A stretch of DNA of 64,000 nucleotides from Lytechinus pictus (Eukaryota): the NCBI RefSeq assembly GCF_037042905.1, contig NC_087250.1, forward strand, positions 17,858,001 through 17,922,000, written 5' to 3'. Within the stretch, counting starts at the first letter, position 1; each line of letters opens with the position of its first letter. Of this stretch, positions 1-64,000 are shown in pieces. The notes below the pieces were generated by a model. It searched no databases, was not told where the DNA came from, and saw only the letters and a program-made list of their open reading frames with translations. Made by a program: the position numbers and the translations under genes.

Positions 1-873
1 AAATCATAAAATTGCCCACACATTGGCTATAAAGTATATGCATTTGTGCTGCCGGAGTGAAATACTCTCTGAATAAATAATTTTTGACAAAATATTTATT
101 TGGCTTGATATTCAAAATGGCCGCCATAGACCCCCGTACAATACGAAAGGGGAAAATTAATTTAAAAAAAGTGAGCACTAAAATACAAGTAATTATGATC
201 TACGAGTGAAGTAGTGTCTGAAAACATGATCGCTAATGATATATTTCATTTGTTTAATAATTTCAACAGAATTTGACTTTGCTTGACTAATTGGTGTTGC
301 ATGTATGAGTGAAACATTGTCTGAAAATGTGATTTCTGACGAAATGATAATTTCTTATGTTATTTTGGTAGTAAATGCTATATTTTAACATTAAAAATGG
401 CTGCAATATGCCCTTATGTGGAAATTGTCTTTCCCCATTCATTTACATATTATGATAAGGGCCTATGGCGGCCATTTTCAAAATGCAGCATTCATTACCT
501 TTATGGCACAATATATATTTCATTAGAAATCATGGGTTTAGATAATACTTTTCACCTACATCAAAATTAAGCAATATTCAAAGTCAAACAAAGCATAATT
601 CTTTCAAAATTATCTGTCCCCAGTTACAATGTACTTCATATTTTCAGGGCCAATGGCACCCATTTTGAATTTCAAACTAAGGTATTTATCACCTTCAAGA
701 ACATTGAATATGTGATATATTTAGTTAGAAAACATGTTCAAGACAATATTTTATGGGTAAGGGCCCATAGGCGCCATTTTGAATTTAACAATACAGCAAT
801 TGTCTCATGCAAGACAAAAAAAAATGATATGTTTTGCTAGAAAACATGTTTTCAGACAATACAGTAACTGTAT

Positions 874-1134
874 CATGGCGTTAATCCGTGTTGATGGGTG
901 GGGGGGGGGGATGATTGAAATATTTTGGCATTTTTTTGCAATCATGTTTTTAGATATGCAAGGAAGTGTCATTGATATGTCCATGTGGCAAATACCCCTC
1001 CAATACTATTATCCTTTTTTACCCCATGATGATTTAATGGTTTTATTAGAGATTACATTCAAAATGAATTCATGAATAAATAATCCACTTCAATGTTCAA
1101 GCTTAAGGATATCCACACACCCACCACGCATATT

Positions 1135-1166
<32 letters not shown>

Positions 1167-2568
1167 TCTCTCTCTCTCACGCACATATAAACATGTTGTC
1201 AACATTTGCAAATCACTAAGTTTATTCAAATGATGCATCATTCTACACTATTAATCAAAGGAGAGTCATGAACACAATATATAAAACAAGATATAACTTC
1301 CTACTTTCAGACAGCGGTGTTTTAATAATAGGTCAATCTGTACATTCGGTGGCAAAAAACAAAACACGTCATGATAATCACCATGATAATAATGCTGGAT
1401 AATCTCATCGATAAAGTGTAATAATAGTAAAATAACAACAGTGAAAGAACAGAAAGACAATAAACAAAACAAGGGGATAATACTATTCCCTATTCATAAC
1501 AATGATGATGATAATAATAATAATAATAACAATAATAATTATATAATGATAATAACATTAATAATAATAATGATAATAATGATAATAATAATAATAATAA
1601 TAATAATATAATAACAATAATAATAATAATAATTAGGGCCTATGATAATATTAACAAAATAATAATTATGATAGTTAAAAGAATAATAGTGATAGAGAGT
1701 AATAATAATGCTATAAATAATAACAGTTATAAAAATGATTCTTATAATGATAATAACAGTATTAATAAAACTAATAATGATAACATTAATAGTTACAAGA
1801 ACAATATGATACGATGTAAATCCACTTGGTAGATGCTGGATGATTTGGCTTGTCATTATGAAGATGCAAGACATTCACAATCACAGGTTTGTTGACACTT
1901 TGTTGGTCTTGCTTGTCATGTTGGTCCCTGCTAGGTTCGGAGGTTGAGGCTTCTTCTTTACTGGCAGTTGAAGACTAATTTGAGACATTTTCTGCCACAT
2001 CTTCTTGTGGATCCTCTTCATCTCTTCTCTTGAAGAAAGACGCTGTTTTGCTCAATATACGTCGTTTTGAACCGGACTGGGACATGAAGCCAAAACTATA
2101 TTCCCTATTACGAGTTGTCAAGTTTATTGAAGTCAAACTAACATACATGCATTACATCAAACTCATTACAACAGCCTCGCGCGGCACGCATGATCGGAAT
2201 GCGAATACGCGCGTAAACTATATTTTTGACGTTCCATCTTAATCCCTTCCCGAAGACCCCAACATTGATGAAATGGAAGAAACGGGGATTTCTCTTCAAT
2301 GTTATAATAAGGACCTAAGTATTTCGTTTGGAAATGGTGAACAGGCTCTTTATTTGCATTTTATGATTCAATAACATTGTTTTATTTGTTAAGCGGTATT
2401 TTAGGAAGAATTTTCACCAATAAAACAATTATCTCTTGTGATTTTTTTTTAATTTCTTTCGTAAAAAGTGGGGGGGGGGGGGAAGTTTGTAAAGGCCACC
2501 CCCCCTTCCTCGAAGGGTGGGGGGGATATACATGTATCCCCCATCCCCCCCCCGGATTTACGCCAGTG
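874..2568. mobile_element. hAT-like element, same family as 4159-5612 in opposite orientation
   Basis: Same TIRs; about 2230-2500 is the reverse complement of about 4230-4500; contains (CT)n/(CA)n and (AAT)n tracts. Confidence 0.75.
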
Positions 2569-2576
2569 ATACAGTT

Positions 2577-3351
2577 ACATTCATTTTATGGTTCTTACTC
2601 TTGTGAAAATTGGTTTCTTCATTCGCACTGTACACAATACAGATAGGGCCTATGCATGCTATGGGGGCCATGTTGAATGTCAAAATACAGCATTATTACC
2701 GAATGGAAAACGAAGTGAAATCGTCTCGTTAGGAATTATGTTTTCAGACATTGCTACACCAATATTTCGCAACTATTTTATAGTCAAGCAAATCCAAATG
2801 TGAAAATTATTTTCCACTTTTATATATTGAACATAATATAAGGGGGTCTATGACATTCATTTTGAATATCATGATACAGCATTTATCACATTACATAGTA
2901 TGCAAATGACACCTTTTGTTAATAATCATTTTTTCAGACAGTAGTCCACTCGTAGATCACAATCACTTGCAATAATAGTACTCATGTTTTTAAATTATTT
3001 TTCCCCCATTCATATTCAATATAGAGAGTATGCATGGACCTATGGCGGCCATTTGACTATCAATAGAATAATTCTTTTTTCAATTATCGTTTTTCCAGAG
3101 AGATTTTACTCCTGCAAAACAACTACATGCACTTTATATTCAATGTGTGGGCAATTTTATGATTTGCATAGGTAATTTGAATATTTTGGCGGCCATATTG
3201 GATTTCGCCAATATGCGGATGCTCGAGGTTACTAGAGTGGCATCATTCAGATTCGGAATCAGCACCCTCAGATTGACACGAAACCATAAAAAAACACTGT
3301 ATTCTAAGAAAAAAAGTTCGACCCCTTCTTTATGGGGCCTATCCTGGACAA
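2577..3351. mobile_element. Academ-like non-autonomous element end (continues from 1-860, interrupted by the hAT-like element)
   Basis: ATGGCGGCCATTTT subrepeats and terminus GGCCTATCCTGGAC; homologous to 40320-40787. Confidence 0.55.
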
Positions 3352-4158
3352 ATATGTTGTAGTATGTTTTTTTTCCAAAGCTTTTTTTTTTAGACTAGCC
3401 AAACGTGTTTAGGTATGTTTTCCCCCCAAGCCTTTTCCCCGGGGTCATAATCTGGCGACAACACGTTTAGGGGCCAAAACGTGGAAATAAAGCCCGCGAA
3501 AAACTTGTTTATGGGGTTATTTTGCACACAGAGAGAAACTAGTTTGGGGGTGTTTGAAAATAATTTGGCCACGCGTGTGTACAACAATACAATTGACTGC
3601 CCCCCCCTCCCGTATCCTGGCCCACTGTACCCATTACTCACTCATGTGTACGGTCAAAATGGTAAGTACAAGTAATTTCACTAGTAGAATTCAATAAAAA
3701 CATTTTCAAAGACCGATGACGTCATCGAAATGCCCTTTCCCGATTGGCTGTTAACATTTGAAGAATCAAAAGCATATTTTTTTACAAATTTAGATTCCCC
3801 CAAATCAGTAACTCACAGAGTAATTTCAGCAATCGAAAGAAACAAACACCAAACAAGCCAAGTATATATTTTTTTGCCCGGAGTACAAACAATGAAATTT
3901 GTGACAAGGAGTACCGCTTAATCAAAGAGGGGGGGGGGGGGGGGGGCACTGGGAATCCGAGCTAGTAAAATACAAGAAATATTTTATTCCTTGAGAACAG
4001 TAAACATAACAACGTAAATTGTAAATAAATAGATACAGTAGGTGGACAAATGGGCGGGGGATAAACCCGACCCCTCCCATTTTGTTGCCATGCACCACTG
4101 GTTGTAAAAAAAAAAAGAAAAAAAATCAGGAAAAGAAAACAATTTGATGAATCAGCAC

Positions 4159-5612
4159 CACTGGCGTTAATCCGGGGGGAAGGGGGGGGGGATATACCCC
4201 CCCCAAACTTTTCGAGGAGGGGTGATGGCCTGTACAAACACACCCCCCCCCCACTTTTTACGAAAGAAATTTAAAAAAAAATCACAAGAGATAATTGTTT
4301 TATTGGTGAAGATTCTTCCTGGAATACCTCTTAACAAATAAAACAATATTATTGAATCATAAAATGCAAATAAAGAGCCAGTTCACCATTTCCAAACGAA
4401 ATACTTATGTCTAGCTTATTATAACATTGGATAGAAACTCCCGTTTCATCCAATTTATCAATGTTGGGGCCTTTGTGAAGGGATTAAGATGGAATGTCAA
4501 AAAAATTTGAATGTAATCTCTAATAAAACCATTAAACCATCATGGGGTAAAAAAAAAAAAAAAAATGTGCCCCCCCCCTAAATCGGCTGACCAAAAAAGG
4601 GGAAAGGGGAAAAGGAGAAAAGAGGGAGAAAGGAAGAGAAACGTAGTGGGAAAGAAAAACATATTATTCATTATAATGTTATTATATTATATTATATTAT
4701 ATTATATTATATTATATTATATTATATTATATTATATTATATTATATTATATTATATTATATTATATTATATTATATTATATTATGTTATGTTACATTAC
4801 ATAAGAAACATTTTTTATCATAACTTTATGAAACATAATTTGCCCAGGGCCTACGTCTTCATTGTTCCTGGTGCTTGCATTGTCTGTCCTAAAATCAGTC
4901 CTTAAGATGTCCCTTCTTCTGATCTAAATATCAAAAATTTTCAGCTCGCGCTTCGCGCTCGCATCATTTGGTAAATGAAATACGTATGGTCCTAGGTAAT
5001 TCCTACAAAGAAACCTTAGAATGCCCCACTTCAGGTCTGAATTATCTAAATTTTAAGCCCGCGCTTCGCGCTCGCAATATCTTGTTAGTGAGATGCGTAC
5101 GATAATCATGATTGCAATGACTACAAAAAGTGGTTCATGTGTTCAGATGTAATTCTAATAAAATCAGCAAGCGCTTGGCACTCGCATGAGATGACTTTAT
5201 TGAGATGTGCATACTCTTAATGGATTCCTAAAATATATTTCTTAAAATCTCGCTGTTTGGGGTAAAATCATACGAAAACTTCAGCTCGCGCTTCGCGCTC
5301 GCAATGTTTAGCGATACAGGTACCTATCATGATTACACAAATTTGATTATAATGTTCCTTTTTAGGTGTGAGTATAAAAAAATTTCAGCTCGCGCTTCGC
5401 GCTCGCATTATTTGATCAGTGAGATACATATCCGTTTAATGACATTGTCCTTAAAATGTCTCTATATTAGGTCAGTATAACTGGCAACTGAGCACGCTCA
5501 CTCAGTGATTCAAAAAAATTTCTGGTGCCCCCCAGGATCTAAAAACATGATTGCAAAAAAGCCAACATATTTCAGTCATCCCCCCACCCATCAACACGGA
5601 TTTACGTCAGTG
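4159..5612. mobile_element. hAT-like non-autonomous element with an internal insert (about 4540-5535, (TATTA)n and GCGCTTCGCGCTCGCA subrepeats)
   Basis: CACTGGCGTTAATCCG / CGGATTTACGTCAGTG TIRs, 8-bp TSD ATCAGCAC. Confidence 0.85.
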
Positions 5613-6056
5613 ATCAGCACCCTCTAATTGCCGGTACACTATAGGCCTCATGCTTAGATCTATATCTAGATCTTTAAAAATTAAAATTCTTAAACACTTA
5701 TAAAACTGCCATTAATGGCAAGACACAATGTTAGGCTAGGCTATGGCTAGCCTAGGCTAAGGCATGAACTTTATCTCAAATCTGTACCTGTCTAAGCCTG
5801 CGGCCGACTAATGGTTAAATTAGAACTGGTTAATTCTAAAGTTTACGTTTAGTTACGTTAGACCAATGAGTTTGGTAGCCTTGGTTTTATAGGTCTAATC
5901 CGTATATAAAACTAGTCCTAGATCAAAATATATTTTGTTTAGATCGAGTGTAGTAGATCTAGATCTTGATAGACCACTCTGATCGTCACGTATAACGTCA
6001 GTCACATATTAACGTCAGTGGGCAGAATATGCAAGTAAATATAAACGCGCGGCTCT

Positions 6057-7703
6057 GCTGACGTCAGCTTAACATTATCACGGAAACCCCTTCATTTTTA
6101 ATGTATTAATTATAATCCAATTTACTTCCGGTCTATCACTTGTGCACGAATAAAGGTAGTAGCAATGTCACCGCATTTAAATTTCCTGTCCATTGATACT
6201 AAATACGACATAGGTTATAACAGAAAATTTGGAGATAAACTGATTTGATCGAGTGGCATACTATACAATGCACAATATCAGCAACATTATTTGTAGACAA
6301 CGTGTGTGTCAGAAATCGGTTGCTCGTGGAAACCTAACTTCACCCACGTATTGTCATGGAAATAAATATATATAAATCACATCTAGAGCTTTCTCTCATT
6401 AGTTGGTACTGGTATTATCCTCCAAAATTCAAACGTGATTCATGCATCAGTGACCATTACTTTTAAAAGTAGCGCCCTCTAATGATTTTACAATGTTGAT
6501 CTTTGAATAGGCTCCTGCCCTGTCCCCGTTTCTCATCCAAATTTAGTGGGAATGTTTTCCTGGGCCCCGTTGTACAAAGAGTTACGATTGATCCAATCAA
6601 TCGCAACTATGGAAAGCCAGCAAAGTCAACATATGAAATGCATGTTTGTTCAAAAAAATTCTAGATATGAATCCATATCCATAATTTCATTGCTTTTTTG
6701 ACAATTTGGGGTGTCCTCCTTTGATTACAAAGGACATTTTGCAAATTTCCTGTAGAAAAAAATATGACACTGATGGATTGCCATAGAGTTACGATTAATC
6801 GGATCAATCGTAACTCTTTGTACAACAGGGCCCAGGACCCCTTGTTGTGCATATTACATCCCGTTTTCCAAAATCTTTTATGTATGACCATCCAGGCGCC
6901 ATTTTGTGAATTTCAAGTCCATTTGCATACCATCCCTAATCCCGTCCTAACTCCCTTATCCTGCATGCTACCTACTTCTAACAGATCGCTGCAGATTGTT
7001 TACGATATGTTCTTTCATAAAAAAATGATTTGCCTTTCAAATTGCCATGTTCATGCCCTAAAAATAGTCTACGTTAAAAAACTTCACATTTATTGAAATG
7101 CAAAGTCGGAAAATCGTAAAATGGCGATAACTTCCTTGCTTTTATTTATTTCGGTCTAATAATGTCAGGGTTTGCTTATGGTATTAAGCCTCACAAATCA
7201 ATAGTGTTTACGCCTTAGTAACCACTACTTTTATAAATAGCACCCTCTAAAGTTTTGAGATTGTTTATCTTTGACTGACACTCATTATGTCATGTAAGGC
7301 CAAACCGTACCTTTTCTTGGATTTAGGTTCTTGAAGATATGCCCTTTCAAGACATTGAAAAAAATATTAACCTTTTATACAATTTACGAAATATCCACAA
7401 AAAAAATAAATACGCCTGAAGATTTAAAAAATCGAAAAAAATGCACAATACTATCAGAATATCTTTAGCTTGCTCGTATCTTTTTTTTAATTCAAGCGAA
7501 ACCTTTCAAACTTGGCAGATATCAGGATTCATGTATACCTCTACTGTTCGTCAATCTTATTTGACAGGAGCTGACGTCAGCTTAAAATGATCGCGAAAAC
7601 CCTTCATTTATGATGTATTATACTCTCATTTAGTTCCGGCCTATTGCTTGTGCACAAATAAAGGTGGTAGCAATGTCACTGCATTGAAATTTCATGTCCA
7701 TTG
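6057..7703 (+). repeat. Dispersed direct repeat of about 135 bp (about 6057-6196 and 7570-7703)
   Basis: GCTGACGTCAGCTTAA...AAATTTC.TGTCCATTGA present twice. Confidence 0.7.
6560..6835. mobile_element. MITE, Harbinger-like termini
   Basis: About 50-bp TIRs CTGGGCCC.GTTGTACAAAGAGTTACGATTGATCC. Confidence 0.7.
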
Positions 7704-8559
7704 AATCAGGGTACTAATGGATAATTCGTTCTTCCTTTCTAATCATCGAAGAGCAAAAACGGAAATCAGCCCCGTGGTTCGGTCTTTGAAAACACAAAAA
7801 CGAAATCACAGCGAGAAAAAACTTGCTGTGATTTCGTTTTTGTAGATAAAAAACAGAAAATATAAATCAAGAAATACTTTTGGGCTCTTTCTGATTTCTC
7901 ATACTATATTTGTGTTTTTAGTATAAAAAACAAAATCAAAACACGCTTTTCTCTTCGTGATTCTGTATTCGGATAATCGCACATCGAACATCGAAATTGC
8001 CGTCAGCTCTCTGATTTCTGATTTGCTCTTCGTTCATCAATATTAAAGAGCGCCATCTACGTCAACAAAATGTTTAAAGCGCCATATTTCATAATTATCT
8101 TGATAGAATTAAAAATAAACCACCGTTCTAGCATATATACTGGCAAGCTATGTGTGTAGATCTGTATTCATGGTTGGTGGCTGTTTTGTTCTCTTGTGAG
8201 GGATCTTTTTATTTTTTTATTTTTGATAGATTTTATTTCATTATTCTTTTAGTTTGGGCAGATCGAGGTCAGAGGCGTCATGAGACTAAAATTTTCGGGG
8301 CAAGACACGACATAAAGGGCTCAATTAGTTTCAAAATGCTGTTTGCGAGGGAAGCGACCGAGCCAAAAATATCTTTTTAATATATAAATCAATTTGTTAT
8401 GACAGATTTTGTCATGATGTTTAAAACATATATCGAAATCAGTTGCAAGATATTGATTTATCTATCTAAAGGCTGAAGAGACTGAAGTAAAACAACTTTG
8501 ATTAATGATATTACACCCTTGATCACTGAGTAAGTTACATATTATATGATAGTATATGT

Positions 8560-9075
8560 GAGTAAATTGAATTTGAAATGGAGGCACGAGACACTCGCAT
8601 CAATGCCTTAGAATCAGAGATACAATCTTTGTTAGACCAACTTGATAAGTCTAAAGTCTGAACAGTACTCGCGCAGAAATTGTCTGATTTTCAATGGATT
8701 AAAGGAGCGAGAGAACGAAAACACTGATGAAACCATCGTCAAACTCAATGCAGATTAGCTTAATGTTGAATTAGAATAAAAAGAAATAGATAGAAGCCAT
8801 AGATTGGGTAAGAGTAAACAAAACAGAGAGAGTGGAATAACTGTGAAGTTCATGAACTACCATGTACGAGACAAAATCTACAAAAATAGGAGAAATTTCT
8901 TTATATACAGGATAATGCAATCTATATTCATGAGTCTCACAAGGAAACGAACTGATTGTATGGAGGCGATATGGACCCAAGATGGCCGCATCCTTGCCAT
9001 ATCCAAGCACACGAAAAAGCGAGTCACCATTACAAAGGAAAGTGACTTGCAGAAATTGAGAAAACCTTGAATTCT
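8560..9075 (+). pseudogene. CR1/L2-type LINE ORF1 fragment
   Basis: EQYSRRNCL, EIDRSHRLGK, ITVKFMNY..RDKIY and IWTQDGRI motifs across frameshifts. Confidence 0.72.
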
Positions 9076-10910
9076 TCACCATTGATTTGATATTTCTTAT
9101 AAGAAAGACCAAATCTTATCCATTAAATTCCCCATTCTCGATTAATCTTCTAAAAAAGACCAAGTCTCGTGTATTAGCCCTAAGCTGAGACGTCCAGAGC
9201 TGCTCTAATGTTGAATCATGTCTCTTCTCTTGTGTTCGAGGAAAGCATTTCAATTGGCCCGAAGTACACCAATGAATATTGGAGCCACTCCCTGTCAAGA
9301 CTTAATCCTTTTATTGACAGCTCAAACACTGATGCACGCATCAATGAAAAGGAAAAGCTCGACCTTTCGCTGATGGAGCAAGAACTCCGTTTACTACAAT
9401 AAAGATTTCCAACCTTTTGTCGCGGCTCTCTATTTATGAGCAGGACTGGCACTTGAGCGAGAAACACAGTACTCCTATCATGTTCGCACGGCTTATCATC
9501 CAGCGTGTATTGCAAAATAATCCCGACCTTTCGTTTGAGAACGCGATCGCTTATTTGCGACGGTAGTTGATTTTGGAAGAGATTTTTGGGCCCGTCGTCA
9601 TGGTCGTTAAACTCTGTCCTGCAATGCAAATCGTGTGACATGAGATTTTTTTCGTTTCGCATCTGGAACGGAAACATTCAATCTGCGTTTCGTGTGCAAG
9701 TTCTGGTTGCTACTATGGTAACAGCGATATATCCGATTTAGGACGACTTTCCAAAGCCACATTTGGTTCCTCCCAGAGCTCGAGAGGCCGCCCGCGGGGC
9801 CCACTTCCATTGAAGAGTGGATACCAGGCGCGACCACGCGTAAAAAGGGAAAGAGTGGGCAAGGACGGTACGTATAGGTCTATGTTACGTAATAAGGGTG
9901 TCAAAAACGATGTTTAAAATACTTAAAATGAGGAAATGTTTTCAATACTTGTAGGGTTTCACAAGCTAAATACTTGTTAAAAGATGCATTTTTATAATCT
10001 GGAAAAGCCTTGTTTCCCTTGTTTAGGGTGCTTTTCGAAACCGCGTGGTCGTGCTTGGTATCCACTCATCAATGGAAGTGGTCCCTACTGGAATTCGAAT
10101 CTAATCCCCATTTCTGGGGAAAGTAAACCATAATGCCCATTACATTGTGTGCTAGAGGCATATCGTTTGTGTAGGAGTAAATAAAAGAAAAAAACCCCGC
10201 AAATTCGGCTGGTACGTGTTCAGACATATACATGCAGTGTACATAATCAACGCATGCGAAATGGTTTCGGCTGGAGAGGTGATTTGACCATGGAATCAAT
10301 TGCCAGAGATCCACCAATAATCCACATTAAATGCAATATCGATTCGATGGACTGGAATGATCTACATCTAAGCCTTAATTCAGTAACCTTTTCCTCACTC
10401 AATATGCACTCGATTTGTTTGAAAAAACTCTTTCTTATCTATGTCATAATCTATTGTAGGTCCTGCATTTCGAATATCTCCAGCCATCAGTCGTAATGTA
10501 CATGCATGTATGGTGCGGGTGTCGCGGGAAGAATTTTGCACACGAAAAACAGATCTGTAGGGTCTGTAACCCCGCTGTAACACAAAGCTTAGCATTGATT
10601 GTAGAGCAGTTTTCTACGTTTGATTCTATTGACTATAATCAGATAATGTACAATCAATCCTAAAAATCAAGTGTATGATTAAGCGTTAACTTTTGTGTTA
10701 GGGGACCATAATATTAGCGTCCGTGAGGATTGCGAAAGGTGGCTATTCGGTCGCCCGCTGGCTGTATTATTCCCCTTACCTCATTGACTTTGATTTTATC
10801 TGAAATATTCGAACTGATTTTTGTTTTAGTTTTTCCCCTATACTCATTCCATCGTCTTATATGTGACCGTATCATAAAGCTTCCCTAGATGGAGTTTAGT
10901 ATCTACGAAT

Positions 10911-11477
10911 CCCGGGGGAGGGGCACTTACATTGACGAGTGGATGCCATGCGCGACCCCCCCAAAAACACGTAAAAACAAAGTCTTTTTCAAAATTGGCC
11001 ACGTTACGTACGTAACGTAATAAGGGTGCCAAAAACACTAAAATAATGAAAAAAGTGCATCTATTTTGCCAAGAAAGCTACGTGTTTAGGATCAAATATG
11101 TGAAGGTATAAAAAAATTAAAATCTTTTATAAAGGATGTACTTTTTGCCCCAACAGTCAACACTACGTATTTCGAGTACGATTTGAACGAGGTGTGGGAG
11201 GTGGGGCCGTACTCTGGCTAAAGGTAAAACCGATGACCGAAGGACCCGTGACATAACAATTAAAATATCGCTGTACTTGTTTAGGGGTTCAATTCAGGAA
11301 ATACTTGCCAAGAGTATCGTGTTCCTCCCAATATTTGTTATGGGTAGGGTTTCACACACCAATACATGTTAAGGGGTGCACTTTCAGAATATGGAAAATA
11401 CTTGTTTAGGGTCCTTTTCGAGACCCCATACTCGCGCATGGTATCCACTCGTCAATGAAAGTGGCCCCCTCCACGGG
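10911..11477. mobile_element. MITE family with CCGGGG..CACTT.CATTGACGAGTGGATACCA TIRs; shorter copy at about 9791-10085
   Basis: TIRs visible; full-length reverse-orientation copy at 30769-31318. Confidence 0.75.
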
Positions 11478-11762
11478 CTACAAATATCCATGTCAGGGGC
11501 GGATCCAGCCTTCGCCAATGGGGGGGGGGGGGGGGGGGGGGTTTCAGCCATATTTTCCTCGATCGGCCGCTCGAAGAGGATTTTTGGTTTCTTTGAAGGG
11601 TAGTCCTAATAGTCACGTTTTAGCTTTATTCTTATCAATCAACATAAATATATAATATCATAATCCTCATTTATATAATGCGAGCGCGAAGCGCGCGCTA
11701 TTTTTTTGGGAAATCTCATGTATTTTTTCCTAAATTTAAACATTCTGGGCAATGTTTGTTAT

Positions 11763-12747
11763 TGTTATATATAAGAAGAATTGTAAGAGTAATTACATTC
11801 ATTAATTTAGTTATTTCCTCTTTAAGAATATTTTGGAATGATTAAGAATGTTCCAGAATGCTCTATAGTACAGCTGTGTTACACATGAGTAATCTTTGAA
11901 TAATCTTTGTTATCTCTGGTATGTCCCAAGAGAGACAATACAGACTGCTAAACAATAGAGATTGCTCTATAATAGTCTTGTATTGGTAGTGGAAATACAC
12001 AATAGGATTAGCTATGTGTTGATTTCACTGAGGTCATTCAGGAATGTTTTTAAAGACAATACTAGAACCTTCCATAATAGTGAATACTATATAGAAGCCT
12101 CTAGAATAGTGAATACTAGAATAATCTAGAATAGCTGAAATGTGCATATAAAAGCTGCAGTTTCTACAAGGACTTCATCACATCATACTAGATCACAGAC
12201 TTGATCATATCAGATCACTTCATCACATCAGATCAGAACTCAGAGTTTCTCGCCAGACTTTATGTCAGAGCAGAGTTTATTTCCACCTGGAATATTTATC
12301 TTCTGTGGAATTATTTGCCCGCCATCAATGAACTGTTTGCAGTTATTTTGAGAGAGGAATTCTCAGTTCTCATCGAGATCATCAACATCATCAACCTGTT
12401 TAATGAACGCTTTTCAACCCATGGATTGCTGAAATTGACTGTTAATCATCATCAACATCGTCTTTGCGGACATTCCAACTCGTTACAGTGACTCTTGTTA
12501 TTCATCGTGCTTCAACATCAGTTTCATCGTCGCCATCTTTGTAAACAGAGTTTTCGCCAGCCAACTGGGATACTATCATTTGGATCATAAATTCGGAATA
12601 ACGCCAGAACTGATTTCAAGAGATTGTTGTAAGATATTTTGTTTTAATTTTGTTAGCTAATATACTTGTATTTATTGTAATAAAAGAAAGGGAACACAAA
12701 TTTAAATATCAATTTTTTTCACTGTTATTTGTTGCAGTATCGTAACA
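11763..12747 (+). mobile_element. Solo LTR, 985 bp
   Basis: TGTTA...TAACA termini, 4-bp TSD TTAT, TATAAAA near 12148, AATAAA near 12679. Confidence 0.8.
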
Positions 12748-13216
12748 TTATCCTGAAAAAGATGTGCATATGCAACTAAATAACTACTGCGAACACGAAG
12801 CGCGAGCAGAAATAAACTGATAAATACGGTACCTAATAAAGACTGCATGCAGTTAGCCATGAAGACGTTACATACTTCAAAAACCAAATAATGCGAGGGC
12901 GAAGCGTGAGCTGAATTTTTCTGACATTTTTACCAAAAGAATGGAAATTCTAAGCACTTTTTGTAACTTGAACATAATAGGTATATAACTAAACAATTGA
13001 TGCGAGCGCAAAGCGCGAGCGGAAAAATAAATCGAGAATTAGACCTAAAAACATGACACTCTATTCATGTTTTGTAAATCATGAAGAGAATGAGTAATAG
13101 GGGATTTTCTACATTAATAATGCGAGCACAAAGCGCGAGCAGAAAAAAAAAATTATATTGTGATCTGAAACTGGATAATGATTTAAATAGACAAGTTGAG
13201 TATCGAATAAACATGC

Positions 13217-14162
13217 TGTCACACCTGAATAAATTCAAATGGACATAACTTGTGTCGAATGGTGACTCTCTCAACTCACTACTGTAAAACTAAATAAATG
13301 ACCATGGAAGACAATTATTATTTAGTTCAACAAATAAAATATGTTTAGTTTTATTACTCGTTTTCCGGCTTCAACTTCCAACATTTAAATTCAATCTTCT
13401 GGTTTTGGTGGACCAGAATAAACAGAAGATAAACAATAATAACAAAAATATATTCAACTCGAAGGAAGTTACACAATAGTATATATATGGTTACAAAACA
13501 ATGCTTTAAGTCTCTGGAGGGTATAAATAAAATAACCCACTTTAATCAACTGTTGCTTCCTGCTAAAAATTCATGAGGAGTAACGAATGAGTAAAACGAG
13601 CGATGATAAACGACCATCATCAGATCTTGTCAGCGAGGGTGCTGTCCGTTCTTGGTGGGTGCCCTCTAATAAACCTTTACTCCTACTCTTGACTGGTCTG
13701 GTCAATGGCTGAAAATGAGCTGCCAGACTTCTTTACTTCTGAAGAACCACTGGGTGAACTCCCAGGTAGATGAAGAAGAACCCATAGTTTGACTGGGATG
13801 ACTAAATGCAGGAAATCAGGAACAGGCCTCCATGTTGGTTTAGTGAATCTTGACTCTGGAATATAGTTTTATTGCAGCGCAAGTGTTTGGCTTAAAACTC
13901 TAACTCTCCATTTCCAATCACCCAACTGGACCCAAGGACCAATAGGTCCTGCCTGTGTGAAAGCTGTGCAGATAGTGAGGTACTCCTGCTAAAACAGGCA
14001 ACCCACCCAGTTCAAAAATGCTGAGTATGTTAATTACAATTAAGTGCGATGGAGCCTAACCACTGAGCCTAACTACTCACTATTCACTCCAGAGCACTAT
14101 TGTGCATTACATAATACAAAGGATTAAGAATACACTTGAGGGGGAAGGTTGAATCTCTAACA
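13217..14162 (-). repeat. 3' LTR of the Gmr1-type element
   Basis: Direct repeat of 19237-20182; polypurine tract (AAGGAGGGGGTGA on minus) immediately adjacent at 14163-14175. Confidence 0.96.
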
Positions 14163-14280
14163 TCACCCCCTCCTTAAGAAAATATTTCATATTTACATTA
14201 AATATTCAATCTATCCCCAAAAGTGGATTGACATAGAAATAAATCTAAGCTCTCTTGCTTTACTTAAACTTAATTCAAAC

Positions 14281-17200
14281 TCAAACTGCCCTGCTGAGAA
14301 AATCCGCGCCAACATTCTCCGAACCTGGTATAGCTTCAATATGGAACCTATAAGGTTGGAGAGATAAAGCCCACCTCATGATTCTACTATTAGTCGACTT
14401 AGACTGGTTAAGGTAGACGAGGGGTTTGTGATCTGTCTCCAATATAAACTCTCGTCCATCTAGGTATACCTGAAATTTACTAATTCCCCAAACGATTGCG
14501 AGACATTCGCGTTCAATGGCAGAGTACGCTTGCTCCCTGGGAAGTAACTTTCTGCTGGCATAAGCAACAGGGCGTTTTCCTTCTTCTTTTTCTTGAAAGA
14601 GAACTGCTCCGATACCTGTTGACGAGGCATCAGTGCGAATGATGAAGGGCTTAGCGACATCAGCTAAGCAAAGAACTGGAGCTGTAGACAAACAGTCTTT
14701 CAACTGCTGAAAAGCCTTCTTGTCTGATTCACTCCAAACAAGCTTGTTGGGCTGACGACCTTTGGTCTTGTCTGTCAGAGGAGCTGCAATTGATGCAAAA
14801 TCAGGGATAAACTTGCGGTAGTAGTTTATCATCCCGATGAACGATCTCATCTGCTTCTTTGTCTCTGGCGGTGGAGCGTTGCGAATCTTTTCCACCTTGT
14901 CTTGCATCGGTAGAAGCTTGTCCTCTCCCACGATGTGGCCTAGATATTCAATCTGGTTACATCCTATTTGACACTTACTTGGCCGTGCCGTCAAACCAGC
15001 TGAACGAAGTCTGTTGAAGACTTCTCCAAGAACATGGAGATGTTCCTCCCATGTACGAGTATGGATGAGTATGTCATCCAAGTAGTTATGAACGCAAGGC
15101 ATACCTTTGAGCAGTGATCTCATTACCCGACTGAAAGTTGCCGGCGCATTAACAAGACCGAAAGGCATCCTGCAAAACTGGTACAGTCCACTTGGACTAC
15201 GGAATGCAGTCTTCTCTTTAGCATCCTCGGATAAGGGAATCTGCCAGTACCCTTTAGATAGATCTACTTTTGAGAAGTACTTACATCCTGATAGACTTGC
15301 GAAAATCTCATCACTGTTGGGAATGGGTTCTGCGTCGAACACTGTCACTCGATTCAATCGACGAAAATCTACGCAGAAACGGTTTGTCCCATCAGCTTTT
15401 CCAACTAACACAATTGGCGATGAATAAGGAGACTCAGACTGCTCAATCACTCCCATCTCGAGCATCTTCTTGACTTCTTCCTCAATTGTGTTCTTGCGAG
15501 CATGTGCAGTGGGGTATGGTCTCTGACGTACTGGCTCATCTGTAGTCAGCTTGATTGAATGAGTGCCCAACTTACACTCTCCTGGAAGATCAGTAAGGAC
15601 TTTCCTGTAATCAAGTAACAAAGACTTTACCTCACGCTTCTGCTCCTTAGATAAGTTCTTGCACACTGAAACATCTTCTGTCGTCTCAGTTGCTTCAAGT
15701 GGAGGGAGATGAATACTGATGGACTTGAGCTTCCCTGACATCGGACTAGCTTCACTGTCATCATCCTCGGTCACGACAACAGCTTGAGCGCTAACCGCTG
15801 GATCTTCATCACCCGTCAAAGACTCTTCTCTGTCTTCTTCTCTGCTGATATAACGTTTCAACAAATTAGCATGGAAAGTCTTAAGTTTTCCATTAATGTC
15901 TAACCTATAATCCTGATCACTGAGCTTGTGCACAACAGTGAATGGACCTTTCCACTGTACTAACAATTTGTTGTGTTCAGTAGGTAACAACAACAAAACT
16001 TGATCTCCTACCTGAAATCTTCTCTCCCTACTCTTCGAGTTGTAGTACTTTGAACTTCTTTCCATCGACTTCCTCAGCTCTTGCTGTGCAACCTCTAGCG
16101 TCGATTCCAGTCGTTCCTTCAGCTCGACTACATACTGGTAGGTTGATTTCAACTCCTCATTCTGCTGCTTACCCGTCCAAAGTTCCTTGAGAATCATTAA
16201 GGGTCCTCTTACAGTGCGTCCGTACAGGAGTTCGAAAGGTGAGAAACCCATAGAAGCCTGAGGAGCCTCCCTGTAAGCAAACAAAATAGGTGCGAGATAC
16301 CGATCCCAATCAGAGGGACGGTCTGAACAAGTTCTTCGTAAAATCTTCTTCAACGTGCCGTTGAATCGTTCAACGAGCCCATTGCAGGCAGGGTGATATG
16401 GGGTCGTCATCATTTGCTTTATTGAAAGCAACTTCCCAATATCCTTCATAAGATCAGAGGTGAACTGAGTGCCCTGATCTGACAAAATCTCCTGTGGTAC
16501 ACCGACTCTGGAGAAAATCTGAACAAGTGCCTCTGCAACAGTAGTTGTCTCTATGTTGGGCAAGGCTACCGCCTCTGGGTACCTAGTAGCACAATCAACC
16601 ACTGTAAGAATATACCTATTCTTCCTGGAAGTGATAGGTTGAATCGGTCCTATCAAATCAACAGCTATTCTCTTGAATGGAACATCGATAATTGGCATCT
16701 TGCCAAGAGGAACTCGTGGGACCCTTCCCTTGCTAATAGTTCTCTGACAGATATCACACGACTGGCAGAATCTACTCACATCTGCTTGTAATCCTGGCCA
16801 AAAGAAACTCAACATTATCTTATCTGAAGTCTTTTTGACACCCTGATGTCCACCCATAATACCTTCATGTGCCAGTTTCATAACAACCTTCCGATAGGGC
16901 TTAGGCACAACAAGTTGCACAACCTGGTTTCCATTCACAACACTACTTGGTTGGAAAACTCTATGCAGCAAACCATCCTGAAAGAAAAAATAATTTCTCT
17001 TACCTTCTTTGCTACCATCCTCGGTCTCAGCAAGTTCTCTTGCCTTCTTAAGTGTAGGATCTGCTAACTGTGCTTCCTGTATATCCTGTGGAGAAACTTC
17101 TGGAATGGGAGACATTACCTTCAAAGGAGCTTGCTTTCTCTCAGCAGCTTTAACCTGTGACCTCGTCTCAACAGCCATCCCCACCTCAGACAAAGCATTA

Positions 17201-18741
17201 TCTGTGACAACATTACCTGATGTCGGCATTCCCCAATTTGGATTCGGCGCATCTGGAGGAAGAACATTCTGGATATTTCCTACAATAACATCAAACAGTG
17301 GTGCTCGTACACAAAGCGCCACAACGGTTCCTACAAAAAACGGACAATCAATATGTATCGTAGCCGTAGGATACCAACGTACCGTACCATCAATGAGAAT
17401 ACACAGCTTGTATTTCCCAGTCATCTGATCCTTCTTGACTAGTTTCTTCCGAATCACAACACAAGTACACCCTGTGTCTCTAAGAACAGAAACTGTCTGA
17501 GAATTCACAATACCATCAGTAACAGGCATTAGTTCGCGTAACTTACCTTTACAAGTCGCACACATCTCAGATATTTTCTTCTTCTGTTTCTTCCTCTGTT
17601 TCCTCGTAGGTCTTGTCTGGTCCATACCTGAGGCAGACATCATGACAAACAGCCCACTCTCAAGCTGGGATGTATCACTGCCATCACCTAAATCTTTAGA
17701 AGAAGAACACGTAGGACATGGATCATGAAATTTAGTCTTACCTGAAGACTTCCTATGTTTATTGGTTTTGGACCCAATATCTACAAAACTTCCACCCTTC
17801 TCAGGTATTGATTTAGAACTTGACTTACAATTTCTTGCAAGGTGACCCATTTGATCACACAGATAGCAAGGACCAATTTGCTTTCGGCCCTTAGGCTTTT
17901 CCCTATGAAAACCATCACTCTTTGTTTCAGACTTATGAGGTGTCATTACTTTGGTTTCCTTTCTTGGACCCTTGAAATGACCACCATGTGCTGAAATATA
18001 AATCTGAGCAGTTTCAGTCATTTCCCTTGTCGACTGAGGAGTACGCTCTCTCAGGTAAATAGCTAATCCTGGATTTATCTGCTCTAAGAACTGCTGTCTA
18101 ATTATCAAATCTTTCAACCCTTCAAATGATTTGGCTGTATCTGTCAGATCTACCCATCTTTCGAAGTAATGTTCTAACCTCGCCATAAACTGACCAGCAG
18201 ACTCTCCTGTCTCTGGAGTTGCTCTGTAGAACTTCTTCCGGAAGTCATCTGCAGACATCTGGTATCTACGAAGGAGGGCGCCCTTGAGAGTTGAATACTT
18301 AGCAGCTTCATCTGGTGCCAACCTACTGTAGACTTCTAGAGCCTTCCCCTGTAGAAGTGCACCTAAATTAATGGCCCAACAATCACTTTGCCATTTCTGA
18401 CTATTTGCGTACCTTTCAAAACGCTCTAGGTATGCATCTATGTTATCCCTACTTTCGTCAAAGTGAGGTAACTTTGGGACTTTTGTCAAACTATGGGTTC
18501 GCATACTGTTATTTCCTAACTGGGATTCATTACCCTTATTAGCCTGCACTAAGGCCAACTGTTTATCTAATATATTTTCCTCTAACTGCTTTAACTCAAT
18601 TTCCTGTCTCCTATCTTCCCTTACAGTTGCTCTCTCTTCTCTTGCTTGTTGTTCTCTATCCTTAATGAAATCCAACAAGTCTTTACCCACTAATCCTAAC
18701 TCCTTACCTAAGTTAATCAATTTTTCATCAATAGAATCCAT
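14281..18741 (-). CDS. gag-pol: Gag-Pol polyprotein, 1486 aa: Gag with CCHC knuckle, protease, integrase, RT, RNase H
   Basis: CYLCDQMGHLARNC; LRDTG; HHCC plus AVDLIGP/SDQG/GLVERFN and WKGPF; NYLDDIL; RTDAS...IERECLA...TDH, in that order. Confidence 0.96.
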   Translation of the reverse strand: MDSIDEKLINLGKELGLVGKDLLDFIKDREQQAREERATVREDRRQEIELKQLEENILDKQLALVQANKGNESQLGNNSMRTHSLTKVPKLPHFDESRDNIDAYLERFERYANSQKWQSDCWAINLGALLQGKALEVYSRLAPDEAAKYSTLKGALLRRYQMSADDFRKKFYRATPETGESAGQFMARLEHYFERWVDLTDTAKSFEGLKDLIIRQQFLEQINPGLAIYLRERTPQSTREMTETAQIYISAHGGHFKGPRKETKVMTPHKSETKSDGFHREKPKGRKQIGPCYLCDQMGHLARNCKSSSKSIPEKGGSFVDIGSKTNKHRKSSGKTKFHDPCPTCSSSKDLGDGSDTSQLESGLFVMMSASGMDQTRPTRKQRKKQKKKISEMCATCKGKLRELMPVTDGIVNSQTVSVLRDTGCTCVVIRKKLVKKDQMTGKYKLCILIDGTVRWYPTATIHIDCPFFVGTVVALCVRAPLFDVIVGNIQNVLPPDAPNPNWGMPTSGNVVTDNALSEVGMAVETRSQVKAAERKQAPLKVMSPIPEVSPQDIQEAQLADPTLKKARELAETEDGSKEGKRNYFFFQDGLLHRVFQPSSVVNGNQVVQLVVPKPYRKVVMKLAHEGIMGGHQGVKKTSDKIMLSFFWPGLQADVSRFCQSCDICQRTISKGRVPRVPLGKMPIIDVPFKRIAVDLIGPIQPITSRKNRYILTVVDCATRYPEAVALPNIETTTVAEALVQIFSRVGVPQEILSDQGTQFTSDLMKDIGKLLSIKQMMTTPYHPACNGLVERFNGTLKKILRRTCSDRPSDWDRYLAPILFAYREAPQASMGFSPFELLYGRTVRGPLMILKELWTGKQQNEELKSTYQYVVELKERLESTLEVAQQELRKSMERSSKYYNSKSRERRFQVGDQVLLLLPTEHNKLLVQWKGPFTVVHKLSDQDYRLDINGKLKTFHANLLKRYISREEDREESLTGDEDPAVSAQAVVVTEDDDSEASPMSGKLKSISIHLPPLEATETTEDVSVCKNLSKEQKREVKSLLLDYRKVLTDLPGECKLGTHSIKLTTDEPVRQRPYPTAHARKNTIEEEVKKMLEMGVIEQSESPYSSPIVLVGKADGTNRFCVDFRRLNRVTVFDAEPIPNSDEIFASLSGCKYFSKVDLSKGYWQIPLSEDAKEKTAFRSPSGLYQFCRMPFGLVNAPATFSRVMRSLLKGMPCVHNYLDDILIHTRTWEEHLHVLGEVFNRLRSAGLTARPSKCQIGCNQIEYLGHIVGEDKLLPMQDKVEKIRNAPPPETKKQMRSFIGMINYYRKFIPDFASIAAPLTDKTKGRQPNKLVWSESDKKAFQQLKDCLSTAPVLCLADVAKPFIIRTDASSTGIGAVLFQEKEEGKRPVAYASRKLLPREQAYSAIERECLAIVWGISKFQVYLDGREFILETDHKPLVYLNQSKSTNSRIMRWALSLQPYRFHIEAIPGSENVGADFLSRAV

Positions 18742-19193
18742 TATGAAAACTCAACCAGGCAGGACTATTGTATCAAAAGGTTAAAATTCTATCTGAGAAA
18801 ATAACTTCTTCCAAACACGCGCGCAAAGTTACGCAAAATGATTACTTACCAAAGAATCAAGAACACTTTAACCGACTTGGAAGACTTGCATCCGATTTCC
18901 GTTCTAATCACCAAATCACAACTATTCCTATTATTGAAGAGAATACAAAACATTCAAAGAGAAGTAGCATTAACGATCAAAACGGTAAATAATATTCACA
19001 TGAAATTACATTCTATGGAGTATCCTGCTTTGACTTGATAATATCTAATATATCCCATTATACAAAGCAAAAATAATGTCCAAGAACAATCTATGAATAT
19101 TCTTAGGTAGAAAAATTCCAAATTTGTACTTCACAAAATGAGAATATCTATTTCACTTTTGGTAATAAAGAAGTATAAGAGGAAACCTAATTC

Positions 19194-19232
19194 TGCGAGA
19201 GGTCCCGGGTTCGACTCCCGGACAAGCCCCCA
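19194..19232 (-). promoter_or_regulatory. Primer-binding site complementary to tRNA-Pro, extended to 39 nt
   Basis: Plus strand TGCGAGAGGTCCCGGGTTCGACTCCCGGACAAGCCCCCA equals the 3' half of a tRNA-Pro including CCA, 4 nt from the LTR. Confidence 0.9.
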
Positions 19233-19236
19233 AAAA

Positions 19237-20182
19237 TGTCACACCTGAATAAATTCAAATGGACATAACTTGTGTCGAATGGTGACTCTCTCAACTCACT
19301 ACTGTAAAACTAAATAAATGACCATGGAAGACAATTATTATTTAGTTCAACAAATAAAATATGTTTAGTTTTATTACTCGTTTTCCGGCTTCAACTTCCA
19401 ACATTTAAATTCAATCTTCTGGTTTTGGTGGACCAGAATAAACAGAAGATAAACAATAATAACAAAAATATATTCAACTCGAAGGAAGTTACACAATAGT
19501 ATATATATGGTTACAAAACAATGCTTTAAGTCTCTGGAGGGTATAAATAAAATAACCCACTTTAATCAACTGTTGCTTCCTGCTAAAAATTCATGAGGAG
19601 TAACGAATGAGTAAAACGAGCGATGATAAACGACCATCATCAGATCTTGTCAGCGAGGGTGCTGTCCGTTCTTGGTGGGTGCCCTCTAATAAACCTTTAC
19701 TCCTACTCTTGACTGGTCTGGTCAATGGCTGAAAATGAGCTGCCAGACTTCTTTACTTCTGAAGAACCACTGGGTGAACTCCCAGGTAGATGAAGAAGAA
19801 CCCATAGTTTGACTGGGATGACTAAATGCAGGAAATCAGGAACAGGCCTCCATGTTGGTTTAGTGAATCTTGACTCTGGAATATAGTTTTATTGCAGCGC
19901 AAGTGTTTGGCTTAAAACTCTAACTCTCCATTTCCAATCACCCAACTGGACCCAAGGACCAATAGGTCCTGCCTGTGTGAAAGCTGTGCAGATAGTGAGG
20001 TACTCCTGCTAAAACAGGCAACCCACCCAGTTCAAAAATGCTGAGTATGTTAATTACAATTAAGTGCGATGGAGCCTAACCACTGAGCCTAACTACTCAC
20101 TATTCACTCCAGAGCACTATTGTGCATTACATAATACAAAGGATTAAGAATACACTTGAGGGGGAAGGTTGAATCTCTAACA
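19237..20182 (-). repeat. 5' LTR of the Gmr1-type element
   Basis: Same length as 13217-14162; no differences seen by eye. Confidence 0.96.
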
Positions 20183-21639
20183 CATGCGCGCGCGTGTTTC
20201 ATATTTAGACCCAGAATATAAACATTCTAAATACATATTTTTATTTTGAAAATCGCGAGCTTAAACTATTTGATATTCCGATCTAAAAAAGAGTCAATTT
20301 CTTCTCTATATTTCAAGCACTTTGTAGGAAATTGTGTGGATATGGATCGCACTTAATAAAGAGCTGATATTGTTCATTATTATTACTTTGAGTTTTGACA
20401 TAGGACCGGCACATCCTTAGGATATGTCAGCATATAAAAAGGAAGACTGCCTTCCTATTCCTCTTGCTAAGCGCGAGATGAAACAAAAGGGACAATTCAA
20501 TTATTAGATTAATATTTTATTCATTAATGCCTAATGAGGGCACGAAATCTAATGATATGATGGCCTGAAAACTGGACATTTCAAGCACTTTTGTAATTAT
20601 AACTAAGATGCATAAGTTAATATATTATCAACCATTAATGCGAGCGGAAATTGCGAGCCTAATCTTTTGCATACACTGTCATGAAAAGGGAATTTTAAGT
20701 AGTTTGTTTTATAATCCATATTGAGACATACATAACTCGCCAATCAAAATGCGACGAGCGTGCAGCGCTAGCTGATGCGATTTGACAATAAGACCTGAAA
20801 AGGGATATTTTGAAAACTTTATGGAACACACGAAAATAATAGGTACCTGATAAATCAAAATTTGCGAGCATGCAGCGCGAGCAGAAAATGCTAATATTCA
20901 GACCATAAAACTGACATTTTTACAAAGCACTTTTTTAAAATCAATTTGTAGATCACACAAAATAATGAAAGCTCGATTTCCGAGAGGAAATATGTTTTGT
21001 ATATTGACTTCCAAACTTGATATATAAACTCCATAATGAACAAGATATGTAAATCACCTAAAATGCAATGCGAGCGCGAAGCGCGCGCGAAAATGTTAGA
21101 TAGTGACATGAAAGATTTTTAAAATTATTTTCAAGTCTTTCCCTCATCTTACTTATTCACTCGTCTTCTTTCTCTTATGTTTCCCCTTCTTTTTCTCCTC
21201 TCTCTCCTCTTCTTTTTCTTCCTTTCCCCTTTTTTCCCAATCGGGGGGGGGGGGGGGGGGGGGCTGGATCCGCCTCTGCATGTGCCTGTTGTATGAAACC
21301 GGTTAAGAACAATCAGAAGGGATTGAAGGGTACAAAACCTAACCAATTGCTACCACACCCCCACGCATTCCATTCTTTCTTTCTTCCACGGACGCAACAA
21401 AGAAATAAAGATACCGTTACAAAACGAAATCAAGCGTTTAATTGATTTTATTTGTTATTTTCTTCCACACGATGGGCATTTTTTTTTCGAGAGTTCGAGA
21501 TTAAGGGGGTGAAACAGCGTTTTTCCATTTCTCCTCGATATTTCAAAAGTCCCTCGTTGGTCTATTCGCTCTGCTCGGTCCACTCCATCTCTTCTTCATC
21601 TTGATACTGGAACAGGCACTCAAATTTGGGTCCGTGCTT

Positions 21640-22024
21640 GGCCAAGACTCTCTGACTTCACGGGTTTTCGAACGGTATGCGATCCACTACTTGGCGTCTT
21701 CTTCATCAATACCTGGGCTATGTATTATTGTAATTTGTCGTTTCTCATCTCGGTGGCTGCCATGGCTCGATCGAGCCAACCTTGATAAACTCGATTGTCT
21801 TGGGGTTCTTGCGTCTCTGAAAATACTTCGGGGTCGTATGTCTCTGAAGATTCGCTTTCACCGGTTTGTTCGTCGGAAGATGGTGATGGAGATCCGTCAT
21901 CGCTGGAGTCTTCTTCCTCCTCCTCATCCAATTTAGCGGGGTGAGCGTGTTGTTGGTCCCTCTTCATGTCGAACTTGCGACCATACGTTCTATCGCACAG
22001 TGAACAACCGTAGCGATCTGACAT
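21640..22024 (-). pseudogene. Degenerate intronless C2H2 zinc finger plus acidic tract ORF, possibly Polinton/Maverick-derived
   Basis: CSLCDRTYGRKFDMKRDQQHAH (first His replaced by Asp); reading appears to continue after a frameshift; GC-richer than flanks. Confidence 0.4.
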
Positions 22025-24366
22025 GACGTCGATGATTTTAAAACAAACCGCGTGTTCCTCTTATAGGCCTACGCCGCAGTTGCCGACGCAGAACGTTGCA
22101 ACTCAGTGCCGTAATAAGCGCCGCAGTTCCGTAGTAAACGCCGTCCCCGCGATTCAACGCCGCTGTTCACGCCATTACAAACGTCGCAATCCAGTAGTAA
22201 GCGTCGCAACTCGACGCCGTAATATTACGAGAGATCGCCGCACTTTACGGTACACCACGCAACGTAAAATTCAGAGATCAAAGTACAATGGTGATTTCGG
22301 ATCACATCCCCGGTGAATCGTTCACAAGCAAAAGGTCGCAAGGGTCAACCGATGAACACAAAGATCTGTCAGGTGAGAAATTATTTTGGTAGAAGCCCGA
22401 AATCAACGATCCCTTTGACCTCTGTATCCATCCCTGACAATACTTCATAATCAAAATACATTAACAAATTTCCTCGGACAATTTAATTCTTATAGGTTTT
22501 CCAACGCGATACGGAATATATGATTAAACGTGCAATTTCATCCCTCTCATTCCTATATAATAGCTTCTGCTTGTTTATGTGTGTGTTGCTGTCGTTGTTT
22601 CATTAAAAAATTATTTCATACAGGCCACTCCTTAGAAGAACAAATTACTTCAAAAGATCATTGAAAAGCGACATGGTTCATAATTCCCTTCCTCTTGTCA
22701 TCATCCCCTAGTATTAACATTTTCAAATCTAAGATTGATGATCTGTAGTACATGGACTCCGGTACCCCCTCCCCTTTTCCTGTTAAGATTTGCACCCCTT
22801 CATTTGTTTTTGTTTTTTCTATTTGCTGTTTGTTTTCTATATATGTTTTCTGTTTATACTTGTATTTTCAATCATTTATTTTCGTCACGGTTATCATTTA
22901 TCTTCTGTACATCTGTTATTTTAAGCTGGTTTTATACATAATTATGTCTAACTTGTATGTTAATGTTAAATGTTCTGGACTCCACGGAAGACCAGCGTGA
23001 CTGCATGGCAAATCTCACACTGGATGTAGGCTATCCATCGTATTTTATTGTATATAAAATTATGCTTTTAACAAGGAAACAAATACTACTACTAATGGCG
23101 TTTACCAGCAAAAATCTGTCCTTCCGAATTCCTACGGGAGTTATCATAAACAGAAACAGAAGCCTTCATGTACTGACTGGAAACTTTCAAATGCCTCATA
23201 TTTTTTTTTCTAAATTAGAGGTTCGAGCCTTGGTCACATCTTTCGGATGGTGCCGTTAAAGGTCGGTCCCAGCAGTGCATAATCATATCTAATAGATACA
23301 CTCTGAAAATACTCAAACAAACAAACAAATACACCCTCACTCTCTCACACACCATGGACCTAGTAGTAGGTCCATGCACATACTAATTCAATACTTCAAC
23401 AGGCTTGTATAGCAGTTTAAGGGGCATGTGATCCATGAACAGACCAAAGCTCAACCACATTGGATCCCTAAATTAATTAATTAAATTAATATTCGAGTAG
23501 AGTCTTGAAATAATAATTATCCCGGCTCATTTTGTCACCAAATTTTCAGGATTAACAATAGAAAAATGAGAAATTTCGGGGAGGGGGGGGGGGGACAACA
23601 CATGGACGATACGGACTACTCCCCTCACAATGCGTTCGAATTGGATAGCTGTCCGTGTAGGAGAAATTCTAAAAGAGCTCCAAAAATGTTTAAGAACTCA
23701 TCCAGACAGACGCATTTTAGCTTCCTGATATCATGGCCTTAGGCTGCTATCACCCCAGTGCACCAACTATACACATAATGTTAAAAAGAGGGATAAACAT
23801 GTCAAAGTTCATTGACAACCATGATTTATGCCATACCGTTTTCTTTTCATTTCTCGGCATGACGCATGACACAAAATACAACAACATTCAAGTGAACAAT
23901 AAGTTTCTGCATGTACTATTCACTCAACCATCAATGGCACCCCCCCCCCTTTCTTCTCCATCTATGAAACTTAGATACGAAACTACACATATCACATTAT
24001 GTATGTTCGTACAATGAAATTCATATTTATGATGGACTTCTTTTTTGTGTTGTGCAACGTGATAGAGTTTGCACAAAGTTTGATAAATTGTTGTACATGT
24101 AGAATATTGAGATCCACGCCTAAGCATTTTTTTTTCATATGCAGAAGAACCGTTTACTCTTCTATTAATCCCTGATTTGATGTCATCTTAATGATCAAAT
24201 AATCCATATAGCGCTTATTCCAAAATGTTTCTCAGCGTTTTACTTTGCAATTATTATTACCCCATCAGATCCAGGTATTTTACATTTCATCTATTGATTT
24301 CCCTTTCACGGTTTATGTAATAAACTGAACCTAACAAACTAAAATATATTACAAAGTCAAAAAGGG

Positions 24367-24405
24367 GCCTAAGCTTTCGATCCTAGCAGAATCTTCGTCG
24401 GAGGC
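24367..24405 (-). ncRNA. Minimal hammerhead-like motif with variant core
   Basis: GCCT-CCGACGA-A-GATTCT gct AGGATC-GAAA-GCTT-AGGC; CCGA in place of CUGA. Confidence 0.55.
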
Positions 24406-25982
24406 AAAATGACAAACATATAAAGTGGAACAACCATAATATAGACCACAAACAAGCTACAGCAACACTAGAAACAAGGAGACAAAAGGGGCATTAGTGA
24501 GTAGAGAAGACCAATCAGGTTAGTGAAGGGGATGAAAGAAAAGGAGTAGGCAGACACAAAGGGAAGTTAGTGTAAGTAAGGCCGGTAAAAGACCTCAAGC
24601 CAAGAGGGATTAAGATAATGAGGCAGGCAACATCAAACAGGATCTGGAACAAAACAGTGATAATGGGATGAATAACAAGATAATTAGTGAGAGGTGGGTC
24701 AAACAGGTTACAAAGAAAGGCATAATAAACTGGTGCATAAGAGTGAGGGAAAAAAAGGGAAAAGAATGGGGAACAACTGATAATGTGCAAAAGACATATA
24801 AGTATGTATGATAAAGCATTAAACAAACTAAGAGAAGAAGGTAAGTGTAAATATGTATCTATAAGTGATATGTATATTAATATATCCAAAAAAGAAATGT
24901 ATATGAAAAAATATAAATACGCATATGGTGTAACTGATATTGTAATCAGCTAGGTGTGTGAAGGGAAAAAACATAAGACTGTATAGTAGGAAAAACAAAT
25001 GAAAATGAAATTGCAACTGCAAGCAAAAACTAACGTTAACGTTATCTTAATATACCGTAGACAGGAATAACCGTCTTTTCTGGGGATTTATTCAACAATT
25101 TCTGACATTTTACTGTAATGTATTGGTAAGTGGAGCCAACGTAGTTCAGCGGAACAACCAAAATACAGAGACTGAAGCTTTTGGTCTAATTATACCGGTA
25201 CTTAGACTTAGTCTTAGTCTTAAGTTCATGAGTTGAAATTGGTTCATTGACAACAAACCACAAACTACGAACCTTCACAAACTGTATTTGGGGCAATGTT
25301 GAGGAGACCAAGAACAAACAGAAGATGTTTTCAAGAAGCGTCATGTCACTTGTCGATCAGGACATCGTCGTAACCCAAACCGTGCCGTGGCGTGGCGGGG
25401 CTTCGGCCCGGCTGCTCGAAGTTGCGTGACCGGTACTGTACGGAGAACCCAGGCTCGGTTGCTACGGAAGCTGTCGCCTGTTGTTTAGGGCCGTAGCCGC
25501 AGGCCTCGTCGTAGCCATAGGCGGAGTCTCGCTCGATCTTTTCCGAACGTCTATTAAGTGGATACTAACGTTACTTTCTGCTATAAATACCTTATTTCAT
25601 GTTGAGGCAAAACGAATATTTACAAGGCCTTGGAACCGTCGAAAATAATTATTTATGTCGGGTGATCTTGACGATACGGCGCAGATCGCGTGCTCCCGAT
25701 CGATCTTAATATATTACAAGATAGAACATAACTTTTTAATATACTTAGTCTAAGAAACTACAAGACAAGCAATGATTCATTAAACTTACCCCCCCCCTCC
25801 CCTTCTTACATTTGCACATCCGTATGCGAAGGGATATAATTGAAACTAACAAGTTATTTTACAGATATGACCATGAGGTAGTGCCAGATATGGGTCAGAT
25901 GCATGGGCCCACCAGAGGCAGTACAAAAGATGTATATCCCCAGATTAGTCATTGAGAAACATAACATAACATATAATTCAAA

Positions 25983-28368
25983 AGGTCAAGTCCACCACAG
26001 AGAAATGTTCATTTGAATGAATGTACTCAAATCAAACAAGCATAACGCTGAAAATTTCATCAAAATCGGATGTAGAATAAGAAAGCTACGATATCTAAAA
26101 GTTTCGTTTATTTTTCACAAAACAGTGATATGCACAACTCATTGACATGCAAGTGAGACAGTCGATGATGTCTCTCACTGTTTTTGCCATCATAAAATGA
26201 TGAAAAGTGGCACATGACTGCCACACAATGAACCACAATTTAATGGTGTGATAATAGTAATTAGATTGAATGGGCAGTTTTTTTATTGTTTGAATTGTAA
26301 AATATTTCATTTTTATAAATTGACAATAGGGACAAATTTGACTTAAAGAGATAATCAAAACACACCTTATGCAGAGAAATGTCCTCCAGAACAGCTGGAT
26401 CCTCAGTCGAGGTCCTCCTGCCAGCCATTTTGGCCCATTATCCTCAATATGGCTATGTGGCAGGAGGCAGGCCAGCAGCATCAAGATGCCACCTCGAGCT
26501 GCTCGTTTGGTAAGTTGTCTTTATATCTATTCCAAATCCAGACTGAGGACCTTGTAGCAATCTCAATTAAGTCCAAAGCCAGCTTTCTTCTGCTGGTTAT
26601 TCCCATTCTTGACAGGAAGAAATGGAGAGACTTTGTCGCATATTCTTTGCAGCCAATCTCCACCAGGTAGTAGTCTTCCTTCCATCCCCTCTCCTTACAT
26701 TCTGAGATAAGTCCGGCATATTTTGACGTCTTGTACTCATGGGCTGTCTCAATGTTCTCCTCCCATGCCACAGTCAGTTCACACAGAGGATGACCGACTT
26801 GGACTGCTTTGACCAGACTACCATATCTGGTAGCATGTTGGTAGTCGCAATCTCAATGGGAAAGGTCATCTGCTCATCAAATTCTAAGATCAACTGCCAG
26901 TCTCTTGCTAGACAAAGGAGCCTACTCGTATGTAGTTTAGCTTTCCTATGGGCTCCAATACTTGTTCCAGCCTTCACAAATGAGATCATCACTGGAGCAT
27001 TTAGTGGTTCAGTCTGATTTGCTTTCTCAGGAGTGATCTTAAGGGCATTGCTCAGTTCCTTCAAGATCTCATTGTGCCTCCATGTATACAAGCTTTCTAC
27101 CGAAGACACCTGAAAATTTGCTGGAATGTGTCTGAGTAAACCCTTATTTCCACATCTATGGTAATTCTCGTTCTTGGTCTTGGCCCACTTCTTCAGGTTT
27201 TGGAAGAACGTCGTAGGTTGCTCGGATCAAGAATTTAAGTGTGCCTGTTTCTATGTTCCATATGTCTTTCCAGGATAGGGACCTTGGTTCTACACATCGA
27301 CAGCTCCCTGCTGCAAGAGGCCAACTGCTTTAGCTATACGTCGTTCCTCCTCTTTGTGGCGGATTTCGTCAGAAACCATCTTCCGCTTCATTTTTGTGCT
27401 TGCCTTAAAGAAGTACTGGGTTGTATTCATGCCTAGCCCTGCTCTATTGGTTTGTGCAGGCCTAACAATATCCTTGTGCCTCAGCCGAGATTCCAATTCC
27501 TCACATTCTTGCTGGGCATTCCATTTGCGTCCTGTGCGAATGTCTGGCACAGTCCCCTTAACAAACTGGTCGCTAGAGTCCCTAAGGATTGAGTACGTGT
27601 GAGCCTTTTCCACCTTGAACTCCTCTGTAAGTGCACTCAGGAGTAGCTTCGGCATTTTGGAATGGCCATAGAAGCTTATGTTCGTTGTGCATGGAGGGAT
27701 GCCACGGCACTTCCGGCTGTGCACTGAGATTCTTTGCTCCATCCTCTCAGCATGCGTCATTGCAGTCTCATACATCATCAAAGGCCACATGATCCTTGGG
27801 AAGAGACCGAACTTTAGGCACCACAACTTAAGTTTATTTGGGAGAGTACTTTTGTCCATCGTCTACCATCTTTCGGACCTCATTTATCTGGTTCCTGTCA
27901 GAGAGCTCCTTCGTCATGTTCGTGAACCAACACCCTAAGCTCTTAACAGAGGCATCTGATATCGATGAAATGGCCTCACCACCAACGTTGTAGTGTGTCC
28001 TTTCCTTTCTTCATGGTCAAACTCATTGACTTCCACACGGACCAACTTGACTGAACCATATAGTATTAAACAAGGCTAATTTCACTTGTTCAAGGAGGAA
28101 TTAATCGTTATTTCATTTGAAAATTAAAATATCTCATAAAATAAAATAATACAAAATAAATAGTGAGTGAATGACAGTGTGAATCAGTTTGCTCATATTT
28201 TGCACACCGACCAGGATGTACATTTATTAACTATTTTGTGAAATTAAGCGAAATTAAAGGTGTCATAACTTTCATATTTTACATCAGATTTGATGACATT
28301 TTCAGTGGTATGCTTGTTGGAGTTTTCTCTATTTATTCAAATCAACTGTTTTTGAGGTGTACCTGTCT
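25983..28368. mobile_element. Kolobok-like MITE split by the HERO insertion
   Basis: Halves at about 25983-26343 and 28039-28368 are collinear with the reverse complement of 39023-39622; TTAA at the right end. Confidence 0.7.
26344..28038 (-). mobile_element. 5'-truncated RLE-type non-LTR retrotransposon, HERO-like, disrupted
   Basis: YTWRHNEILKEL, PDMVVWSKQSKSVILC, WEENIETAHEYKTSKY...VEIGC restriction-like endonuclease motifs; post-RT region in ORF 27290..27859. Confidence 0.85.
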
Positions 28369-28572
28369 TTAAAATAAGCATAAGGATACCTTTAGTCTCA
28401 GTAAATTTTTAATGCACCCAGTGTCCACAGCTTCAAAAATGGACTGGATAAGTATTGGAGGTGAGAACAATATAATCCCACTTGAACTTGAAGTCTATTT
28501 GAGATTATCGACTGCATGCGCACGACTCTGCAGTGTGTTGATCTTCATCTGTGAAGGATACACTTATACAAT

Positions 28573-28880
28573 AGAAGAAGAAGAAGTGAAAGAAGAAGAA
28601 GAAGAAGAAGAAGAAGAAGAAGAAGAAGAAGAAGCGAAATAAGAATAAGAAGAAGAAGGAGAAGAAGAAGAAGAAGGAGGAGAAGAAGAAGAAGAAGAAG
28701 AAGAAGAAGAAGGGAAGGAAGAAGAAGAAGAGAAGAAGAAGAAGAAGGGAAAGAAGGAGGAGGGAAAGAAGAAGAAGATGAAGAAGAAGAAGAAGGGAAA
28801 GAAGAAGAAGGGAAAGAAGAAGAAGGGAAAGAAGAAGAAGAAGGGAAAGAAGAAGAAGGGACAGAAGAAGAAGAAGAAGG
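28573..28880. repeat. (GAA)n-rich simple repeat
   Basis: Direct reading. Confidence 0.95.
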
Positions 28881-30768
28881 AAAAGAACAACACCATTTAT
28901 AACAACATCATTAAAAACAACCAGTGAAATTCAATTTTGACTCCGAACCACCAGGTCCAGCCAACCTAAGTAAAGAGGCAACAAACGTTGAAACTGAATG
29001 CAGAAGATTAAGCCTGCGTTCAGAAGCTTTAAAAAAAGTATCCTTAAGTGAGTGAATACAATCTGCTCCATTACAATATGATTAGATCTATTAAAATAAT
29101 GCTTCACTTGAGTTATACCCTTAGGCTCGTTTTCTGAAGTATAAGTTGTGGTCTAACTTATTTGTACTTTTTCATATCTTAGGTTTTACGATTCATGAAT
29201 CGTTTATTAGTTACGATGCATTTAGCGCTACTTAAAAACTTATTATTAGTTTAATTCTCATATGTAACTTAGAATTAATGATCGTTTACTCTACCTGTTT
29301 TACAATTATTTTAATCATATTTTGTTGACTGCGTAAGTGTTTTTCATGGCAAACTTATTTGCTTTTGTCTTTTTATATATTAAGTTTTAGAATTCATCGT
29401 GTTAATTTAGTGGTCTAGACATAATTGATGTAGTTTGTAGATTTCTATAGGTGTTTTTTCATAGATGCACATTGTCTTCAATTACTGATGTAAGGACCCC
29501 ATTGGAAATAAGCCATCTCGGTTTTAATGGGTAATCATGTCAAGGTATACACTTCTTTTCATATTTTGTTGTACTTGTTCATAGTTACCTGACAAATAAA
29601 ATCAATCAATCAACTATGGATAGTAACAGAAATCTCTACCAGTACAATTGCAATGTATCAGCTCATTTTTTTCTCTCCTGAAACCATGCTTAACTGTTTG
29701 AAAAGACCATAGAACACATACTGCCTCCTCATGCAAAAATGCAGTATCTACAGATGACAGAGAATTCCATTCAGTTTTATCATCATTTACTCAGCCCATA
29801 TTGCCTAATTACCGAGAAATAATCTATCAATGTGTAATTCAATTTTTAAAAGTAGCTTAGAAACACAAAGGGCGCCTTCAACCAACAGGGACGACCTCTT
29901 TGAGTTTGTACTTAGATTTTGATGTAATACTAGCTAAGAAACACCGGGGTGCCCGCTACAAACTACGGCCCCATCTGTAGTAAAATGCCAAGTAACCTTC
30001 TTGAGACAATTGACCAATTCGGTAATTCCTCATGGGGTATTTTGGTCAAATTACCTTTCATTTTTAACATCATGATAGGCAGATTCCATAGCAAGAAAGT
30101 TGTGTAAGCATGCCTTACATAGCAGGATGTAGAAATTTTATAGGCCAGGTGACTAGAATAGCACACCACTAAACACACTATGAAAGTATTTGTTGCATTT
30201 TTACTTTGAATGCATTAACAAGTTGCTATAGCAATGTACTTGGCCAAATGTAAAACAAAAATACCAGTCGCTAGTGGACGCATTGTCGTTTTTTGGTGGA
30301 TCTAATGAAAAACAAAATTCAAAAGAATGTATGAATAATCAAGACATCAAATTTGGTGCTCATGTCCTTAGATATTAAACCACCATGTCACTTTTAGTAC
30401 GGATGACCTTCTTCTAATCATGCGCAGAATGGAACTAGGTACTGGCTTATTCCCGTGAAAATCGGGACTTAAGCTATCAATATTTCCTTGAATTACAAAT
30501 TAATTTTCTAGGCAACATCGACTGAGTAAGTCATGATAAAAATGAATTTAAGTGACATGTTCTCCAATTGTAAAGTGCGTTTTTAATGGGGAAACTGAAC
30601 AATCAATACATTTAGGTAAATATCTCAAAATACAACATTATATGTTTGGTGGGTGCCTGAAATGAGCAAGTTTATAATCTACAATTTGATGATGAAGGAA
30701 TACTTGTTACTTGAGAAATTAAATAGATTGGAGCGGCTTTGAAAGAATAAAATAACATGCTTATTATT

Positions 30769-31318
30769 CCGGGGGGGGGGGGGGGGGCACTTCCATTGAC
30801 GAGTGGATACCATGCGCGACCATGGGGTCTCGAAAAGCACCATATAAACACGTATTTTCCGTATTCTGAAAATGCACCCCTTAACAAGTATTGGCGTGTG
30901 AAACCCCACCCTTAACAAGTATTGGAAACAAAACAATACTATTGGCAAGTATTCCCTGAATTGAACCCCTATGGCGTTATGTCACGGACATCGGTTTTAC
31001 CTTTATATACATCATTGGGTTTATAGTACGGCCCCACCTCCAACACCTCTTGCAAATCGGACTCTAAACACGTAGTGTTGACTTTTGGGACAAAAAGTAC
31101 ATCTTTAACGATTTTTGATTTGTATACCCTCGCACATTTGACCCTGAACACGTAGCTTTCCGAGCGAGATAGATACCCTTTTTTCATTATTTTAGTGCTT
31201 TTGACACCCTTGTTACGTTACATACGTAACGTGCCCTATCTTGAAAAAGACATCCCTTTAACGTGTTTTTTTTGTCGCGCATGGTATCCACTCGCCAATG
31301 CAAGTGCCCCCCCCCCGG
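30769..31318. mobile_element. MITE, same family as 10911-11477
   Basis: CCGG(G)nCACTTCCATTGACGAGTGGATACCATGCGCGAC TIR at both ends. Confidence 0.8.
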
Positions 31319-33390
31319 TTATCACAACTTGTGCAAAATGTAGATAATGCGTTTTTCCATGGGGAAACCTTAAATTCAGATACTGCGTTTTGCACTTACT
31401 AAAGAAATTCAGAAAGCTGGATGTCTCATGTGACAAAAACGGGTTTACTAACCGACTACTTTTCTGAAAAAGTGAAGAAAAAAAATGATACTGCATTTTT
31501 CCGTTGGGGACAGCAAAATAAACGTACAATGTAACGAATAAATTTGACATTCTTTGCTTTCCATAAGTTTAGCAGAGAGTTAGACCATGTTCTAATTTCA
31601 ACCCGACTTCAGAATACAGGCCTAAGAGCCGTTACTCCTATTCAATCTAGACGGAAAGGGTACGTACGGACCTTATATATAAAATTGATTAAATGTGACA
31701 TACCTGTAATAATCTTGACAACAGTCAGCCGATGTCAACAGCAATTCAGTAGATCAAGGTTAACATAGTCCTAGGTACAGCTAACGACAGAGTTCTGGCT
31801 TTTCAAGTTATACTGGTAGTAGAATAGTGCATCATTGAACATGGCATGGCAGTCCATTCGCAGTCATATCATTAAAACAAGCTTGAATGAAGATCGAGTA
31901 ATGATGTAGATGATAGCATTGAAGTCTAAGGAAAGTCCTCGACAAAAGTCCTCTCTTCTGTGGGATTCGCGTTTATTTGCTTTTGCGTGCGAAAGTATTT
32001 GCCGCAATGGGTGTGTACATTAAATGTATTCCCCGAATAAAATCGTTTGACTACTTGCTCTTCATTAAAGCATAAAAATGGAGTTGTTATTTTCAGGTCG
32101 CGTCAGGAGTTAGATGGTTTTTTTTTTTTACTAAACAGATGTACTCTATGCTCTCAAGTTTGGTGGTTATAGGTTGGAACTGCACCAACCTAGTCTTTGG
32201 CGCTATTCGGGCTGCACACCGCGCCCAGTAAGATAACATGAAACTTTTTATTTGTCCCTAATTTACAGAACACACTGATCAATTTATAGAATGATATCAC
32301 CATTGACCAATCAGCGACGATTGTATCAGAGGGGTGGATATACACTTTGTTTACTCATTCATACGCATCCATGTACTAGATTAATATACTGTGAACTAAG
32401 TGTAAATGTGTGTATATTTGTGTTTGACTACACATTGAATACAGCCTTGCAAAGGATAACGTTTCACATTGAATTTGAATGCTGATCATCTGGGCTCACT
32501 GGAGGATTACTGGCATAAGAAAAATTCCTGAAAAATATCTGCTTTCTTTTCAACCAGCATAAACGTATAATATATAACACTTAAACCTCTGTCACATTTG
32601 CTCTACGGCGCGCCGCATAAATTCTGCGCAGGCCGCCCAGGGTCGACCCACAAAGGATTCCCGTTTTTACAGACTATGGGGTATCCGTATAATAATCACA
32701 TCGCTGAGTTATACCATTTTTATTTTCATTTCTATACGCTCGCCTTGAAAATTTGATTAGCCGTAGCCATGGCGTAAAACGGTCTACGGTGGCCTTACGT
32801 CGAGCGTAAGGTGGCCATGTTGCTGCCCATGGACTCAAGTGGTGTTCCCTTTCCCGCCTTTCACATTCTCCTTTCGTGTTCTCTGCTTGAGAGGCATGGT
32901 GCGACACTTTAGAAACTGTCTGAAATGAAACGCCTTTCTTAAAGATAAATTCCAGTTGTGGGGACGATCTCAAAATAACTTTTTACAGAATTTAATATAA
33001 TGATCACCAAAGTGTCTGTTTGTATGAATATGTGCCAAAGGATATTATGATTTCACAAAGTTCAGTTTATGTAACTGTACCAGATCTAGATCCACGATGA
33101 TATACTGTAATCAGTATTTTACTGCAACTACTGTCATTTAGCTTTAAATTACCATGATGAAGTCACTCATTGTATAATCATAATAATAGTATATGCCATT
33201 TGGCCGCCCTGAGGGCGCTTCGCGGCCACCCTGCGTCTGCCGAAATATTTGTCAAAAACCTACGGCAGCCGCAGGGTCACCCTACGGCGACCATACGTAA
33301 ATTTCATGACATACGTCAGCCGCAGATTTTCTGTGTCCATAAATTCAAAAATACGCCATGCGGCGACCTAATATGTGACTGCTACAGTTA

Positions 33391-33640
33391 CACCTCAGTC
33401 ACATTTTGTTCTACGGCGTACGGCGAGTAAAAAACAACCGTTTAAACTTTTTTTTGTAATAGCTACATGAGTTATTGATCATTTGAATAAAAATGAATAA
33501 AACATCTGTTTTCGACTCGCCGTACTATGGCCACCGTCGAGCAAGTGGCCGTGGATATTTTGCGGCGACTGTAGAATTTATACTCGCTGCAGAGATTTCA
33601 AAGTGTAATTTGGCGGCCGCAGCAAATGTGACTGAAGTCT
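33391..33640. mobile_element. MITE; related end at about 32585
   Basis: CAGTCACATTT...AAATGTGACTG inverted ends. Confidence 0.5.
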
Positions 33641-35335
33641 TAGTAAGTTATCTGACCTACGTGTCTGAGAAAAGGTACTATCAATAGCCTGCTTTCTATT
33701 GAAGCTCTAAAGTGCTGTGGGATTTAAAATGGTACAGGTCTATGGAGAAATAAATGTTTATCTGACGTAGGAACAGAGGCTCAACTATTTTACACATCAA
33801 ATGGAACAGCAAACGGAGAGAAGAAGATGGAACTAAACTCGGTAGACACAGGAAAAAAATAGAGAACTGAACTCGATGAAGTCTGGTAGTGCACTGATTT
33901 TATTTAGAGGGCTGCTTTGCCTCAGTAAAACTCAAAATCATATTACAGAAATAACATAATATTCAAATTACATGAAATAAACCGATCAAATAAAGATATT
34001 GGAGGACTTAAAGTAGAAAAGTCTAATTCATAACACTGACCAATACGAGAAAGTGGATGGAGATAAGTAACATGTTGGGATGATTACATAATAATAATGT
34101 TGAACAAAAGAATCAGATGTGGGAATGAAATGAATGAACACATCTGAGTAGAAAAGGAATGACAGGAGAAGTAGGTTGAAAGTCAAATGTAAATGAATGA
34201 CAACAGAAGCATCAAGAATGCAAACTAAACTGAACTAAATACCAAAGCTTGAACTTTAAATAACTAAGCTATAAAAGGATACAAAATGTCAAAATAACTG
34301 TCCTACAGTGCCATGGACTTGTAAGAATTGTGAGATAGTTTTCTTCAGTGATATGTCCGAGTCCCGCACATGTGCAAATGTATTAGATAATCAATCAGAA
34401 ACAAGTTTCTCATTCAAAACATCTGTACATATACATATATATATTTTACTCGTCACACCGAAATGAGAGACAACTCGGAATTTTCCCAATCCAATTTTTT
34501 TGTGATTATTGTTTCCCGTTGCTTTACCTTTAATTTGATATATCACTCGCCCCTTAAGAGTAAATATTAGTGGATATATTAGCCTTAAAATGTAAGAGGA
34601 ATTGGGCTCTTGAAAATAAAAATCAAGAGAAAAACGCCTTTTGACTCCGCTACATGAAAAAAAATATATTTTGCCACCGCCGAGCTAACCGAAATGCCCT
34701 AGCAACCGCTTGCCAAAAAAGGCGAAACGATTGGCCAATGAGGAGGCTGCATTGAGAACAATAGTGAACTTGCAGGTCACGCGCGACTGAAATTCACTGA
34801 TCTTCTACAGATCAGTGTAATAGCTTCATGGTTATACAGGGGATTTATAATTATCTTCGTGAAAGAAATAAGAATGTCATAATCTCCCTTAGTAAAGAAA
34901 TAAAAGGCAGGGAGAAAGGTCGGACCTAAAACCAGTGAGGAGGGAGTATTACAATGATTTTCATTGTGTCATCGTCTTGTTTGAATGTCGATCGCGTTTA
35001 CTCTCACATGTAATATAATTATGAAGCGAGTCATTATGACCTGAACTTTAACCGCATGTTATAATAATACAAAAAAAAACTATCCGTTGTAAAATGGTAA
35101 GTCAGGCCTTCAAAATATTTCAATTTGTACCTCATCATTACTGAAGGCTTGTGTGATCATGTTTTATGAATGGTTATGTTAGATTGAGGCAGTGAGAACA
35201 AAAACGCGAATAATGTGCTCAATATTGTCTATTATCGATCTTTTTTTTGGGGGGGCCAATTTACAGCATTGGAATTATTCAAAATTAGTAGAAAATACAT
35301 AAAGATATATTAATGAAATAAGGGCAATATATATA

Positions 35336-36013
35336 GAACTCCTCAAAAAAGGTTTGGAAATCTGACTTTGACCGATAATCCCTCCTCGGTTTTAGTATAT
35401 ATCAATGTGTAATTAATATCAATGAATAGATCATTGAATTTTCTTTACAATAATACCCTACATGATATGATTATGGTTCACATGGAGGTGCAGTGCCTTG
35501 AAATGTGGGGGCTAGATTAAAATTCAAAAGTTGCAAAATGACGCAGTATTGAAAGTCACTGTTCTTTTTCAGTCGTATTGAGTGCGTTTCTCAGCGGTTT
35601 CTTTTGCACCTTAACATCAACATTAACGTGGAATCAAACACACCTCTGCACAAGCAAAAACATAACAAACAAACATGCATGGGTATTTCAAACCACGACT
35701 CAAACCATGGTATCTCACAGAACCATCACTACAGAAGCAGGGGCTTGATTCGAATAGATTCGAACCTCTATTGACACAGACAAAAGAATCATGTTCTGTA
35801 TTGACACTTCATGACTAATTCTGCTCGTTTGCAACTTTTCAATTCAGACCTCATCCAATACTTTTGAATCCTGCTCTTTTCGTGATAGCATGATCATAAC
35901 ACGCATGGTATCATTTTAAAGAGAATTAACTGATCTCTTGAATGATGTAAAATATGCATTGTGCAAAATTGGGAATTGGGAAGAATTAATGGCCAAACAC
36001 AGATTTTTTGAGT

Positions 36014-36016
<3 letters not shown>
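35336..36016. mobile_element. Tc1-like non-autonomous element; partial copy at about 58630-58780
   Basis: TA-flanked CTCAAAAAA..TTTGG inverted ends; shared sequence CATGATATGATTATGGTTCACATG. Confidence 0.5.
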
Positions 36017-36070
<54 letters not shown>

Positions 36071-36130
36071 TATATAACAAAATAATGCTGAAGATAATGC
36101 TGTCATTGCCAATAAAGTTTTTTATTGATT

Positions 36131-36168
36131 ACTCGAATTTTCGACGGTCCTCCATCTTCTTCAGGAGT
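36131..36168 (-). ncRNA. Minimal type I hammerhead ribozyme motif (Penelope-associated type)
   Basis: ACTC-CTGAAGA-A-GATGG agga CCGTC-GAAA-ATTC-GAGT; AATAAA and (TA)n downstream. Confidence 0.7.
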
Positions 36169-36421
36169 TTAACAATGTGTGGTATCAATCAGAGAGCGCA
36201 TCCTCAGACAGATGTTGCTATGATGCCTGACTGAGGATGCGCGCCCTTCACAGAAACAAATATAGTAACGCTTGTTTGTAATAATCAAATTGTTACGTAA
36301 CAGTAAAGAAAAAAAAAGAAAGAAAATATTGCGCAATATCATTACTCGTTACGTAACAATAAGAAAATTAAGCGATGAGATGATAGAACGAAGATCAAAT
36401 TGGCAATAAGCAATAAGCAAT

Positions 36422-36714
36422 GAGACGTAGCCGGGGTTCAGTTCATCAAGTTTAATCACAACAAGCTTTCGGCCATAATTGGGCCTTCTTCTTCTGAAGT
36501 ACAAGAGAAACAAGTGGCCATAATGTACAAACAATTTGCGGAATACGTATACACAGAAGAAGGTTACTACTGTAAGGCTAATTTAAGTCGTTAACGTCAA
36601 TCATGATTTGGTCATGTGTGTAGGCAGATTTTATGTGAACTGTTATGGAATTTTAGGATTATATATTATAGGATCATATAATGAACTTGATGAACTGAAC
36701 CCCGGCTACGTCTC
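36422..36714. mobile_element. Small MITE-like element
   Basis: 31-bp perfect inverted repeat at 36422-36452 / 36684-36714. Confidence 0.6.
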
Positions 36715-36731
36715 TGCTGTATAGGTCTCTG

Positions 36732-36772
<41 letters not shown>

Positions 36773-37149
36773 GCAAAGACGAAAGTCTTTTGAGTTGGCC
36801 TCATCTCATCATATATATATATATATATATATATACAAAGACGAAAGTATGTAGTTGAATTTAATTTTCAAGTTAAATGTAGTTTATTAAGAAAGTCCTT
36901 ATGGGAATATACAAAGATTGAGCTTTCTCTTATTTCTCAATACCCTCCCAGTTCTATAATTCCCCAAACCTACTAATCATGTGTAAATGTAATCTGAGAA
37001 AACATTTTTGCCAGATATGATTAAGTGAAGGTATTCTATTATACAAAAATGAAATTGAGATACACAATGTATGAAATATATCACAGATTAAGGTTTTATG
37101 CGTATAGGCAAGAGGCCTTGTTTAAAGATATCCAGTCCACAATTAAGGA

Positions 37150-38600
37150 TGTTAATATAGGCTTCCACAAGGGTCGATACTTGGCCCACTAATGTTTGTT
37201 TTATTTATAAATGACCTACCAAAGAGTATTCCCAATGGATCTGTGTTCATGTATGCCGATGATACGACCATTTCTGTATCAGGTACATCTAACAATGACT
37301 TTGAAACACAGCTTAATGAAGTAATGAAGCAAACACATGAATGATTAGTTCGAAACAAGCTTATTCTCAATGTCGATATAAGACTGAGACAATGCTACTT
37401 GGTTCACGTCAAAGAATATGCACATTGCAAGATAAAAACTTAGATATTATTATAGACGGAAAATCCATAGCATGTGTAAATGAATATAAATATCTTGGGG
37501 TCATTATTGACTCATATCTAGACTTTAGAAGTCATACAAACAAAGTTGCAAAAGATGTTAAGCAAAAGTTGGGTATTTTGAGGAGACCGAGATCCACCTT
37601 CTCCGCTGAACAATTGTCACAGATTTACTGGGGGTATATAATTCCACATATTCTCTATTGTTGTAATGTATGGACAGGGAGAAGTGATGTCAATAACGAT
37701 ATCCTTAATCGCCTACATAAAAGGGCAGCATACTTAATTTCACACTTAACCTGGGAAACCCCGTCCAATGAAGTATTTGATAAATTATCCTGGCCAACAC
37801 TGGACAAACTCTTTTGGAAATCTGCCTTCTGCACAATGTTTAAAATAATTCATGAACTTGCCCCACCTATACTTTCACTTAGAATTGTACTTCTAGACAC
37901 CGTACTAATGAGGAACTCTAGACGATCAAATAAAATGATTTTGAGACTCCAAAATTGTTCCACCTCTTTCTATCAAAATTCTTTCCTTTATTCAGGTGCC
38001 ACAAAGTGGAACAACCTTCCGGACGCTACGCAACTAAAAGATCGACCAGCTTCCTTTAAATTACTCCTAAAATTATATAATGCAATCACAGATAGGTATA
38101 TGACATCACTTCTCATACTTACAGCCCATGCTACATGTATTATGTTTTATTATATATGCATGATCACTTCCTCAATTTCGTTTTTTATCCTATGCTATAT
38201 ATACATAAGAATAGATTATGCTTGATTGGTCAAATATTACATAATTTTCTTTGCTCCTGAACTCTCTCTCTCTCCCTCTCTCACATTTTTCTTCCCTCTC
38301 TCTCTTTCTGTGCCTCTATCTCTCCCTCTGTTTGCCTCTGCCCCCTTTCAGTCTGCCCCCCTCTCTCTCTCCTTCTCTTTCTCCCTCTCTTACCATGTCC
38401 TTTTACTTTCTCATTCTGAATCTTATTTTGATGTGTATATATGTCTTCTTTACTTAAGTTTTTTTTATGTTATGAATTATATGTTTTTAGGTATTCATGC
38501 AGAGCCCTGTGGAAGACCAGCGATTTTTTAATGAACGTTTTAAAAGTATATATTGTGTAATTTTACATATTTGTTTGCATAAAGCTGAAAATGCTACTCT
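37150..38600 (+). mobile_element. 5'-truncated CR1/L2-group LINE (RT C-terminal half plus 3' UTR)
   Basis: [48 protein letters not shown]; frameshift near 37340. Confidence 0.88.
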
Positions 38601-39022
38601 GGATAAAGATTTGAAATAAATAAATAGAAAATAAAGGGCCTATGGCAGCCATTTTGAATGTCACAATACAGCATTATTACTGACATGGCAAAGGAAATGG
38701 TATGTCTCGTTAGACATCATGATGTCAGATAATGCTACACCAATATTTCGCAATTATAGGTTTTTTATAGATGCTTGTACACCATAGGATCTGAGGCAAT
38801 TACGCCTCTAATATTGTTCTTGTGTGTTCAACTCTCTTTTAAGTTCTGAGACTGTGCTTTATCTATGATCAATGTTGCGTTTTATTTGAATAATATCTGA
38901 AAGAAGTGTATCTACCTTGATCTCTAAATCCATTATCTTTGCTTCATTGCGATCGATTCTATCTATTATCCTCCCTAATTCCCTGTTTATACCTTCACGA
39001 ACGGCCTGATGGACGGTCTTAA

Positions 39023-39622
39023 AGGCTAAGTCCACCCCAACAAAAAATTATTTGAATAAAAAGAGAAAATTCCAACAAACATAACACTGAAAATTTCATC
39101 AAAATCGGATATAAAATAAGAAAGTTATGACATTTTAATGTTTCGCTTAATTTCACAAAACAGTTATATGCACATCCTGGTCGGTATGCAAATGAGGAGA
39201 CAGATGACATCATCCACTCACTATTTCTTTTGTATTTTATTATATGAAATGTGAAATATTCTAAAATTTTCCTCATCGTCAAGTGAAACAACAATAATTC
39301 CTCCCTGAACATATGGATTTAGAATTGTTTAATACTATTTGGTTCAGTCAAGTTGCTCCATATTGTCAAATTTTAGAAAAATGAAATATTGTATAATTCA
39401 AACAATAAAAAACAAAAGAAATAGTGAGTGAGGGACGTCATCGACTGTCTCATTTGCATGTCACTGAGTTGTGCATATCACTTTAAAAAAAAAATAAGCG
39501 AAAATTTAGAATGTCATAACTTTCTTATTTTACATCCGATTTTGATGAAATTTTCAGCGTTATGTTAGTTTGATTTTTCTCTATTTATTCAAATCAACAT
39601 TTTCCTGTGGTGGACTTGACCT
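39023..39622. mobile_element. Kolobok-like MITE
   Basis: TTAA|AGG..AAGTCCACC...GGTGGACTTGACCT termini with long imperfect TIRs. Confidence 0.8.
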
Positions 39623-40319
39623 TAAAAGAATACGTCTTCCTTAAAGAAGGACTGTACATCATTTTGGGCAATGGTTTCGACCTCTGCCGAAGACATGGGG
39701 GATACTGATGACATGATAATGGTAAAAGATGGTAGAACGATGTCAAGATATGATGAAAAGTACTCAATAGAAAAATGCAATAAAAATGATCTATTTCACC
39801 GTAATTCTGTATCAAAAGTCATTTGATGAATATTTGAAGATAAAAAGGACTCGTGTAAGACCTCATGTAGGTTCATTGAGAGACCTCTGAAAGATCAACC
39901 AGAATTCATGGTCTTTCAAAGGTCTTTCAGCGGTCTTGTTCTCTGTGGAATGGGGGTACGCCCCCATGTGACTATAAATTCAATCAAGATAGAATCGTGT
40001 AGCAGAATGTACTTCATATCCATATAATTCTCAATGATAATATTATTCCCTATCCATATTGAAGTGTTGATGCATTCCAGAGAATGTTTGTAGTAATCAT
40101 ATGTCACTGCATAGTGACAGTTCTAGTTCAAGAGCAAACAACAACATCGTATTGGTATCTTCGTAGCTGCTTGCGTTATATATATATATATATTCACTGT
40201 GGGTGGGACTGGGCAGAATACGAAGTTCCGACAAAAGTGAAAACAGCGTAGAACTTTCCTCATCAGAATTCTCATCAAAATACAGAAAACAATAATCCAG
40301 TTTTCATGTATATTATACA

Positions 40320-40787
40320 AATAACGTATTTTTGTTAATAATCATGTTTTCGGGAAGTAGTCCACTCGTAGATCACAATCACATGCAATAATAGCGCTCT
40401 TGTTTTAACATTATTTTTCCCCATTCATATTCTACATAATAGAGTATAGAGGGGCCTGTGGCGGCCATTTTGAATATCAATGAAATAAATATTTTGTCAA
40501 ATATCGTTGTTGTTTTTTCTTTCAGAGAGTACGGTATTTCATTCCTGCACCACAACTACAAGCATTTTATAGTCAATGTGTGGGCAATTTTAGGATTTTC
40601 ATGGTTAATTTGCATATTTTGGCGACCATACTAGATTTTGCCAATTTGCGGAAAATGCTCAAGGTTACAAAAGTGGCATAATTCAGATTCGGAATCACCA
40701 CTCGAATTGACAAGAAACCGTTAAAAACATTGTATATCTCAAAAAAAAAAAGTTCGACCCCTTCTATATGGAGCCTATCCTGGACTA
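40320..40787. mobile_element. Academ-like element end; upstream piece at about 38636-38757
   Basis: Ends CCTATCCTGGACTA (TAGTCCAGGA on minus); collinear with about 2910-3350. Confidence 0.55.
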
Positions 40788-41402
40788 TAACCCCGACTCC
40801 TGCTTGGTTTAATCTTGATTTAATCCGTTACATTGGAGGAGAAGATGGACTCAGTGCTTCCGCTTTTCAAAACGAAACTTTCTGGAATTTACTCTGAAAG
40901 TTCCTGGAATTTTACAAAATATCCTGGAATTTTCCAAATGTTCTCCAGTCTTCCATAAGATGATAATAATTTTTTTCTATACACAAACAAATGAAATAAA
41001 AGGCCAACTCAGTCATCGCCAGCGTCGTTATGAGCCTAAAGTTTTAAAGGGGGGAGGGGGTAATGGGCAAATATGACGTATCGGGCAAAATTTATTAAGA
41101 GTTGCGAGCAAAATTCGACATTTCAGTTATTAAGATCAAATTTTGTGATAGATTTTGACGTATTATTCAGTAAAATAGTATTATTCCCGGAAATGATAAC
41201 TTCTGGAGGACATTCCGGAATTATCCTGGAAAATAGCAGAAGGGAAGAATGGGGAGCAGAAGACGGGCTGTTGTTGGATGAATTGTCCATTGATACAGTG
41301 CTTGCACTTTTCAAAACGGAACTTCCTGGAATTTACTCTGAAAGTTCTTGGAATTTTCCGAATGTTCTCCAGTCTTCCATAACTTGTATAATTCTTTTCT
41401 AT

Positions 41403-41435
<33 letters not shown>

Positions 41436-41469
41436 CACGCCCTCACACACACACACACACACCCTTACT

Positions 41470-41990
41470 TGTAATGTGTTATTTGGGGACATTTTGTGTT
41501 TTACGGTTGTCTGGGGACCTATTTTCACACAACACACACGCGCTGGCAAGTGTACATTTTGGGGACGTTCTCCATATATGGTGTGTGTGTGAGGAGGGGA
41601 CATTCAGTCTTTTTACTATAGACTGGGGACATACTTACACACCAAAGACGCCATGAAAATAGTGTACTTTCTGGGGACCTGCTCCCACAATGTTGGGTGT
41701 TAAATGAGGACATCTAGTTTTTTAACGGTTGAAAGGAGACATAATTTCACACCAAACACATGAATCAAGTGTACATTCTGGGCACTTTCTCCATTAATGA
41801 TGTGTGTGTGAGGCGGGGACATTCAGCCTTTTTACCATAGATCGGGGACATAATTTCACACCAAACACACAATGAAAATAGCGTACGTTTCGGGGACCCC
41901 CTCCCGCGATGTCGGGTGTTAAATGGGGATATTTAGTTTTTTAACAGTTAAATGGAGACATAATTTCGCACAAAACACACATGAAACACG
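41470..41990. repeat. Diverged tandem subrepeats (GGGGACAT / TTTCACACCAAACAC)
   Basis: Duplicated block of about 240 bp. Confidence 0.6.
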
Positions 41991-42689
41991 AAATACACTA
42001 CGTACACCAAGACAGACAAATCAGTATCAATCTCTCACTTTCCCAGTGAAAACAAATGTTTTTCATTTAAAGTATGAATAAACTATGAAACAATGTGAAT
42101 CAAATGAAGGCAATCTGTTATCGGCCATTTGTGACCACATAATATAAAAGGAAAAAAAAAAAACTTAAAACAAATTAACATACAAACTTTTTCAAAACAA
42201 ATAAACTTTATTATATAATGAATAAAAGCATATCTAAATAAACAGGGGTAAAGGCCAGTTATCTGAAATGAAAAAAATATATATCTACATCTTTTTACGT
42301 ATTTCCTGAATTAACCAATTAAGATGACTTTTTAAACTGTGAAGTACAGCATACAAAACAAAATTTAAGAATATATCCAGCGCCATTCAGGTGGAGGCAT
42401 GACAGCATTTTTTTTAAATCCCTACTTGGTAGATACACCTATGGAACTTGAAAGTACAAGTGGAGCAAAAATAAAATACTTGCAATTTTAGATCAGAATA
42501 ACGAGTAGTAATCAAACCCATCAGATCCATCTTTTGAAATAACCGTTTGATAGTAATATCTTTTTCAAATGTAACATAATGATAGCTCTCTATCTTAAAG
42601 AAACACACAAAAATAAGATATTCATGATACTACCTAGCTTTTTGTCTACTCGTACTATCGCTAATGCAAAATCACCGTCATGACTAAAG

Positions 42690-43085
42690 CATAGGCATTG
42701 TATATTGGAAGTATTATCCGATTTTTAACAGTAATAAAATAAAAGCTTTGGAACATTGCAGTATTGCTTGTCTCTGTGTATATTTTTTTTTTCAAAGTCA
42801 AAACATCATAATCAGAGCTTATAAGCAACGTATACCGATAATGTTATCTGATTATGATCAGTGATAAAGTAAAGATATTGGAACATTTTAACATTGTCTC
42901 TCTGTATATAATTATTCTTTAAAGTCAAAACATTATAATCAAAGCTTATATCAAAGTATTGTATACTGAAATTGTTATCTGATTTTCAACATTAGTAAAA
43001 TGAAAGATGTTGAGACATTTTAACATTGTTTGTGTCTGAGTATATGATTTTTCTTTGAAGTCCAAATATTATAATCAAAGCTTGC
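42690..43085. repeat. Diverged tandem repeat, about 125-bp unit, 3 copies
   Basis: Recurring TTATCTGATT, AAAGTCAAAACATTATAATCAAAGCTT. Confidence 0.7.
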
Positions 43086-44520
43086 CCACTTTCGACATAT
43101 TTATTTATCATTGTTGCAGAGGTTTTAGCTCAGAAAATAATCAAATACAAGGGATCAAAATTCTACATAGATTGAACGATAGATATACGTATCTTGCAAT
43201 ATGCAGACGATAAACCATTTTTCTATACAATGCATTGAAAAAAAAATGAAAGAAGTCGAGACATTTGAAAAATATGCTGGGCCAAAAATTAATTGGAGTA
43301 AATCAAATCTAATGAAAATGAATATAAGCAACAATGAAACTAACAATCATCTTTTTACTGAAGATCCTATAAAATGAATATTTTTTTCCAACAAAAACAC
43401 CAAGACAAGTTTCCAAAAAACAGTTACCACTTGACAGTTAAAAAGAATATGAATACTGGTTTCTTGAACTTTACAAATATTACATAAAATAATTTTCCAT
43501 TTGCAAAGATTGTCTTTACTTGGTAGTATTTAATTTAAAATTAAATTGTTTAATCCTGTTGTTTATAAAATTAAGTTTAAACTATAATAATGGCTCTCAA
43601 TTAAATTCAAGAGGCAAGCTAAAGAAATCGTTCCAAAAATGAATACAAGGGAGGTTTTCTCCTTTTTCGATCATCAAGTGATATAAATGTCTTGCTTTCA
43701 TGCCATTTATATCTATACAATCACCTGTTGATATTTCAATAGTGCTGGATTTCAATGACATACTATTTACCTTTCATGCACTATTACGTAATTTATCGAT
43801 TTTTTTATTTTCACCAATCCAAAGGTAGAAAGTAATTATCTTTCTTTTAAAATAGTGCATATTGAATCAATCTTCTTCCATTCGCCACCTGTTAGGATTT
43901 GTTTAAATTTCAAAATATTGTTTTTTTATCCAGTTAGGAAAATATAATACATTTTGTTTATACTTTATGTTACTATTGTACCAAATAATTTCGTTTTCAA
44001 TATTCGTTACTTTAAACATATCAATGTATTTTGAATCAGCCCATGAACAGAACATGTCAATATAAATTATGGGCAAATATTTCTTTCATACAAATACGAT
44101 GAATATCACTCTTTTTGCAATTCAAAGTCAAGCAACGAGGGAAATCCCCGCCGATCTTCTGAGTCCAATATTCAAACAGGGTTTTCCAAGCACTGTCTTC
44201 ACCTGTCAAATATTCATTGATCCATGAGAGACGTAGTGATCGACATTTTGTCTTTAAGTCAACCACTCCTAACCCCCCTTCTTTTACAGGATTATGACAC
44301 TGACACACATTACGTTTCATCATTCCTTTTTTTGGAATTCCACAAAAAAATAATTTCATTTATGTCTTTGATTATTTAAGAAGGGATTGGTACTGCCGTA
44401 GCAGTATGTGCTATCTGTGACATTACTAAAAAAATTATTTCCACCACTTTTCCATGTAATGATGACTTTCTCATTTTCAATGAGTCAAGTGTATTCTTTA
44501 TTTTTTGAACTTCTATTTCT
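43080..44520. mobile_element. L1/Tx1-type RT fragment with an internal inversion
   Basis: Plus strand about 43080-43385: CPLSTYLFIIVAEVL, QYADD, KINWSKS; minus strand about 44520-43400: KEGGLGVVDLKTKCRSLRLSWI. Confidence 0.75.
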
Positions 44521-44929
44521 TACATATGAAAGTATACAAGTCATTTGAAGAGAAAATAATTATTCTTTAATCATTTTACACAGAGCTCCTACACTATATG
44601 CGCTCAATTACTAAACTTTACATTTGCAACATTGAAAGAAAAAATAACCGAAACCAAAAAAGTGCCAGAATTTTATGAAATATATTACAATTGCTGTAGC
44701 ACGAAAAAATATATGCTTAAAATGCATTCTTGCAGGACTTCAGTGCCTACATTATAACTTATGACAAATGACTCATCATGACAAAACATTCAAAATAATG
44801 CAACAGAAATTGAATTTATAAAGGCTAGAAAGTCAGATTCTGAGAAACTAATGCTATACAACTTTCTTAGATTTAGAAAGAGTAACCTGAAACATGACCT
44901 CGGTGTATACATATATATATATATATATA

Positions 44930-45035
44930 TTGTGAAAGAAATGGATGAAGAGAACATTCTCTTCATCCATTTCTTTCACAAAATATTTAAACAAAAGAGT
45001 TGCCAAAGCTGTTGTGCATGTATAATGTCACACAT
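44930..45035. mobile_element. Collapsed miniature relative of the 57482-58587 element, within (TA)n
   Basis: 25-bp perfect hairpin TTGTGAAAGAAATGGATGAAGAGAA plus a tail of about 55 nt homologous to the unit terminus. Confidence 0.75.
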
Positions 45036-45055
45036 TATATATATATATATATACA

Positions 45056-45114
<59 letters not shown>

Positions 45115-45132
45115 AAACATACATATATATAA

Positions 45133-45898
45133 AGAGCTCACTTGCAAAAGGGGCTAGGTCCATTTTTTTTATCAAATTTGAATTTTTTTAGTCTCAATGT
45201 ATAGATTTTTAGTAGCTCTATAAGATGATACCAAAGAAAAGTTGAAATTCTCATTAAAAAGTGATCTAAAATGGCAAAGAAAAATCACTTTTCTTCTAAA
45301 GGAGTTAGGTCCATTTCAGTTTGGTTGCAATAGGGGTTAGGTCCACACAGTCTTTTTTTTGGAAAAGAATATTTCAAAAATATGAAGACAGGTAGATTTC
45401 TTTTACACCCAATTTTATGTTCTCATGGTAGGGTATCATGAAAATTTAGTTTCGTATAAGAATATTGCATTATCGGAGAAAAAATAAATGATTTTCTTGG
45501 AGTGGACCTAACCCCTTTTGAAAACAAACTATTCTGAAGAGCTAATTTTTCAAAATGGGTTAGGTCCATTGTTCATGATTTTTTAATTGTTTTCTGTCTC
45601 AAAACCTCTAATTTTTTAGTCATTCTGATGAAAACAACGAAAATTTGAAATTCGCATGAAAACGTGAATAAAAATGGCAAAGAAAAATCACTTTTTTAAT
45701 CAAAATAGATTGGATTCATTTCAGTTTAGTTGCAAAAGGGGTTAGGTCCACGATGATACTTTTTAAAAGAACATATATAAAAAAACTGAAGACAGGTAGA
45801 TTAGTTTCTCATAAGAGTATTGCAGTGAGAATAAAAAACATGTTTTTTTCTCAGAATGGTAAAATGTGGACCTAACCCCTTTTGCAACTAAACTATTC
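45133..45898. mobile_element. MITE-like dimer with AAAAGGGGTTAGGTCCA subrepeats
   Basis: Motif repeated directly and inverted; terminal TTGCAAAAGGGG.TAGGTCC inverted pair. Confidence 0.55.
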
Positions 45899-46426
45899 AT
45901 ATGTAAAACATTACGACTAGTAAGGAGTTGACTATTATATTGCAGACCCTTCATGATAGATGCCTGTATGCATATACAGTTCTAGAAAATTCACTGACAC
46001 TTCAATACATACAACATTGGTCAATGTATACTCATATTGTATATAATTATTAATAGTTAAAGTGTTATCATGCAATCACTTCAATCACAGAATGACAGCA
46101 GTATCGAGTCTGTTATTGCATCAATTGAGATAACAAACAGCCCTCTTTACGAAGAGAAAACACAAACAACATAACTGTATCCTAAAGGAATAACTATTTC
46201 AGAAAATCATCAATACGGATAATGCACACCTATGTATAAAATACCATCAAGGGGAGAATATGAAAATATCTATCAAACGAATTGACCATATAGTAACTAT
46301 AGATGAGATATAAAACAGAATTGATTGAACAATAAGATGTACCACATCCTTGAGAGATATAATTTATTTTCTGTCATTTCAAAATTAGTTAATTTCTTGT
46401 TTTATTGTTGTAGTGTTTTATTGTAT

Positions 46427-49400
46427 TGTAGTATTTTCCTAATTTCATCCTACTTCATTTCTCAACTTTGCCTTCTATTACTCATCAGCTTTGAGAGGAC
46501 ATTGGATACCAGTTACTTCCACTCCTTAGCAATAAACAAGTGGTAAATAACGACCCTCCGCACAGCACACTCACCTGTGACTCACTATAAATTCTATGAA
46601 TTGGTACCTCTCTCTCCCCTCTCTCTTTGTTTACATCCTACATCTCATTTGGGATGAAAACTACAACTTTCTTTTCGGACACTTCTCAAAGTTTTCTTCT
46701 TCAGTAAACACGTGTTTTGAGAACGTCGTCAAATAACTTAATACATTTGTGGATTCCAGCATCTCACTTGGAGCAAAATCATCCATTGCATCTTCCACAG
46801 CATATCATTTCAAATTTGCGTACTACCCTTTTTTCTCCGTCATTTTCACTAAGATAAAATCCATATACCGCTTGTGCTAGCCAAGTTATTTTTTGTGATA
46901 TAATCTTGTTTGGTTTTGTGTCATTGGGATTGTGCAATAATTGGAACACTTTGTTATATTGGAGGATTGTCTGTCGGATCTCTACACGCATAAAGTCGGT
47001 AAGTGGAGATTGGCTTATTACCATTTCATCTTATAAACCAACCCCGCTTCACTGGTGACCCCGACGTGATCTAAACCCGACCAACGTGATGAGAACAGTC
47101 ATCCTTCGTCAAATAATGTTCTAATTATTATCTCCCTTTCTTCTAATTTCATTGTCGACTCACTTACATTCTTCAATATGTCGACTTGCAATCAAAATCA
47201 CACTTTCTCGCAACCAACTACTAGTACTGGTACTTCTATTCAAGATTTAAGAGCAGAACTATCAAAACTTACAATTGCTATCGACGCATATCGTCAACGT
47301 CAAGCTCGTCACAATAATCATTCTCCCTCACATCAACATGCCGGAGATTATTGTTATTATCATTGGCGATTTGGTACAAAATCTCACAAATGTGTACCAC
47401 CTTGCAAATTCAAAAAGGCTTCAAACAAACAGGACACCAACAAACCGAAGCTAGCAACAACCAACCAATCTTCCGCACAATCAAAAAGTCGCCTTTTCTA
47501 CATCACAGATAGGAAAACTGGAATTCGTTTTTTGGTCGACACAGGAGCTGATGTTAGAGTTCGTCCTCCATCAAAAGCCGAAAAACATCATCCTTCATCA
47601 AAATTCTATCTACAAGCAGTTAATCGCTCAAGCATTTCGACTTATGGAGAACGAAGCCTGACTCTCGACGTTGGCCTGCGTCGAGCTTGCAGATGGATTT
47701 TCATCATTGCTGATATTCCTATTCCTATCATCGGGGCAGACTTCCTTTTGGTTTTCTTGTTGATGTGCGCAATCTCAAGCTCATCGACTCTTCTACCAAT
47801 CTATCTATTACTGGCATCCTTTCTTCATCTCCTTCTATCAGTCCTATGTTTCTGAAGCCAGAAAATCAAGCTGCCTACAAATCTATCCTTGACAAATTTC
47901 CTGACATCACACGCCCTGTGTATAAGGAGGCTGAGATCAAGCACTTCGTCGCCCATCACATTGTGACGAAAGGCCCTCCTGTTTCATCCCGTCCTCGTCG
48001 CCTAGCAACCGATAGGTACAATATCGCGAAGGCAGAATTCAACCATATGCTGGAACTAGGCATCATTCAACCGCCTAGCAGCAACTGGGCATCCCCACTT
48101 CATATGGTGCCCAAGAAAACACCCGGAGACTGGAGACCGTGTGGAGACTATCGTACACTAAATAGGAATACAGTGCCCGACAAATATCCCATTCCCCATC
48201 TCCAAGACTTTACATCTGCCCTAGCAGGCAAGCGAGTTTTCTCAAAACTCGATCTCGTACGAGCATATCATCAGATTCCTGTCGATCCAGCAGATGTAAA
48301 CAAAACAGCTATCACCACACCCTTTGGGTTATTTGAGTTTGTACGCATGCCTTTTGGGTCACGCAATGCCGCACAAACTTTTCAACGATTCATTGATGAA
48401 GTAACCCGTGGTCTTCCATTTGTGTACGCCTACATCGATCTGCTCATCGCTAGCGGATATGAAGAGAAGCACAAGCAACATCTCCAGCTACTTTTCGCTC
48501 GACTCTCGAAATATGGCGTCGTCATCAACCCAGCCAAGTGTGAATTCGGCGCATCTTCTCTCACCTTTCTCGGACACATTGTTGATGAGAACGGCATCCG
48601 CCCTCTTCCCGAGAAAGTCAAAGTCATCAACAATTTCCCTGTTCCTGATTCTCTTCGCAAACTCAGAAAATTTCTAGGACTAGTCAATTTCTATCGTCGC
48701 TTCATTACTGATTGTGCAACTTTCACTTAATCACTCACCGATCTATTGGCATGCAAGCAGAAAAACAAAGCAATCCATCTCGACGATGCAGCCCTCAATG
48801 CATTCAACTCAGTGAAAACAGCTCTCGCTCAAGCTACTCTCCTTTCACACCCAAAACCTAATGCCCCACTCTGCAATATGGTTGATGCATCAGATGTTGC
48901 TGTTGGAGTTGTGTTGCAGCAACACATTGACGATGACTGGCAACCCATCGCCTTCTTCTCAAAACGCCTGCAGCCAGCTGAGACAAGATATAGCACATTC
49001 GGTCGTGAACTTCTCTCTGTGTATCTCAATATTCGTCACTTCAGACATGCACTTAAAGGACGACATTCTTCATCTATACTGATCACAAACCTCTCACTCA
49101 TGCCTTTAATGCTAGACCTGACAAGTATTCACCACGTGAAGTCAGACACCTAGACTACATATCTCAAATCAGCACAGATATAAGGCATATAAGTGGAAAA
49201 CACAATGTAGTGGCAGACACTCTATCTCGCATGGAAATCAACTCCATCACTTCAACTCCTACCATTGATTTCAATGCCATTGCCGCTGCCCAGGAGGATG
49301 ACGAGGAACTCAAGCAACTCACTTCAACCTCGCTCAAACTTGAACCTCTACCTCTTCCTACTTCTGACTCTACTATCCTATGCGACACTTCAACTACCAA

Positions 49401-51337
49401 TCCTCGCCCTTACATCCCATCTGAATTCCGACGAGTTGTATTTGATGCTCTTCACAACCTATCTCACCCTGGCATCAATGCTACCCAAAAACTCATAACA
49501 GACAGATTTGTTTGGCCTGGAATTAACAAAGATGTTCGAAATTGGACCAAAACTTGCATACAGTGTCAACGTTGTAAAGTACACCCTCACACCAAGACAC
49601 CGATAGGTACTTTTTCAACACCTGATGCTAGATTCGATCACATTCATATCGATCTGGTGGGACCACTTCCTCCTTCAAATGGCAATACATATCTTCTCAC
49701 ATGTGTTGACCGTTTCACCAGATGGCCTGAGGCAATACCAATTCCTGACATATCAGCTGAGACTGTTGCCCGAGCATTCATTTCACACTGGGTATCTCGC
49801 TTCGGTGCTCCCTCAACCATCACTACCGATAGAGGTCGGCAATTCGAATCTTCCCTCTTTCGAGCTCTAACTCATTTTCTTGGTAGCTCTAGAATTCGAA
49901 CTACATCTTTTCATCCTGTTTCAAATGGACTGGATGAGCGCTTTCATCGGCAACTTAAAGCGTCACTCAAAACTACCCCTTCTTCACGATGGACTGAAAC
50001 TCTCCCTCTCGTCATGCTTGGAATTCGAACTGCAGTCAAATCTGATTTGGGATGTTGCGCTGCTGAGCTTGTTTATGGAACAACTTTAAGATTGCCAGGT
50101 CAGTTTGTAGCACCTAATCAGAATGATTGTGATTTGGACCCTAGCAACTACATCCATCGACTGATAAAACAAATGGAGAACCTGAAACCTCAGCCCACTC
50201 GTGTTCCACATCGCAAACCACAAGTCCACCCTGATCTCACATCATGCACCCATGTCTTTGTGCGTCATATGATGCTGTCAAGAAACCCCTTCAACCACCC
50301 TATGATGGCCCATATCAAGTCATCAAGCGAGCTAATAAGTATTTCACCATCCTACTCAAAGGAAAACATGCATGAAACTATCAGTCTCGACCGTCTGAAA
50401 CCAGCATATTTGGAACCACCCATTTCACCAACCATTCCAACCACTGTTCAACCGAGCCTATCTACTCCTGACAATCCTAAACCTTCTTAAGTGACTACTA
50501 CACCAACCACTAAGCCTCCGCCTCCCTCCATCACTCCTTCTTCATCATCCACCAAGCCTGAACTCAGACAAACTCGTTCAGGTAGAAAGGTGCATTTTCC
50601 AAAGCGTTTTGTTCAAGTCTTTCATTTCAATTGAGAAATTATTTTCTTCATTTGGACTATTACTATTTTCTTTGTTATCGACCGTTTCATTTTATTCAAC
50701 GATCTAGGAGGGGGCTGATGTAGTATTTTCCAAATTTCATCCTACTTCATTTCTCAACTTTGCCTTCTATTACTCATCATCTTTGAGAGGACATTACCCA
50801 TGGATACCAGTTACTTCCACTCCTTAGCAATAAACATGCCAACAAGTGGTCAATAGCGACCCTCAGCACAGCACACTCACCTGTGACTCACTATAAATTC
50901 TCTGAATTGGTACCTCTCTGTCTCCCCTCTCATTTGGGATGAAAACTACAACTTTCTTTTCGGACACTTCTCAAAGTTTTCTTCTTCAGTAAACACGTGT
51001 TTTGAGAACGTCGTCAAATAACTTAATACATTTGTGGATTCCAGCATCTCACTTGGAGCAAATTCATCCATTGCATCTTCCACAGCATATCATTTCAAAT
51101 TTGCGTACTACCCTTTTTTCTCCGTAATTTTCACTAAGATAAAATCCATATACCGCTTGTGCTAGCCAAGTTATTTTTTGTGATATAATCTTGTGTGATT
51201 TTGTGTCATTGGGATTGTGCAATAATTGGAGCACTTTGTTATATTGGAGGATTGTCTGTCGGATCTCTACACGCATAAAGTCGGTAAAGTGAAGATTGGC
51301 TTATTACCATTTCATCTTATAAACCAACCCCGCTTCA
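46427..51337 (+). mobile_element. Decayed Ty3/Gypsy LTR retrotransposon, CsRn1/Kabuki-like
   Basis: LTRs 46427-47051 and 50719-51337 (several indels), 4-bp TSD GTAT, tRNA-Trp PBS TGGTGACCCCGACGTGAT at 47053-47070, PPT AGGAGGGGG before the 3' LTR, CHCC Gag motif. Confidence 0.93.
47178..50490 (+). pseudogene. gag-pol: Disrupted gag-pol (CHCC, PR, RT, RH, IN)
   Basis: CYYHWRFGTKSHKCVPPC; LVDTGA; RT with YID-LL (one catalytic Asp lost); VDASD; HIDLVGP/TDRG/ERFH; split over four ORFs by frameshifts and a stop. Confidence 0.92.
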
Positions 51338-51385
51338 GTATTATAAAATTGTACAAGCCATTGATTTCCCTTTTACTGTTATCAT

Positions 51386-52549
51386 CAACGAACGTAGAGG
51401 GCAGCAACACACAAGCGTGTTGCTCTAAGGAAGGTCAACTCCGCTCGAATTTTGTGACCACTCTAAAAATAAGGTGGGGTTTTGGGAAATTTGTCGAGTT
51501 GATTTTTTTTCATTTGTTAATTTTAAATATTTTTTAATGAAAAATTATTAGATCGGTTATTCTGGGTATAAATATTAAAGATATAACTTTTATTTTTAAA
51601 GAAAATATTTTGCTTAAATAATCATGATTTTGACATTTTTCCTCATTTTGGAATATTAAGTCTATGACGAGGATACCTCATATCTCCTATTTTCTTCTGC
51701 TGAATTTCGCTGCACCACTAATAAATGCATAGACAACCACCGTAATAATCGAGGTCATTTTTCTGGGCTGGGTGCGCCGAGTCTGGGCCGGTCGCGCAGC
51801 TAGCTAGTGACGTTGATGATGCGCTGGGGCTTCAGGCGACTCGTCATAGACCTTCTAGCAACATAGACAATGACGTCCAATTTGCCTAGTCTGATTTGAA
51901 GTGCAATTGCTTCAGGGCTGATGTTTATCAACGATGATTGTTCAAGGTTAGATTTCAAATTTTTAATTTCATTCGACTTTTAAATCTATAAATCTGAAAT
52001 AAAGGCGCTGTTTCCCCGAAATCCGGGTCTAGATTTTAACTTAGAGTCCGAGACTATGGACGGCGAAAAAACCCCATGCATCGGATGCATTGCATTGGCT
52101 GCGCGCTGTGATGATGGGTTCAGCGAAGAGCTCAGAGAAAATAAGGTGGTCATATTCAATCCCGAAATGCTTTGCGAGTGGTCACAAAATCGTCTCGACG
52201 CAAATCACCTAATACAGCCGTCTGGTGAAATCGCTGATAACAACAATCACCGATTTGGTAATGATTTAGTTTCTAAAACTTATATTTGTAAAGTTTTAAA
52301 TATCAACGTATGTTTTTAAATGTATGTATATTCTCCAACATAATTTTTTAATGTTATCTTTGATATCGTTGTAGTCATATTCTTTTATATTGTTTTCGTG
52401 ATCGCTACTAATTTGTTGTTGTATTGGATCGGCGTATGATTTCGTTGGCATAAATGATAAAATATGCGCGTACCTCAGCTGCATGCGCGTATCGAGTTGA
52501 CCTTCCTTAGAGCAACACGCTTGTGTGTTGCTGCCCTCTACGTTCGTTG
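51386..52549. mobile_element. Non-autonomous DNA transposon, P- or hAT-like
   Basis: Perfect 56-bp TIRs beginning CAACGAACGTAGAGGGC; perfect 8-bp TSD GTTATCAT. Confidence 0.9.
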
Positions 52550-53298
52550 GTTATCATTTTTCGTTTTATGTTACTTTTCTTAATTTATACGCATTGTTGA
52601 GCTATGTTTGGCCCCCTGGTGTTAAGCTCTATGCTTTTCAAGGGGCTCACATATTAATGATCAGTGCTTGATTAAATTGTACACTTATGTGTTATGAAGA
52701 TGGAATAAATGAAATGAAGTAATATTGAAATTCTAACATTGTGTGTACTACGCTGGAGATTATGTCTGTCAAAGATAACACTTTTGGCGCAGAAAGTTCT
52801 AGTCAACATCATATTAAATATTATTTATATTTGCAGCTATAAAAAAAATCACTCACCCTCTCTATACACCTACATGGTACTCTCTATCATGTGGTAGTTG
52901 AAATGTGTACTTCCTTTCAATCCAAAAGTCACATATTTCTAAATACTTGTAGAATGGTTGGTGTCCATTTAATAGAAAAAACTATATACAGTTCATTTAA
53001 CCCTACAAGAACAAGAACATTTAATCATGACATTACTGTCATGCACATTTTACAAATCTAAAAAGACGTACTTACCCCTGTATGCTTAGGAAAGAGTAGG
53101 TATAATTTTCAATCTACTCACTAAAGGCGCTCTTTTAAAAGTCTTGAAAATACGTACCTAAAATGCAGTAACGAAACGAGCTGAATATTATTGTGTATTA
53201 TAGTGTATACAAGACCTTTCCTTTTAGTTACTACTTCAGAAGACATGGATGATTCCAATGAACTTATATTTGAGCCGATGAGGATCAACTATTCTTAA

Positions 53299-53879
53299 AG
53301 GACAAGTCCACCCCAACAAAAACTTGATTTGAATAAAAAGAGAAAAATTCAACAAGCATAACACTGAAAATTTCATCAAAATCGGATGTAAAATAAGAAA
53401 GTTATGGCATTCTAAAGTATCGCTTCATTTCACAAAACAGTTATATGCACATCTCGGTCGGTATGCAAATGAGGAACTGATGACATCACTCACTATTTCT
53501 TTTGTATTTTATTTTATGAGATTTTTATTTTCTCGTTATTGTCATGTGAAATGAAGTTTCGTTCCTCCCTGAACACGTGGAATTCAATTATTTTAACATT
53601 TTGTGCTTCAGGCAAGGAGGTCCTAATCGTCAAATTCGTAAAAATTGAAATATTGTATAATTCAAACTATAAAAAAATAAATGGTGAGTGACATCATCGA
53701 CTCTCTCATTTGGATGTAACTGGCTCGTTCATATAACTATTTTGTAAAAAATAAGTGAAATTTTGAAATGTCATAACTTTCTTATTTTACATCCGATTTT
53801 GATGAAATTTTCAGCATTGTGCTTGTCTGATTTTTCTCTATTGATTCAAATCAACATTTTTCTGAGGAGGACTTGACCT
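53299..53879. mobile_element. Kolobok-like MITE at the start of the host gene 3' UTR
   Basis: TTAA TSD (53295-53298, 53880-53883), AGG...CCT termini, same family as 39023-39622. Confidence 0.85.
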
Positions 53880-54177
53880 TTAAGTGTCGTGAAATATGAA
53901 TTTAGCTTCATTTCTTAACCCAACGGTCTCCAAAGCAAGTTGAAGTTTCTTAACCTGTTCACTAGGTCGGACGCGCTTTCTCCAGTCTTGAAGCATCTCT
54001 TTAAGACCTGCATTTGAGGCAATACTTGCAGAAGAGTCTGCTCTGGAAAGATACTTGCTGACCATCGAGTGGGAGAAACCTAGCTGGTAACCAAGCTCAC
54101 TTGCATCCTTTATGCCATAGACTAAACCAGTCAACACCTGTATCACGTCGTTCGAAACGAACCTCAATCGGCCTCTT
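53880..54177 (-). CDS. Last coding exon, C-terminal death domain, with TAA stop
   Basis: CATTCAG acceptor, phase 2; ASELGYQLGFSHSMVSKY...LKEMLQDWRKRV...LQLALETVGLRNEA is death-domain-like. Confidence 0.85.
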
Positions 54178-54998
54178 CTGAATGCGGATTAAACAAAGTG
54201 CAGTCTGAGTTCAGTCTAGTTAGAGTAGACACTTCAAATCACTAATTTCATTAAAAATACTTTAAATTCAAGGTCAATTTTCACTTAATCATCAAAGATC
54301 TTGATCTGATACGTTCAGTTCAACATTTCAAACCAACGCAAAAAGCTAACACGCTGAGAATTGTCAACATATATATATATAAATAAGCGCATGTGGGACT
54401 GTGTTTTATTGTTTGGCGAAATGCATAATTGACCAGCAGCAACAATAAAATTCTTAATTTGCTAATTGGTAAGCAAGAACGCATCTATTACCAGAGTCAA
54501 TTTGCACATGATTATGTTTCGTTTATTGGTGGTAATTTCCTTGCATTCTTTCTCGTCATTACAACTGGGTTTTATTTTTGATCCACACAATCTGCATCGT
54601 TATGTAAAAAATTGGAGCTACTATACTGTATAATTTAAATACGGACAAAACTCACCATCCAATTCTATTTAAAAAATAAAAGTAATCATTAAATGAATGG
54701 TACAAAATACTAATCCATGAATTCATGGAATCTGTTCGTACTCCTTTTCATCAACTTGGCATTTTGTACCGAAACATTTGTCATACATTTTTCATCTAAT
54801 AAGACAGAAAAAAAAACGTAGGTGATCATAATATTGGATTTGTGAAATGTCTTTTTTTATTATTTGAATAACAATTTTCTTTCAGATTACTGTAAAAGAA
54901 AAAAATACCCAATCAATTTAAAAGATGATTCACTGGTCACTTTTTTCCCCGCATTCTTACTATTTTCTCCTGATAACTTTGTAATATTCTAACCTCAC

Positions 54999-55026
54999 CT
55001 TTGTATTGTTTCGTAGTCAGGTTCCA
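54999..55026 (-). CDS. 28-nt microexon encoding VEPDYETIQ
   Basis: TTTTCTTTAACAG acceptor, GTGAGG donor; phase 1-2 exactly bridges the flanking exons. Confidence 0.7.
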
Positions 55027-55311
55027 CTGTTAAAGAAAAAAAGAAAGCCAACATAGTTCTGGATTTTAGTACTCCACAAGCTCATAAATGCACCATAAGA
55101 GAATAATTTATCTTAATGAAATGATGTATTCCAAAGATGATTTCATTATGGATTTTTTGTCAAGTCAAGAACATGATGCCTGATACATCATAAGCATTCT
55201 TTTTGACGTGATATCATGCGAATAGGATGGAAATCAATATGATTGTTTCAGTACTCTTATATTTAAAGTGCAATTAGCAACATTTCTTTCTTCTGAATAC
55301 CTACATAATAC

Positions 55312-55368
<57 letters not shown>

Positions 55369-55468
55369 TATTTATATATATATATGTTCATACATACATA
55401 GATATATACATAAATACATCTATTATATATACAAACACACACATACATTATATATATATATATATATT

Positions 55469-55532
<64 letters not shown>

Positions 55533-55627
55533 AATAAAAATGAAGAATAAAAATGAAGGTCCTGCGTCGGTTGTGGAAGTATAAAGCAAAATACAATGTG
55601 AATGACACAACCGTAGATAGAAAAATT

Positions 55628-55657
55628 GATCAAATTTTCGCCCATAGGGCTTCATCA
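55628..55657 (-). ncRNA. 5'-truncated hammerhead-like motif in a short insert between (TA)n tracts
   Basis: TGATGA-A-GCCC tat GGGC-GAAA-ATTT; 5' strand of stem I missing. Confidence 0.45.
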
Positions 55658-55679
55658 TATATATATATATATATATATA

Positions 55680-57475
55680 CAGTGCGTCCCAAAAAAAACT
55701 ATACACTTTTGAAATGGCTGCCAAATAAAAAATATAGCAGTTTGGGGAAAAAGACTTACATATATGGAAAGCCAATAAAGTCAACTTTCAAATGACACCA
55801 AAAGTTGGAAAACTGTTCATGCTTGAGCGAGCACTGCCCACTGAAACAATGGGTATGAAAATTAGGGTGGGCTGGAATTAGCCTTCCAATTTATGTCAGT
55901 TTTTAAGAGGCAAATCCTTACGAACTTGCAAAGTTAAGGGCGTTGTGATGAATTAATGATCAACCGTGACCAGTTTTGGTTGCTTATGCAAATTTTCTAA
56001 ATTATTAAATTGAACTTTAATGTATGAGTCAACACAAATTACACTTTTGGGGCAGCATTTCAACTTTATCATTTGGATCTCTTTTTGGGCAGCATTTCAA
56101 CTTTATCATGTGGATCTCAGCAGTGTGTTCATGGGAGTCGGGAGAATAGGGGGTGAGATAGGCCTTAAGTGGGAGAAGTAGGTTGATCGAATAAGGGTCA
56201 ACAGAACATTCAGCCCCCGCCCCCTCCCTCTTTCCTGCCCTCCCCTCCTGTTGAGAGACTGGTGGCTATTGTCATGTACGCGTGAAGTCCAGAGCGGAAT
56301 GTTGATTTAATGATTAATTCTGAATTGGGGCATCAACTTTTTCCTATCAATCATTTCATCAACAATTTATCAGTAAATCAACTCATTCAATGTGCAATGT
56401 GATCAATCAAACATTCATGTTTTTTTCTTCTATAAATTATTTCATTAATCATCATAATCATTAAATTTCTTGGTAATAATTCAATAAAAAATGACCATCA
56501 GCCACCGGTCACTTGGCAGCTAAGTTTTGAATAGGCTACAATCCAGGAAGGGAGACAGAGAGGGGGGCTGGGAAATGGAGGTGGAGAGGGGAGGGTACAT
56601 ATTTTAATTTGTAAAAGGACAAAAAGAAGAGGAATGCCCTTTTAACCAAGTCTTAGCATATCTCGCCCTCTTGCTTGTAACAGGTACCATCACATTACTC
56701 TGACTCTCACGAACACATTTCTGAGGTCAACAAGATGAATATGCTACACTAAAATTACAATTCCTGTTCACTCATGCATTAAATTTCAATTTAGTAACTC
56801 ATGAAATTTGCCTAAGAAACCAAAAACTTATCTCACTCATTAATTTAGCTTAGCAAGTTCCAAAGGACTAACCACTCAAAAAATTGTAAGGCTAATTCCT
56901 GCCCAGCCTAGCCGAGCTTAGTGTCTGAGGAGGAGAGAAGCGGGGGGGGGGGGGTTGAGATGGAGGGAGGGGTTGCTAAATGTTCTGTTGACCTTTCTCC
57001 CATCAACGTTCTTCACCTACCTAAGTCATATTACCCCCTTTTCTCCTGACTTTCATAAACACATTGTTGAGATCCACATGAAAAAAGACAAAATGCTGCA
57101 CTAAAAATTGCAATTCACGATCACTCATGCATTAAATTTCAATGTAATAAATTCAATTTAATAACGCAATAAATTTTCACAAACAACAAACTGATCACAA
57201 CTGATCTTTAATTCACCAAATAACCCTCAACTTTGCAAGTACCAAACAAAAAACCTGAAAGAAATTGGAAGGCTAATTCCGGCCCACCCTAATTTTCATA
57301 CCCTTTGTTTCAGTGGGCAGTGCTCGCTCAAGCATGAATAGTTTTCCAACTTTTTGGTGTCACTTGAAAGTTGACTTTATTGGCTTTTCATATCTATAAG
57401 TTATTTCCCCCAAAGTGCTATATTTTTTGTTTGGCAGCCATTTCAAAAGTGTATAGTTTTTTTTGGGACGCACTG
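55680..57475. mobile_element. Tc1/mariner-like non-autonomous foldback element
   Basis: TA|CAGTGCGTCCC...GGGACGCACTG|TA; about 200 bp of near-identical TIR with diverged symmetry further in. Confidence 0.88.
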
Positions 57476-57631
57476 TATATGTGTGTAAAGTTATACATGT
57501 TCAACAGCTTCGGCAACTCTTTTTATTTAAATATTGTAAAGAAATGGATGAAGAGAACAATGGTAGGCGTAGCTTAAATCAAGGTTCCCCAGAGCTATCT
57601 TCCCTTTGGAAAAATTGGTGATGCCGAAAAA

Positions 57632-57703
57632 TGTCTCTGCCGGGTATCGAACCCGGGCCCCCAGCTTTGAACGCCGGTGCCTTAACCACTAGACCACAGA
57701 GAC
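57632..57703 (-). tRNA. tRNA-like gene, 72 nt, anticodon UCA, followed by T5
   Basis: Hand-folded cloverleaf with all stems paired (7/4/5/5 bp), A box TGGTCTAGTGG, B box GGTTCGATACC, loop GTTCAAA. Confidence 0.7.
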
Positions 57704-58414
57704 GGGTTAGTGGCTAGGGCGACCCCGATCCGATTGACCGTCAGATAGACAAATTTTCGACACTATACCAATTATAATTTCCTTTGTCGGGTGAAGGTGG
57801 GTTTCGAACAATGACAAGCCGCCATGCTTCAGCTGGATCAAAGCTATTGCTTTGATACAGTACACGTAGGGGGAACGTATACAAATGTGTAAAGTTATAC
57901 ATGTACAACAGCTTCGGCAACTCTTTTTATTTAAATATTGTAAAGAAATGGATGAAGAGAACAATGGTAGGCGTAGCTTAAATCAAGGTTCCCCAGAGCT
58001 ATCTTCCCTTTGGAAAAATTGGTGATGCCGAAAAAATGTCTCTGCCGGGAATCGAACCCGGGCCCCCAGCCCCCAGATACATTTTTTCGGCATCACCAAT
58101 TTTTCCAAAGGGAAGATAGCTCTGGGGAACCTTGATTTAAGCTACGCCTACCATTGTTCTCTTCATCCATTTCTTTACAATATTTAAATAAAAAGAGTTG
58201 CCGAAGCTGTTGTACATGTATAACTTTACACATTTGTATACGTTCCCCCTACGTGTACTGTATCAAAGCAATAGCTTTGATCCAGCTGAAGCATGGCGGC
58301 TTGTCATTGTTCGAAACCCACCTTCACCCGACAAAGGAAATTATAATTGGTATAGTGTCGAAAATTTGTCTATCTGACGGTCAATCGGATCGGGGTCGCC
58401 CTAGCCACTAACCC

Positions 58415-58486
58415 GTCTCTGTGGTCTAGTGGTTAAGGCACCGGCGTTCAAAGCTGGGGGCCCGGGTTCGATTCCCGCCAGAGACA
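58415..58486 (+). tRNA. Second copy of the tRNA-like gene, anticodon UCA, followed by T6
   Basis: Same fold with one T-stem mismatch (C49-C65); anticodon TCA at 58448-58450. Confidence 0.62.
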
Positions 58487-58581
58487 TTTTTTCGGCATCA
58501 CCAATTTTTCCAAAGGGAAGATAGCTCTGGGGAACCTTGATTTAAGCTACGCCTACCATTGTTCTCTTCATCCAATTCTTT

Positions 58582-58623
<42 letters not shown>

Positions 58624-58858
58624 CTATATTAAGTTTGGAAGTCTGACTTCAGGTCTTGCTTCTCCAAGGTTTTAGTAAATATTAATGTGTGATTGATACC
58701 AATAAATAGATCATTTAATTCTCTTTAAAATGATAATCTACATGATATGATTATGGTTCACATGAAGGTGCAGTGCCTTGGTTTCTTGGTTTCGATGGTG
58801 TTTATATTTTACAAATCAACCGTCTTCATTCACATATGATCTTTCTTTTTTCACATAC

Positions 58859-59009
58859 CTTCTTTACGGATATTAACTTCTTGTTCTGCGAGTTTGACCA
58901 GCCCCAGGCCTTGCTCAATGGAAACACGAACAATCTTATCATTGGTTGAGGGCGGCAGATTGATGTTGATAGTATTACAACCTCCAGATAGTAGGGAACA
59001 CGCATGAAC
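58859..59009 (-). CDS. Exon, end of UPA-like domain (VHACSLLSGG...EQEVNIRKE); alternative in-frame acceptor at 59039
   Basis: Phase 0-1, GTATGT donor, lies within ORF 58851..59069. Confidence 0.68.
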
Positions 59010-59415
59010 CTTTATGAGTAAAGAGATCGACAATGGAATCTGATATGAACTGCTTTTAATATAAGACATTATTTACCATCATCATTTTATCTTTGTCAAA
59101 CATTTTTGGCTCGTGATTTTTTTTCTGCATCATTCCGTAGAGACCACATTATTTACTTTCCTTAAAAAACGGATCAAGTTTTTAGAAGATAATAGTGATT
59201 ACTAACAAGCGATTCTAGGGTGGATAGTAAGAACATTTTCTTAGTAATAATAGATGGGATTTATAAAGCACCAACTCCACTGTGCGGCAGAGTGCTCAAG
59301 GCGTCTATTAAAGTTAGGCGCTTAGCGCTTAGTAGATTTGCTTCACAGTAATATAGATATAGATATGATACATGAAATCAAAGAGGGGTGACAGAAAAGT
59401 TCTTCAGATGCTTAC

Positions 59416-59550
59416 AGTTTCTTGGGTCTTCTCTGAGCCAGTTAGACATGAAATCTTGATGTCATCTTCAGCAGATTCCAGATTGAATTTGATTACAGTC
59501 GTGACTTCATAGAATGGTTCTGATAAGCTATAATTCTGTCCTCTTACACT
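59416..59550 (-). CDS. Exon, UPA-like beta domain (SVRGQNY...IKFNLESAEDDIKISCLTGSEKTQET)
   Basis: TTTCTTTCCAG acceptor, GTAAGC donor, 135 nt, phase 0-0, open; not in the ORF track. Confidence 0.72.
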
Positions 59551-59800
59551 CTGGAAAGAAACGTTGTTAAAAATGTAGATATCATGTCTGATTCACTGTT
59601 TGGATAAAATGTATGCATTTTCTTTATCAAGGAAGATGCATTTATTGTATAATCAATGATTAAACACAGGCAAACGCAACCCTCTCTCACACACGCACAG
59701 CCTTACCCACACACACACACACACACTCTTACACACACACATGTACACCCTCACGCACCCACACACATACACATATATATACATGTGTATATATATATAC

Positions 59801-59854
<54 letters not shown>

Positions 59855-60019
59855 CTGATACACGATCAAATTTTCATGTACTTGAGGGCATTTTGAGAGT
59901 TGCGACTGCGACAAGTTCTGCTTCTTTTATTTGTTTAAAAGGTCAGATTTTGCTGTTGTGTAATTATTGTTCATGCATTGAATACATCTCTTGATAATAA
60001 ACTTAGGGTCTGTACATAC

Positions 60020-60240
60020 TGTAGTGTTGCAAGGATGTGCTATGTAGATTAGAAGATTGGGATGCTGGATGTTGCTCATGAACATAGGCTGTGATACTTC
60101 ACAGATGAACTGAACTCCATGAATATCGTTTGAAGACAGAGCAAAGTATTGAAGATGACGTGTCGAGAAGGTAACCCTGTCTTCTGAGATCTCAATACCC
60201 TTCGACGATTCAGGAAGCAAAGTCCTGTAACCAAATTCTC
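60020..60240 (-). CDS. Exon encoding ZU5 C-terminus and start of UPA domain
   Basis: TAG acceptor, GTATGT donor, 221 nt, phase 1-0; VTFSTRHLQYFAL resembles the 'HFS' strand region following ZU5. Confidence 0.8.
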
Positions 60241-60509
60241 CTAGAATATTTAACAATAGACGAGAAAACACTTGACGTTCAAGTCAGTGTATTGTGTCGA
60301 AAGCAACGTTAACTAATGTATTTACGTTAATTATCTCATATATATGAGTCATACATTATTTTAAGTTGTTATACATTTTACCATAGAATAAAGCATTACT
60401 AGTTTTTTTTTCTGTTCTGACGTATCCGGTGTACAAAAACAAGAAAAAAGGCAGCTAAAAATAAATTTGAAAAATTACATATCAACACCTTGAAGCCCAC
60501 AAAGCACAC

Positions 60510-60990
60510 AAATGAACCCATTCTAAAGTGGGACAAACATATCTCCCAAATGAGCAAGAAACGCAACAAGAAAATATATGAAGCAACATGGATTTCCATG
60601 GATGACCTAAAGATGGTATACACTAAATACATTCGCCCTCCCTTTAAGTACCGCGCCCCTATCTTTCACACCGGTTTGTCAAAAGGCCATTGACTTTAGA
60701 AAGAATCCTAAAACGAGTGTTCTGGATTATACTGGGACTTAGGTATGAAAATTAAGAAAGCGCATGTAATAATTTGCTAAATCTCCAAATCCTCGATACA
60801 AGAAGAAGAAAGTTAAGCCTAGTTTTGGCCAAGTCTCTATCAAAACACCCTATCTATTCAAACTGGCTACCCCTTAAAAGAAATAATTCCAAACAACTCC
60901 GTCATCTATGAACAATTCCAATGCAAAACGAAAAGATTCCATAACAGTCCACTCCCCTACTTCGTCGATCTGTTAAATGACAAAAAATAA
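60510..60990 (+). mobile_element. CR1/L2 RT C-terminal fragment in host intron
   Basis: LKWDKHI, VYTKYIRP, LERI.KR and RR.KLSL motifs, degraded. Confidence 0.7.
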
Positions 60991-61639
60991 CCTTAGTTCG
61001 TTTTGCTCACCCATATACTCTGACGCGTTTTGTTTAGAGGTAAATTTCTAAATAATCAAATATACGCTTTCTTCTTGTCTCCTTTCTTTCTGATTGCCTG
61101 TAATTTTCAGAGGTAAGTCTGCTTTTCCTTTGTTCTGTTAAGAACCCAAATATATTTGTAAGTCTGTAATAACTATTGGTCATTTATGTATTCCCATTGA
61201 ATCTATAATTCCATTGGTTTCTTTTTATTTTGTTTGATAAAATGCATCACGTTACAGCCGCACTCACTAATCACTAGTGAATCATATAATGCTTGATCTA
61301 TAATTAGATTTTTGTTGACCTCCTAAATATGTTTTTTGTTTTGTTTTACCAGTTGATTTCATTATGCACTCTTCCTTCTATTTATGCAATATTTGATTTA
61401 ATGCGATTTATAATTTCACTAACACTCAGAACTCCTTCATGTAATTAGATCCGTCATAATGAAAGTCTTTGTGTAATTTAATCTACTATGTATTGAATCC
61501 ATTTTTTTTTTCTACTCTTTGTATAATATCTTCTACGTTCTTATATTTTGTAAACATGTATATTTCAACCGCTGGCTGCCAATCATGTATTGCCAATAAA
61601 CCATTACTATATTCCTATTTAAAACATATCCTATATTAC

Positions 61640-61984
61640 CTGGTCCTATTTTGCTATATAGCTTCACACACAAGTCTTTCTTCTTCTGCTGGTATTGATC
61701 TGAAGCAATGTAGTGTGGAAGCACTACAGTTGCAGATCTGAGAAGATCATGGTTGGAGGAACATCGGATGGTCGGTGTTATAAGAACCTCGCCAGGATCC
61801 AGGGGAAACTTGGACGAACTTCCTTGTAAGATCGTGAGAGTAACGACTGATCTCATTCCTTTGAGGATCGCTCCTGAAGGAATAGATACCCGTATATCAG
61901 GTTCCTTTAGCGTCAGGTCTCCACCATCATGATCAATGATGCCATGTGTGAAATGATCCAAGAAACCTGGGTGGTTTGGTATTG
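61640..61984 (-). CDS. Exon encoding ZU5 domain
   Basis: CAG acceptor, GTAAT donor, 345 nt; GIIDHDGGDLTL...VSIPSGAI...LITPTIRC...LLRSATVVLPH matches the ZU5 pattern. Confidence 0.88.
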
Positions 61985-62387
61985 CTGTTATTGTGAAGTA
62001 GAACATGTCGGGTCAGCAAGCAGATATGCAGATATTGCGGATTTTTCAAGAGCCGATATTTCAATGTGTTACATTTGATTATTAAAACTAAAAATAGCGT
62101 CATTGAGATAAAATGAGACATCAATCAATATGCTGTCTCCTAATTGAATTACAATTGTCGAATAATTACATGTGATTTTTCCCTTACCTTGAAATGACAT
62201 TCAAGAAATAAACATGGATGAAGACACATGTTGCATTCGCTTTCGACATGTTCGAGTTTTATATTTGAGTGCACAAGTATTAATAACGAACAAAAAATAT
62301 TTTGCATCTTTGCTACAAGAACCATACATATGATTTTTAAAGTACACTTCTGACTAATATTTTTGTCCCTTGACTGCTTAAGCCTAC

Positions 62388-62636
62388 CTCTGGCTATGTG
62401 TTCTGCAGCATCGATGAAATTAAAAGCTTGAACCATTTCAAGCAACCTCAGCCTTGTTCCTCCTTGTTCGGCCCATTTCTGAAGCATTTTTAGTACCACC
62501 CGTCGTATCGAGGCAGGTTCAAAGGTCAAAGATGAAGCCATCACCTGAAGAATTTCAGAAGCTGGCAGATCCAACCTTTGAGAGAGGTCGATGAGGTCTG
62601 GAGTAGTCCGAATTTTGGCACAGATTTCACCAATGC
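62388..62636 (-). CDS. Exon encoding second death domain
   Basis: 249 nt, phase 1-1, GTAGGC donor; LSQRLDLPASEI...VLKMLQKWAEQGGTRLRLLEMVQAFNFIDAAE is death-domain-like; the AAG acceptor is weak. Confidence 0.72.
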
Positions 62637-62840
62637 CTTTTTATAGGGAACATAATGACATTGTAAGTTCATAGTGAATGACGACCCCAGTTTCCATTTT
62701 GCCGAAATACACAGTTTTACCATTACATTTAAGAAACAAATATATATATTGGCTAGTTTTCTATTCCATCCAACTTTCTACAAAACGTGTTAAAAGCAAT
62801 ACCAAAATCGAGTTTAATAAAATTCAAGCTGTGATCATAC

Positions 62841-63134
62841 CTGTTTGTGCGTCTTCGATGTTGTATCCTTGAAGAAGCGTAGACACCTTCTCTTCCTTTT
62901 CCTGTCTTCGTAGACGTCTACACAATTGATGAAGGAGTTGCCATGCTAATCTCTCCATTAATGCAGGGTCGTGAGGAGCAATGAGAACTATGATGTCATT
63001 AACGTCCAAACGAAGAGCTTTAGCTAGTTCTAAGGCCAACGTGACATTCGCCACCGGATGAACGACTGTACACAGTTCTGAATTACTAGGTGAACCTCCA
63101 TACCCGTCGATATCGACAATAGTTTGATCTTTGT
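62841..63134 (-). CDS. Exon encoding first death-fold-like domain
   Basis: TAG acceptor, GTATGA donor, 294 nt, phase 1-1; helical pattern LALELAKALRLDVNDI...LAWQLLHQLCRR; includes ORF 62824..63054. Confidence 0.75.
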
Positions 63135-63384
63135 CTACAATTTAATCATATTTGGTTGAGTAAATGTTATTAGAAATTTCACTAAAGATCCGCCAGTACT
63201 ATATTGATACAACGTGGTGCAATTTTTGTCTCTTGGTTTTGGTGCTATCGAAAACGCGTCTGATACATATATACTTTTTGATTCGTTACTATGGCTTCTT
63301 TCCTCTTTTTTTCTATTAGCCTTCCCCCTCCCTCTCTCTCTCCATCCCTCTTCATCCACACCCTCGCTTATTATTCATTCCTAC

Positions 63385-63513
63385 CTGAATCTGAGTATTC
63401 GATGATCTTCCAATCTTCATTCTCTTCATCTTCATCCTTTTCTGGTTCTTGAGGTGATGAGTCAGGATTCACGTCCGGTTCAAGAGGGGTCACATCATCA
63501 CTGTTCTCATCAT
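63385..63513 (-). CDS. Death-ZU5-UPA-death gene, most 5' exon visible (acidic linker DENSDDVTPLEPD...EDWKIIEYSDS); gene continues upstream of the window
   Basis: CAG acceptor and GTAGG donor, 129 nt, phase 1-1, open and in frame with the next exon. Confidence 0.7.
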
Positions 63514-64000
63514 CTGCATGGTATGATTTATAGCCAGAGGTCAGTATTCTAAAGTCAGGTTTAACTTAAACTCGGGTTTAAAGTTATGGTTTAAGTATGG
63601 ATAGCCAATTGTTACATGAATCACTAACAGTAGAGATATCATATACTAGCTCATTTGGCTCTTAAATCATTCATAGATGTCTAGAAGTGCAAAAATGGTA
63701 AATAGATGATTGTCTTCACCATCGATGAATCAGGAAAAAGCACAGTAAACATAAGAAACATACATTTGAATAAAAATTTTGACACTTTTGGCTTCCCATG
63801 ATTTTAGCGGGTGTGTTTGCACAGCCCTCCCCTAAAGATTAAAATTTTCATCACATGTGCAGGTAATATAATTTTTTATAACCTAAATTTTTGACGATGC
63901 CAATTTTGACAAAATTCTACTTCTTTGGTCAACCATTCCTGTCGTCGAGAACGAAATATATAACAAGTTGACAACGAAGTAAAGCCCAAACCAACCTTCA

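Follow-up and report, generated by a model that had tools for sequence, protein, structure and literature searches.

The window, a stretch of 64,000 nucleotides of the Lytechinus pictus genome (NC_087250.1, positions 17,858,001 to 17,922,000), holds exactly two tRNA-like genes. Both were called by ARAGORN, which was run on the whole window and reported none besides, and both carry the anticodon TCA: copy 1 at 57632-57703 on the minus strand and copy 2 at 58415-58486 on the plus strand. Scored with the full Rfam tRNA model (RF00005), copy 1 reached 57.5 bits (E 2e-10) and copy 2 53.2 bits (E 3e-9). The majority sequence of the family scored 60.9, and host tRNA-Lys genes scored up to 67.8-75 among the 49 Rfam matches listed. 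Copy 1 is a class I cloverleaf of 72 nt with TCA at the centre of the loop (57670-57668), G at position 32 and A at position 73. It is followed directly on its 3′ side by a run of five T (57627-57631, minus strand), a candidate Pol III terminator that is also paired in the rod fold predicted for the unit. The anticodon position of copy 2 is 58448-58450, and a run of six T stands directly behind it (58487-58492, plus strand). Each copy differs from the family majority by one change, an A in the T-loop of copy 1 and a T-stem change in copy 2. As the latter breaks one pair, the four fully paired stems claimed in the initial annotation hold for copy 1 only. The remainder of that description, namely two 72-nt cloverleaves with a TCA loop, a T-run and intact A and B boxes, agrees with the ARAGORN calls, the RF00005 scores and the T5 and T6 runs, and the boxes are intact in all subfamilies.

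Both tRNA-like genes are arms of one head-to-head insertion (57482-58588) of a tandem unit of 405 bp, numbered here from the 5′ first base of the tRNA. Their placement on a mobile repeat, which had been proposed from the window alone, was thus upheld, and the tRNA pattern has 2,039 genomic matches. No frame of at least 150 aa crosses the insertion, which is therefore non-coding. The left arm (57482-58070, minus strand) consists of unit positions 39-405 and then 1-223; it stops at the "long" of two fixed 3′ ends, beside TA. The right arm (58074-58588, plus strand) consists of positions 65-405 and then 1-174, and its "short" fixed 3′ end joins a (TA)n microsatellite (58585-58620), the insertion target by sequence and end mapping. 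At the inversion junction the truncated 5′ end of the left arm contributes a third, partial tRNA copy, the 3′ half with positions 39-72 (58037-58070, minus strand). Each complete tRNA is preceded by a stretch (unit ~340-405; 57704-57769 on the minus strand and 58349-58414 on the plus strand) which in predicted folds is imperfectly complementary to the T-run and to tRNA positions 9-72 outside the anticodon arm. In a transcript that reads through the right arm, this stretch and copy 2 are predicted to form one long hairpin. The predicted fold of 58331-58500 has -75 kcal/mol, and only the anticodon stem of the cloverleaf remains in it. An AGCT...AGCTACG segment (unit 108-137) lies at 58522-58551 (plus strand), with GCTACG ~40 nt before the short end; further copies are at 58141 (plus), 57568 (minus) and 57972 (minus). 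A short, older head-to-head remnant of the unit (~146-214, without the tRNA) is present in (TA)n at 44906-45036. Immediately to the left of the insertion, at 55651-57504, there is an element of ~1.8 kb in TA with long terminal inverted repeats (86-94% complementary), which resembles a Tc1/mariner-type miniature element.

A search of the genome (812 Mb) with a pattern of the D-arm plus TCA gave 2,039 exact matches, and the control gave 0. The unit is 404-412 nt long and occurs in tandem; a pattern for a unit missing exactly the tRNA had 0 matches. Ends were mapped in a young set of 39 loci, which comprised the window and 38 loci from the best 40 of 1,020 candidates scored. An end at unit ~172 or ~223 was found in 39 of 39 loci, giving two fixed 3′ ends ~52 nt apart that nearly always join (TA)n. 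When all alignment ends were counted, internal breaks included, 64 of 118 entered a TA-type repeat. The 5′ ends are scattered over the unit. An apparent clustering of 5′ ends inside the tRNA was discarded, since the loci had been chosen in a register that favours such clustering. The head-to-head arrangement was seen in 19 of the 39 loci. Arrays range from one unit to more than 20 (L070), and L033 has 16 identical units. The median number of differences was 1 within arrays (n=17) as against 12.5 between loci (n=37); the exception to this uniformity is L070, with 16 different units among 20. The low difference within arrays fits copying from a single short template, and uniform arrays also arise by DNA-level homogenisation. 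A further long array (L246) starts at position 8866137 of contig C2 and has a period of 406 bp, with at least 33 units among those listed. The counts of matches on the two strands (1,248 and 791) suggest that many copies lie in a small number of long arrays. Searches of metagenomes gave 0 matches to a tight tRNA pattern and 19 to a loose one, none of them with the unit body, and viral contigs gave 0 matches to the loose pattern. Eight metagenome contigs carry SINE-like heads with TCA at the anticodon position and without an acceptor stem; having been found by a pattern that demands TCA, they no more than hint at TCA being frequent in such heads.

Craig et al. 2021 (PMC8557442) describe insertions of Penelope-like elements (PLEs) as truncated at the 5′ end and partly tandem, with a tail at one end, (TA)n as target and an inverted 5′ copy; MRC1 of Chlamys is among the multicopy forms that are non-autonomous. 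The tail is attributed to two internal start sites of reverse transcription and is termed unique to PLEs (Frangieh et al. 2024, PMC11167929). The unit shows several traits of a non-autonomous PLE: partial tandems, 5′ truncation, an inverted 5′ copy, two fixed 3′ ends, a microsatellite target and lack of coding sequence. Insertions of MRC1, Neptune and Naiad elements, as described (PMC8557442), share with it the head-to-tail multicopy layout, the truncated 5′ end, the inverted 5′ copy, the tail on one side and the (TA)n target. The genome also has young elements with reverse transcriptase (RT) and C-terminal GIY-YIG domains and a Cys motif ahead of the endonuclease, which makes them Neptune- or Nematis-type by Craig's description (PMC8557442); no element with an N-terminal endonuclease (Naiad) was seen among the long frames examined. 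These resident PLEs have a minimal hammerhead and then a (TA)n end. The spacing of their two ends is 52-56 nt in four families and 33-41 in two others, and GCTACG or a variant of it lies 31-37 nt ahead of the short end in four families. In the unit, GCTACG is at position 132, ~40 nt ahead of the short end, and the tail is ~52 nt. We take this motif to be the 3′ strand of hammerhead stem III with the cleavage triplet, and the AGCT...AGCTACG segment is likely what is left of a PLE hammerhead's 3′ half. The hammerhead core (CTGANGA...GAAA) is absent from both strands of the young family A, of A0 and of the older family B; a like pattern does find the minimal hammerheads of PLEs. An Rfam search of the unit gave no other ribozyme, and its silence on the hammerhead is uninformative because Rfam misses the resident PLE hammerheads too. 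Minimal type I hammerheads were observed in at least eight PLE families, and Rfam left them undetected in the four loci tested; for the hammerhead of L178, complete stems I and III can be drawn.

A search for an autonomous partner with clear shared 3′ sequence found none. BLAST against 50 PLE loci returned nested insertions only, and the 50 loci from a GIY-YIG search and 9 from an RT search (candidates scored: best 150 of 468 and best 134 of 596) yielded nothing but copies of the unit inserted in shared (TA)n. One PLE family (L144) is collinear with unit ~100-215 (p 0.010, 300 shuffles); being the best of 27 comparisons, this alignment is only suggestive. Elements of the MRC1 type generally share 3′ sequence with their partner (PMC8557442), whereas the unit shares geometry and a short motif only. 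A tRNA module like that of the unit is not described for MRC1-type PLEs in the accessible part of the same source. The ends, the tail and the target nevertheless make it likely that the unit is copied by a PLE reverse transcriptase.

The tRNA part was compared between family A and family B, the latter represented by a consensus of decayed copies at 30 loci (from the best 40 of 467 candidates scored). The B unit is 404 nt long and identical to A in 290 of 423 columns (69%; 31% divergence). Within the tRNA, 10 of 72 places differ. Eight of these are in stems, yet every pair is kept; in three pairs, two of which belong to the acceptor stem, both partners have changed. When eight transitions were placed at random, pairs were retained equally well in 0.15% of trials. 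The flanks are less alike, with 72 of 102 positions identical downstream and 86 of 140 upstream. The kept pairs and the compensatory changes indicate that the cloverleaf fold has been selected, beyond what a promoter needs. The stems thus do covary, and the initial reading of the sequence as a tRNA mimic stands. All 139 A sequences and 17 of 20 B sequences have a run of at least four T close to their 3′ end. The traits of a working class I tRNA gene are present: a cloverleaf with the invariant bases, A and B boxes, and a T-run. As for a parent among host tRNAs, an Rfam search gave tRNA-Lys loci only (best 63 of 73,101 candidates scored), and a pattern with equal acceptor and T arms returned copies of the element only (10 of 10). 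A second B box in the loop was considered and dropped, as it fits family A only. Among the tRNA-Lys loci, dozens of genes are clustered in tandem at 9.70-9.74 Mb of contig C4, and many of them carry single changes.

The unit RNA is predicted to fold into a viroid-like rod. Read from the first base of the tRNA, it has a predicted energy of -142 kcal/mol (z -6.9), which none of 100 shuffles reached. The final ~65 nt are base-paired to tRNA positions 9-72 and to the T-run, the tip is made of positions 1-8 and only the anticodon arm survives, as a side hairpin, so that both ends of the unit are brought to one tip. As a circle the RNA is predicted at -136.8 kcal/mol, as against -111.7 with the cloverleaf forced. 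Without the tRNA the z value of the unit is -4.1. Two other young units gave z -6.3 and -6.9 and a decayed unit with TCC gave -2.1, while five controls (a PLE repeat and four pieces of the window) ranged from -1.3 to +0.9. Family B, folded independently, gave the same rod (z -6.7). Among the 92 long-range pairs of A, 53 are identical in the fold of B and 63 lie within 3 nt. Of the alignable rod pairs, 68 of 81 are canonical in B (53 unchanged, 11 changed on one side, four on both sides) and 13 are broken. For changes placed at random, the number of kept pairs was 58.9 +/- 3.3, and 10 of 2000 trials were as high as 68. The unit is therefore predicted to carry an antisense stretch that unfolds or masks its own tRNA. 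The 5′ strand of the acceptor stem is unpaired in the rod and yet covaries, which suggests that both folds are needed at some stage.

We propose that the unit is a non-coding 405-bp passenger of PLEs, copied by a PLE reverse transcriptase, in which the tRNA look-alike defines the unit-length RNA where related repeats use a hammerhead. We give this reading a probability of about 0.5. The tRNA mimic likely defines the RNA unit by a Pol III start and/or an RNase P cut. The closest known systems are the animal non-LTR retrozymes, which derive from pseudo-LTRs of PLEs (Li, Clavereau & Pollet 2026, 10.64898/2026.07.22.740005) and whose circles serve as templates for tandem cDNA (Cervera & de la Peña 2020, PMC7229834). 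As described in these two sources, they share with the present unit the lack of coding sequence, tandem repetition at a unit size of a few hundred bases, dispersed arrays, a highly self-paired predicted RNA, a link to PLE pseudo-LTRs and a proposed rolling-circle reverse transcription. The retrozyme unit size of 150-400 nt with highly self-paired RNA compares with 404-412 nt and a predicted rod here. Animal retrozymes carry a type I hammerhead in each unit, whereas here there is none and a complete tRNA-like gene with a T-run stands instead; the 2026 preprint (10.64898/2026.07.22.740005) does not contain the word tRNA. Masking of a ribozyme by a complementary stretch is described for plant retrozymes and viroids, and not for animal retrozymes, in the text consulted of PMC7229834.

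On this basis a fuller scheme, a retrozyme with its ribozyme swapped for a tRNA mimic, is offered tentatively. Transcription would start at, or run through, a tRNA. The rod of one unit would then close on its own tRNA, leaving the tRNA of the next unit free to fold as a cloverleaf, and RNase P would cut the tandem transcript at the 5′ end of that cloverleaf. If Pol III is the polymerase, it would stop at the T-run behind the next tRNA. The released rod, in which the tRNA is hidden and the ends are adjacent, would be ligated into a circle. A Neptune-type PLE protein would nick (TA)n and copy the circle repeatedly from one of two internal start sites, and copying round and round would give arrays of near-identical units. 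Free tRNA-shaped RNA with a UCA loop would be shed, its UCA an inherited by-product of a SINE-type head rather than a decoding signal. Against the scheme, the unit has the T6 and a second T5, which would be expected to halt Pol III after ~75 nt, short of a whole unit. For a unit followed by the next tRNA, the equilibrium prediction favours the local hairpin with the anti-tRNA stretch (probability of acceptor pairs 0), the fold with a forced cloverleaf being 4 kcal/mol worse; an RNase P cut would thus need a kinetic route. RNase P leaves ends that differ from hammerhead ends, so another ligase would be needed.

Transcription of the unit was examined in two raw RNA runs carrying the same species label, which contained 1,670 and 1,134 unit reads among 12.9 million records each, about equally in both directions. 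There is no place where many molecules end, and 35% and 61% of the reads continue into unlike sequence. In one run, 223 reads span the unit junction of one variant, as would reads from the unit-length circular RNA that retrozymes express; transcripts of tandem DNA give equal reads. The unit is thus transcribed, much of the signal probably being read-through, and reads of 150 nt, which are blind to an RNA of 75 nt, are silent on the small RNA and on a circle.

A simpler form of the PLE passenger, in which the tRNA part serves solely as an internal Pol III promoter, like those of SINEs, Helenus and Cassandra, was weighed against these data. Here a leaky T-run would be read through, the multimeric RNA would be copied uncut, and the rod would stabilise the RNA or aid binding of the RT. 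The intact A and B boxes fit such a promoter, as does the head, identical in 46 of 61 columns to that of a resident SINE. Precedents exist: Helenus elements have tRNA-like promoters (PMC10886601), and hammerhead cleavage is reported to be dispensable for PLE insertion in vitro (PMC11167929). A promoter, however, needs the boxes and not the acceptor stem, and it is the acceptor stem that has two compensatory pairs here while the SINE head lacks one. Two early T-runs oppose long Pol III transcripts, and a single short template better accounts for the identical units within arrays. We therefore regard the promoter-only passenger as possible but rather unlikely.

The anticodon behaves differently from the cloverleaf. 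TCA is present in 122 of 123 young A copies and in 19 of 20 B sequences. When the third base was left free, 2,039 of 2,087 pattern matches read TCA and the other 48 comprised 30 TCC, 13 TCT and 5 TCG. This order, with G the rarest, is the reverse of transition-led decay from A, so that C and T are inherited states. Copies with TCC share further changes and cluster more than shuffled labels. An old subfamily, chosen by a motif downstream of the tRNA, was readable at 16 of 21 loci (four of the 21 were already in the earlier sets): nine read TCT, three TCA and four other triplets, and of the TCA calls two have an extra base (raw sequence TCT) and one rests on a doubtful alignment. A tree of 99 rows, one per locus and anticodon, fully supported the split of A and B and gave no resolution within A. 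A freely drifting anticodon had been named as evidence against suppression. In part this is what is seen, as the third base differs by mobilised sublineage (TCT, TCC, TCA), but A and B both read TCA. G32, noted from the start as non-canonical, is fixed in A, A0 and B; position 32 in working tRNAs is a pyrimidine. The resident SINE head has the same loop letters within its 46 identical columns and has no acceptor stem (24 sequences, some poor). Judged from these comparisons, the anticodon appears not to be selected, unlike the cloverleaf.

These observations bear on the possibility that a genuine, aminoacylated UCA tRNA is produced from the element and decodes UGA, either to the benefit of a UGA-bearing partner or as a side effect. 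The complete class I cloverleaf with its invariant bases and T-run and the prevalence of TCA in both families are in favour, as are the PLEs of the Naiad group with in-frame UGA codons, though these have SECIS elements (PMC8557442). Free tRNA-like RNA is also expected as a by-product of the preferred reading. Against it stand the inherited non-A third bases, TCT in nine of the 16 readable copies of the old subfamily, the fixed G32, the identical loop in the SINE head and the predicted antisense mask carried by the unit itself. Furthermore, PLE frames of 750-1,026 aa are open without UGA. Two related copies (L144 and L294) have one TGA each in the endonuclease, at different codons with Arg in a relative; programmed UGA was considered for them and the TGA codons are read as decay. 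An autonomous relative with a conserved in-frame UGA, which the initial annotation had suggested looking for, was not found among the PLE loci examined. Its proposal of a stand-alone opal suppressor consequently did not hold up, and a decoding role is improbable.

Two further identities were rejected, in agreement with the initial view of the sequence. Eukaryotic tRNA-Sec is described as 90-101 nt long, with a 9/4 fold, a 6-bp D-stem, a long variable arm and G73 (Santesmasses et al. 2017, PMC5330540). Apart from UCA at the anticodon position, the present sequence departs from this definition throughout, with 72 nt, a 7/5 fold, a 4-bp D-stem, a 4-nt variable loop and A73 in A, A0 and B, in ~2,000 copies. 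A tRNA-derived SINE begins at its tRNA head, closes with a LINE-type or A-rich tail and is a monomer; it resembles the unit in the D-arm, loop and B box of the head. The resident SINE family (three loci), which we take to be of MetaSINE type, starts at the head, is a monomer and lacks both the acceptor stem and a T-run behind the head, whereas the unit has them, with 5′ ends scattered over its length, tandem arrays and PLE-type 3′ ends; it is thus no ordinary SINE head.

Spread purely at the DNA level, as a satellite or a rolling-circle Helitron-type passenger with a captured tRNA-like head and no part for RNA, is very improbable: the long arrays (more than 20 units in L070 and the longer run on contig C2), some of which DNA slippage or unequal exchange may have lengthened, are in line with it, but the end structure largely refutes it, in that the ends are strand-polar (the 3′ ends fixed, the 5′ ends scattered), inversions occur and the two-end tail resembles that of the resident PLEs, and the predicted fold, which relies on G-U pairs, is stronger on the tRNA-sense strand (z -7.8) than on the opposite strand (z -3.7).

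The PLE passenger with a unit-defining tRNA mimic has a bearing on the role of the hammerhead of PLEs and retrozymes and on the origin of tandem insertions, which are treated as open questions (PMC8557442, PMC11167929). Here a young and abundant PLE passenger has lost the hammerhead core and has kept the cloverleaf and the predicted masking rod across 31% divergence. If RNase P cuts the RNA to unit length, a unit RNA with defined ends would be a conserved need, served by a ribozyme or by tRNA mimicry. If the scheme is true, it would amount to a tRNA-processing route to circular retroelement RNA and to a "SINE" of the Penelope class. In the literature searched, mostly open-access papers, no tRNA-bearing, hammerhead-less PLE passenger was found described.

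Predictions of "suppressor tRNAs" can all stem from one retroelement (Kojima 2024, PMC10886601), as in two rust-fungus genera, where all tRNA-Sup-CTA predictions are copies of Helenus. Helenus and Cassandra (TRIMp3), as described there, are like the present unit in that a look-alike of a small-RNA gene sits in a non-autonomous retroelement and inflates the counts of tRNA and "suppressor" calls. They are LTR elements with a primer binding site (PBS), a PPT and target duplications of 4-5 bp, whereas the ends of the unit are PLE-type and duplications are unreadable in (TA)n; in them conservation is greatest around the A and B boxes, whereas in the unit covariation extends over the entire cloverleaf. 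For annotation, this one repeat will yield ~2,000 false tRNA-Sec or suppressor calls in the L. pictus genome.

Two LTR retrotransposons are also present in the window. An intact frame of 1,489 aa at 14281-18750 (minus strand) has SCAN and zinc-knuckle matches, with integrase ahead of RT and RNase H, an order that resembles that of Gmr1-type Gypsy elements. The second, at 47070-50490 (plus strand), has several frames, with RT ahead of integrase.
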